Assembly (NCBI GenBank): GCA_963575745.1
Contig: CAUYUJ010000244.1
Coordinates: 1 to 64,000, forward strand
DNA from: Prorocentrum cordatum
Lineage: Eukaryota
DNA length: 64,000 nucleotides
Direction: 5' to 3'
This document shows positions 1 through 64,000 of this stretch, piece by piece (position 1 is the first letter of the stretch; each line of letters starts with the position of its first letter). A program made the position numbers and the translations under genes. A model generated the notes under the pieces. The model ran no database searches and was not told the origin of the DNA. It saw nothing but the letters and a program-made list of their open reading frames with translations.

Positions 1-52
<52 letters not shown>

Positions 53-95
53 GACTACTACTACTACTACCACTACTACTACTATGACTACTACG

Positions 96-154
<59 letters not shown>

Positions 155-180
155 CTTTATTACTGCTACTACTACTACGG

Positions 181-214
<34 letters not shown>

Positions 215-310
215 GAACTACGAACTACTAACTACTAACTACTAACTACTAACTACTACAACCTACTACTACTACTACTTCTACTACTACTGCAACTGCT
301 ACTGCTATTG

Positions 311-350
<40 letters not shown>

Positions 351-352
351 AA

Positions 353-385
<33 letters not shown>

Positions 386-402
386 ATACTACTACTACCA
401 CT
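1..402 (+). repeat. (CTA)n microsatellite
   Basis: Direct reading. Confidence 0.95.
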
Positions 403-862
403 ACACAGCTGGTACCCCACCAGCATTAGCAATGCCCTACCACTGTTGTACTTCCCTTAACCATTACCACGCCCACCACTACCAAAGCACTCTTGTCACA
501 CAGTCTTCGATTGCGAGTTGCTGCGGTTACTCTGGCTACCCTTGCTACTACTACGAAAACCCAGCCGCGGGGATCTCGCTGCGCGACGAGACCACGCATT
601 GCGGGTCCTACAGACCCTACCCTCCAGAGGGCCACTACCAGACGACCAGGGACCGCGAGGGGACCTAGGAAACGCCGTCTAAGGACCGCGAGATAACTAG
701 GGATCGTCGTCTAAGTACTAGGAACGATTAGGGACCGCGAGGTAATTAGGTTACCCAAGGGGGCCCGTCGTCTCGTCCGCCTAGGGACCGTCGCGGTCCT
801 AGGCACCGCGACGAGACGACTAGGGACCGCAAGGTAGGTACGGACCCTTGCGGGGACGCGGC
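403..862 (+). repeat. ~460-bp segment duplicated at ~4018-4475
   Basis: Near-identical direct copies, each following a (CTA)n tract. Confidence 0.85.
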
Positions 863-1429
863 GGAGACTCGCCACACGGGCAGGCAGGGTTCCAGCAAGA
901 TAAACGAGAGCAGCAGTTCTATCGATGCTTCCGAGAAGTCAACTACTTTGCGGAGCCGTTGCAGGACCAGAGCGATTGCGGTAGCCTTGCCCGCCGAGCG
1001 CTTGAGAAGCCAATCGTGTCTGAGCACGTCGGTAAAGGCTTTCACTATTTTTTTGAACACGATCTCGAATGCGCGTTCGCACACGAGGTGTATTTGATTC
1101 GTTCCGAGACGACCTCTCACGATCTCAAGTATGTGTTTGGGCGTTTGGGGTGGGCGGCGGACGCCAAAATCCCGCATGACAAAGGTCAATACCCCTTAGG
1201 GGAAGCATCTCCTGCAGAACGCGTTGAAGAATGATTATATAGGCTTACGCCACATCCGCCGACCCCTCTATAAACTACTGCGCCTCCAGGACTGCATTCC
1301 ACGAGGCTTGTCCGAATCATGACACGGCGCTCGACATCGTTCCTGTTGCCTCAAGTTCAGAATGTGTCAAGTTCAGGGTAGTGTGTGGCACGCTCTGGGA
1401 TGTCCGTTGGGATCTCGTGGCGAGGATTC

Positions 1430-2010
1430 TCGCGGGCCTCTTCGAGGCAGTTTCGAAGGGTCTTGGGGGCCGTTTGGGGGGCTTCTTTTGGGCCTCTTGG
1501 GGGGCTCCTTGGGGCCTCTTGGGTGCCTCATGGGGGCCTCTTGGGGCCGCTTGGGGGCCTCTCGGGTCCTCCGGAGAGCTTCGTTGGGCGGAGCGCTGGA
1601 ATTCGCGGTTCGTGGTCCCTCTCTTGGGCCCTTCTTGGGGCCGTCTTGGTGCTCTTTTGGGCCGTCTAGGGCGCCTCTTGGGCCACGTTGGAGTCTTTGG
1701 GTTGTCTTTGGGGCCTCCTGGGGGCCTCGTGGGCCGTCTTGGGGTGGTCCTGGTGGCCTCGTGGGGGCCTCGTGGACGGTTTTCAACGCCGTGAAGGCTA
1801 ACAAGTTGGATATGCTGAAAATGCACGTTCTCCCAAGGGAATTTGAAGATTGTGGTTTCTTGGGGCTTCTTGGGAGGCCTCCTGGAGGCTTCGTGGGGTG
1901 TCTTGGCGGCCTCCTGGGCCGTTTTGAGCCCATCTTGGGCGTCTTAGAACGATCTTTCGGCGACTTTGGGTTCTCGTGGGCCGTCTTGGCGGCTTCTTGG
2001 GAGGCGTCAA
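1430..2010. repeat. Degenerate ~11-bp GGGCCTCTTGG-type interspersed repeat; relatives at 9860-10680, 12530-12870, 30310-30580, 51280-52060, 52765-53030, 54740-55000 and 59230-59500
   Basis: Recurrent gggcctcttgg / ccaagaggccc units in both orientations. Confidence 0.7.
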
Positions 2011-2067
2011 GTGCTGTCGTGCAGCTCAAGAGCGAGCCCAGGGAGCCCAGACCGCCCCGGGTGAGTT

Positions 2068-4020
<1,953 letters not shown>

Positions 4021-5004
4021 ACAGCTGGTACCCCCACCAGCATTAGCACTGGCACTACCACTGTTAGTACTTCCCCTTACCATTACCACGCCCACCACTA
4101 CAGCAATCTTGCCACACTAGTGCTTCGATTGCGGTTGCTGCTGTTACTCTGGCTACCCTTGCTACTACTACGAAAACCCAGCCGCGGGGATCTCGCTGCG
4201 CGACGAGACCACGCATTGCGGGGCCTACAGACCCTACCCTCCAGAGGGCCACTACCAGACGACCAGGGACCGCGAGGGGACCTAGGAAACGCCGTCTAAG
4301 GACCGCGAGATAACTAGGGATCGTCGTCTAAGTACTAGGAACGATTAGGGACCGCGAGGTAATTAGGTACCCAAGGGGCCGTCGTCTCGTCGCCTAGGGA
4401 CGTCGCGGTCCCTAGGGACCGCGACGAGACGACTAGGGACCGCAAGGTAGTTACGGACCCTTGCGGGGACGCGGCGCGACGTCGTGGACCCTGCAGGCGC
4501 GACGTCTAGGGACTGGGAGACGGTACGGTCGCCCCGCCACGCGTCCCTTGCGGGGACGCCCCGCGAGTCTTAGCCCACAGGCGGAGATCCGCTGCCGTTC
4601 CGGCGAATTGAATTTTTGCAATCCTTGCATTGGTCTGCATGGCTTCGCATTCAATGCGTCAGTGCGTATCCTTGTCAGTCGTGCGTCTCTGCTCCTTCCA
4701 CAATTGTGTTACTTATTCAGTTCATGTGCGGGCCATTTGTGTGTGCGTGCACGCGTGTATCTGTGAGCTTATCAAGGGAAGGGTCAGGGTTTATACAATT
4801 TTTGCGAATCTCACTTTCTCAAACAGCCCAAACCCAGCCGAATAACACGCCACGGCATCCTAAGACCAGCAAACAAATGCCCCGACATTTCATCTGCAAG
4901 CCAGTCAATGCTCCAATGCTTTTCAGCGCTTCCCGACGAGCCCGCAAGCCCCGACCTGCGTGTCATGGAAACGTTCTCACAACCCTGGACCGCGCCATTG
5001 GGGT

Positions 5005-5168
5005 TAGGACGGGCCTGTCCCTCCACAGGAGGAATATTTAAACATATGTTCAAATAGCAACAATTCAGGAGACGATTGTTGATCATTTTGGGGCAAAGTT
5101 TGAATACTGTTTAGAGTCTTTTTGATTTTTCGTCCAAAGTCCGCCTGTAGGAGGACACGCCCGACGTA
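5005..5168. mobile_element. MITE family A (TIR TAAGTCGGGCGTGTCCCCCTACAGGGG)
   Basis: Inverted termini with degenerate 10-bp flanking repeats ccattggggt/acactggggc. An extra right TIR lies at ~5375-5410. Confidence 0.65.
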
Positions 5169-5732
5169 ACACTGGGGCTAAAGACCCTCCCGAGGCAGCG
5201 CAGAAACAGCCCTAAAGCCAGTCCATGGAAACCCCATAATCTTGCTGAGCCGTTTTGGAAGACATTTCGGCCAGGAATATCCAAAAATACTAGTAAAATA
5301 AACAGTCTGGGGACCATTGTTTCACTATTTTTGAGCATTTGGCGAGCAGTTTTGGTGTATTTTTGATTTTTCCGTCAAAAATCCCCCTGTAGGGGGACAG
5401 GCCCGACCTAAACCTTGTCCCGTGCCCCAGCGACTTGTTCAGTCGCTTCGCTTCGCTCATTCCGCCGGCCCGTGCTGTGCCATCCCAGGCGTTTGCCTGC
5501 GCGTTCGTGGCCTCTTGGGGGCCGTCTGGGCGCCTCCTGGGGAATTTTTAGGGGGGGCCTCCTCCCTTCCCCCCTTGCTCCCTCCCTCTCGCCCGTCGCC
5601 CTCGCCCTCGCCTTCGTCCCTGGGGTCTGCCCCGGCGCAGCCGGGGCGACCCTGTCCCGTGCCCCAGCGACTTCTTCTCTCCGTTTCCCGCGCGGGGTGG
5701 GGGGAAGTCGCAAAGGACTGCGTTGCCCATAT

Positions 5733-5863
5733 CTTAGCATCGCTCGGACGTGTGCATTCTTCCTTCGGCGAGGACCATCGAGGAGCATCCTTGATCATTT
5801 GGCGAAAAAAATCACGCACGAAACCGAAAAAAAACAGGGAATGGACGTCCGAGCGATGGCGAG
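5733..5863. mobile_element. MITE family C (TIR CTYGSCATCGCTCGGACGT)
   Basis: Inverted termini. Further copies at 19171-19301 and 46935-47067; fragments at 13235-13630. Confidence 0.75.
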
Positions 5864-6811
5864 CTCACCGTTTCCCGCGCGGGGGGGGAAGTCGCAAAGG
5901 ACTGCGTTGCCTATGTGGTGCAAGTTTTTGTGCCCCGGCCCCGTGGCCGATGGAGTGTGCCCTGGGCTCGGGCGCGACGGCTGCCTGTGCTTCCCCGGGA
6001 ATGCTCTCGGCGGGGCGCGGTTGTCCCCAGGACTCTTGTATGGGGGCCCTCCTCCTCCTAATCCTCCTCCTCCTCCTCCTCTTCCCCCTCCCCCTCCTCC
6101 TCCTCCTCCCCGTCCTCCTCCTCCTCCTCCTCCTCCTCCTCCTCCTCCTCCTCCGCCTCCTCCTCTCCTCCTCCTCCTCCTCCTCCTCCTCCTCCTCCTC
6201 CTCCTCCTCCTCCTCCTCCTCCTCCTCCTCCTCCTCCTCCTCCTCCTCCTCCTGTCCTCCTCCTCCTCCTCCTCCTCCCCCTCCTCCTCCTCCTCCTCCT
6301 CCTCCTCCTCCTCCTCCTCCTCCTCCTCCCCCCTCCTCCCCCTCCTCCTCCTCCCCCTCCTCCTCCCCCTGCCTCCCACGAATTCTGATCGGGAGGGTGG
6401 GGTTCACTTCGCCCGGGAGCTCCCGGGCGAAGTGAGCCCCACCCTCCCCTCTAAGATCGTGGGGGGTAGGGGTAGGGTTCACATGTGGCCCCCTATTTTG
6501 GCTGGCCTCTGGGGGTGGCACGTTTCGTTCTTGCCTGGTGGCGAACCCATTTGGTTCCCGCCCCCACCAGTCAACCCTCAATTCTGCCGTCGCTTGTCGC
6601 TGGAAGGGGCGGGTGAATCCCCGACGGGCCGTCTCCGCCGACGAAGACGGCCCAAGGGGGGGGCGGGATCCGCACCTCCACCTCAAGGCACATGTGTCAC
6701 CGCCTCCAAGTCAAGGCTCCAAAGGCAACCTACCGTGCTTATCCTTCAACACCGCCGGCGGTGACGGGGAGGTCGCGCGGGCGCTTGCATGCGAGATCTC
6801 CCGCGCGGGCG

Positions 6812-7262
6812 GATCCGAGTTCAGCCGACGGCTGAACTCGGACCCAGCTGAACTCGGACCCGGAAAGTCGGGCCTGGCTGAATTCGGACCCAGCTGATCT
6901 CGGGCCTGCTGAATTCGGACCTGGCTGAAGTCGGACCCGGCTGGACCCGGCTGATATCGGACCCGGCTGATCTCGGACCCGGCTGAATTCGGACCCGGCT
7001 GAACTCGGACCCAGGCGTTCTCGCTGCAGCGCGGGCGTCGGTTGGAGTTCATTTGGGTCATAGTTCAGCTGGGCCCGAGTTCAGCTGGCTCCGAGATCAG
7101 CTAAATGCGAGATCAGCTGGGTCCGAGTTCAGCTGGGTACGAGCTTTCTGGGTTCGAGTGTTGGGTCCGAGTTCAGCCTGGGCTCGAGTTCAGCCGGGTC
7201 CGAGATCAGCCCGGGTCCGAGTTCAGTTGGGTCCGAGTACGGTTGGGTCCGAGTTCAGTTGG
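6812..7262. repeat. 16-bp minisatellite in two inverted arms
   Basis: ggacccagctgaactc units (~6830-7012), then gagttcagctgggtcc units (~7045-7262). Confidence 0.8.
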
Positions 7263-7699
7263 TGTCCTTTCAGTGTTTGAAAGATTTGGGGTTCTTGCGG
7301 GAGTCCTCTTGGAGCTCTGTTGGAGGGTTTGGGGTCCTCTTGGGGCTCTTTGGGGGCCACTAACCGGATGCCCCTGATAATACAGCATCCCCTCCTCTTA
7401 ACCCTTGAGAGGTTTATCCCCGGCATAGGTGGTCGGGGGAGAGGGGCGGCGAGAACGAACTTCACTATTGCCGGTGAAAGTACGACTCGAAGTTGCGATC
7501 TTCTTATGTTGAATAGCAACGCTATCACGAACGTTCGGCAGGGATATGGGATTCTCACCATTTCAGTTTTCCTATCGAACGTGTGGCAGGGCCATGGGAT
7601 TCTCAACATTTCAGCTTTCCTGCCGAACGTGTGGTATGGATATGGGATTCTCATCATTTCCGCTTTCCCAAGTTCACGAACGCGTGTAATGAAAATGAA

Positions 7700-8250
7700 C
7701 CGGGGCTGCCAGTCCTCAAAGCAACAAGTTAGCCAGAAAAGTCCCCCCAGCGCCAGATTACGTAAGATTCCACTGGCACCACAAGTGGCTAGATAATCGG
7801 CCCTGTCGTTCAAAAACTGCGCAGTGTGGGACTCCACCTTCTGCCAGATCACGTACTGCGCAAGTTGATCGAGAATGAGGCGCGCATTCAGGGCCAACCT
7901 GATGTTGCACCTGGCCCGAGCCCGCCGCTGTACCACGTTGGCAGCGTCCTCGGAATTCACGAACGCGTGAAATGAGAAAGGACAGGGGCTACCTGCCCAC
8001 GGAAAAGACAGTAGAATAAGGCGATTGAAGCCTGGTGCAGCCAAAAGCTGCCTAAGATCGGCCTGCAGACGGAATGGGAAGCCGAAGAAGGAAATTGCAC
8101 CCCTCAGAAAATGCACCGCCTCAGGAACTTGAAGTACGAGAGTGCAGAACTGCCCAACGCATGTTCGTAACCACCCAACTGGAATATCTGAACACATATG
8201 AATCGGCAGTGCCGCGACTGCCGCATGAAAAGGAAAGGGGCAAGCTGCTT
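7700..8250 (-). mobile_element. Non-LTR retrotransposon (LINE) remnant, RNase H domain
   Basis: Minus-strand 'NSEDAANVVQRRARARCNIRLA...VIWQKVESHTAQFLNDRADYLATCGA' resembles the RNase HI C-terminus (DS.YA...W..V.SH.G...N..AD.LA). Confidence 0.6.
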
Positions 8251-11200
8251 CCTCCTTTTCCGTATAAGGAGGAGGCCGGCCAGCCTTGGATCCAACATCG
8301 CCCCCGACACGCCCAGAGGAAGCCCTCCCTGACGAAGCTCCCTTGTGGTGCGCACGAGATCGTGGATGATCTTTGGCACGTGCAGATGGCCCTGCCGGTC
8401 CTCGCCCCAGTGCGTGGCAGGAGCTGGCGCCACTTGCATTCCCAGCGACAGGCTCTGGGAAGCGGTGCCGAGTGTGATAAGTATCGCTCGGGCATTTCGT
8501 TGCGCCTTGCGAGGGCGACGTGCACGTTCGAGAGGACGGCTGGCCTTTTCGGCGGCTGACGCACGGGCGGCGCACGGGCGACGAATGCGCGACGCACCCC
8601 TTGTCGCGAAGGGGGGGGGGTCAGCACGCCAGTCGTACTACTGGGCCCTAACACGTGGCACTGCAGCCCAGGGTGGCGGCGCCTTTCGCGCAGCAGTCTC
8701 CAGCGGGCTGCAGCCCAAGGCAGCAGCTCATGCACAGCGCTGGTCGCTGCTTCCCCGGCACGTTCTGCTGAGAGCAAGCGAGAGAGGAGCTCCGCGGCAG
8801 GCAGCATCGCTCTCCAGTGCCGAGAATCGATCGTGCATTCGGACTGCGAGGGTGGATCAGCGCCTGGACGTAGAGCAAGTGCCGTTGGGCCGGCTGCACC
8901 TCCTGGAGGTGGCATGGCTGCAGCGAGAGGCTGACGGCCCGTCACTGACGGCCATCATCAGGAGGAGGAGGAGGAGGAGGAGGAGGAGGAGGAGGAGGAG
9001 GAGACACCAGACCATCTGCCGCCTGGCAGCCCGGCGCTTCTCCTTCTTACGTAAACTTTGGGCTCGACGCGCAGTTCTAAGTCTATCCAACAATTGTACA
9101 GGATCATCGCAATTTTCAGCTTTGCCCTGTGCATACTGAGCTCGCTCCTTGTGCAGAGCCGCCGACGCAGGGGGCCGCACAGCCGCAGACATCAACGTGC
9201 CCGCAACCGCAGCAGCCACAGCAACAACATATCGCCGCCTGCACAGCCGCCGCCGCAAGGGAGGGGCCATCAGCAGCTGGTGCGTTCATCTATGTCTAGC
9301 AAGGGGAGGCCCAGTTGGGCAGCTGCACAAACTTGATCGTTGGAGCCAACATGAGTTTGCGAACGCGAGGCAGGCCCGTGGGATTCCAACAATTTCACCC
9401 CTCCAGGGAGGCCCCGACAGAGCGAACGGAGGACCATTGTACACCATACTGCTCCTCTGGTTTCGCACTACCCCCCCTCCATGGCGGCCCCGCAAGAGCG
9501 AGCGGGGGATCACTACACCATGCCATTCCTCAGGCTTCGCGCCCCTCCCACCCCTCCAGGAAGGCCCCTCCAGAACCAGGGTATTGTGATACCGTTTTAT
9601 TTGTCGGACTTCGTGCTCCTCACTCCTCCAAAGAGGCCCGGCCAGAGCGAACAGGGCATCGCCATGCAATGCTATGTATCAGGTCTCGTGCTCCTCCGAC
9701 CCCTCCAAAGAAGCCCCGCCAGAGCGTGCAGGTTATCTCGGTACCACGCGAACAACACATCGTTGACTCGAGTTGCCGAGGCGATGAATTTGTTACCCAC
9801 CCCGAACCCCTAATTTTTTTTTATCCCCACCCTGTGAGCATCAGTGGCATAGGGTTAGCTCCTCATGAGGGCTCCAAGAGAAGCCTTTAAGGAGGCTCCG
9901 AGATGGCGCCCAGCGGGCATCCAAGGCTCCCGAGAGCGCACCAAGATGGCCTCAAGAGGCACCCAAGGGCGCCCCAAAGAGGCCCCCCAAAGGCCCCCAA
10001 AGGCCCCCCAAGAGGCCCCTGCGACCGCCAAGAGGCCCCGCGGCTTTGTGGACCCCCCCCCCTGGGGTTGTAGACCCCCCGCTTGGCCTTGGGCTTGTGG
10101 AACTTACCTTCGGGTTTGTGGAACTCTCCCTTGGGCTTGTGGAATCTCCCCGCGGGTTTGTGGACCCCCCCCCCCCGGGGTTTGCAGCCTCCCCATGGGG
10201 TTTGCGGAATCCCTCGCGGGGTTGTGGAACCGCCCCGGCTTCTGCGCTAGTGGATCCCCCGCGGGTCTGTGGAACATCCCTGGGGGTTGCCGCGTTTTGG
10301 GGCATTTTAGGGCCGTCTTAGGGCTCTCTTGGGCAGCGTCGAGACTCTCTGGGGGGCCTGCTGGCCCGTCTTGGGGCGATTTGTTGGGTCTCCCGAACCA
10401 TCTTGCGCCGTCAGGCCAGCTTCTTAAACCACCTTCGGCTCCCGGGGCCTCTCAGGCCATCTTGGGCCCTCTTAGGGGCCTCCTTGGGGTTTCCGACGCC
10501 CCCCGCCCCGCCAGCCCTGCAAACCGGCCAGCCCAAGGGCGCCCCAAGAGGCCCCCAAAATCTGCAAGCGGCCCGCGCGACCACCAAGGGGCTTCCAGGA
10601 CGCCCGAAGCGGCCTCCAAGAAGCCCATCGAAGAAACCCACAAGAGACATCCCAGGACTCCGGGAGGCATCCGAGAGGCCTCTCCTCTGGCCCTTCTGCT
10701 CGCACTCCTCCTCCTCCTCCTCCTCCTCCTCCTCCTCCTCCTCCTCCTCCTCGTCCTCCTCCTCCTCCTCCTCCTCCTCCTCCTCCTCCTCTTTCTCTTC
10801 CTCCTCCTCCTCTTCCTCCTCCTCCTCCTCCTTCTCCTCCTCCTCCTCCTCCTTATCCGGCTCCACCTCCTCCCCTCCTCCTTCTCCTCCTCCTCCTTAT
10901 CATCATCCTCCTCCTCCTCCTCCTATTCCTCATCGTCCTTCTCCTCCCCCTCCTTCTCCATTTCTTGCTCCATCCTTGCTCCCTCCTTGCTTCTGCATTC
11001 CCTGATCACCGCGACTCGCCTGGGAGATGTTGCCACAAAAACAAATACAATCATATATTTGATTAGTTTCGTAGACCCTTGCCCCAGCATGTGGGCATTC
11101 CGCATGTGCACTGTCAAGCTTTTCTGGTATGAAGCCCATTTGTCTCTTAGCGGCGCACCCCTGCAGCCCTGGACAACATCATGTTGTTTTCGGGCCGCTT

Positions 11201-13758
11201 GAAGCTGATCGATGAGTTATCAATCGTGCGTGCCTAACCACTTGGCAAAGCCCAGAGAGCACGCGACAATGGTCATTACCCAGTGGTTATGTTTATGGAG
11301 GACGATCAATGGAGAGGAAGCGTGTTGCCAAATAACTTCCAGATGTCTAAAGCATGTGTTAAGCATGTTTTAAACATGTGGCAACACATGTTTTAAACAT
11401 ATCCAAGACGTTTTCCCTACTGTTTAAACATGCGTTATTCGATGGCAGGACTGTTAGGATGTCCATGGTCGCTGCATCCACGAGGTTACGTGTCCTCTGC
11501 GGGACGAGCCTAAGGCAACAACAAATCATGGGGTGGCGGGCGCACGCGAAGCGTCAAGGGTTTTGCCCAGCTGGCGCAGAAGCTGCGCAGCAAGGCCAAT
11601 CCACTACAGCAAGCCATGAGAGCAAGGGTGGGCAGCCCTCCCAAGGAGGAGGGGGAGGAGGAGGAGGAGGAGGAGGAGGAGGAGGAGGAGGAGGAGGAGA
11701 GGAGGAGGAGGAGGAGGAGGAGGAGGAGGAGGAGGAGGAGGAGGGAGGAGGAGGAGGAGGAGGAGGAGAGAGGAGGAGGAGGAGGAGGAGGGGTAGGAGG
11801 AGGAGGAGGAGGAGGGAGGAGGGCGGAGAGGAGGAGGAGGAGATGGAGGCGAGGAGTGAGGAGGAGAGGAGGAGGAGCGAGAGGAGAGGAGGAGAGAGGA
11901 GGAGGAGGAGAGGTGGAGGAGGAGGAGGAGGAGGAGGATAGAGGAGGAGGAGGAGGAGGAGGGAGGAGGGAGAAGGAGGAGGAGGGAGGAGGGAGGAGGA
12001 GGAGGTTGGAGGAGGGCGACCCCTACAGTCAACCCGCATAGTAAGGATGGCTGACCTTCCCAAGGGTACGCTTGCATCCTTGCCTCCTCGGTCCATCCCT
12101 GGCCGCTGGCGTTGGCCGCGCCCCGCTCGAGAAGCTTCGACATGGGCGTCCAAGGCCCTTGCATCCTTATCGCGCATCCTTACTATGCCTCCTGGCCCAG
12201 CTGGGACACCTCCCGGCCACTGGCGGACGGGAAACGGACTTTCGCTCCTACTTCGGCCTCGCTACAGGAGGATCACGCGCAGCCTCGCCTCGCCCGCACG
12301 CACGACACGAACACGAAATCGAAACCGATTTCCCGGTGGGGGGTCTCATTTTCATTGCGATCTCACCCCCCAACCTCAACCTGGTTGACTGTAACAAGGA
12401 GGCCTGGCGCGTCAAACGCTTGATCTGTTGCATGTTCCATGAATTTCCCCGCGGGGCCTCGGCCGGTCCCGCCAACCCTGCTCGAAACCTCCGAGTCGCG
12501 GGTCTTCCCGCGGAAGACGGCCCCGTGCAGCGCCTCCAGGACGGCCAAGAATGGCCTCCAGGATGGCTAAGAGGCCACCTCGGCGCCTCCAGGACGGCCA
12601 ACATGACACCAAGACGCCCCAAGGTGGCCCCAAGATGGCCCCAGATGAATCCTAGGCGGCCCAAGAAGCCTCCAAGAGGACACCCACGAGAGCCCGAAGA
12701 AGTCTACATCACATTGGGCGGTCGCTTCTTTTCGCGTTTCCGACTGCCCAAGACGGCCCAAGACGCTCCCGAAATTGCCCTGAGACGGCCCAAGAGACCC
12801 CCAAGAAGTTATCATTACGGCCCAGGGAACCCCTCGGGGCGACCTCCGAGGGCGAAAACGAGCCAAGCTTCGGAGGGAACCAACTATACACCAACACCGA
12901 TCCGGGCCCAGGATCACCCTGGGCCCAGGATCGGTGTATATGCCTTCTTGCGCAAGGCAGGAGGGCGTATACACCGATCCTGGGCCCAGGGTTATCCTGG
13001 CCAGGATCGGTGTTGGTGTATAGCTCAAGACCGACCAGAGAGGTCCAGGAAGCCCCGGGAACCCCCCCGCGAGGCCCCCGGTCGGCGCAGGTCCGGGCAG
13101 GTCAGATCCGAGAGCCCCCCCCCGGAGGGCCCACGGCGCCGACCGGCGCAGGTCGGGCGCGGGCCCGAGCGGGCTCGGACCCGCGCTTGCCGACCCGCGC
13201 GCCGACCCGCGCGCCGACCTGCCGACCTGCGCCTTTGCATGGCTCGGACGTGTGCATTTTTTCTCGGCGAGGACCCTCGAGGGGTATCGTTGTCAGGAGG
13301 GAAAAAAACACACAGACACAATTAATCGACGATCCCCAGGAAAATATGGGAAAATATGGGAAGTGGGGGGGAAGACGAAAACCCAGAAAATATAGGAAAA
13401 TATGGGGGATCATTTTATTTGTGTGTATTTATTTGTGTGTCCCGGTTCCCCTTCACTTTGATCATTTCGCGAAAGACACGCGCGCGAAGCCGAAAAACCT
13501 GCACGGAGAACGGGCACGGCCGAGCGATGGCGAGCTGGAGAGGACCACCCTGGACCATCGAGCAAGCAAAACTCGCGCACGAAGCCGAAAAAAATGCACG
13601 GGAAAGGGACGTCCGAGCGACGGCGAGTGTGCTGACCTTGTGACCTGCGCTGACCTGCGCATCCGAGGGAGCGCGTGACCTGCGCGTGACCTGCGCGGGC
13701 CTGCGACGGGGGGCAGCGCCGGGTGGAGTGCGGATATTTTGCGAGAAATGTCATAAGC

Positions 13759-13923
13759 TTATGTCGGGCGTGTCCCCCTACAGGGGGATTTTCGACGAAA
13801 AAAAATACCCCCAAAATATCCCAAAAAGGTCAAGAAAATACTCCAAAAATAGTCCCCAGACTAGTTTTTGATTATTTTTGGACTATGTTGGGGGTATTTT
13901 TTATCTTTCGTCGAAGATCCCCC
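13759..13923. mobile_element. MITE family A, right end truncated
   Basis: Left TIR ttatgtcgggcgtgtccccctacagggggattttcgacgaaa; partial right TIR tttcgtcgaagatccccc. Confidence 0.6.
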
Positions 13924-14248
13924 GTTCTGAGCCTTCCCCGAAGACCTGCACAGCGTCTCGGACGGCCGGAGGGCTTCTGAGAGGCCCCGTCGCCTTCTGA
14001 GAGGGCCTGCCCCTCTCTCACTGCCCCCATCGTCGCGCGGCCGGTCCTCAGCCGGGCCCGCGCGCGGCTCCCGGCCGGCGGGCTCCTCCTCCTCCTCCTC
14101 CTCCTCCTCCTCCTCCTCCTCCTCCTCCCCCCCACGCACTCACTCCTCCTCCTCGCTCCTCCTCTCCTCCCCTCCTCCTCACTCCTCCTGCATTCCGTCC
14201 TCCTCCTCACGCCCTGGCCTCCTCCTTTCCTCCTCCTCCTCCTCTCAG

Positions 14249-14331
14249 GTTCCAGCTCGTCGGCAGCATACTGAACTTCGGTGCCCTCGTGAACCTCCTG
14301 GGGCACCCGGTCACCAGCGGCTTCACCAGCG
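14249..14331 (+). CDS. SLC26/SulP anion transporter, internal exon 1 of 7 found (FQLVGSILNFGALVNLLGHPVTSGFTS)
   Basis: Acceptor ctctcAG|G after a (CCT)n tract; GC donor at 14332. The translation matches the SulP motif 'FQL..G.L.LG.LV.FLSHPV.SGFTSGAA'. The phase-1 end joins exon 2. Confidence 0.9.
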
Positions 14332-15170
14332 GCGCGGCGCAGGGGCAGCCGAGAGGGAGCGGCAAGTGGACGGAGCAGGAAGAGGGCGAGGAAAAAGAAG
14401 AGGAGGAGGAGGAGGAGGAGGAGGAGGAGGACGAGGACGAGGAGAAGGAGGAGGAGGAGGAGGAGGACACAAGTTGGAGGACGAGAGAGAGAGAGAGGTT
14501 CTGCGGGATGCGGTTTCGCGGTAATCACAGGGAGAAAGGAGGAGGAAGCGGCGGAGGCGGAGGAGGAGGAAGATGAGGAGGAAGAGGAGGACAAGAGCTG
14601 GAGGAGGACGAGAAAGAAAGCGGGTATGCGGGATACGGTTTCCCGGAAGCTGCGGGGGGAACGTCATTCCGAGGGAGTGCAAGAGTCTCGCCATCGACCG
14701 ACATGCGTTCGCTGTCCCCACCCCCACCCCCAGACAGGACCTCCTGGATCACAAGGTCGGGAGTAAGGGCCCTGGCTGGGGCGGGCCGCCATCCTCGTCG
14801 AGTCAGAAGTGCCTCCACTGTTTGTGGGAGGTGTGGTAAATGGGCACCACGAGAGCTGTGAAGCTTGAGCGGCCGTGCCATCGTACCCCCTCCTCTTTGA
14901 AGGACCTCGAGAAGTTGTAGAAGGATGAGGTGCCAGGGTCTCCGCACACGATCTCGGACCCATGGCCCATCCAGGCCCCTTCGGTCCCCCTTGCCTTCTC
15001 AGGCGCCTCACGGTCCAGGCTTCTGTTGTGCCTCAAGAAAGGCACCCCCTGATCTGCGACTTCGAAGCCGCCTCTTTCTGCCTACTTGTGAGCATGCTCA
15101 AAGCAGACCTTGAATGGTGCAACGGTGTAAAAAGGAGGAGGAGGAGGAGGAGGAGGAGGACGAGGAGGAG

Positions 15171-15270
15171 NNNNNNNNNNNNNNNNNNNNNNNNNNNNNN
15201 NNNNNNNNNNNNNNNNNNNNNNNNNNNNNNNNNNNNNNNNNNNNNNNNNNNNNNNNNNNNNNNNNNNNNN
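15171..15270. other. Scaffold gap (100 N)
   Basis: Run of N. Confidence 1.
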
Positions 15271-15326
15271 CCGCTCGTGCCCAACGCGATGCGGCACATA
15301 GACGAACCGAGACACTCATTGGCCCG

Positions 15327-15368
<42 letters not shown>

Positions 15369-17832
15369 GCGACAGCAGCGACAGCAGCGACAGCAGCGAC
15401 AGCAGCGACAGCAGCGACAGCAGCGACAGCAGCAGCAGTCGCAGCAGCTGCAGCCGCGACTGCAGCTGCAGCTGCAGCTGCAGCTGCAGCAGCAGCATCA
15501 GCAGGAGAAGGAGGAGGAGGAGGAGGAGGAGGAGGAGGAGGAGGAGGAGGAGGAGGAGGAGGGAGGAGGACGAGCAGCAGCTCCTGACCCAGAGGATCCC
15601 CTGGACGCGGCGCGTCCACGGGATCTTCTGGGTCACCCGCGGGGGCGCTAAGAGTGCGGTCTGCCCTTCTTCCCGGCCGCCGGCACGGCCTGGGCCCGAG
15701 CGGCTCCGGCGCCCTGCGCGGCAGTGGGCAGGCGCGCAGTGCCGCGGAGAGACCCAGCGCGCCAAGAAGCACGCTGCTCGCCTCCAGAGGGTGCCCTGGG
15801 CTTCTCCGAGCAGGGGAACAGAAGGTGACATTAACATAACAACTCGGATGTCCGCGCGGATTTCTCGGATCGGCGGTGGGGCCCCCCGGCGGCGCCTCCG
15901 GCGCCGCCCCTGGCGCGCTCCGCGCGCCGGGGAGGGGGGTCCAGCGCCGATCCGAGAAGTCTGCGCGGACCTCCCAGTTTTTATGTTGATGCCATTTCTT
16001 GTTCCCCTATGGAGTCTCGATGGTTTTTTGCGAGGGGGAGCGCGACGCTCCCACACCCCACAGATCGGTGGACGTCCTGGGGTCTCGGGGTCTGGCTTCC
16101 TGCGGAGGCGTCCTGTGGACTGGCCTCCGCGGTGAGGCGTGTGCTCGTGGCGCTGGCCTGCAGGGCGACGTGGGGCGGGGAGGAGGAAGTAATTATCACA
16201 AGGATTTGCGGGGGCGGGAAAGAGGGGGGTGATGACTAGGGGGGGGTGGATATCATGGCGGGGGCCATGCTATTTCCCCAGATTTCATGGCGCCTCTTCT
16301 TACTTCATCACGTCCCTGGCCCCCCCGCTGGGCCGCGCACGTGCCGCCGGTCATGATTTGCACCCCCCCCTCTTGGACACCCCCTCTTGGCCGCTCCCGA
16401 GATTTGGCTGGCGCCTCGCGTCCCCCGCACTCGCCCGTCCAGGACCGTCCCTCGGGTGAGCTGCCCTGGGCAGGGAAGTCACGTGGCGATCGCAAACGGA
16501 TCGCAGAAGAAAGGGCAGCCGTCAAGATGAAGCTCGGGACCAGCCGGGCAGAGCCAGGAGCCAGCCACGAAGGCATGTCGAAGCTCGCGCCGGGTGATCG
16601 AACCGAAGCTGGAGTCCACCCGAGCAGCCCCCCTGCAATGGGGCCACCTTGTGGCGCTCCCGAAGGTCTGGATGGGGAGCGCCCGGGGGCGGGTATTCTC
16701 CTCCTCCTCCTCCTCCTCCTTCTCCGCCCTCCTCCTCTTCCTCCTCCTCCTCCTCCTCCTCCTCCTCCTCCTCCTCCTCCTCTTGAGTCCCTCTTTGGAG
16801 CCTTCGGAGCCTCCTGCGGGTCACCCCCAGGGGCGCCAGGATCATCGCGCTCCGCGCGTCGCGGCCCGGGGCTGGAGAGCTGCCCTCCTCCAGGGCGGCG
16901 GCGCGGTGGCGCGGAGACAGCCGCGCAGCACGAGGCGCGCTGCGCGAAGCTTGGTGGCCCAGGACCCACGAGCTACAGTCGGCCCGGATTAGTAGGTCGG
17001 CCCTGCCAAAGCAAGGGTACCCTCGTGTCCTGTGTCTCGCGACCCGTGCTTCCTGCATTCCTGTGGCGATGTGGCCCTCGGAAGGGTCTTGTGTCCTCTC
17101 CGGTGTCCTGTCCAACGAAGTCCGACTGTAACGGATAAGACAATGGGGTCGCAAATGAGTCTTATAAGCTTGGTCCACGGCTTGATACCGGGCACGGCCG
17201 AATGCGCGCGGCGCCAAGCCGGGAGGCACATTTTGAGAAAAAAGGAACGCCCTCTATCCGTGAAGTTGTTGAAAACTTTAAGACGCTTGTGCGCGGCGCT
17301 ACGGATCCAAAAAAAACCATAGGTTAAAAGGGAACCGCCCTCAGGTTTGAAGCTGATGTGTGTTTTGAGAAATGGGAGCGCGCCTCCGAGGCAAAAGGCA
17401 CTTCTTGAAAAGGCCCCACCGTCCTTCCATGAAGATGTGGCAAATGTTCGGGACGAGTGCGCGCGGCGCTGAGGCGAGAACGACAGTTTGCAAATGCCCC
17501 CCGCCGTCCGCGAAACTGGCACACAGTATCTGAATACGAGTGTGCGTGGCACCGAGGCAGGACCCACACTTTGACGACCACCCCTCCTCCATCCGTGAAG
17601 CTTTTTTTGCCAAACTCCAAGCTTCAGAATCGCAAGTGGTGGGGACGTCTGAGGCGGAACGCCCAGCACACGCCCTGTCGATACAACTGGGGGTGCGGGC
17701 TGTCGCTCCTACTGACACCGGGGACACCCAGGACAGGGAGGAGCTGTTCAGAAGGAAAGGGATGGAGGCGGGGGGGAAGGGGAGGAAGAGGAGGAAAGGA
17801 GGAGGCGGAGGAGGAGGAGGAGGAGGAGGACA

Positions 17833-17863
<31 letters not shown>

Positions 17864-18103
17864 AGGAGAGGAGTAGGAGGAGGAGGAGAGGAGGAGGGGG
17901 AGAGAAGGGGTAGGTAGGAGGAGGGGGAGGAGAGGAGGAGGGGAGGAGGGGGAGGAGGAGGAGGGAGGAGGAGGAGGAGGGGAGGAGAAGGGAGGGAAAA
18001 AAGAGGAGGATGAGGAGGAGGGGGAAGCAGAGGAAGCAGAGGAGCAGGAGGAGGAGGGCGAGGCGTGGACGAATGAGGAGCAGGGCGCGATCGGCCTGTG
18101 CAG

Positions 18104-18132
18104 GCGCGGCCATTATCATCGGCCTCAGCCAG
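18104..18132 (+). CDS. SLC26/SulP exon 2 (GAAIIIGLSQ), 29-nt micro-exon
   Basis: tgtgcAG|GC acceptor and CAG|GC donor. Completes the SGFTSGAAIIIGLSQ motif in phase. Confidence 0.88.
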
Positions 18133-18497
18133 GCGCGCGGGTGGGCCCGACGCCGCGCTCTGCCCCGGCTGCCCCTGCTTCTGCCAGGCCCTCCTCCTCC
18201 TCCTCCTCCTCCTCCTTCTCCTCCTCCTCCTCCTCCTCCCTCGATCCTCCTCCTCCCTCGATCCTCCTCCTCCCTCGATCCTCCTCCTCCCTCGATCCTC
18301 CTCCTCCTCCCTCGATCCTCCTCCTCCCTCGATCCTCTTCCGCGCGTGCCACGGCTCGGTGGCGGGCGAGGGTGGGCAGGGAGAAGGAGAAGGCCTTCTC
18401 AGAAGGCGGCGGGACTTCTCAGAAGCCCCCGCCGTGGGCTGCGTCGTGGGCTGCTACCAGGAGGCTGAACACACGACGTGGCCGACCTGTGTGAGAG

Positions 18498-18593
<96 letters not shown>

Positions 18594-19814
18594 TCGTCGA
18601 GGTCGTCGCCGTCGTCGTCGCCGACGAAGGCCATGTCACCCCCAGGGGCCGCGAGGGTACTCGTTTGGGCGGGGGGCCCCCCAGGACTGGGATGCGAGTC
18701 GTTCCAGGGCGTGCTGGGAGCGAGCTCCGGGCGTCCCGGAGCACTCCGGAACGGTCACGGCGCGCACTGTTTCTCCAGAGCCGCCAGGTCTCAGAGATCC
18801 CCGATTTTCCGAAGCCAGGCGAAGGCTGGCAATACTGTGGCTGCGAAAACGGAGCTCCAGGACATTGTTTTTTCTTCCGGGAAGCAGCCTGCTTGCTATT
18901 TGGCGCGCTGAGCTTTACTCCTGGAACTCGTTTTCTCTTCTGGGACGACCGGTGTAGCAGCCACGGATCTGCCAGAGAGAGAGAGAGGAGGAGGAGGAGG
19001 AGGAGGAGGAGGAGGAGGAGGAGGAGGAGGAGGAGGAGGGCCTTCGCCCAGCTGCCGAGATGTGTCCCAGTCCGCTTCCGTCTCGGGACCGGCTTCGGCC
19101 TCCTCGTGGCTCGCGCGTGGCGGCCTGGGCCAGAAAGCGGCTGCCCTTCGCTCGCGGGGGTGGTGGGGGGCTTGGCATCGCTCGGACGTGAGCAGTTGTC
19201 CTTCGGCGAGGACCACCGAGGAGCATCCTTGATCATTTGGCGAGAAAAGCACGCACGAAACCGAAAAAAGCACAGGGAATGGACGTCCGAGCGATGGCGA
19301 GTGGGGGGGGCGCGAGGGTACGGAGACGCGACCGCTCACCCCGAGCGACAGCAAGCGGCAGGAGGGCGAAACAGGAAAGCGCACAGGCACCACTCATCCG
19401 CTATTCCCAGGAGAAGATGGGAAGACATGAGAAGGGGGGAGGTAGGAAAGACGGAACTCCAGAACACATTATATATATATGTGTGTGTGTGTATATATAC
19501 ATATATATATATGTACATATACATATATACATATATATATATATACGCAGCCCCCCCCCCCAGCACCCACGAAGTTCACATCGATCGTCGGGGCGTCCAT
19601 TCGCATTTTATCGCATTTTCACTGATCGATCCTCCTTTGAGCATCTATCCTCAGTCGTCTTCCTCCTATTCCTCTTCCTGCTGGCAGTCCCTTGCAGTTC
19701 TTGGCGTTTCCCGGTGTTACTCCCCCCATCGTCCTCCCTGTGCTGACTTCTCTCTCTTCCTCAGCTTCTGCCTGATTGTTTCGATGCTCCCCCCCGTCTT
19801 CCTCATTGACAGGG

Positions 19815-20405
19815 ATCCTTTTGACATCGGTTACTAAAGGAATCCGAGTGAAACCGGCTACACACGGAATGCTATTGAGATCGGCTGCAAAGGGAATCCC
19901 ATTGATACCCTTACAACAGACTTCGTATTGAAATCGTATTCAAAAGGAACCCTATTGAAATCAGCTACAAAAGGAAGCCGATTGAAATCTGTACAAAAAG
20001 AATCCGATTGAAATCGGCTACAAAATGAATCCTATTGAAATCGGCTACAACGGGAATCCTATTGAAATCCTCCTCCACAAAAGGAATCCTGTTGAAATCG
20101 GCTACAAAAGGAATCCGATTGACATTGGCTACAAAGGGAATCCGATTGAAATCCTTACAAAAGAGATCCTAATGAGATCGGCTGCAGAAGAAATCTTACT
20201 GTAATCGGCTATCAAAGGAATCCCATTGAAATCGGCTACAAAGGAATCCTTTTGAAATCGGCTACAAAGGATATCCGATTGGAATTCCCAACAAAAGGGA
20301 TCCCACTGGCATCGGCTGCAAAAGGAGTCTTAGTGAAACCCGATTCAAAAGGAATCCCATTGAAATCGGCTACAAAAAGATCCAATTGAACTTCTCCAAC
20401 AAAGG
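19815..20405 (+). repeat. ~28-bp AT-rich minisatellite (gaaatcggctacaaaaggaatcctatt)
   Basis: About 20 degenerate tandem units. Confidence 0.85.
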
Positions 20406-21590
20406 AAATGACAAACACAAGGTTCGCGAGGTCAGGGGTAATGAAACCCTGTGTTTTCATTTGGATGTTTGGGATTTTTGGGATGGAAATCAACGAAACC
20501 CTATGTTTTCATTTGGATTTTTTGGATTGTTGAGATTTGGGAGCCCTGCGAAAATACCACCGCCGCTCCTTCTCCAGGTCGGCGCCTTCAGAATCCCAAA
20601 AATCCAAATGAAAACACAGGGTTTGCGAGGTCAGGTGTGTGTAAGGAAACTTTGTGTTTTCATTTGGATTTCTGTGATTCTGCAGGCGCCGGCGTGGGGA
20701 AGGAGCGGCGGTGGTATTTTCGCAGGGCTCCCAAATCTTCAAAATCCCCAAAATCCACCTGAAAGCACCGGGTTTCGTCGATCTCCACCCCAAAAATCCC
20801 CAACATCCAAATGAAAACTCAGGGTTTCGTTGATCTCCATCCCAAAAATCCCCAACATCTAAATGACAACTCAGGGTTTCCTTACCCCTGACCTCGCAAA
20901 CCTTGTGTTTTCATTCGGATTTTTTGAATTCTGGAAGCGCTGACCTGGGGAAGAGCGGCGGTGGTATTTTCGTAGGACTCCAAAATCAAAAAAATCGAAA
21001 ACATCCAAATGAAAACACAGGGTTTCGCGAATTTCCATCCCAAAAATCACAAACATCCAAGTGAAAACACAGGGTTCCTTAGCCTTGACCTCGCAAACCT
21101 TGCGTTTTTATTTAGATGTTTTGGATTCTGAAGGCGCCGACCTGGGGAAGGAGCGGCGGTGGTATTTTCGTAGGGCTCCCAAATTCCAAAAATCCAGAAC
21201 ATCCATGTGAAAACGCAGGGTTTCGTTAAATTCCATTGCAAAAATCATATAATTCTGAAAGCGCCGACCTGGGGAAGGAGCGGCGGTGGTATTTCCGTAG
21301 GACTCCACAATCCCAAAAGTCCCACAAGTCCGAATGAAAACATGATTTCGTTGATTTCCATTTCAAAAATCCAAATGAAAACACAGGATTTCCTTGCCCC
21401 TGACCTCGCAAACCTTGCGTTTTTATTTAGATGTTTTGGATTCTGAAGGCGCCGACTTGGGGGAGGAGCGGCGGTGGTATTTTCATAGGGCTCCTGAATC
21501 CCAGAAATCCAGAACATCTTGGTGAAAACAGGGGGGTCGTTGATTTCCATTCCAAAAAAAAAACATCCCAATGAAAACACAGGGTTTGGT
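20405..21590. repeat. Higher-order satellite with units in both orientations
   Basis: Recurring gaaggagcggcggtggtattttcg, aaatgaaaacacagggttt and tgacctcgcaaacctt motifs and their reverse complements. Confidence 0.8.
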
Positions 21591-24500
21591 GATCCGACGT
21601 GACGGCGTGAAGGTTCCTACAAGCTGGTGTCATCCGTTGGGGAGGATGGTGTCCTTTAGCCTTCCGCTGCGCGCTGTGGCAGAGCGCGCGCCACGCCACC
21701 GTCAGACGTGAGAGCAAAGAGCCGACGCTGGGATGTTGGGAAGCGAATGCCGAGATTGGGAGGGAAGGAGGGAGGCAGAGAAGGGGATGAAATGAGAAGA
21801 AGAGCCAAGAGAAAGGGAGATTAGTAAACGCGTCGGCTGCGAATGCTGCGAATCGTGGGTGCTGGGGGGGCTGTCCATGTATATATATATATATATATAT
21901 ATAGATGGAAAAGTATAGGGGAAGGCCGGGATGTATGTGTCCTCTTATATGTATGTCCCTGGGCCCCATTCGAGGTGGCCGCACGTGACGGCGTGGACGG
22001 CGCGACGTTCCCACGCCAAGAGTCCATGGACGTCCTGGGGTCCCAGGGTCGGGTTTCTTGTGGAGGGCTTCTCGTGGACTGGCCTCCACTATTTCTGCGT
22101 GTGTTCCAGCCTCTTGTTACAGCTGGCGCGGGAGTTTGGAGCAACCGTAGCTTTCGAAGGGGTACTCCAATCTTCTTAGAGCGTGGTTTTTGTGTGTACA
22201 GTCGGGGCCATGAAGAAGGAACCCTTTTCGTTGGGGAGGGGCTCCGCGTTCCTTAGTTGTTTCGCAGCTTGCCTGAGGTTTTCCTTATGTTTTCGATCGG
22301 GCATCGAAGCTTAACTTAAAAAGGGGCCTCGTTCCTTATTTAGGGTTCCTTAGGTCAACGCCTCGACTGTATTCCAATCTTCTTAGAGCGTGGTTTTTGC
22401 GTGCACCCTCTGGGCCACAACGCGCGCCGTGCCCCCTGCCGCCCCCCCTCCACCCTCCCCTATAACGCAGCGCCCCCCCCCCTCCCCCCCGTCAGTGCGT
22501 CCCCGGCGCTGCCGCAGCGCGCCCAGCACCCAGTCTGGGGTGGGTGGGGGGGGGCTCCGTCGTGCCCCGCCCCATCCTCCTCCTTGTCCTCCTCCTCCTC
22601 CTCCTCCTCCTCCTCCTCCTCCTCCTCTTCCTCCAACTCCTCTTCCTTCTATTTCCCTTTCTCCCCTCCTGTTTCCCCCCCCCCCCCTCGTAGCGCCCGT
22701 CATGGCCGCGAATAGAAGGTGCGCTCCAGGGCAGTCGTGCGTCGCGGGGCGCTGCGGTGCAGCGCCGCACCCGCCCATGCCGAGCGCGCCCCTGCGCGGG
22801 CCCAAGCTCTGCCAGGCCCAGGCAGCTCGCGAGGCTTATGTACATTATGCCCCTCCTTTCCCCGCGTTACGTCGTGCCCCCATCCCCCGCCCCCCTTTCC
22901 CTTTCCCCCCCCATCGCGCCCGTTGTGGCCGCAAAGAAAACAAAGCAAATGCGCTCTCAGTGTTCGAGCCCTCCGCCGCGGATTGTTCTCTTCGTTATTG
23001 GGGTGCCTCCACGGGGCCCCTGGCCCTGCGGCGAGGGGCGCTCGTAGTTTTGGCCCGCGCTCTTTTGTTACCTTTCTCTGATCGCACTCCTCCCTCCTCT
23101 TCCTGCTCCTCCTCCTCCTCCTGTTCCTCGTCTTCCTCCTCCTCCTCCTCCTCCGCCTCCCCTCCTCCCTCCCTCCTCCCCCTCCTCCCGCCCTCCCTCC
23201 CTCCCTCCTCCTCCCGTCTCCGCGTCGTCCTCCTCCTCCTCCTCCTCCCTCCTCTCCTCCTCCTCTCCACCTCCTCCCCTCCTCCCCCACTCCGCCTCCC
23301 TCCTCCTACTCCTCCTCCTCCTCCTCCTCCTTCTCTCCTCCTCCTCAGTCTCCCCTCCTCCCTCCTCCTCCTCCTCCCCTCCTCCTCCCTCTCGCCTCCT
23401 CCTCCCTCCTCCTCCTCCTCCGCCTCCTCCTCCTCCCCTCCTCCTCCTCCCTCCTCTCTCCCCTCCTCTCTCTCCTCCTCCTCTCTCCTCCTCTCTCCTC
23501 CTCCTCCTCCTCCTCCTCCTCCTCCTCCTCACCCTCCTCTCCGCCTCCTCCTCCTCCTACTTTACTCCTCCTCCTCCGCCTCCTCCTCCTCCTCCTCCTC
23601 CCCCCTCCCTCCCTCCCTCCCTCCCTCCCTCCCTCCTCCCTCCTCCCTCCTCTTTCCTCCTTCCTTCTTCCTCGTCCTCCTCATTCCTCATTAATTCTTC
23701 TGCTCCTGGACATCCTGCTCCCTCCTGCTCCTGCTCGAGCTGCTCTTCGCTCGTAGTACCCCCTCCTTCCCTTCTCGTCCCCCGTCGCGTCGTGTCGTCC
23801 AGTTCATCCCCGTTCCCTCCTCTCTCCTGCTCACCCCGACTCTCCATGCTCCTCGCTCTCTCTCACTCGCTCGTGACCTCCGCCCGAATGCCACTGAGCG
23901 TGGACATCTATGGACGCCTCTGCGGCGCGGCAGCATCCCCGCCCGAATGTCCGCGAGTGCTCACGAGGAACGCTTGGCGCCTCTGCCTTCAGAGCCCCTG
24001 GCGGTCACCGCGGCCCTTGGGTGCCAGCGGGGGTGTCCCCTCCGAGGCGGAACAGCCGCTCCCCAGACGTCCTCCGATGTGCTCCGATCTGCTGCCCCAG
24101 AGCTCCCGACTCCTTCCCCTGGGGTAGTTTTGCCTCCCAGGTCTACGTTTGACAGCCCCGGAGATCTTGGCGACTCGATGTTGCTCGAGCCGGGCGTTTT
24201 CGCCCAGCGTCTTGCCCCGGGACCCTCGCGGATCGATCCAGCTCGAAAAATGATGCGGAAAGCTCGAGTCCAGGAGGAGGAGGAGGAGGATTTGGAGGAG
24301 GAGGAGGAGAGGAGGAGTGAGGAGGAGGAGGAGGGGGAGGAGGAGGGGGAAGAGGAGGAGGAGGAGGAGGGTTCCAGACGTGATTTGCCACGATGCTTCA
24401 ACTGTTTCGAGACGTCGGATCTCAGGAGGCCTGGAGGCCGCAAAACCGAAGAAAAAACACACCAGGACGGCTCGGCTCATAGTCATTGAGGAAGGGGAGA

Positions 24501-24748
24501 AAACATACAGACACAGATCATCGTCGACTCCCAGGGAGATGTGGACAATATTGGGAAGTGGACGGGGGGAAGAACATCCAGAAAATGAGGAAACCATCGG
24601 GAATCCTGGGGTTTGTGTCTATTTGTTTGTGTGGTTCTGGGCCTCTTGAATCGTATCGTCGGAGGTCTGGGCCAGGGGGTGCGGATGGCGCGGCGGCACA
24701 TCCGTGTCCCAGGGTTCCGTTGGCGCAGGCCACTTTGAGTGCGAGATC

Positions 24749-24989
24749 TAAGTCGGGCGCGTCCCTCTACAGGAGGAATACTCAACAAATAGGCAAGCAA
24801 TAGGTTGGGGAACTATTTTGGGGATACGTTTTGGCATTTTTGAATATTTGGGTTGGCCATTTGGGGAGCATGGTGTTTTGGCATTTTTTTTAGTTTTGCA
24901 AGTTTGCGTATTGTTGTATTTTTGGGGGCATTTTGGGAGTATTTTAAGTTTCGTCGAAAATCCGCTTGTAGGAAGACACGCCCGACCTG
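24749..24989. mobile_element. MITE family A with perfect 10-bp TSD
   Basis: TIRs plus the direct repeat GTGCGAGATC at 24739-24748 and 24990-24999. Confidence 0.8.
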
Positions 24990-25714
24990 GTGCGAGATCA
25001 TGGCAGGCCCCCTGACTCTTATTCTGCCGTATTTCCTGGGCGATCTCGCCAAGCGGGGCGGAAAGCGCCGCCTTGCTTTCAAGCTCCTCCTCTAGACGAG
25101 GAGGAGGAGGAGGAGGAGGAGGAGGAGGAGGAGGAGGAGGAAGGGAGGAAGGGAGGAAGTAGGAGGATGGCAGCTTCTGGGTGTTCTGGAGCCCCTGGGG
25201 GGCCCACCACTCTTCGCTCGCCGCCGGGGTCAGCCCCAGAGGGCCCCCCCCCCACGAGGGGGCGCCCTCCACTGGGGGCTCCTCTGCCGTCGCTGCTTCC
25301 GCCATGCCTGTGTGGAAATATCCGCCCCTATTTTCGGATGCGACTCCTGGGAGGTCAAACTCTGATCTAGCCCTGGTCCGAAATCCCGCTCAATCCGGCT
25401 TAATCCCGCTCAATCCCGCTTAATCCGGCTTGATCCCGCTTAATCCGGCTCAGTTCCGCTTGATCCGAGACCCGTTCTGGCTTGACAGCCCCCCAACGGG
25501 GCTTAATCCTCCTTAATCCTTCCGACGAAAAACCTCCCAGTAGTTGCCTCCTAACCTATTCTTCTAAGGCGGAAGTGTCCACCCTATTTGCTCGCATCGG
25601 TTCGGGGTGCATTTCCGACACAAGCTGAAGTCGGAGCATCAGCCAAAGCTGCGGGGTAGAGAAGCCGTCGATTCGAACAGACGCCGACGCCGACGCCGAC
25701 GCGGACCCCGACGC

Positions 25715-25771
<57 letters not shown>

Positions 25772-26713
25772 TGCTGATGGTCCCAAGGACGGCCCCAAGG
25801 AGGGCCCCGAGGAGGACCCCAAGGAGGGCCCCAAGGAGGGCCCTACTAGGAGGGCCCAAAGGACGGCCCCAAGGACGGGAGGGCACTTCTCCCGATCCAT
25901 GGATTTGGCGACCGCGCGCCAGATCCACGGATCGCCAATCCAGGCTTGCGCGCCCCCGAGCAGAGAGAGCGCGAGAGAGGCAGGAGCAAAAGGGAGAGAG
26001 AGAGAGAGAGGGCCTCCTCCTCCTCCTCCTCCTCCTCCTCCTCCCTCCTCCTCCTCCTCCTCCTCCCCCCTCCTCCTCCTCCTCCTCCTCCTCCTCCTCC
26101 TCCTCCTCCTCCTCCTCCACAGAGAGGGAGAGAGAGAGAGGCAGGAGCGAGCAACGAGCACTCCGGCGCCACCCACTGCTTGGCGCACCGCGCCCCCCAG
26201 GGAGGGGCGGGGGGATCGGGGTCCGGCGCAGATCCAAGCTCCTCCTCCTCCTCCTCCTCCTCCTCCGCCTCCTCCTCCTCCTCCTCATCCTCCTCCACTC
26301 CGCGCGGGCCGCCGAAAGGTTGCGTCTCCCCAGGGGACGGGGGACGAGGTCGGAGGAGGAGGAGGTGCTACCCAGACCTCTACCCTCCCCTCGTTTTCCC
26401 CTTTTTGGGCCTCTGGGGCCTCCGCCATCGTCACCGCTGGATCCGCCTCGAAGTCCTGGCCAGAACGCACCCCAGGAGAGGTCCCGGCAGTAGCGGCATC
26501 GGTACCTTCTGGTCTCCCCAAGAGGGGAAGCTGGGAGGGAGAAGGGAGGAGGGAGGAGGGAGCGAGTCAGACAGGGAGTGAGTGGGGTTGCAGCTGGGGT
26601 GGACGAGGGGGGAGGGGGGCGCGACGAGGACGAGGAGCCCCCCTCGGCCCAGCTCCCGCTTGCCGCGCCGCCAGCGGGAGCTGCGCCCGTCTCTCGTGCT
26701 GCCCCGTCGCCAG

Positions 26714-26767
26714 GTGAAGTATTTCCTCGGCTACGACCTGCCGAAGTCCCAGGTCGTCTACGTTACG
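26714..26767 (+). CDS. SLC26/SulP exon 3 (VKYFLGYDLPKSQVVYVT)
   Basis: cgccAG|G acceptor and ACG|GT donor. Matches 'LSQ(L/V)KY(F/I)LG' of SulP. An alternative donor at CAG|GT (26752) is possible. Confidence 0.87.
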
Positions 26768-27564
26768 GTCTGGCCGTGTGGCCGTGGCGGCGAAGATCCT
26801 GTCTGCATGCCTCGATGATTTGTGGTGATTGGCCCGGGTATGCTCGTGCGTCGAACGGGAAGCACACCGCGGCAGAGTGGGGATTGCTTCATCAGTCACC
26901 CGTTCATCCTACACTCTCGTGAATAGTTGTGTCAGATCATCTGCACATGTGGGCGGAGCCGACACAATGGGAGATCATGTGGTGCCTCTCTCGAGCGCTC
27001 AGACCGTCGTCCGAGTCGATGCTGGCTCGAAATGAGAGAGAAGTGCAGAAGTTTTGCCCTGAGCTCGTGCCTGCAGAAGTGGGCCTCCCCAGTCTCAAAA
27101 TATGCAGGCGACAGCCCAGATCGTCCAGGTGCAGCGGGGTCAGGAACTCGTCCAGTTGCAGCGGAGTCAGTCTTTTAAGAGGGCCCCCCTCTCTCAGATG
27201 GCAGGATCGGCGCAGCGTGGCTGACCGCCAACAGGGGTCGACCTCCCCAGCGCTCGCAAGCCGCCTCGGGGAGTCCACGACGCCCCCACAAGTCGGTTCC
27301 CCGGGCTACCCGCGGGGGCGCGAAGAGAATCGCGCCTTCGCGCGTCCCCGTCCAGGTCGGAGTGCTTGCCTTCCTCCAGAGGGGGGCAGTGTGAGTGCGC
27401 TGGGTCTCGCGGGCGCGAAGATAACCGCGCATCGCGGGCGCGGTGCGCGGAGTTGCGTGACCTGGGCTCTGCACCCAGTGGGAGGAGCCAAGAGGAAGAG
27501 GAGGCGGCGGCGGCGTACAGAGTGAGTCAAGTGACGCGCGGAAAGGTGGGGCGCACTGCGCAGT

Positions 27565-28220
<656 letters not shown>

Positions 28221-28474
28221 GCTCGTGCTCGCGCACTTGGCAGCTTGGCTGCACTCACTGCGAGGAAGCCTCCAGAGGGCAAAATGCGCAGGAGGGTGCT
28301 ATTCACGGTGGGCTCTTGACGCTGTCGTTGTCGACGCGGCGGCGGCCTCAGCGCGGTCGTGCAAGACCGAACGCCGCCAGCTGGCGTCGGCCGATCTGGG
28401 CTGCCGGAGCGCCGCGATCGGTCACGGGAGAACGATCCACCCGGTGCCGGAAATGAAGACGACACGAACCTCAG

Positions 28475-28637
28475 AGGAGGAGAAAAGGTACCCATACCTC
28501 TACCCTCCCCTCGTTTTCCCCTTTTTGGGCCTCGGAGGCCCTCGTCGCCACCGTTGGATTCGCCTTGAAATTATGGTCAGAAAGCACCCCAGGAGAGGTC
28601 CGGGGAGTAGCGGTATCGGTATCTTTTGGTTTCCCCA
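28475..28637. mobile_element. MITE-like family I (TIR aaaaggtacccatacctctac)
   Basis: Inverted termini. Second copy at ~26350-26522 and a diverged copy at ~60858-60982. Confidence 0.6.
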
Positions 28638-28675
28638 GAACCAGCCGTAGATGATGGAGCTCGCTCCGGCATCAG

Positions 28676-28730
28676 GTCCACAACATCATCCTGAGGTTGG
28701 GAGAGACGAACGGGATGACGCTGTTCCTTG
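28676..28730 (+). CDS. SLC26/SulP exon 4 (VHNIILRLGETNGMTLFLG)
   Basis: catcAG|G acceptor and TTG|GC donor. The phase 0 start and phase 1 end fit both neighbours. Confidence 0.8.
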
Positions 28731-29693
28731 GCGCCGCGCCGCCGCTCGCCAGCTGCTCTCGCGTCGTTGCTTCCTTCAGCAGCGCAGCCAGCACGCGCTT
28801 GCTGTCCTTTGCTCTGCGCGCGCTCGAGCAGGACTCGCCCGTGCGATTTGCCCCGGACGGATTGATCTTCTTGCTGACGGGTGATTGATGCGAGAGGTTC
28901 AATGCTGTATAGTTGGCGTCCTCTTAATTTTGTTCCAAGATGTGGAAAGAGCTCTTCCATGCACATGTACAGATGGATCGGCATGGTGTTTTTGGAGCTG
29001 TGTTGTTGTAGTATCTACGTGTTGTAGGAAACTGTGTAGGACATCTTGGCAAACATGTTGCGTCGCCAGGAAGTGCGCGCCAGACAGTTGAGGAAACCGC
29101 TGTTGCCATGCAGCGGGGTTGCAGAAAATGGCTGCCATCTGCCATGACAAAACACATTGGAGAACGTGTTGATGCCAAAAAGGGGTGCCGCAGAATGGTT
29201 CGTACCCATGTCGCCTGGCGCTTGTCTGCAACATACTCCTCAAGAATCAGACAGCGGTGGGACATGTGCGTCCATGACGGTCCCCCCTCTCCGTAAACGG
29301 GACGCTCCCCGGGATCCTTGGCCCCGGTAGGGGGCCACATGCGAACCTTACCCTCACCCCCCACGATTTTTGGGGGGGAGGGTGGGGTTCACTCCGTCCG
29401 GGAGCTCCCAAGCGAAATGAACCCCACCCTCCCCCTCAGAAATCGTGTGGGGCAGGGGGAGGAGGGGGAGGAGGAGGAGGAGGGGGAGGAGGGGGAGGAG
29501 GAGGAGGAGGAGGAGGAGGAGGAGGAGGAGGAGGAGGAGGAGGAGGAGGAGGAGGCTCCCTACCTGGGGCACCCTGAACGCCCTCGCAGACGGGCCCCCG
29601 TCGGTCGGACGGGGAGGGCGGCCGCGCGGCCCCGCGAGGGCCCCGCGCGCACGCCCAGCAGACGCCCAGCAGGCGCCCGGTGACGACTAGGGG

Positions 29694-29851
29694 TAAGTCG
29701 GCCCGTCCCTCTACAGGGGGAAGATTCAAAAATAGTCAAAAAATAGTCAGGGGACTATTTCTAGAGCATTAGTTGACCATTTGGGGGTATTTTTGGGTAT
29801 TTGTTTTATTTTTCGTCGAAAATCCCCCTGGAGGGGGACAGGCCCGACTTA
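29694..29851. mobile_element. MITE family A
   Basis: TIRs; flanks cgactagggg/agactagggg (9/10). Confidence 0.8.
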
Positions 29852-30709
29852 AGACTAGGGGCGTGCTTACGGCCCTCTGTCTTGTCACGCTGACTGTTCG
29901 GGCCGCGTGCCCGCGGCCGCGCGAATGGCCAAGGCCAGCACCTCTGAGTGGTCATTCGGGCTCATTCGGCTGCGGCGGGGGGCACGAATCCACCGTGACA
30001 CCCACAATGTGCGTAAGCACGTCCACAGGTGACGACCCAAGGAAGACCCCCAAGAGTTGTGGAGGACGATCAATGGAGAGGAAGCGTGCTGCCGAATAAT
30101 TCTCCAGATGTCTAATCACATGTTTCAAACCTGTTTTAGATAGGTAAAAACATGTTTGAAGCCTGTTTAGAACATGTTTAACACAATTCAAGCATTTTTT
30201 AGTTCAATGATAGGACAGTTAGAGTGTCCATTGTCGTCGCATCCACAACCCAAGAGGCATTCGAAACGCAAAAACCATTGGTTCCGATGGTTTTGCATGA
30301 TTTGGGGAGGTCTCTGAAGAGGGCTCTCGGGCAGTCCAGGAGGAGCCCCAAGACGGCCCAACAGGTCTCCAAGATTGCCCGAAGAGAGCTTCATGACGGC
30401 CCACGATGGCCCCAAGACGCCCCCCGAATCATTCCAAATCGTGATCCGGTCGTTCAGGGAAACCGCGGTTGGAACTAGGGTGGCCCGGGGAACCCCCCAG
30501 AAGGAACCCAGGAGGCCTCAAGAATACCCCAATAAAGCCTTTAAAATTATCCTGAGGCCCCTAGGGGCTTTTCTTGGATGAGCCTCCGCAAAAAGAGCTG
30601 GAGGATGGGGACGAATTCGCAGGGTAGGAAGAGAAGGAGCAAGAGGAGGAGGAGGAACTATGAGGGACGGACAACGAATCACATTATTACAACGACGGCG
30701 CCATAATAA

Positions 30710-31640
30710 CACACATACATATACATAAACATATATATTTATATATCTTCATCTATACAGATATATACACATACATACCTGCACACGTACATATATACAT
30801 ACATGCTCATACATACAGACATGCTCGCATGCTCGTTTATTCATACATCCATACATTCATACGTATATACATACATACACATCGGCGCATTCATACGCAT
30901 ACATACATGCATGCATACATACCTACATACCTACACATACACACATACATACATACACACATGCACACATACAAACATACATTCATGCATACGCATACAT
31001 ACATACATACCAGCATACATACATGCACGCACATACGTGCATACGCACATACGCACATACATGTATACATACATACGCACGTGCACACAAGCATACATAC
31101 ACACATACATGTACACATACATACACACATACATACACACATACATACACGCAACACACATATATACATACATGCATGCACACACACACGCACATGTACA
31201 TACACACACATACATGCGTACACACATACATACATACACACACTCATACACACCTGCGTACATACGTGCGTACATACATACATACATACATACATACATA
31301 CATACATACATACATACATACATACATACACACACACACATACATACATACATACATACATACATGCATGCATACATACATACATACATACATGCATACA
31401 TACATACATACATACATACACACACAGACATACATACATACATGCATGCATACATCCATACATACACACATACAAACATACATGCACACATACACATACA
31501 TGATTATATACATACATACATACATCTACGCGCATGCATACAGCAATACATCCATCCATACAGTCACACGTACATGCATGCATGCATACACACACTGACA
31601 GACATGCATATCGACATGCATACACACATACTACACACAT
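30710..31640 (+). repeat. (CATA)n/(CA)n microsatellite
   Basis: Direct reading. Confidence 0.95.
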
Positions 31641-32360
31641 ACGGCGTATACAGAAACACCCGGGGCTGTACAGGCTGTCGGTGAGGAGCACACCGCGTCT
31701 CAAATGCGAGCTCCGACGTCGCTCGTGCTCAGGAGAATCACCTGAATAGGCATTCGGCCCGAGAGTGAAATGAGCATCGTCGTCGTTAGCGGCGGCAGTT
31801 TCGTAGGTCCGGATGGAGGTGGCTGCGCAGGCTCTGCAGGCGCCGATGGAGGAGCTGCGGGCGCAGCTCGCGCGGGCGCCGGGTGACGCCCGGGGAGGCC
31901 CGCGAGGAGGCCGCCGCGGGGCGCAGGGGCGCCGCCGGGGGAGGACGTCGAGAGGGAGGTGCACATCTGTCGGTTGGCGCACCGCTGCTGGGGAAGCCTC
32001 CGAGGCTCCGCTCGCGGCCGGCGGAGTGGCCGAGCTGGGGCGTGCTCGCGCGGAGCTGCGCGGGCCTGATGGCCACGCGCAGAGGGGGGTAGGGGGAAGA
32101 GAGAAGGCTTCTGAGAAGCACCCCTGCCTCTTAGACGGCGCGGGCCTTCTTTGTAGATGTAAGGCCGGCGCCTTCTGAGAAGCAGCCTCCTTCTAAGAAG
32201 CCTCCCCCCCCCCTACCCCCTTGTGCGCGCCGCCAAGCCTGGCCAGCCAGCAGCCGCCGCACCTGATGCAGACCGCGATGGACGACCGTGCGTCCTGCAG
32301 TGGCCCGTGCCGCATCCTGCTGCACCCCGCGGAGGGCGCAGCGTTCACGAGGTGCCGAAC

Positions 32361-32813
32361 TCACCGCCCACCACACCACCCCAGCCCAATCCAACCCGAA
32401 GGCTCCGTTTTGCCTTCCATATCCAGTAGGGGGGGCGGGGAGCATGTCTAATAAATAAATAAATTCATACATACATACATACATACATACATACATACAT
32501 ACATACATACATACATACACACATACACACATACACACGTACACACATACATACATACATACATACATACATACATACATACATACATACATACATACAT
32601 ACATACATACATACATACATACATACATACATACACACATACACACGTACACATACATACATACATACATACATACATACATACATACATACATACATAC
32701 ATGCATACATTCATACATGTATATATATATATGTATATATGTAGCCCGTGCCCCCCCCCCCGCGCCGAAATTCGGGTTTTCGGGTTGGGTTGGGGTGGTC
32801 TGGTAGGTAGTCA
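32361..32813. mobile_element. MITE family E nested in the copia gag, carrying a (CATA)n core
   Basis: TIR ...accaccccagcccaatccaacccgaa / ttcgggttgggttggggtggtctggtaggtagtca; 5-bp flanks cgaac/tgaac. Confidence 0.75.
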
Positions 32814-33387
32814 TGAACGCTCGGGACCAGGAGGGCCTGATGGCCTGGAAGGCCTTTGTGTCGGAGTACGTGCTGGACGTGAAAAAAAACGCTTTGTTGG
32901 CCACCTCCAACAGATCTTGGCGTTCAGCTCCGCGGGCGACGCGGCGGAACGCGTGGAGGCGTTCGAGCGCGAGGTCGCGTTCTCGGAGGCGCAGTCGACG
33001 GAGCTGATGAGCGACGCCCTGCGCATAAGCGTGGCGATGCGCAACCCGGAGGCGGGACCGACGAGGAGCCATCACATCTCCAACGCGCCCTGGCTGGGCA
33101 CCTGGGCGAACCTCGGGCAGGAGGTCACCGCCCATGCGCCGGGCCTGCCAGGCCTTTGGCATGGCGGGCATCAGCACGCGGCGCTCGCGGGGGCGGGCGC
33201 CAGCTCGCCGGGCAAGCCCGCGCAAGGTAGAGGCCGAGGCGCCGAGGCGCGCGCCGGCTGCCGCCGTGGGGCGCCAGGGCAAGGGGCGGCCAAAGTGCCC
33301 GCGGAGGGGCTGCTGGCCACCTGCCAGCTGGCGAGGGGGGCCATGGGGGGCCGAGAGGAGGCGCTGGCAGGGGCCGCGGCCGGGACA

Positions 33388-33557
33388 TCACCACTTACCA
33401 GACCACCCCAACCCAACCCGAAGGCTTCAATTTACCTTCCATTTCCAGTGTGGGGGGGTCGGGGAACGTTGCAAAAACACATGGCCCCCCCCCCAACCCG
33501 AAATTCGGGACAGATTCGGGTCTTCGGGTTGGGCTGGGGTGGTCTGGTAGGTAGTCA
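33388..33557. mobile_element. MITE family E, second copy nested in the copia
   Basis: Same TIRs with a perfect 5-bp TSD GGACA. Confidence 0.8.
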
Positions 33558-36500
33558 GGACAAGGCAGGCAAGGGCGGCGGGACGGTGCCGGAGAAGTTG
33601 CAGAGCACTTCTCCGAATTGCGGCGGCGAGGGCCGCTGCGCTCGCGAGCGCCCGTCGAAGAAGACGGCGCGCGGCCTCGGCGAGGAGGGGCTGCTGGCGG
33701 GGCCCGCGGCGAAGCCCGAAATGGGCGGCTTGCAGGCGTCGCTCGAGTTCAACAGTCTCGACGACGTGGGCTGCTCGGGCGGCCATTGCGCGACGTCGCT
33801 GGACATGGGGGGCGACGAGCTCGAGCTTCTGGAGGTCGGCGGCGTGGAAGCGCGGGAGATCATCGCCTCCGGCATCGACTCCGGGGCCGCACTGACCACG
33901 ATGAGGAAGCAGGGGCGCGGTCGCTGCCCAGTGTCGCCCACGGCGCAGTCCACGCGCGGCGGGGAGTGCCGCGCCACTTCGGGCCACCGCGTCAAGTTCG
34001 AGGGAGGTCGCCGGCTGCTCGTCGGCGGCGGGGCCGGCCAGGCACCGCGAGAGTCGGTGGCGCATGTCGGCAAGATGGCGAAGTCTTCGGCTGCTGCCGG
34101 CGCGGTGGGCTCAGGTCACGAGGTCGCCCTGTGCGGCGCCGGGCACTGCGCGCTGCGCAAGGCAAGCGGCGCCGCGATGCAGACCCATCGCCGCGGCCGC
34201 GCTTTCGAGGCGGACTTCGAGGCGATGCCGCCCGAGGCGCTCGCGGCATCGGGCCATCCGGGCCTGGGGCAGCTTCGCTGCAGGCCCCCAGACGTGGGGC
34301 GGATCAGCCTGCGCCCCAGGGCCGATGCCAGTAGAGGAGGGGGGCAGGGCCGAGTCGGCCCCCGGCGCTGCGGCGGAGACCCCCGCTGCAGGGGAGCCAG
34401 TTTCCGATGCCTACGTCGACGGCCGCGTCGCACCTCGTCGCGGCGAGGTGGGCCGCAGTGAAGATGCCATCGCAGTCGCTGACATAGATTGCGGGCACCT
34501 GACGCAGAGAGCAAGAGGAGGAGGCGCGGCGCCAGGCGCTGCCGCTGAGGGGGCGCCCGGGTGGCTGCCTCAGTGACGCGTGGCGGGGGCCCCTCGGGCA
34601 GCGCGCCCTCCGGCCACGCGTTGCCTTGCAAGGGCGAGGGGCGCCCCTGGTGCGCCGCGGTGCTCTCGAGCGAGGTCGACGCGGCGGGTCGCGGCTGGGC
34701 GATCCCGAAGTCAGACGGCGAGCCGCCCACCGTCGCGTTGAAGACGGTCGCGGAAGCGGGCGCTACCAAGTTCGGAATCGCTCTGCAGTTGGAGCCCCCC
34801 GCGGGCGACTCAGCCGCCATCGGGTTGGCGGACGGGGCGGCCCGGGACATCGAGGCGAAGGTTCAGGCGCTCAAGTTTGCGCGCGAGGAGCTGCGCGGCA
34901 TCGGGATTGACGAGCATCGCACCGCGCACGGCTGGGTCGTCGACTGCGGCCTTCAGCGGGGAGATCATGGCGCTTCGGCGCAACGAACCGCCGAGTCGCT
35001 TGGATGGGGCGCGTCGAGGGGGCGATGTCGGGGCTTTCCTAGGGTCGAAGTTCAGAACGTCCGCAGGCTCCCCGAGGGCAACCGCGGCGACCCGGCGCTG
35101 CTCGACGCCGTCAGAGGAGCCTCCTGGCAGCGGGCCCCACCCGCCGCGGTCGCAGGCAAGGGGCGAGGGCGCCGCGGCCGCTCCGCCCCGGATCGCGGCA
35201 GAGGCCGAGCCTGTGGCCCCCGCTGCGCAGTTGCCTCCGGCGCTGGACCCCTCGCGAGTTGCGAGGCCGCGCCAGCTCCGCATTCGACGCGATGATGAAT
35301 TGGCCCGCTACAGGCTGACCGAAGACCGTTCCTGCTGCCTCGTCGCCCCCTTCGGCGCGGCGCCTGCCCTGCACTCCGCCGTTGGCCGCGCCCGCGTTGT
35401 GCGAAGCTGATCCGCGCGGCTATCGGCGCGCAGACTCCAGCGGGCATCGCCATTGCCGTGGGAAGCATTGCCATTGGCTTTCTAGGCCCCTGGGCCTGGG
35501 GCGAGGGCTCTGCGCGCGCAGGTTGGCTTCGGGGCCAAATGGTTCCTCGCGTCGTTGCGCGCGGGGCGCGGCGTTGGAGCGCAGCGCGAGACGCCCGAGG
35601 CCAAGCCCCCGGGCGCCACTTCGGTTCGTCAGGCCCGGGCGCGCGGCACAGGCGCGGGCGCGGCCGCGAGGCGCGCGCGGGCGATGGAATTTGCAGGCGC
35701 GGGGCCGGGGCGTGGAGTCTGAGGCGCAGGGCCGTTCGGGCCATGGGCCCTGCGGGCAATGGGCCCAGGGCCTGGGGCGCCCGGCCCGGGCGCGGGGCGC
35801 CAGGCCATTGGCGCGCGGCCCAGGAAATGACGAACTGGAGGGCGCGTCGCCCGGCGCCGGGGCGCGGGGCGCAGGGGCCGCCGGCGGGCGCGCAATGGCG
35901 CGACAAAGTGCGGGGGGCAGGGCGCGGGATCCAGAACCTTGCGGGCCGTTAATATTTGCGGTGGCGGCGCTGCGGGGCGTCTGGCGAGGGGCGCAGGGTT
36001 GTCTCGCAGGGTGGGCTCTGGGCCCAGTGCTGCGGGCGCCGTTCGGCAATTGGGGCGCGCGGCGCTCGGCGGGAAGCGTCGGGCGCGGGGGTCCGCGCTC
36101 GCAGCTTGCGACGGCGGAGCGGCGCGCGCGGCGCAGGGGCACGCGGCGCCATCGTTTCGATATGGGGCGCAGGGGCGGGGCCCAAATCAATCCAAAGAAG
36201 GCGCGGCGCCAGCGCGCGACGCGCGAGGCCCCGAGCGCAGGCGCCGGGCGCCTGCTCGCGGGCGCGAGCCATCATCCGCGCGCGCTGGCGGCGCTCGAGG
36301 GGCCCGATGGGCAGGGGGTGGGGAGGGGGCCGCGCCGCGGAACTATTGATGCGCATCCCAGACCCAGAACTGATGCACCAGCAACGGAATTCATGCGCGC
36401 CCCAACTCCCCAACCTCGACATACATGACCGACCCCCAAGCTCACGCCCGGGGAAATGATCGATGCGTTTCCCAAGCCCGAATTTGACACTCGGCGAAAG

Positions 36501-36989
36501 TGCGGATGCGCTTCCCGACCCCCGAAGTTGATGCCCAGCGCAAGAGTTGATGCGTCTCCCAATTCCCAGATTCACATGGCGCCCCCCGCCCCCGCTGGCA
36601 CGGCGGCCACTTGCGAACTCGACCAACGAGCCAACAGTCTTCTACGAGTCAGCAAGCGGAGCGCGTACCATATTTTTGCAGAACCCTCTCTTTGGCTCTC
36701 CCCCACCCTCTCGCTGCGATTTGTTCCAAAAACTCTCCCCGTCCCCTGCGTTCCCCAGGCCCCGTGTTTTGCAAAGTCCCCTCCCCGCCCGCGTCGCGAT
36801 TTGCCCGAAGCCCCCCTCCGCGCCCCCCCCCCCCCCCCGCGTTTTGCAAAGTCCCCTCCCCGCCCGCGTCGCGATTTGCCCGAAGCCCCCCTCCGCGCCC
36901 CCCCCCCCCCCCCCCTCCGCGCCAATTGTTTTACAGAGTTCCTTCCCCGCCGACCCCCGCGCCCGGATTTTGGATTTTGCAATGCCAAA

Positions 36990-37687
36990 AAACACGCACA
37001 CACACACACGCACACGCACACGCACACGCACACGCACACGCACACGCACACGCACACGCACACGCACACGCACACGCACACGCACACGCACACGCACACG
37101 CACAAGCACACGCACACGCACACGCACACGCACACGCACACGCACACGCACACGCACACGCACACGCACACGCACGCGCACACGCACACGCACGCGCACG
37201 CGCACGCGCACGCGCACGCGCACACACGCCCACACGCACACACGCAACCACGCACACACGCACACACGAACACACGCCACACACGCACACACGCACACAC
37301 GCACACACGCACACACGCACACACGCACACACCGCACACACGCACACACGCACACGGCACACACAGGCACAACACACGGCAACACACGCACACCACACGC
37401 ACACACACGCAACACACACGCACCACACAACCGCACACACACGCACACACACGCACACACACGCCCCAACACGCACACACACGCGCACACACACGCACAC
37501 CCCACACACACGCCACACACTAACACGCACACACCACACACACGCACACACACACGCACACACACACGCGCACGCGCCACGCGCACGCGCACGCGCACGC
37601 GCACGGCACGCGCACGCGCACGCGCACGCACACGCGCACGCACGCGCGCACGCACGCACACGCACACGCACACGCACACGCACACGC

Positions 37688-37728
<41 letters not shown>

Positions 37729-37927
37729 ATACACAACGCACACACATACACGCACACACAACACACAACACACACAACACGCAACACACAACACACAAAC
37801 ACGCACACACACACACACGCACGCACACGCACACGCACACGCGCACACACACACACACACGAGCACAAGCACAAGCACAAGCACAAACACAAAAAAAACA
37901 CAAACATAAACAAACACACACACACAC
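36990..37927 (+). repeat. (CACACG)n/(CA)n microsatellite
   Basis: Direct reading. Confidence 0.95.
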
Positions 37928-38500
37928 CAAACCGAACTTATTTTCACCCCATCCATGTCCTGCCCCGCCCGCATCTGAAGTTCTTGCAAAGTTCCCCCCC
38001 CGCCCCACCCCGCCATCGAGATTATTGCAGAGGGCCCCGCTGCCCCCCCCCCCCCCGTCGAGACCCCGGCAGAGCCCGCCCTGCTGCTGCCCCCGCGCGG
38101 CGTTCTGCACAACCTTCCCGCAGACAGTGCCGTTTTCAATGCATGCTCCGCGTGCGGATCGTGTATGACAAGCGCAGGGTTTAGCATTAAAAACAACGAT
38201 GAGTTCATGTATCCATTGATTTATAAAGTAATCATGTATTCAAAATTGTATATCTCAAAGAATCCTATGTATTAACAAACTGCTCTGTACCAGCCCTGCC
38301 GCGTCGAGACTGTTTCCCAGTCGCGCGGCGCGCTGCGGCGGCGGCGGCGGCGGCGGCCGCGCCCTCCCCGTCGTGCGCCCAGCTGCCCCTTCCGTGCCTC
38401 TCGCCGCCTGCCACCCCCGCCCACGGGCGGCCCCCCCTTCGATCCCTCCACAGTTTTGCGCCTCCGATTCCTCCTCCTGCTCCACTTCATCATCATCATC

Positions 38501-38531
<31 letters not shown>

Positions 38532-38532
<1 letters not shown>

Positions 38533-38548
38533 AGCCATTTTGGCTCAA
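38532..38548 (+). other. Relic dinoflagellate spliced leader (TAGCCATTTTGGCTCAA)
   Basis: 17 consecutive nt identical to DinoSL (DCCGTAGCCATTTTGGCTCAAG). Confidence 0.85.
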
Positions 38549-40491
38549 TCATGTGCTGAGTCAAGGGCCATCGGGTGCCCGTGCGCCCCCCGCTGCGTCT
38601 CCGCCTCGCTTGGATGGTCTGCGCTGCTCGCCTGAGGTGGCTTGCCGACCAACTCGCTCAAGGTAGGCAGGTTCGTGCTCGCCTCAACTCGTACTCCGAT
38701 CGCGTGACCTTCAACTTGGTCCTCCTGCCGATCTGGGACTCCACCATGCTCGACAGCTTTGCGAACCACCTCGCCCAGCTCATGCCCCACTCACTGCAGG
38801 GCGCCGTTGTGGTCGATCATGGGCACTCCTCGTCGACAGGCGCGCCCCGCATATCGGTCTCCATGAAGCGCGTTCCTCCTGTTCGTGCTTTCGATCAACC
38901 TACTGGTGAAGACCCGGGCGGTCATGGCGGCGGCGATGAACCTGGACGCGGCGGCCTTCCCCCTGGTCGTCGGCATCGCGATGCGCGTCGGCCGGCTCCT
39001 GATCCTCGGCGCGGCCATGGAGTTGCTGACCCTTGGGCTGCGACGGCGGCGGTGCCCGAGAAACCTCGGACCCGTGGCCCCCCTTTGGTTCCATCGTTCC
39101 CTGTGCTTTGTGCTGGAGGTGTTCGCCCCGAACCTGTCCATGACGAAGCTGTTCGCGAAGCGCCTCTCCATGCTGTGGCTCGTGCGGATCTTCTTCGCGC
39201 TTCGGAGGCTCGTGCGAGGTGCTGTTCTACCTGTGCGTGCTGATCCTGATGTCGGTCCTCTCGATCCTGTGGATTCTGACGTGGATCCCCAGGCGCGTGC
39301 TGATCTTCCTGTATGCGCTGATTATGTACGTGTTGCTGAAGCTGATCTACCTGCACGTGCAGATCTTGATATCGATCTTCCCGTGCGTGCGGATCCTGGT
39401 ATCGATCCCCATGCTCGTGCTGATCTTTTTGCACGTGCTGATCCTGTGCGTGCTGATCTTCCTGTACGCGCAGGCCTTCATGTACATGCAGATCCTGCTC
39501 GTCCTGATCCTGAACGTGCTGATCACGAACGTGCTGATCTTCCTGTACATGCTGATCCCATTCGTGCTGGTCCTCATGTACGCGCTGATCTTCTGCTTCA
39601 GGAGCTGGGCGGAGTGCCTGGTGGTCACATTCAGCTTCCTGATTGCCGAGCGCTTCCTTATGGACGTGAGCTTCCTGATGGTGGTGGCGCTCATGATGGT
39701 CGCGAACTTCCTGATGTACGTGATGCTCCAGCTGTTCATGATGACCTGTGGCATTGGCCTACTGGTGTTCCCGCTTTGTGGGTACCCTTGGAACGCGTAT
39801 TGGACGCTCTTCTGTGGTTTGGCGGTTCGGAGCATCGCAAGGAGCTTGGGCTCCTCGTGCCCCCTGATGGTCGTGAGCTTCCTGATTGTTGTGTGCTTCC
39901 TGATATTCGTGTGCCTCCTGACGGTCGTGAGCTTCCTGAGGGTCCTGAACTTCCTGAGTTTCTTGATGGTCGTGTGCGTCCTGACGGTCGTGAGCTTCAT
40001 GATGCTCGTGAGCTTCCTGATGGTCGTGTGCATCGCGATTCTGGTCGTGCGCTTCCTGAGGGTCGTGAGCTTCCTCATGAGCAGGAGTTCCATCCTGGTG
40101 CTGATCGAACTGTTCAAGTTGGTAATGAGATTCCTGCTTGTCGTGAGCCTTCTGACGGCCAGGCTCTTCCAGATGGCCGGGTGCTTCCTGGTGATCGTGA
40201 GCTCCTTGATGGCCGTGAGCTTTCAGGTGGTCGTGAGATCTCGAATCTTGTTGAGACCAAGAATTCACTTGTTCGCAATATGGTTGCCTTGCGGTCACCA
40301 CTGGCCACGCTGGGCGATAGCATAGAGGCCCTTTCCGTTGACATGGCTGCCCTTCGCGGGAACAGAGAAGTCCGCAGGAAGCATCGTGTTGCCCTGGACA
40401 AGGCGAGCCTAATGCGCGACGAGTTGAAGCAACAACTTGAGATCGCAGTGTCAACGCTGTCATGGCTGAAGGTGTGCGGGCCCCAAAAGAA
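38532..40491 (+). pseudogene. SL-headed, intronless retroposed ORF (retrogene or LINE ORF1-like) with 18-bp RADLPV/PDGREL repeats and a predicted coiled-coil C-terminus
   Basis: Follows the SL relic. ORF 38575-39243 appears to frameshift near 39215 into the frame of ORF 38885. Flanked by (CAT)n at 38487-38532 and from 40492. Confidence 0.6.
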
Positions 40492-40827
40492 TCATCATCA
40501 GCATCATCAACACCATCATCATCATCACCATCGTCATCATCATAATCATAATCATAAGCATCATCCTCCTCCTCCTCCTCCTCCCCCTCCTCCTCATCAT
40601 CATCATCATCATCATTTCGGTGGGCGTTGGCGTTTCGGCCTCGCTTCACCTTGGGAGAGCGGGATCATCATCATCATCATCATCATCGTCATCATCATCA
40701 TCATCATCATTCTTAGTATTATTGTCATCATCAGCATTATCATCATCATCATCACCATCCTCTTCCTCCTCCCCATCCCCTTCCTTGGCCCCTCGACCCC
40801 CCGATCCGGAGTCAGGGGCATCCTAGG

Positions 40828-41041
40828 GCCTCCTAGATGGGGTCCGAGCAGATGGGGTCGGATGATCGCGCCACATCGCCGATGCATCGACGATGCGGCT
40901 CGATGCAGAGCCCATGTTTCCCCACGCCGACGTCGCCCATGCATCGTCGACGTCGCCGACGCATCGCCGATGCATCGGCGATGCATTGGCGATGCGGCGT
41001 GATCTGTCGACACCATTTACTCGGACCCCATCTAGGAGGCC
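40828..41041. mobile_element. MITE family H (TIR ggcctcctagatggggtc, internal CATCGCCGATG palindromes)
   Basis: Inverted termini; second copy at 48626-48854. Confidence 0.7.
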
Positions 41042-42889
41042 GTTTACAAAGTTCAATCCGTCCCTACGCCAGACTTGGACTCTCGATCTAGCCAGGCTAG
41101 ACTTCGCCCAGCCCCTGCGACTCCCACTCCCCTCTCCAAGCCCCCCCCCCCTCTTCAGACTCGTGCCCCTCGTGCCCTCCACATCCTCGTCCTCCACCTC
41201 CAGTGGCCCAAAGGGGGGGGAGGATAATGGGGGAGGGCCCCATGCCACATGGCGGAGGAGGGAAGGGAGTGCGAGTAGGAGGAGGGGGCGGAGGAGGAGG
41301 AGGAGGAGGAGGAGGAGGAGGAGGAGGAGGAGGAGGAGGAGGAGGGAGGAGGGGGAGGAGGAGAGGAGGGAGGAGGGAGGAGGAGGAGGAGGAGGAGGAG
41401 GAGGAGGAGGAGGAGGAGGAGGAGAGAGAGAGGAGGAGGAGGAGGAGAGGAGGAGGAGGAGGAGGAGGAGGAAGAGGAGGAGGAGGAGGAGGAGGAGGAG
41501 GGGGAGGGGGAGGGGGAGGAGGAGCAGGAGGTGGGGGGCTTATCTTACCAAGGTGCGCACTGCCCGTACCTGGCGGGCGCCTACTCTTCCTGCTGTGCTC
41601 GTCGCCGCCTTTACTTCTTAACTTTTTCCGTGGCGCCCGCCAGGTAGGTAGGTGTGTTGTGAACCGAGTCGTCTACTTGTTTTTCTGTTTTAGAACCCTA
41701 TAGGCTAGATCCTTAAGTCGGGCGAACGTAAAAAAGAGGAGGAAGAGGAGGATGCCCGCAGAAGCAGCCCTGGACTCCAGGGCTCGAGCTCGCATCCCTC
41801 GCCTGACCACCTGGCCCCAGCATCGCGTCACATCGCCAGCCGCTGAGTTTTCAGGTCCTCCAGCACTTCTCCTCCTCCTCCTCCTCATCCTCCTCCCTCC
41901 TCCTCCTCTCCTCCTACCTCCTCCTCCTCCCCCCTCCTCCTCCTCCTCCTCCTCCTCCTCCTCCTCCTCCTCCTCCTCCTCCTGGTCCCAGCATCGCGTC
42001 ACATCGCCAGCCGCTGAGTTGTCAGGTCCTCCAGCGTATTCCGTTGTCGGGCTGAGGTTCGTCAGAACTTCTTCGGCGCGCCCGCCTGTCATCCTCTCCC
42101 TGTATTTCCTCTTACGTTCCCATCTGGCCTATTCCTGCACCTGCTCCTGCGTCTTAGTCCGATTTCTATTTCTACTCTACCCTACCCCGTGGGCCTTATC
42201 ATTCTCAGGGATAGGCGACTCCGAGTAGGAATGCGTCGGACTGGACTGTATTCTGGTGTTCCCAGGCTCCGACCCAAACAATTCAATCAACACATGTGCA
42301 CGTCCACACAATCAAACGAACGTAATGGAGAAGATGATGCCCCGCTCCATACTTGATGCATATTAGCACGCCGCAAGTCTGGCAACATTGGAACTGATAC
42401 ATTCTGCGTGATGCAGGCTGCGGCAACCGTATATTCATCATGTGTGGGCGCTTATGGAGCGATGTGCGCAATTCCGAAATCTCTGTTTTCAGACAAGGAC
42501 GCACTCCCTGCACCGATACACCTGGCAACAATATCAGATGTCGCAGTCTGATAAGACATGGGTGGTTGTTACATCCCAGCTTCCGCTCGCCGCGGCACTG
42601 TATGCATAGTACTGTATAGTAATGCAGATCCCATCCGTGGTGTGTGTAGTAGTGCAGATTGACAGACGGTAGCAGGACCGAGAGAGAGAGAGAGAGAAAG
42701 AGGGACATAATGAGAGAGAGAGAGAGAGATAGGGAGCAAGCCGGCTGGTTGAGGCCTCACCTGTCTCATCGAAGCAGTGGCTCTCGACCCGCCCCGGCTC
42801 CGTGCTGGTGTCGTGGATCAGAGGCTGTTTGGGCCCTCGGGGGGGGGCCCATGGGGGCGTCCTTGGCGCTCCTTGAAGCTTCTTTAGAG

Positions 42890-42984
42890 GCCTCACTTGG
42901 TTCATCTACCTCTACGGGAACAAGCAGCTCGCGAAGAAGTACAAGCTCTCCCTGATGGGCGCGATGGGGCCCCTCATCAGCTGT
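42890..42984 (+). CDS. SLC26/SulP exon 5 (GLTWFIYLYGNKQLAKKYKLSLMGAMGPLISC)
   Basis: ttagAG|G acceptor and TGT|GC donor. TM helix, basic loop and 'GPL' pattern typical of SulP. Confidence 0.85.
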
Positions 42985-43289
42985 GCAACGGGCTCGGGGC
43001 CGCGGCGCGTCTCTGCACCAAATGCCGGCCGGACACGGTCGAATAGTGCAGGGTGCAGCGACGAGGGCGACGACTTCACACGACAACGACGGGTTGAGGC
43101 AAGGAGCGGGACCGAGGTTCGATGTTGGAGGTTTTCGGGCTTCGGGGTGGTTCCCAGCACGTCGATTTGCTGAGAATGTTCCAGAGGTGCCCAGGTCGTC
43201 AGATCGTCTCCAACGACCGCTGGAGATTCGAGCTTCGGCCCGAAAGCAAAAACTCTGGCGGGCGGGTTTTGGCTCCCAGATTTTGGTTG

Positions 43290-43437
43290 TAAGTCGGGCA
43301 TGTCCTTCTACAGGACGAATATGCAAAAATACAAAAAGTGCAGATTTTCTATTCTTTGTAGTTCTATGTTTGAATATTTGTTGGTTATTGTTTATTCGTC
43401 CTCCAAAATTCGCCTGTAGGGGGACGTGCCCGACCTA
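43290..43437. mobile_element. MITE family A
   Basis: TIRs taagtcgggcatgtcc / gggacgtgcccgaccta around an AT-rich core. Confidence 0.7.
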
Positions 43438-44899
43438 GTTTTAGTTTCTGGGGGACCCTCGTGTTCTGGCTGGGAGGACGTGGGGGCCCAGAGGAAGGGA
43501 GGACCAGATGCTGTAGGGGGAGGGGGGCGGGGAGGGAGGAAGGGCGGGGAGGAGGAGAGGTGGGGAGAGAGAGAGGGAGGGAGGACGCGGGAAGCAGGGA
43601 AAAGGGGGCAACGAGGCGAGCAGGGGAAGAAGTCTGAGGAATGCGGGAGGCATGTGGGAGTTGGGGGGGGGGCAGTTCACAAAGGGGGCAAGGGAGAAGA
43701 GACGAGGACAAGCCAGCTGCGCTCGCGCCACATCTGACATCCTCCCCTGTCGGTCCGCCGACTGGAGTGTCCTACAGGACCTTGGTCCCCGAAAGCATCA
43801 ATCCGACGTTGTGCAATCATAAGGGTGGCCTTGTGCATCGGAGGAGGAGGAGGAGGAGGAGCCGGTTGCGGATGAGCAGGAGGAGGGTGATGATGGGGGG
43901 TCGTACATCTTGGCATGAGACTTCCGTGGAGCACTCTTGGGCAAATTTCAAAGGAAGCCCCCCCAGAATTGAAACAGGTGGTTCCAGTTAAACTTCGCCT
44001 CCGCATTCTCCCCTCCTCCTCATCCAGTTGTTCTCCCTTCCTCCTCACGTCGGCATTATCCTCATCCTGCTCCTCCTCTTTCCCGTGCCTCATCTGGGAG
44101 GTTCAACATACATGCCTTGTGCGCAGGGGGGGGCGACAATTTGTTGTTGGGGTGGGAACTTTCAGTTGTATTGCTCACAAGAGCGGCGGGAACCACGCAC
44201 CGAATGGACCACACACAGACACAGCATGCGGATTGCACCACATCTCCAACCAAAACTTAAGGAACACGACACACAACGAAAAGCATAGATGTCACTACTT
44301 ACTCCAGTGCTCCACTGCCGTGCTGCTGCCTCTCTCCCCGTTCCATCCTCATTTCCACCACCCACCCCGCCGCCTTGAACCCCTCCTCCCCCCCCCCCTC
44401 CTCGCTGCCCTGCCCCATGAAGGGGAGCATGGAGAGAGAAGGAGGGGGAGGAGGAGACGGGGAGGAGGAGAAGGAGGGAACGCGAGGAGGCGCAGGAGGA
44501 GATGGAGGAGGAGGAGGAGGAGGACGACGAGGAGGAGGGAAGGACGAATCATCATGATGAGGAGTACGGTCAGGAGGAGGGTGAGGAGGTGGAGGGAGGA
44601 GGAGGAGCAGCAGCAGCAGAAGGAGGCGGAGGAGGCAGAGGACCACGGAGGAGCAGGAGGAGGAGGAGGAGTAGGAGCAGGAGGAGGAGGAGGAGGAGGA
44701 GGAGGATTGGGACGTGAGGAGCGATGAGGAGGAGTTTAGTCCTTCCTCCTCCTCATCCTCCTCCTGCCCCTCCTCCTTCCCCTCCTCCTTCCCCTCCTCC
44801 TCCTTTTCCTCTTCCTCCTCCTTCTCCGCCCAGGTGGTACAGCGTGGCATGCACACCGCACAGCCCGATGCTGTAACTGCCCCCTGGCCAGTGCGCGTC

Positions 44900-46214
44900 C
44901 CTGTGCCTGGTCGCACACGTGTGATTGTTTCTCGGCCTCATTCTGGCCGCTCTCGCTCGCCTGCGTGGCACCGTCGTCTGCGGAGGAGGCGGCCATGGGC
45001 TTGCAGCACATTGCAGACAGCGGCAGCCCGAGGCATATTGCAGCGATATCGCGGCTCTTCGGTACTGGGTGGCGGTGGCGACGACAAGGCTTGTAAGGCA
45101 TCCGCTGCTCCCTCGGCAAGAACGTCTACTGGCCCGCGCGAGCTCCGCTGGGCTCGTGCGGCAACCCGCCAATGCGGATGCACGAAGGACTTTGCTTGCA
45201 ACAGCAGTTGTTTCATGTGCGGGCGCGATCGCAGTGTGAAGCCCGATCCCTCTTTCGTGCCACGGGCTCCACCCAGCGGCAGGTCTCGTCGACGCTCGCA
45301 GCCTCGACCTCCAGGAGCTGCTGCAGGCAGTCGCAGGCGGAGCCACGGAGAACACCAGCATCTGATGAGGTGGCCAAGTGCCGTCGAGCTCTGGGTGCGC
45401 GCAAGAAGCTGGGGCTGGACGACCTCAGCACGCATCAAGCAGGCCAAGGTCGACTTGGGCGAGGCCGAGTCCCATGGAGAACACGGCATCTGATGAGGTG
45501 GCCAAGTGCCGTCGAGCTCTGGGTGCGTTCAAGACGCTGGTGCTGGACGACCTCAGCACGCATCGAGCAGGCCAAGGCCGACTTGGGCGAGGCCGAGCCC
45601 CGCGAGAGGGCGCAGAGGACCCCATGGCGACCTCTGGCGCCGCGCCTTGGACCGTCGGGCCGCCAAGTCCGAGAAAGCAGAGGAGCTCGAGTCCGCTGTC
45701 GAGGAGGGGGAAGGGGGAGGAGGAGGAGGAGGAGGAGGAGGAGGAGGAGGAGGAGGAGGCGGAGGAGGAGGAGGAGGGAGGAGAAGGAGGAGGAGGAAGC
45801 TCGGAGGAGGAGGAGGATGCGGAGGAGGAGGAGGAGGCGGAGGAGGAGGAGGAGGAGGATGAGGAAGCTCGGAGGAGGAGGCGGAGGCGGAGGAGGAGGC
45901 GGAGGAGGAGGAGGAGGAGGAGGAGGAGGACGACGAGGACCGCCGCCGGGCTGCGTCGCCCAGCAGATGGGCGACAAGATAGCAGCATACGACGTTGAAG
46001 CGGCTGAGCTGGTGCAGATTCAGGCCGAGGTCCACTTGGCGCGGACCGCCATGCTCACTCACACGGGTACCTCCAGCAGCGGCCGTTCTGAACTTCAGGC
46101 GGCACTTCAGCGACTCGACACCATTATTCAGGGAGTGCCTGGCAATCAGGAGGCACTGGTGGCATCTTTGCAGTCGCAGTTCTTGCAGCTTCCGCAGGCA
46201 GCAGGCTCAGGTGT
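44900..46214 (+). mobile_element. Degenerate LINE ORF1-like remnant (RanBP2-like zinc finger plus predicted coiled coil)
   Basis: 'W..ATRQCGCTKDFACNSSCFMCGR' at ~45150-45225 and a helical segment at 45960-46210. Contains an internal 128-bp duplication, a GGA tract and a hairpin insertion. Confidence 0.4.
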
Positions 46215-46369
46215 TAGGGGGCCAGCTGCGAACCCTACCCCCTACCCCCAACGATTTCTGAGGGCGAGGGTGGGGTTCACTTCGCTCGGGAGCTCCCGAG
46301 CGGAGTGAACCCCACCCTCGCCCTCAGAAATCGGGGGGGGTAGGGGTAGGGTTCGCAGCTGGCTCCCTA
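46215..46369. mobile_element. Fold-back palindromic element family B (centre GGGAG|CTCCC)
   Basis: Near-perfect ~155-bp palindrome flanked by GGTGT on both sides. Related copies at 6375-6495, 29327-29445 and 61827-61890. Confidence 0.8.
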
Positions 46370-46601
46370 GGTGTGGGGGGCAGCCCGCGCAGGTCGCTCC
46401 CGTCGCTCCCGCTCCCGTCGCTCCCGCTGTCGCTCCCGTTGCGAGGGCAGCTCCAGTGGCAAAGGCGCCGCGGCCCCGAGCGCCGTCCGTCGCGCGGGCT
46501 ACACCACCTCATGAACGACCATTTTTGAGTATTGTTTTGCATATATATATATATATGTATGTATATATAAATATATGTCTATATATATATATATGTGTTT
46601 C

Positions 46602-46638
<37 letters not shown>

Positions 46639-47310
46639 CTGTGTGTGTGTGTGTCTGTGTGTGTATGTTTCAAGGTTCGCCCACAACCCGCCTGTAGGGG
46701 GACATGCCCGACCCAAGGCGAGCACTCAGCACCAGTGGCTGCCCAGCCGGTCGTCGGCCCCGTCGGAACCGCAGCGGTTGAGCCCGAAGGCGAGGCGGCC
46801 CCCGAGGACCATGCGGCGTCCTCCCGCAGGACCCCGCGCGCAGCCTCCTGCGAGAGCAAGTCCCGCGCGCCAGCCCGAGCCTCCGCCACCCCGACGGACC
46901 TCGCCGCCTCGGCCGCAGCGAAGACAGGCAGGCTCTTGGCATCGCTCGGACGTGTGCACCTTTTTCTCGGCGGGGATTCTGAAGGAGCATCCTGGATCCT
47001 CCTGCGGCAAAAACCGCGCACGAGACCGAACATAAACACAGGGAATGGACGTCCGAGCGATGGGGAGGGCTGGGGGCGGCTGGGGACTGTTTGTGCGGCC
47101 CCCCCACCGCGCCAACTAGAACTTGTTCCTCGCCTACGGGCGGCGCCAGCGCTCCGCCGATGCCCACCCGCTCCGCGGGGCCCCTGTCGGGTGATTGCCC
47201 GGGCCCTCCACGGAGAGCTTTTGCCGTGCCGACGGGCTCCACCAGCGCGCGCCGCCGATGCTCACCTGCTCCAGGGCCAGCGCCTGCTGGCTGCCTCGGT
47301 CCACGTCGTA

Positions 47311-47400
<90 letters not shown>

Positions 47401-49040
47401 CGTCGTGTTCGTGGTCGAGGTCGTTCGTCGTCGTACGTCGTCGTCGATGATGAGGGCTCTGCTGAAGCTCTGCGCGTCGGCCGTCGGCACGTCCCCCCTT
47501 GGCCTCAGGGCCTCATGCATGCCGCAGCACCGGCCAGCCGCCGTCTGCAGCGGCGAGGCGGGATCGCCAGCTCCGTCATCGCCATCGACATTGGACGACG
47601 CCGCACACGGCTCCGGAGCGACGCGAGACGCTATCGGCGCCGCCAGGTTTGCCTCGTTCTCCACGTCGACGCCCTCGTGGATCTCTAGCTCGTCGAAGAC
47701 CTTCAAAACCAAAACAATAACAACAAAACATCTAGAGAGGAGGAGGAGGAGGAGGAGGAGGAGGAGGAGGAGGAGGAGGAGGAGGAGGAGGAGGAGGAAA
47801 AGGAGGAGAGGAGGAGGAGGAGGAGGAGGAGGAGGAGGAGAGGAGGAGGGGAAGGGAAGGGGGGAGGGGGAGGGGGAGGGGGAGGGGGAGGAGGACGGAG
47901 GGGAGGAGGAGGAGGAGGAGGAGGAGGAGGAGGAGAGGAGGAGGAGGAGGAGGAGGAGGAGGAAAAGGAGGAGGAGGAGGAGGAGGAGGAGGAGGAGGAG
48001 GACGCGGAGGCGGAGGAGGAGGACGAGGAGGAGGAGGACGAGGAGGAGGCGGAATCCCATTTTTTCCAGCTGCGGCGCGCCCGCGCTGCCACTCGCCACA
48101 TGGGTGTCGAGGGACGCGCAGGGCCTGCCGCAGCCGCCAGGCTGCGGGTCGCGTTTGCGGCCCCCCACCGCGCCCAGCAGAGAATTCGTACCTCGCCGAC
48201 GGGCTGCGCCATCGGCCCCGCTGATCCTCACCAGCGGCTCCGTGGCCTCCTACTTACCCGTTGCGAAAGTTATTCATCTTGAGCACTGACGACTAGGGCG
48301 TCTCCGAGTACCCCCCCCCCTTCCCCCCGTAGACTCCTAGCACGGCAGTCTTCGGCCTGGCTTGGCGGGAGAGATTTCCGGGGTTCTCCATGGTCACACT
48401 AGTAGTATATAACCAATTCAGGATAAAATCTCTCCCCCGTAAATTGACGAGGGAGAAATCACTCCCGGTCACTTCCGGGCAACTCTGAATCTCTCCCCGT
48501 GTGAAACCACAAGGAAGAATCACTCCCATACCACTTCTCACCACAGCGCCCACACATGTCAATTTCAGCCAAGATGAATTAACTTTCTTAACGGGGATGT
48601 AGATGGGGTCGGACTACATACATCTAGGCCTCCCAGATGAGGTCGGAGTAGATGGGGTCGGAGGATCGCGCCGCAGCGCCGATGCATCGGCGATGCGGCT
48701 CGATGCGGAGCCCGATTTCGTCCACGGCGACGTCGCCGATGCATCGCCCACGTCGACGATGAATCGCCGGTGCATCGCCGATGCATCGCCGATGTATCGC
48801 CGATGCATGCTCGATCCTCCGACCCCATCTACTCCGACCCCATCCAGGAGGCCTCTATAGTCTAGTGGAAGCCCAGGCCAAGAAGCACCCTGCTTGCCTC
48901 CAGGGTGCCCTGGGTTTCTCGGGTTTCGATGGTTCTGCGACGGAGAACGTGACGCTCCCACGCCAAACGGTCGATGGGCGTCCTGGGGCCTCAGGGTTGG
49001 GTTGTTTGTGGGAGGTTTCTTGTGGTCTAGCTGTTACTGT

Positions 49041-49197
49041 TAAGTCTGACTTGCCCCTCTACAGGGGGGATATTCGAGAATAGTAAAAAATAGTTTGGGG
49101 ATTATGTTTTGAGTATTTTTTGACCACTTTGGGTTATTGTTTGACTATTGCCTATTTTCCGTCGACAATCCCCCTGTAGGGGGACACGCCCGACTTG
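49041..49197. mobile_element. MITE family A
   Basis: TIRs; ~17-bp degenerate flanking direct repeat (ggtctagctgttactgt/agtctagcggctacttt). Confidence 0.7.
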
Positions 49198-49653
49198 AGT
49201 CTAGCGGCTACTTTACTGCCCTGGTTCCCTGCGGAGCTGCCCTGCGCGTTGGCCGTCGGCACGTGCTCCCTGGCCTCCATGCAGCACGGGCCCGGCCTTC
49301 GCGGTGCGACGCCGCCCTGACGGATCTCCGTGGTCTCCACGAGCTCCACGAGCTCGGCGGAGCGGACACCCTGCTCCCTGGCAGTCGGCATTGGACTCGC
49401 AGCCCTGGCGTCCGTGAGGAGTAGGAGCAGGAGGAGGAGGGGGAAGAGGAGGGGGAGGAGGAGGAGGGGGAAGAGGGGGAGGAGGGGGAGGAGGAGGAGG
49501 AGGAGGAGGAGGAGGAGGAGGAGGACGAGGAGGAGGAGGAGAGGAGGAGGAGGATAGCATAGAAACTGGAGCAGCGGGAGGAGGAATGGGGAGGACGCGG
49601 CGGCGGAAGAGCCTCAGCCGCCGTCGCAGTCGCGAGGGCGGCGACGGGCCGAG

Positions 49654-49712
49654 GTCGTCGGCATCCTGCTGCTGTGGCTCGTCGAGCCGCTGCGGCACGA
49701 CTTCCACGTGAA
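49654..49712 (+). CDS. SLC26/SulP exon 6 (VVGILLLWLVEPLRHDFHVK)
   Basis: gccgAG|G acceptor and AA|GT donor. Phase 0 to phase 2 bridges exons 5 and 7 exactly. Confidence 0.82.
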
Positions 49713-49747
49713 GTGCCTCGCCGGGCCGGCATCGTCCACCGCCAGAG

Positions 49748-49924
49748 TACAGTCAAAAACCCTAATAAGGACGCGCGACTTTGCTCAGGGTACCCTTGCG
49801 TCCTTGCTCTTCCTTGCTCTTGCGTCCTTCGGGTTTTCGTCGTCCGCCGCCCCAAAAATCCCAACTTCGGCTTCCAAGGGTCTTGCGTCCTTACCGCGCG
49901 TCCTTATTAGGGTTTTTGACTGTA
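49748..49924. mobile_element. Tc1/mariner(pogo)-type MITE family D (TA-CAGT...ACTG-TA)
   Basis: Perfect ~30-bp TIR tacagtcaaaaaccctaataaggacgcgcg with TA ends. Relatives at 12024-12392 and 16974-17130. Confidence 0.8.
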
Positions 49925-51079
49925 TGTCCACGTCCACCGCCTCGGAGTCGGGCCCTGCCCGCCCGCGCGGGCGGGCGGGCACACGTCCAGGCCCACCACC
50001 ACTGCCCCGCCACAGGACTCCCCGCGGCGGTGGATCTGGGCACATCCCGGCGGCGCGGCATCGGCGGCGCGAGGGCGGAATCCTCTGGTCGGGGAGGGGC
50101 CACTCCTCATCCTCACCCCTCCGCCTACCATTCACCATCATCATCCATCCTCCTCCTCCTGTCCTCCTCCTCCCTCCTCCCTCCCTCCTACTCCACCTCA
50201 TCCTCCTCATCCCCTCTTCCTCCCCCCCCCCCCCTCTCTTTCCCTTCCTCCTTTTTCACGATTCCTCCCCACTTCCTTCCCCCATCCTCCTCTTCCCCTC
50301 CTCTTCCTCTCTCCTCCTCTCCTCCTCATCCTCCTCTCCTCCTCCTTCTCCCCCTCCTCCCCTCTCCTCCCCCTCCTCCCTCCTCCCCCTCCTCCCCCTC
50401 CTCCTCCTCCTCCTCCTCCTCCTCCTCCTCCTCCTCCTCCTCCTCCTCCTCCTCCTCCTCCTCCTCCTCCTCCTCCTCCTCCCGGGCGAGCGCGAAGATG
50501 GCCGTGCTGCTCGCGCCGCGGTCTGGGCCAGAGGGGGGGGCCCTTCTCCACGGGGGCGGCGCGCGGGCGGGGTGCGCGCAGGGAGTCGGCGCGGGGGGGT
50601 AAAGTCTTGCCGCGTCGCGCACGTCCACCAGCACATCAAGCGAGTATTCGTATGCGAGCCGTCGTGATATGGGAGGAGGAGGAGGAGGAGGAGGAGGAGG
50701 AGGAGGAGGAGGGGAAGGAGGGGGGAGGAGGGGGGAGGAGGGAGGGAGGGAGGGAGGGAGTGGCAGGCGAGGGAGGGGAGGGGGGGAGGGGAGGGAGGAG
50801 GGAGGGAGGGGAGGGAGGGAGGGAGGAGGAGGCGGAGGGAGAGGAGGAGGAGGAAGGAGGGAGGAAGAGGAAGAGAAGGGAAGAAGAAGAAGAGACGAGG
50901 AGGAGGAGGAGGAGGAGGAGGAGGAGCAGCTGGCTAGCCAGTGGGGTGGGGTGGGGGATCGGGGGCACCGGTCAAACCGAAGCCTGGGCCAACCGGAGCA
51001 GCCCCTAGCAATGGCCAACTTCTGGATGGTTGGGAGCTTCTTGGAGGCCTCGTCGTGCCTTTTCAGGTCTTTTTCTGTC

Positions 51080-51270
51080 GAAGAAGAAAACCACATAATC
51101 ATAAACTTTTGGCGTTCCGCGCGGAGTTCTTGGATCCGCGCCTGGGCCCCCCGGCGGCGCCTCCGGCGCCGCCCCTGGCGCGCTCCGCGCGCCAGGGAAG
51201 AGGGTCCAGCGCGGATCCAAGAAATCCGCGCGGAGCGCCAAAAGTTTACGTGTATGCGTTTTTCTTCTTC
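51080..51270. mobile_element. MITE family G (long TIR, GC-rich core)
   Basis: Long inverted termini. The core ggcggcgcctccggcgccgcccctggcgcgctccgcgcgcc is shared with the copy at 15812-16008. Confidence 0.7.
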
Positions 51271-53171
51271 TATTCTGGGCCTCCTTGGGTGCCCTTGGGG
51301 CATCATTTGGCGGCTCTTGGGGATCTGTTGAGGGCTTTCTGCAGTTCTTCTGGGGCCATCCTGGATGTTCAACAGGCAAGTGGTTTCAGTTCTTGACACT
51401 TCACGTGCACTCCCGCCAGCCAGTCCAGAAACGATGCCCGGGCGAGTTGGGCTGATCAGGACTTGTGGGAGCAATCAGTGGCCTAGATAGGGGGGCAGTC
51501 GTAAAGCCGAATCTGGGGGTCAGCCTGAGCAGACTCAGGAGCCAACCAGACATGCCTTCGCGAGTCTTTCGATACGTGAGCCTCTTGGCCGCTCACTTGG
51601 GCCATCTAGGTGCACTTTTAGAAGCACTTGCGGCTCTTGGCTCTTGTTGCACTTTTAGAAGCATTTGGAGGACGGGGGGGCCCTCCTGACGCCATCGTGG
51701 AGGATATCGGTCAAAGAAGGGGGCACGTACTCTGACAAGGTCTTCTGAAGCCCCAAACATCACATATTGGGGCCTTCCTGGGGTGCTCTTGGGGCCGTCT
51801 CGGGGCCATCTTGGGCCCCTCTTGGGGCCCTGTCGGGCACAATGTTTGGCCATCTTGGGGCCTCAGAAGCCCATCGGGAGCGACAAGTTGAGAAATCAGA
51901 CGTAATTTGTTTCCCCAGGTGTTGGAAGGGGACTTGGGCCTCCGAAGGGCCTCCTTGGGAAGCTCCGTGGCCACCTGGAGCTGTCTTTCGAGTTATATCG
52001 TTTGGGCCTCTGGGATGTACTTTGGAGGCTGGAGTGGGCCATCTTAGGGTGCAGGCTAGATATATTGTTGGAGGCTGGGTATATATATATAAATATACAT
52101 ATATATATATATATATATACGTGTATATATACATATATATACGTACATACACACATATATATAATTGGTGACTGGATGGGCCATTTTAGGATATATGTTT
52201 GGAGGCTATATCTGTACCCATATATATATATATACATGTGTATAGATTCGGAGACCGTCGCGGGCTGTCTGCGGCCCTCTTGGAGCTCTCTCGGGCGCTC
52301 TGGCCGCTCGCGGACTCCCCGTCCAGAGCCAAGGGATGGGGCGGGGGGTCCTCGAAGCAGGAAAGCGCTCAAAGTAGACTCCAGGCGATGCTTAAGAAAA
52401 CCCAAGTTTTCGGCCAGAGTCTCGATTTTGCTTAACGTTTCAATGTAAATCTTAAGATTGTAATCGACATGTTGGGTTTTTATTCAAGTTCTGAGACTAT
52501 GAATTTCTTAACCCATGATTTCTTAAGCATTTCGCAGGGTGTAGACTGGAATATGGGAAGTTAAAAATACCCACTTTCAACGACCGATGGTTGAGGAACG
52601 AAGCGGTTTTTTCCCGGCCCCGGAACGAACCTTTGGGGGCAGGGATGAGGGTCTCGTGTCCTCTCGCGTGTCCTGCCCAGTCAAGGCCGACTGTGTTTCT
52701 CTGAGGCGGAGGCTTCCGCCCGAAAGTGTAAGTCGGTACGTCAGCCACAGTACGGCGGGCCCAGACTTAGGGCCCTCTTGGGGCTGCTCTCTTGGGCGAT
52801 CCTGGAGCAGTCTCGCGGCCTCGAGAGCCCGTCGGAAGCGACAGGGCGAGAAGGCACAACCGCTGGGTTCCTTCACGTGCTGGACGGAATTTTTGGCCCC
52901 TGGGCTGGGCTCCGTGGCAACTTGGAGTCGTCTAGGAGCGGTCTTGGGGCCTCTTGGACGCATGTCCGACGCTATCTTGCGCCGTATTCGAGTATCTTCG
53001 GCCATTTGGGGATACATGGGGATATCTTAGGGCCACCTGTCACAGAGAACCCTCTGACACATCCCTGCACCCAGGGAGTCGCACGCTCCCGCCCGCCCTC
53101 CCGCCACACAACCCGAGGCTCAGCATCCGCAGGGGCCGCGATCGGATTCGCGGCCGGTGGGAACCAGGCCA

Positions 53172-53338
53172 TAGGGCGACGAGATCTATACATATCCACT
53201 GCTCCTGGCCCGGCCCATCCTGGGCCCAGGAGCTGTGTATACGCCCTCCTGGCCAGGCCAGGAGGGCGTATACACCGCTCCTGGGCCCAGGATGGGCCTG
53301 GCCAGGAGCAGTGGATATGCATAGATCTCGTCGCCCTA
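53172..53338. mobile_element. Fold-back palindromic element family F
   Basis: ~167-bp near-perfect palindrome with a 6-bp TSD AGGCCA. Related palindrome at 12884-13023. Confidence 0.8.
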
Positions 53339-53405
53339 AGGCCATGCGCCAGGCGCGCGGCGCTCGCACGCTCGCGAGGTGCGCCGGGCGACGATGACGA
53401 CGACC

Positions 53406-53505
<100 letters not shown>

Positions 53506-53752
53506 CGCGCGGCGCTCGCACGCTCGCGAGGTGCGCATCGGGCGCGCCTCGCGCCTCGGGCGTGCTGGGCGCCCCAAGGGCACGAGCGTGCCCCCGGCGC
53601 GCCAGGGGCGCTCCACGCTCGCCAGGTGCGGCAGGTGCTGCTCCGCCCGCGCCGGGTGCGCCACGTGCGCGGCGCGCACAGAGTGAGTCTCCTCCTCCTC
53701 CTCCTCCTCGATCCTCCTCCTCCTCCTCCTCCTCCTCAATCACAACCTTTTT

Positions 53753-53926
53753 TACGGAAAGAATGGGTACAATGCCCAACAGCAGTTCCTGCTCGTTTTG
53801 GACAGGACTCGCCGTCCGCGCCGCCGCGGCCTGTGTCCGCTCGAGTCAGGAGGCCGCCTGCCCAGCAGCGGCCGCTGTTGGTTGGGGACACAGCTGTTGT
53901 TGGGCATTGTACCCATTCTTTCGGTA
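53753..53926. mobile_element. TA-bounded MITE-like element (TIR tacggaaagaatgggtacaatgcccaacagcag)
   Basis: ~33-bp inverted repeat with TA at both ends; single copy in the window. Confidence 0.6.
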
Positions 53927-55282
53927 CCCGTTTCGGGGGTCCAAAGAGTCAGGTGCGCCAGCACACGTGACAACACGCGCGGCAGGAATCTATGTATGGT
54001 CACCGCCTGGAGGATCAATTTTCGGGGACCTCGGCAGGCGGTGACTGTGGACATGTCTGGGCCCCCGGGCCCCCCCCCAAAAAAACAAAACAAATATATA
54101 TACATATATATATGTATGTATCTATATATATATATATATATGTATACATATGTCCACCGCCCGCTCGGGCACCAGGGCGCCGGTTCCCAGGCGGTGGATA
54201 CGGACAAATCCCCGCCTCGCACCCCCACCGTCCTGGCCAAAAACAGATGCGAAGTGGCAGCGAGGCGTTCCGTATGGTGCATGGTGCATGGTGGGTGTAC
54301 AGGGAGATCGTTGGAATTTGCGGTTGCCTTGGATGGTGGGCCCGCACGCACAAGACGATGATCGAAGTTGTACACCGTCATTTTTGTCTGACAGCGATGC
54401 AAGATAATCGTGGGGCGCCCGCGCATGGCTTAACATGTTGTCGCAGCGTGCGCGTTGTATGTGCGTTTGGCTGGGATGGTGGGCCTGCGCGCGAGAAGTT
54501 ATCGCGGGGTGCCCAGACGGGATCAGATGTTGCCGCAACACTTCGTATTGTTGTCGTTGACAGTGATGGCGGGGAGGGTGTCGGCATTGAACCTGGTTCG
54601 GACCCCTTCGAGTGGGGGACAGGCCGCTTGTTAATAAGGAGCAATGATGAGCCCCTTCCCGAAGGGGATGAAGAGGGTCAGAAGATGAAACTTACTAAAC
54701 TACCTCCGCCCAGAGGGCTTGTGGGATTAGGCCCCCCCCTCGGCTGGGTCGTGAAACGTAGTCTCTTGGGAATATGGTTGTCTTCCTTGAGGCCTCTGGG
54801 GCTCTTTCGGCTCCATCAAAGAACTCGAGTACCATCTCAGGGCCATCTTGAGGCCTCCCCTAAAGTCTTTCGGAAGATGTTAACTAATCAAAGTTGTTGT
54901 CAGGCTTTTCTGTGTCTGGCTCTTTGGGGGGCCATGTGGGAGGGCCATATTGGAGCAACGGGGCCCACCTCGGAGGCCATCTTGAGCTACCAGCTGCCAA
55001 AGCACCCTCTGATATCTCGCGCCCCCCCCCCTTCAGATCACATTAGACCACTTGGGGCTGACAGGGGCCACCCCTCCCCCACAAAACAGTTCCCCATAAT
55101 GTGTTGTTGTATTGTTTGTGTTTCTTGGTGTTCAATGGTTTCCAAGGGTTTCGTCATGTTTCGTCCATCAAGTTTGGTCTGAGTTGTAGGAGGGGGACAG
55201 GAGGAGGAAGAGAACGACGACGAGGCGGAGGACAAGGGGTTACTGGAGGGGCTGGACGGGGAGGAGGGGGAAAACCGTCAAT

Positions 55283-58750
<3,468 letters not shown>

Positions 58751-59716
58751 AATATGTATACATATGCACATCTGGTCACACGTCCCATAGCAAACAAACG
58801 CAGCTACACATTCAATGTAGTTCAGCTGAAGTTGCCTTTCTGAGATGACCCAACGTCTTGGGGGCCTCATTGGTCTTTGTTGCGGCGTCAGACAGGCATC
58901 TCTGACATCCCCATGGGGCTTTGTGGCTTCCACCTGTTGTCAAGGGGCTCCGCCATTGTCCCCAGTACGCCGCGAACTTGCGCGCCTGGCCCAAGAAGCC
59001 AATCGTTGCCGCGTATTCGTGGGACGTCGCAAAAGGGGGATCGTTGGGTGTGCACGTGTGCCCGAGTTTTCCAGCGAAGTCATATTCAGGAGACGCAGCC
59101 CTTTGTGTAGTTGCTGTGCGCTCGCGCAGCCCATGGGAATCAAGAGAGCCTGAGCGAGCGTGTCCAACTGCCGCACGCCCCACGGCACTTTGATACTTCG
59201 GGGTTTGACGGACGTTTTTCCAGGATCGGTTTCAGGGTGATCGCGGGAGCCTCAGGGTGCCTTTTTGACGCCTCTTGGGAGCCTTTGGGGGGCCTCTGAG
59301 AAATCTCTCGGGGGCGCCCTTCGGGCTTCCTGAGGGGGCGTCTTGGGACCTCCTGGGCGCTTTTGGGGGGCCTCTTGGAGCCTCCTGGGGATTTCTGGAG
59401 GCCGAGGGCTCGCAATGCCTCCCCGAGTCCCCCAGCTGCCCCCTCTCGGAGCCGTCCTGGGGGCGCTCGTGCCGTCTTTGGGACCTCTCGGGGAGACGGC
59501 TTGGTTCACCCGATCGCAATTCGCCCGCTCCGATTCACCCGACCCCCACGTGCGGGTGAATCGCGACTGGGTGAGATAAGCTGGGCGAGTTGAGCACCGG
59601 GTGAGTTAAGCCGGGTGCGCTAAGCACCGCACGAGTTAGGCCGGGTGAGTTAGGCATCCGTTGAGCTAGGACCCAGTGAGTTCAGCACCGGGTGAGTTAG
59701 TAACGGATGAGATGTA

Positions 59717-59769
<53 letters not shown>

Positions 59770-60651
59770 ATATATATATATATACATGTATGTGTGTGTG
59801 TTGCGTCTCAAGTTGCATTATCTGCGACGCTTAGCAATGACCCGATTCGAATGCAAACAGCATTGGCCCACAACCTCATCATGCCCGTAGTAGATCGACA
59901 ACGAGAGAGAGGTCGAAGGGTGAGGACCAGGAGGAGTACGAGGGAGAGGGGGGGGAAGAAGCAGGAGGAAATTCAGGAAGAAAGGAGGAGCATGATGAGG
60001 AGGAGAAGGGGGGAACGAGAAGCAGGACGGGGAGAAGCGCGAGCTCACGTCGACGAAGAGACGGGCGGGGGCACATCAGGCATGCAACATATCATGATAC
60101 GATGCGGAGGACGAGTGGGATCCGCAGGCGAAGACGAGGTTATGAATGAAGAAGATGAGGAAGAAGAAACAGCACATCACGCAAGTTCCAACACTCCCGT
60201 TGCGGAGCGCTCGCTTTGCAGTGGCCTGGCCTCACAACCTCCCTCGGGGCATCAGATCCTCCTCCTCCATCTCCTCCTCCCCCTCCTCCTCCTCCTCCTC
60301 CTCCTCCTCCTGATCCTCCTCCTCCCCCTCCTCCTCCTCCTCCTCCTCCTCCGCCTGCGCCCGAAGGGGCGGGTGGGCTTCGCACCGCCCGCCCAGCCGC
60401 GCACCGAGCACGGTGCACTCCTGGAGCAGCCGCGGCTTGACCCGGGCCGCCGTCGTCGTCGTCGTCGTCGTTGTGTCGCCACCGCCGCCGTCGTCGTCGT
60501 TGTCGTCGTCGTCGTCGTCGTCGTCGCCGCAGTCGTCGTCGTCGTTGTCGTCGTCGTCGTCGTCGCCGCCGCCGTCGCCGCCGTCGTCGTCGTCGTCGCT
60601 GCCGTCGTTGTCGTCGTCGTCGCCGCCGCCGTCGTCGTCGTCGTCGTTGTT

Positions 60652-60686
<35 letters not shown>

Positions 60687-61481
60687 CGCCGCCGCCGCCG
60701 TCGCCGTCGTCGTCGTTGTCGTTGGCGTCGTCGTCGTCTCCGTCTGTCCTGAAGAGTTGATGGTCTGCTTAGCCGTTCTTCGGTCCACGGGGGCCTCTGG
60801 AGGCCTCAAGTTTTGAGCAGAGGGTAAAAAGCGGACTCGATTGGAGCTGCAGAATCTAGAGGAGAAACACAGACCGATACCCATACATTTCTTCCGTTTT
60901 TCCTTCTTGGGCCTTCCTGGGAGCTTCGCTGCCGCGGCCAGTTTGGTCTCGGAGTGCAGGCCAGAATTCGTTCAGAGAGAGAGGCGTGCGGAGCAGCGGC
61001 GTCGCGAGATCTGCGGCTCCCCCGTCGGGGGGCCTTCGCGGGCGCGTGCGAGGGAGCGTTGGGCTGCTGCTCTCCCTGGCCCCGCTCGCCTCCTGCCGGA
61101 CCCGCGAGCCCCTCGGCGGCCCCGCCGGCCTCTCCCCGGGGGCTCAGCTCGGGGGCGGACAGAACCCCCAACAGTGACACGTCGATCAGTGAATTGTCCG
61201 TTCTCGGCTCTGGAGAGGGCGCCGCGGCCGTTACTTTCCAGGCCTGCGCCCGCCAGGTTTGGGCCTCAGGTCGTTTTCACTAAACCACGTTTTACTAAAG
61301 GGAGGTCTGCCCATCCCCGATTATCGTCTTCTTCCCCCTCCTCCTCCTCCTCCTCCCCCTCCTCCTCCTCCTCCTCCTCCTCCCCCTCCTCCTCCTTCTC
61401 CTCCCCCTCCTCCTCCTCCTCCCCCTCCTCCCCCTCCCCCTCCTCCTCCTCCCCCTCCTCCTCCTCCCCGATCGGCGGCAG

Positions 61482-61545
61482 GTACATCGGCTCCATCCCG
61501 TCCGGCTTCCCCCCGATGAGCATCCACCTCTGGGACCTCGGGAAG
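61482..61545 (+). CDS. SLC26/SulP exon 7 (YIGSIPSGFPPMSIHLWDLGK)
   Basis: ggcAG|G acceptor after (CCT)n; AAG|GC donor. Matches the SulP 'VG.IP.GLP' motif. Confidence 0.87.
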
Positions 61546-61625
61546 GCGGAGAGCCATCCGCGCGCGCGCGCGCAGGGGCCACGAAGGGGCGATCCGCGGG
61601 AGGTCCCCCCTGCCGCATCGAGGGC

Positions 61626-61822
61626 TAAGTCGGGCCCGTCCCCCCAGAGGGGGATCCTCGACGAAAAACAAAAGATACCCCAGAAATAGTCAAAACATAG
61701 TCCAAAAATAGTCTGGGGATTTTTTTTTGTTTTTTTTGTATTGTTTTACCTTCTTGGTGCATTTTGGGGGTATGTTTTATTTTTCGTCGAAAGCCCCCCT
61801 GTAGGGGGACACGCCCGACATA
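61626..61822. mobile_element. MITE family A
   Basis: Long TIRs taagtcgggcccgtcc...tcgacgaaaa / ttttcgtcga...acacgcccgacata. Confidence 0.75.
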
Positions 61823-61989
61823 AATCTAGGGGGGCCACACGCGAACCCTGCCCCTGCCCCCCACGATTTCTGAGGGGGAGGGCGGGGTAGGGTTCGCGTG
61901 TGGCCCCCTAGTAATCCTGCCCCTTCCTTCCGCAGCGGCCTTGGGCTCAGAAGTCCTGGCCGGATCGACCCAGGGATAGAAAGTCAGCC

Positions 61990-63800
61990 ACGCGAGGATC
62001 GGTGGACTGCGAGACACCTGCGTCGTTTGCGCATTGCTTGCAGTATCACGGGGCTGCGTGCAGGCACTCCTCCAGCAATAGAGTCTCGAACGAAGTCCCG
62101 ACGAGAACGCACAGTCAATCGTCCGACTTCTGAGCCGCGATGATGGCAATGGAGGCATCAGCGCGTTTACCCTTGAGAATCCACGCGTGTGAAGACATGA
62201 GTTGCTCGTTGCGTTTACCGCCATCGCTGCACACCAACAGTCTGAGCTCTGAATCAGCCGTAAACTGAGTGCAACAGTACAAAGCCGCCCTCTGTGTCCA
62301 TGGCCCAAAATTCGCTTTACAATCCGCTTCTTTGCTGAAGTCCCTCCACCTCCGTAAGACTGGATCGCCTGTTACTTCCCGTGCCCCCCAATTCAGAGCG
62401 AGGAGCGTTTCCGCGATGTTCATCGCAATGTCAACTATGAGGACGCACGCATGATCGTCATGTGTCGTTCTGCCGCAAGTATGCAAGAATATTTGGCTGT
62501 CCGTAACAATGTGTACTGTGCGAGCGCGCCATAGAGATAAGTTTCCATATATTGCGCCAGCCCTCCAGGCATATCCCAGTCATTATGTCAATGCTGCGTG
62601 TTCAAGTGTTTTGCCTGTTTTCTCAGTTTCTTCGCGTTCCCTGCGGTGGTCGGCGTGGAGCCTGGTGTTGAAATACAAGGCCTCGTGCTCAAACCCACGT
62701 GGTCGCCGAATGTCCCGGATTGCCAACACTAGCCGGCCGCTTTGCGGTTGATCGGGAGTTTCTGTACACACAGAGGGAAGGGCGTGTGCTTGTGGGCGTG
62801 TGCTTCTGGCATCCAGCCTTTCCCGCCCCCATGCTGGCAACCTCCACCTCCTCCACATCCTCTCAGGAAATCCCGTGAGGTCCCTTGAGGTCGTTCTTCC
62901 TCCGCCTCCTCCACCTCCTCCGACTCTCCTCCAACTCCTCCTCTTCTTCCTCCTCCTCCTCCTCCTCCTCCTCCCCCTCCTCCTCCAACTCCTTCAAGTC
63001 TCCTCCCTCCTCCTCCGCCTCCTTTCCCTCCCTTTCCTCCTCCTCCTTTTCCTCCTTTTCCTCCCCTTCCCCCTCCTCCTCCCCTCCTCCTCCTCCTCCT
63101 CCTCCTCCTCCTCCTCCATTCCTCCGTCCTCCTATGTTTTCCTCCCTGCTCATCCTCGTCACTGAAATAGGATGCTCTGCCGCCGTTTGGCTTCAGCGCA
63201 GGCGCGTACCTTTATGATGTGCGGAGAGCATAAGCACTGGAATGAACACCTTATTGCCGCCATATTGTCTTCCGTACAACTTCCAAACCCAGCAGTTCTA
63301 GTTGGTAGCGAAGCTGGGAGCGATCCCAGCTCGCGGTCCACAGAACCTGCGCATAGTGCGGTGTGGACGCACATTCGCATTGACTTCCACCTCCGCATTG
63401 TACCACCCTCCATTCCTTGAGCAGCCTGTGCTCATGGTTGTTCTGCAAACCGACTGGCAATTTGCCCCGGACGCCCACTGGTCTGGTTGCGGGGGCATCA
63501 GCAAAAGGCACAATCGCGATGAGGAGTGATTCGCCCACCAGAAACACCATGACGTTCCGCGACCCGTCGCAACCCCACAGGCACTGGCCGCAGTTTCGCG
63601 TCCCGCATGGTTGCGCGGCTCTTCCTTGGGCTAGTGCCGTGCTTCAGTATGTGTGCGATAGTGCTGGTTTTCCTTGTGAGCACATCGCACCACCCGGATG
63701 GAGCACTGAAGGCTAACGCACCAATTTTACCGACCTCGGCTTCCACCAGGGTTGACGGCATCACCATGGCATATCACGGCTGCCCCGTAGTTTGATATGG
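61990..63800 (-). mobile_element. Degenerate LINE remnant (RNase H-like 3' part, possibly RT fragments), interrupted by (CCT)n
   Basis: Minus-strand 'LLVCSDGGKR...SHAWIL' and 'HIVTDSQ' resemble RNase H motifs. Multiple stops and frameshifts. Confidence 0.4.
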
Positions 63801-64000
63801 CGTTCGTCCCTGCGCAGGCCCGAGCTCCAAGGCGCCTCCGCAGCCATCATCGTGGTGAGGTCTTATCGAGGAGGATATCCATCTTGACGCTTTGGGGCTG
63901 CATCCTCGTGTTCTCCGTGGCCGTCCTGTTCTGGCCCGCCTGCATGGTGCCTGGTGGAGCAGGCCCACAGGGCGGCGGCGGCCGCGGCGGGGTCACTTCC

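What the first reader, a model, noticed from the sequence alone, without database searches (positions are those of the whole stretch)
31813..36340. Directional T>C / A>G erosion of a copia element: possible 'reverse-RIP' transposon-inactivation process
Seen: the zinc knuckle reads PNCGGEGRCARERP. The invariant His and last Cys of the CCHC motif have become Arg (CGC), explicable as CAC>CGC and TGC>CGC. Other positions where copia proteins normally carry Tyr or His read Cys or Arg (IDCG, GECR, GHCALRK, GRPW, RSCAG); this comparison relies on my recollection of the family consensus. The 3' part (35400-36340) is flooded with GCGC, while AAT/ATT/AAAG patches survive, suggesting context dependence (often AC/GT>GC). 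One TIR and TSD of the nested MITE also differ from their partners by T/C and A/G transitions (ctacctacc vs ccgcccacc; tgaac vs cgaac). Established: dinoflagellate DNA contains abundant 5-hydroxymethyluracil in place of T, and fungal RIP mutates repeats in the opposite direction (C>T). Inference: a repeat-targeted mutagenic process, possibly hmU:G mispairing, may inactivate TEs and drive GC richness.
Basis: partly seen in the sequence, partly recalled or inferred. Interest (0 to 1): 0.78.

Follow-up and report, generated by a model that had tools for sequence, protein, structure and literature searches.

The report
Dead retroelement eroded toward G and C
A broken jumping gene in a probable dinoflagellate has lost about a quarter of its A and T letters to G and C in a one-directional, context-dependent way, which hints at an unusual mutation process, but one locus cannot show that the process is aimed at jumping genes.

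Summary
The erosion is real. Window 31813-34302 is a dead gag / zinc-knuckle / aspartic-protease gene of an LTR-retroelement family. A profile built from 24 relatives without the window hits it at E=8e-34. Three small insertions and at least two frameshifts break it.

Polarised against 17 relatives, the protease domain shows A>G 16/57 and T>C 13/55. The reverse changes are G>A 3/88 and C>T 1/67. Transversions show no bias. The change is equal on both strands. It depends on context: an A followed by C changed in 19/44 cases, an A followed by G in 1/32. The nearest relatives show the opposite bias.

Element pieces are 74.6% GC. Insertions and flanks are 60.1%.

Not shown:
- "Copia". No integrase or reverse transcriptase was found.
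- That the 3' 1.4 kb belongs to the element.
- Targeting of repeats. Non-element microsatellite arrays in the window show the same direction of bias, but weaker: ratio 1.2-3.8 against 10.
- The 5hmU link. Published figures argue that 5hmU alone is not enough.

No DNA of relatives could be fetched, so the family-wide test remains undone.

The parts
31813..32069 (+). gag, N-terminal piece; frameshifted; 78% GC
   Evidence: tblastn P0018 residues 34-85 against 31889-32056, E=0.011. The start at the ATG at 31813 is placed by eye only. GC, which measured 31813-32084.
32070..32235 (.). small palindromic insertion (34-nt inverted arms) that splits gag
   Evidence: Inverted repeat I1, 79% complementary. 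62% GC over 32085-32225.
32236..32360 (+). gag piece between the two insertions; 74% GC
   Evidence: Likeness to P0018 seen by eye only. GC measured over 32226-32347.
32361..32813 (.). MITE copy 1 with an expanded (ATAC)n core; 5-bp target-site duplication CGAAC/TGAAC
   Evidence: Arms match MITE 2 at 80-95%. Array of 67.5 units. Duplication read.
32814..33387 (+). gag, central and C-terminal part with a decayed first knuckle; frameshift near 32870; a less eroded patch at 32816-32915 (56% GC)
   Evidence: tblastn P0018 163-543 against 32878-34230, E=1.3e-29, and P0003, E=3e-30. 34/84 identical residues in 32878-33129. Period-3 z=16.
33388..33557 (.). MITE copy 2; perfect 5-bp duplication GGACA/GGACA; 58% GC
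   Evidence: Duplication read. GC measured over 33390-33555.
33610..33654 (+). decayed second CCHC zinc knuckle (SPNCGGEGRCARERP)
   Evidence: Aligned with CHRCGK[MF]GHYANKC of P0018, P0003 and P0021. zf-CCHC in the relatives at E=8.6e-10 and 3.9e-9.
33742..34302 (+). aspartic protease domain (D-S-G kept inside GIDSGAAL at 33871-33894) with many A>G and T>C replacements
   Evidence: Family profile built without the window: E=8.3e-34 over 33742-34251. phmmer, 17 relatives. Spectrum.
34303..34935 (+). coding-derived stretch downstream of the protease, same frame; possibly the start of an integrase; unverified
   Evidence: Period-3 z 4.5-8.9 at 34576-34900. Atlas leads to rve, SH3_retrovirus and gag_pre-integrs at 0.83-0.87 only. 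Nothing in Pfam, the PDB sequences or the homolog search.
34936..36340 (.). GC-rich block (73-78%) with no codon periodicity; GCGC excess and clustered A/T; origin unknown
   Evidence: One public contig is 99% identical over 35399-35754.

Best explanation
Window 31813 to about 34900 is a dead, fragmentary LTR-retroelement gene: gag, two zinc knuckles, an aspartic protease, and perhaps the start of an integrase. It belongs to a family otherwise known only from unnamed environmental proteins. After it lost function, or as it did, its DNA was changed mainly by one process: A:T to G:C transitions. These were equal on both strands, favoured where the A is followed by C or A and preceded by a pyrimidine, and almost absent where a G follows. 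This converted roughly a quarter of the A/T at first and second codon positions, destroyed the zinc knuckles, and raised GC to about 75% in the element-derived DNA.

I read this as a chemical or repair bias acting on an A or T in DNA. It acted much more strongly on this element than on the neighbouring DNA. That makes it an element-focused hypermutation or erosion, working either on the integrated repeat or on its replication intermediates.

Shown: the homology, the direction, the strand symmetry, the context, and the match between high GC and the element pieces. Inferred: that the process is focused on the element, and its chemistry (adenine deamination, or oxidised thymine such as 5hmU/5-formyl-U mispairing with G).
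For: Homology.

Dead copy: three insertions, frame changes between the tblastn pieces, and knuckle Cys/His lost.

Direction (136 columns): A>G 16/57, T>C 13/55, G>A 3/88, C>T 1/67. W>S is 32/112 against S>W 8/155, p=1.5e-7. With stricter polarisation (119 columns) it is 23/91 against 5/143.

Only transitions are biased: W>S transversions 3/112 against S>W transversions 4/155.

Strand symmetry: A>G against T>C, p=0.67. Complementary contexts behave alike: A[C] 11/24 and [G]T 8/20; A[G] 1/16 and [C]T 0/16.

Context, strands collapsed: 3' C 19/44, A 6/17, T 3/19, G 1/32. CAC 9/14, TAC 4/5, GAG 0/15.

Sister lineages, with at least 5 outgroups in support: window W>S 18 against S>W 3; P0001 0 against 7; P0002 0 against 2.

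All 17 relatives imply a second-position GC of 0.38-0.51, against 0.59-0.65 in the window over the same columns.

GC steps at the outer ends: 0.60 to 0.81 at 31813 and 0.83 to 0.56 at 36341. Pooled, element pieces are 2799/3753 and insertions plus flanks 646/1074.

The element's transition ratio of 10.0 exceeds the pooled non-element arrays' 1.64 (z=3.69).
Against: - This is one locus, and no DNA of any relative was available. Changes were inferred from amino acids by parsimony, at first and second codon positions only.
- Non-element arrays show the same direction of bias. Two of them (ACAT ratio 3.35, ACG ratio 3.83) are not significantly below the element (p=0.054 and 0.087).
- Both flanks are themselves repeats and may simply be younger.
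- The GC-rich block starts at the gag start codon. The 173 bp upstream are 59% GC, which is odd if a whole integrated element were targeted.
- One gag patch (32816-32915) is only 56% GC.
- Variants in arrays are not independent events, so the arrays are a rough control.
- The nearest relatives may come from organisms with lower GC.
- The 3' 1.4 kb, where the signature is strongest, cannot be tied to the element.
Confidence: 0.4

Rival explanations
1. There is no targeting. This genome as a whole has a mutation or repair bias towards A:T>G:C transitions, which would fit its roughly 58-60% GC. The element is simply an old, neutral sequence that has recorded the bias for a long time. The insertions, the microsatellite and the tandem-repeat flanks are younger or are constantly renewed.
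For: Every class of non-element array has more A:T>G:C than G:C>A:T per site, with ratios 1.17-3.83. In arrays, A followed by C changes more often (6.3%) than A followed by G (3.8%). Both flanks are repeats. P. cordatum is the most GC-rich dinoflagellate genome described, at 59.7% (PMC11114475, passage), and the window fits it: 58% GC outside the element.
Against: The pooled array ratio of 1.64 implies an equilibrium near 60% GC, not 75%, and is significantly below the element's 10.0. No other complex stretch of the 64-kb window exceeds about 70% GC. In the arrays, GAG sites change as often as TAC sites (5.1% against 4.7%), unlike in the element (0/15 against 4/5).
Confidence: 0.3
2. Biased gene conversion between dispersed copies of the family. 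Heteroduplexes between copies are repaired towards G:C by a glycosylase specific for G:T mismatches. Only the homologous element DNA gains GC.
For: High GC coincides with the element pieces and skips the insertions. A repair enzyme specific for G:T (or G:hmU) mismatches would explain why only transitions are biased; this rests on established knowledge of TDG/MBD4-type enzymes (abstracts listed).
Against: Ordinary GC-biased conversion also favours W>S transversions, and here they are 3/112 against 4/155. Conversion should also homogenise the copy with functional donors, yet conserved residues are destroyed. No second copy lies in the window.
Confidence: 0.12
3. Hypermutation before integration. 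A deaminase edited adenines in the element's RNA and in its single-stranded cDNA, so the copy was dead on arrival. This is the A-directed counterpart of APOBEC3 restriction.
For: Sharp outer borders and unaffected later insertions. The same context on both strands. The preferred Y-A-C context recalls TadA/ADAT-type adenosine deaminases; this is recalled knowledge, not from any call. Dinoflagellates have extensive RNA editing of unknown mechanism that raises GC (PMC11453091, passages read).
Against: No such enzyme is known for these organisms. The context does not fit ADAR: a 3' G is the least edited, at 1/32. No LTR or untranslated region with the signature can be identified. Non-element arrays show the same direction of bias.
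Confidence: 0.1

Closest known systems
Repeat-induced point mutation (RIP) of fungi
   Same: A transposon copy is riddled with transitions of one direction, with a dinucleotide context, which destroy its genes.
   Different: RIP changes C:G to T:A and lowers GC. Here A:T becomes G:C and GC rises. Dependence on duplication and on a sexual stage could not be tested. A search for 'dinoflagellate' plus 'repeat-induced point mutation' listed four papers, none of which by title or abstract start concerns such a process in dinoflagellates; I did not open them.
APOBEC3 (G>A) and ADAR (A>G) hypermutation of retroviruses and retrotransposons
   Same: Editing of a retroelement produces dense transitions of one type in a preferred context, and dead copies.
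   Different: Those footprints sit on one strand only. Here A>G (16/57) and T>C (13/55) are equal on the coding strand. The ADAR neighbour preference (3' G) is the opposite of what is seen (1/32). The ADAR and APOBEC preferences are recalled knowledge.
GC-biased gene conversion
   Same: A net W>S fixation bias raises GC locally.
   Different: Here the bias is limited to transitions, depends on context, and ends at the element's borders.
5hmU marking of transposable elements in dinoflagellates (A. carterae, PMC11572971; B. minutum, PMC11071213)
   Same: A thymine modification concentrated on repeats, Copia LTR elements included. It is the only known repeat-focused mark in these organisms that sits on the base being lost here.
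   Different: The papers describe it as a silencing mark, not a mutagen. No sequence motif was found in B. minutum. I found no statement about T>C mutation in the passages read. A. carterae has 62% of its T replaced, yet 44.8% GC.
Ty1/copia LTR retrotransposons
   Same: gag with CCHC knuckles, followed by a D-S-G protease and a C-terminal strand-rich part. In my recollection of the family, this layout resembles copia.
   Different: No integrase, reverse transcriptase, RNase H or LTR was detected. In the relatives, ORF1 ends just after the protease (P0018).

Membership tests
LTR retrotransposon gag-protease gene | gag with CCHC zinc knuckle(s) | tested here: met
   Relatives P0003 and P0018 have zf-CCHC at E=8.6e-10 and 3.9e-9. 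The window has the homologous but decayed knuckle at 33610-33654.
LTR retrotransposon gag-protease gene | retropepsin-type aspartic protease with D-S/T-G | tested here: met
   D-S-G lies inside GIDSGAAL at 33871-33894. Family profile E=8.3e-34. Pfam gag-asp_proteas matches only weakly, below its cut-off, in 11 of 18 members.
Ty1/copia (Pseudoviridae) | integrase placed between protease and reverse transcriptase | tested here: inconclusive
   No rve or RVT_2 hit in any frame. Nothing in the homolog search or the PDB sequences. The only lead is the Atlas, to rve/SH3_retrovirus/gag_pre-integrs clusters at 0.83-0.87. The AlphaFold model had pLDDT 32.7.
Ty1/copia (Pseudoviridae) | long terminal repeats flanking the element | tested here: not met
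   blastn of the left (31640-32347) and right (36341-36760) ends against the whole window found no match.
RIP-like repeat-targeted mutagenesis | C:G>T:A direction with CpA context | tested here: not met
   The direction is the opposite: 29 A:T>G:C against 4 G:C>A:T.
RIP-like repeat-targeted mutagenesis | confined to repeated DNA, absent from single-copy DNA | tested here: inconclusive
   Element pieces are 74.6% GC against 60.1% for insertions and flanks. Non-element arrays show the same bias, but weaker. No genome is held.
ADAR-type hyperediting footprint | A>G on one strand only | tested here: not met
   A>G 16/57 against T>C 13/55, p=0.67.
GC-biased gene conversion | W>S excess for transversions as well as transitions | tested here: not met
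   A>C plus T>G is 3/112; G>T plus C>A is 4/155.
   No 5hmU map exists for this organism. The published maps are for other species (PMC11572971, PMC11071213).

The most novel reading that the evidence does not exclude
Prorocentrum-like dinoflagellates have a repeat-focused hypermutation process that is the mirror image of RIP and APOBEC. It converts A:T to G:C on both strands in a Y-A-[C/A] context, perhaps through repeat-directed thymine oxidation or adenine deamination. It kills retroelements and helps to push the genome to the highest GC content known among dinoflagellates.
Probability: 0.2. Interest if true: 0.85.

Novelty: new variant of a known kind. Interest (0 to 1): 0.55.

Why it matters
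The known ways in which genomes mutate their transposons to death (RIP, APOBEC) all remove G:C pairs. ADAR editing gives A>G, but on one strand only. A DNA-level, two-strand, context-specific A:T>G:C erosion would be a new mutational signature.

It would offer a testable cause for the unusually high GC content of Prorocentrum genomes. It would also allow a test of whether the repeat-enriched base 5hmU has a mutational cost.

If the bias turns out to be genome-wide and not aimed at repeats, it is still an unusual spectrum. Most organisms mutate towards A:T.

Tried and rejected
- Whole genome: none is held.
- Reads: one run was listed, with word share 0.07. Laying it gave one 365-nt contig, 99% identical over 35399-35754, and short GC-rich scraps. 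No family copies came from it.
- DNA of relatives: two metagenome scans and three viral-contig scans confirmed none. The alignment A1 was too diverse for the scan.
- Protein word searches: 34549-35295 found none. P0001 found only itself. A1 with 'longer' found none.
- NCBIfam and the PDB sequences: nothing.
- AlphaFold of 34549-35292: pLDDT 32.7, unusable. No fold search was run.
- Rfam over 30000-38500: none.
- A second protease fragment at 34310-34501: tblastn E=0.026, but no profile hit. Dropped.
- My hand-set blocks 'gagN' and 'knuckle2' were misregistered and are not used.
- Earlier notes of this scan, searched by place, sequence and words: nothing on this locus or on mutation spectra.
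- Regional isochore: rejected because GC falls to 56-60% within 150 bp of both ends.
- Intrinsic composition of the family: rejected.
- Papers: searches on dinoflagellates with GC-biased gene conversion, RIP, RNA editing plus retrotransposons, and ADAR hypermutation listed no report of W>S erosion of dinoflagellate transposons. For most of these I saw only listings and abstract starts.
Full report
WHAT IS THERE

The window is about 58% GC outside this region and is crowded with microsatellites. Between 31813 and 36340 lies a block of 72-78% GC. Three stretches of lower GC interrupt it.

Pfam recognises nothing here. Ten + strand stop-to-stop frames at E<=10 gave one chance hit. Of 148 open frames across the whole window, only one matched anything, a low-complexity hit.

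A full HMMER search with the frame 33556-34458 against 1.84 billion representatives found 17 proteins at E<=1e-3. The best were P0001 (E=1.7e-31, 43% identity) and P0002 (62% over 65 residues). All come from short, unnamed environmental contigs.

P0003 (387 aa) and P0018 (567 aa) show the full layout: gag, two CCHC knuckles (Pfam zf-CCHC, E=8.6e-10 and 3.9e-9), then the shared protease domain with G-I-D-S-G-A-A. Their reading frame ends just after the protease.

tblastn places P0018 residues 163-543 on 32878-34230 (E=1.3e-29) and P0003 residues 1-384 on 32905-34302 (E=3e-30). A profile built from the 24 relatives without the window hits 33742-34251 at E=8.3e-34 and nothing else in the window.

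So 31813-34302 is a gag / knuckle / protease gene of an LTR-retroelement family.

THE COPY IS DEAD

Three insertions split it:
- A 166-bp palindromic insertion at 32070-32235.
- MITE 1 at 32361-32813, with a 5-bp duplication CGAAC/TGAAC.
- MITE 2 at 33388-33557, with the duplication GGACA/GGACA.

The tblastn pieces lie in different frames, so there are at least two frameshifts. Its knuckles have lost their Cys and His residues.

WHAT IS NOT SHOWN ABOUT ITS IDENTITY

No integrase, reverse transcriptase, RNase H or LTR was found.

The stretch 34576-34900 keeps strong codon periodicity in the same frame. A language-model look-up gave weak leads to integrase-type clusters, at 0.83-0.87. The structure prediction failed, with pLDDT 32.7.

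From 34936 to 36340 there is no periodicity and no homology. 'Copia' is therefore plausible but unproven, and the 3' 1.4 kb cannot be assigned to the element.

Other notes of this scan call this genome a GC-rich, Prorocentrum-like dinoflagellate with many copia elements. I did not test that.

THE EROSION

I aligned the protease domain with the 17 relatives. A change was assigned to the window's lineage when the nearest relatives (P0001, P0002) agreed with each other or with at least two outgroups. The nucleotide change was read from the window's codon by parsimony, at first and second codon positions only.

Over 136 columns:
- A>G 16/57 and T>C 13/55.
- G>A 3/88 and C>T 1/67.
- A>C 3/57 and T>G 0/55.
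- G>T 3/88 and C>A 1/67.
- W>S 32/112 against S>W 8/155, p=1.5e-7.

Requiring at least five supporting outgroups leaves 119 columns, with W>S 23/91 against S>W 5/143.

Three properties stand out.
- Only transitions are biased. W>S transversions are 3/112 and S>W transversions 4/155.
- The two strands behave alike. A>G against T>C gives p=0.67. Complementary contexts mirror each other: A[C] 11/24 and [G]T 8/20; A[G] 1/16 and [C]T 0/16.
- Context matters. With strands collapsed, an A followed by C changed in 19/44 cases, by A in 6/17, by T in 3/19 and by G in 1/32 (AC against AG, p=5e-5). A 5' pyrimidine helps: CAC 9/14, TAC 4/5, CAA 5/8, against GAG 0/15, CAG 1/10 and AAG 0/7.

At the protein level, 6 of 17 ancestral NAY codons changed A>G at position 2, against 0 of 14 NAR codons. 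Three of 6 Val became Ala, while 0 of 14 Leu became Pro. All 19 Gly were kept. Selection does not explain this pattern, because the conservative Lys>Arg is absent while the radical Tyr>Cys is present.

The dinucleotide counts agree. In 33556-36340, AC is 0.59, GT 0.67, GC 1.26 and CpG 1.14. In 35401-36340, AC is 0.33 and GT 0.51.

IS IT SPECIAL TO THIS COPY?

The sister lineages show the opposite bias. With at least five supporting outgroups, the window has W>S 18 against S>W 3, P0001 has 0 against 7, and P0002 has 0 against 2.

All 17 relatives imply a second-position GC of 0.38-0.51, where the window has 0.59-0.65. Many changes hit residues kept by most relatives: H>R with 14/15, D>G with 11/15, V>A with 12/15. 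These changes therefore happened after function was lost, or caused the loss.

IS IT CONFINED TO THE ELEMENT?

GC steps from 0.60 to 0.81 at 31813 and from 0.83 to 0.56 at 36341, measured over 150 bp on each side. It steps from 0.81 to 0.59 at the left edge of MITE 2. Pooled, element pieces are 74.6% GC (2799/3753). Insertions plus flanks are 60.1% (646/1074).

This argues against a regional isochore. But both flanks are repeats: an (ACAT)n array on the left and a degenerate unit of about 44 bp on the right. One gag patch, 32816-32915, is only 56% GC.

As a non-element control I polarised variants in microsatellite arrays against their repeat unit. Transitions per site, W>S against S>W:
- (TAC)n, three arrays: 141/3809 against 60/1893, ratio 1.17.
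- (GAG)n, 25 arrays: 84/1637 against 111/3380, ratio 1.56.
- (ACAT)n beside the element: 88/642 against 9/220, ratio 3.35.
- (ACG)n, three arrays: 23/181 against 12/362, ratio 3.83.
- Pooled, including 9/201 against 0/67 from the (ATAC)n array inside MITE 1: 345/6470 against 192/5922, ratio 1.64.
- Element: 29/112 against 4/155, ratio 10.0.

The element differs from the pool (z=3.69, p=2e-4). It does not clearly differ from the ACAT array (p=0.054) or the ACG arrays (p=0.087).

In arrays, A followed by C changes more often (6.3%) than A followed by G (3.8%). GAG and TAC sites, however, are alike (5.1% and 4.7%).

So the same direction of bias exists outside the element, but it is weaker and variable. 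Array variants are spread by slippage and are not independent events, so this control is rough.

MECHANISM

Four features point to a chemical or repair process acting on A or T in DNA, or on RNA plus cDNA: the bias is limited to transitions, it is symmetric between strands, it is specific to context, and it destroys conserved residues. They do not fit ordinary GC-biased conversion, ADAR editing, or an intrinsic composition of the family.

I cannot decide whether the process is aimed at the element (my reading, 0.4) or is a genome-wide bias recorded by an old sequence (0.3). Ectopic biased conversion limited to transitions (0.12) and A-directed editing before integration (0.1) remain open.

On the 5hmU idea:
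- 5hmU is enriched on repeats in A. carterae and in B. minutum. In A. carterae its reduction activates transposons. In B. minutum the enrichment includes Copia LTR elements (passages of PMC11572971 and PMC11071213).
- In A. carterae, repeats with high 5hmU density are the less diverged ones. This would also be expected if old copies had lost their T.
- Against the idea, no sequence motif was found for 5hmU in B. minutum. The old report for C. cohnii gives TA and TC contexts.
- A. carterae has 62% of its T replaced, yet a 44.8% GC genome that is 56% repeats.

5hmU alone is therefore not sufficient. That 5-formyl-uracil mispairs with G, and that TadA-type deaminases prefer Y-A-C, is recalled knowledge and comes from no call.

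VERDICT

The decisive data are genome-wide copies, LTR pairs, single-copy DNA and a 5hmU map.

Noticed in passing
window 32361-32813 and 33388-33557: Two copies of one MITE family with 5-bp target-site duplications (CGAAC/TGAAC and GGACA/GGACA) and inverted ends of about 35 nt. The first copy has grown an (ATAC)n array of 67 units inside itself. No further copy lies in the 64-kb window.
   Followed up: partly
window 32070-32235: A 166-bp palindromic insertion with 34-nt inverted arms (79% complementary) rich in G and C runs, inside gag. It looks like a second, unrelated miniature element.
   Followed up: partly
window 36341-36760 and 36760-37927: The right flank holds four spaced copies of a GATGCG..TCCCA motif (at 36348, 36462, 36505, 36549). 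A 75-bp unit repeated 2.1 times follows, then a long (CACACG)/(AC)n array. In that array 129 of 468 A read G relative to pure (AC)n. This is the same CAC>CGC change that is favoured in the element, but it was probably amplified by slippage.
   Followed up: partly
whole window: None of 148 open frames of at least 100 codons matches a Pfam family, apart from one low-complexity hit. About 45 microsatellite arrays were found, among them (TAC)n of 645 units and (GTA)n of 1125 units in inverted orientation near the two ends of the window.
   Followed up: partly
window 35399-35754: One 365-nt contig of a public run (coded X1, word share 0.07) is 99% identical to this GC-rich stretch, with 4 differences. 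No other part of the region was covered beyond scraps of 33-42 nt.
   Followed up: no
window 34310-34501, + strand, another frame: There is a weak likeness to the protease of the same family (tblastn E=0.026, including AIAVADIDCGH against LISVAEMVDCGH). The family profile does not support it. It may be a second, older protease fragment or chance.
   Followed up: partly
window 32816-32915: A patch of gag just after MITE 1 is only about 56% GC and keeps Lys, Phe, Tyr and Asn codons, unlike the rest of the element. The erosion is therefore not uniform.
   Followed up: no
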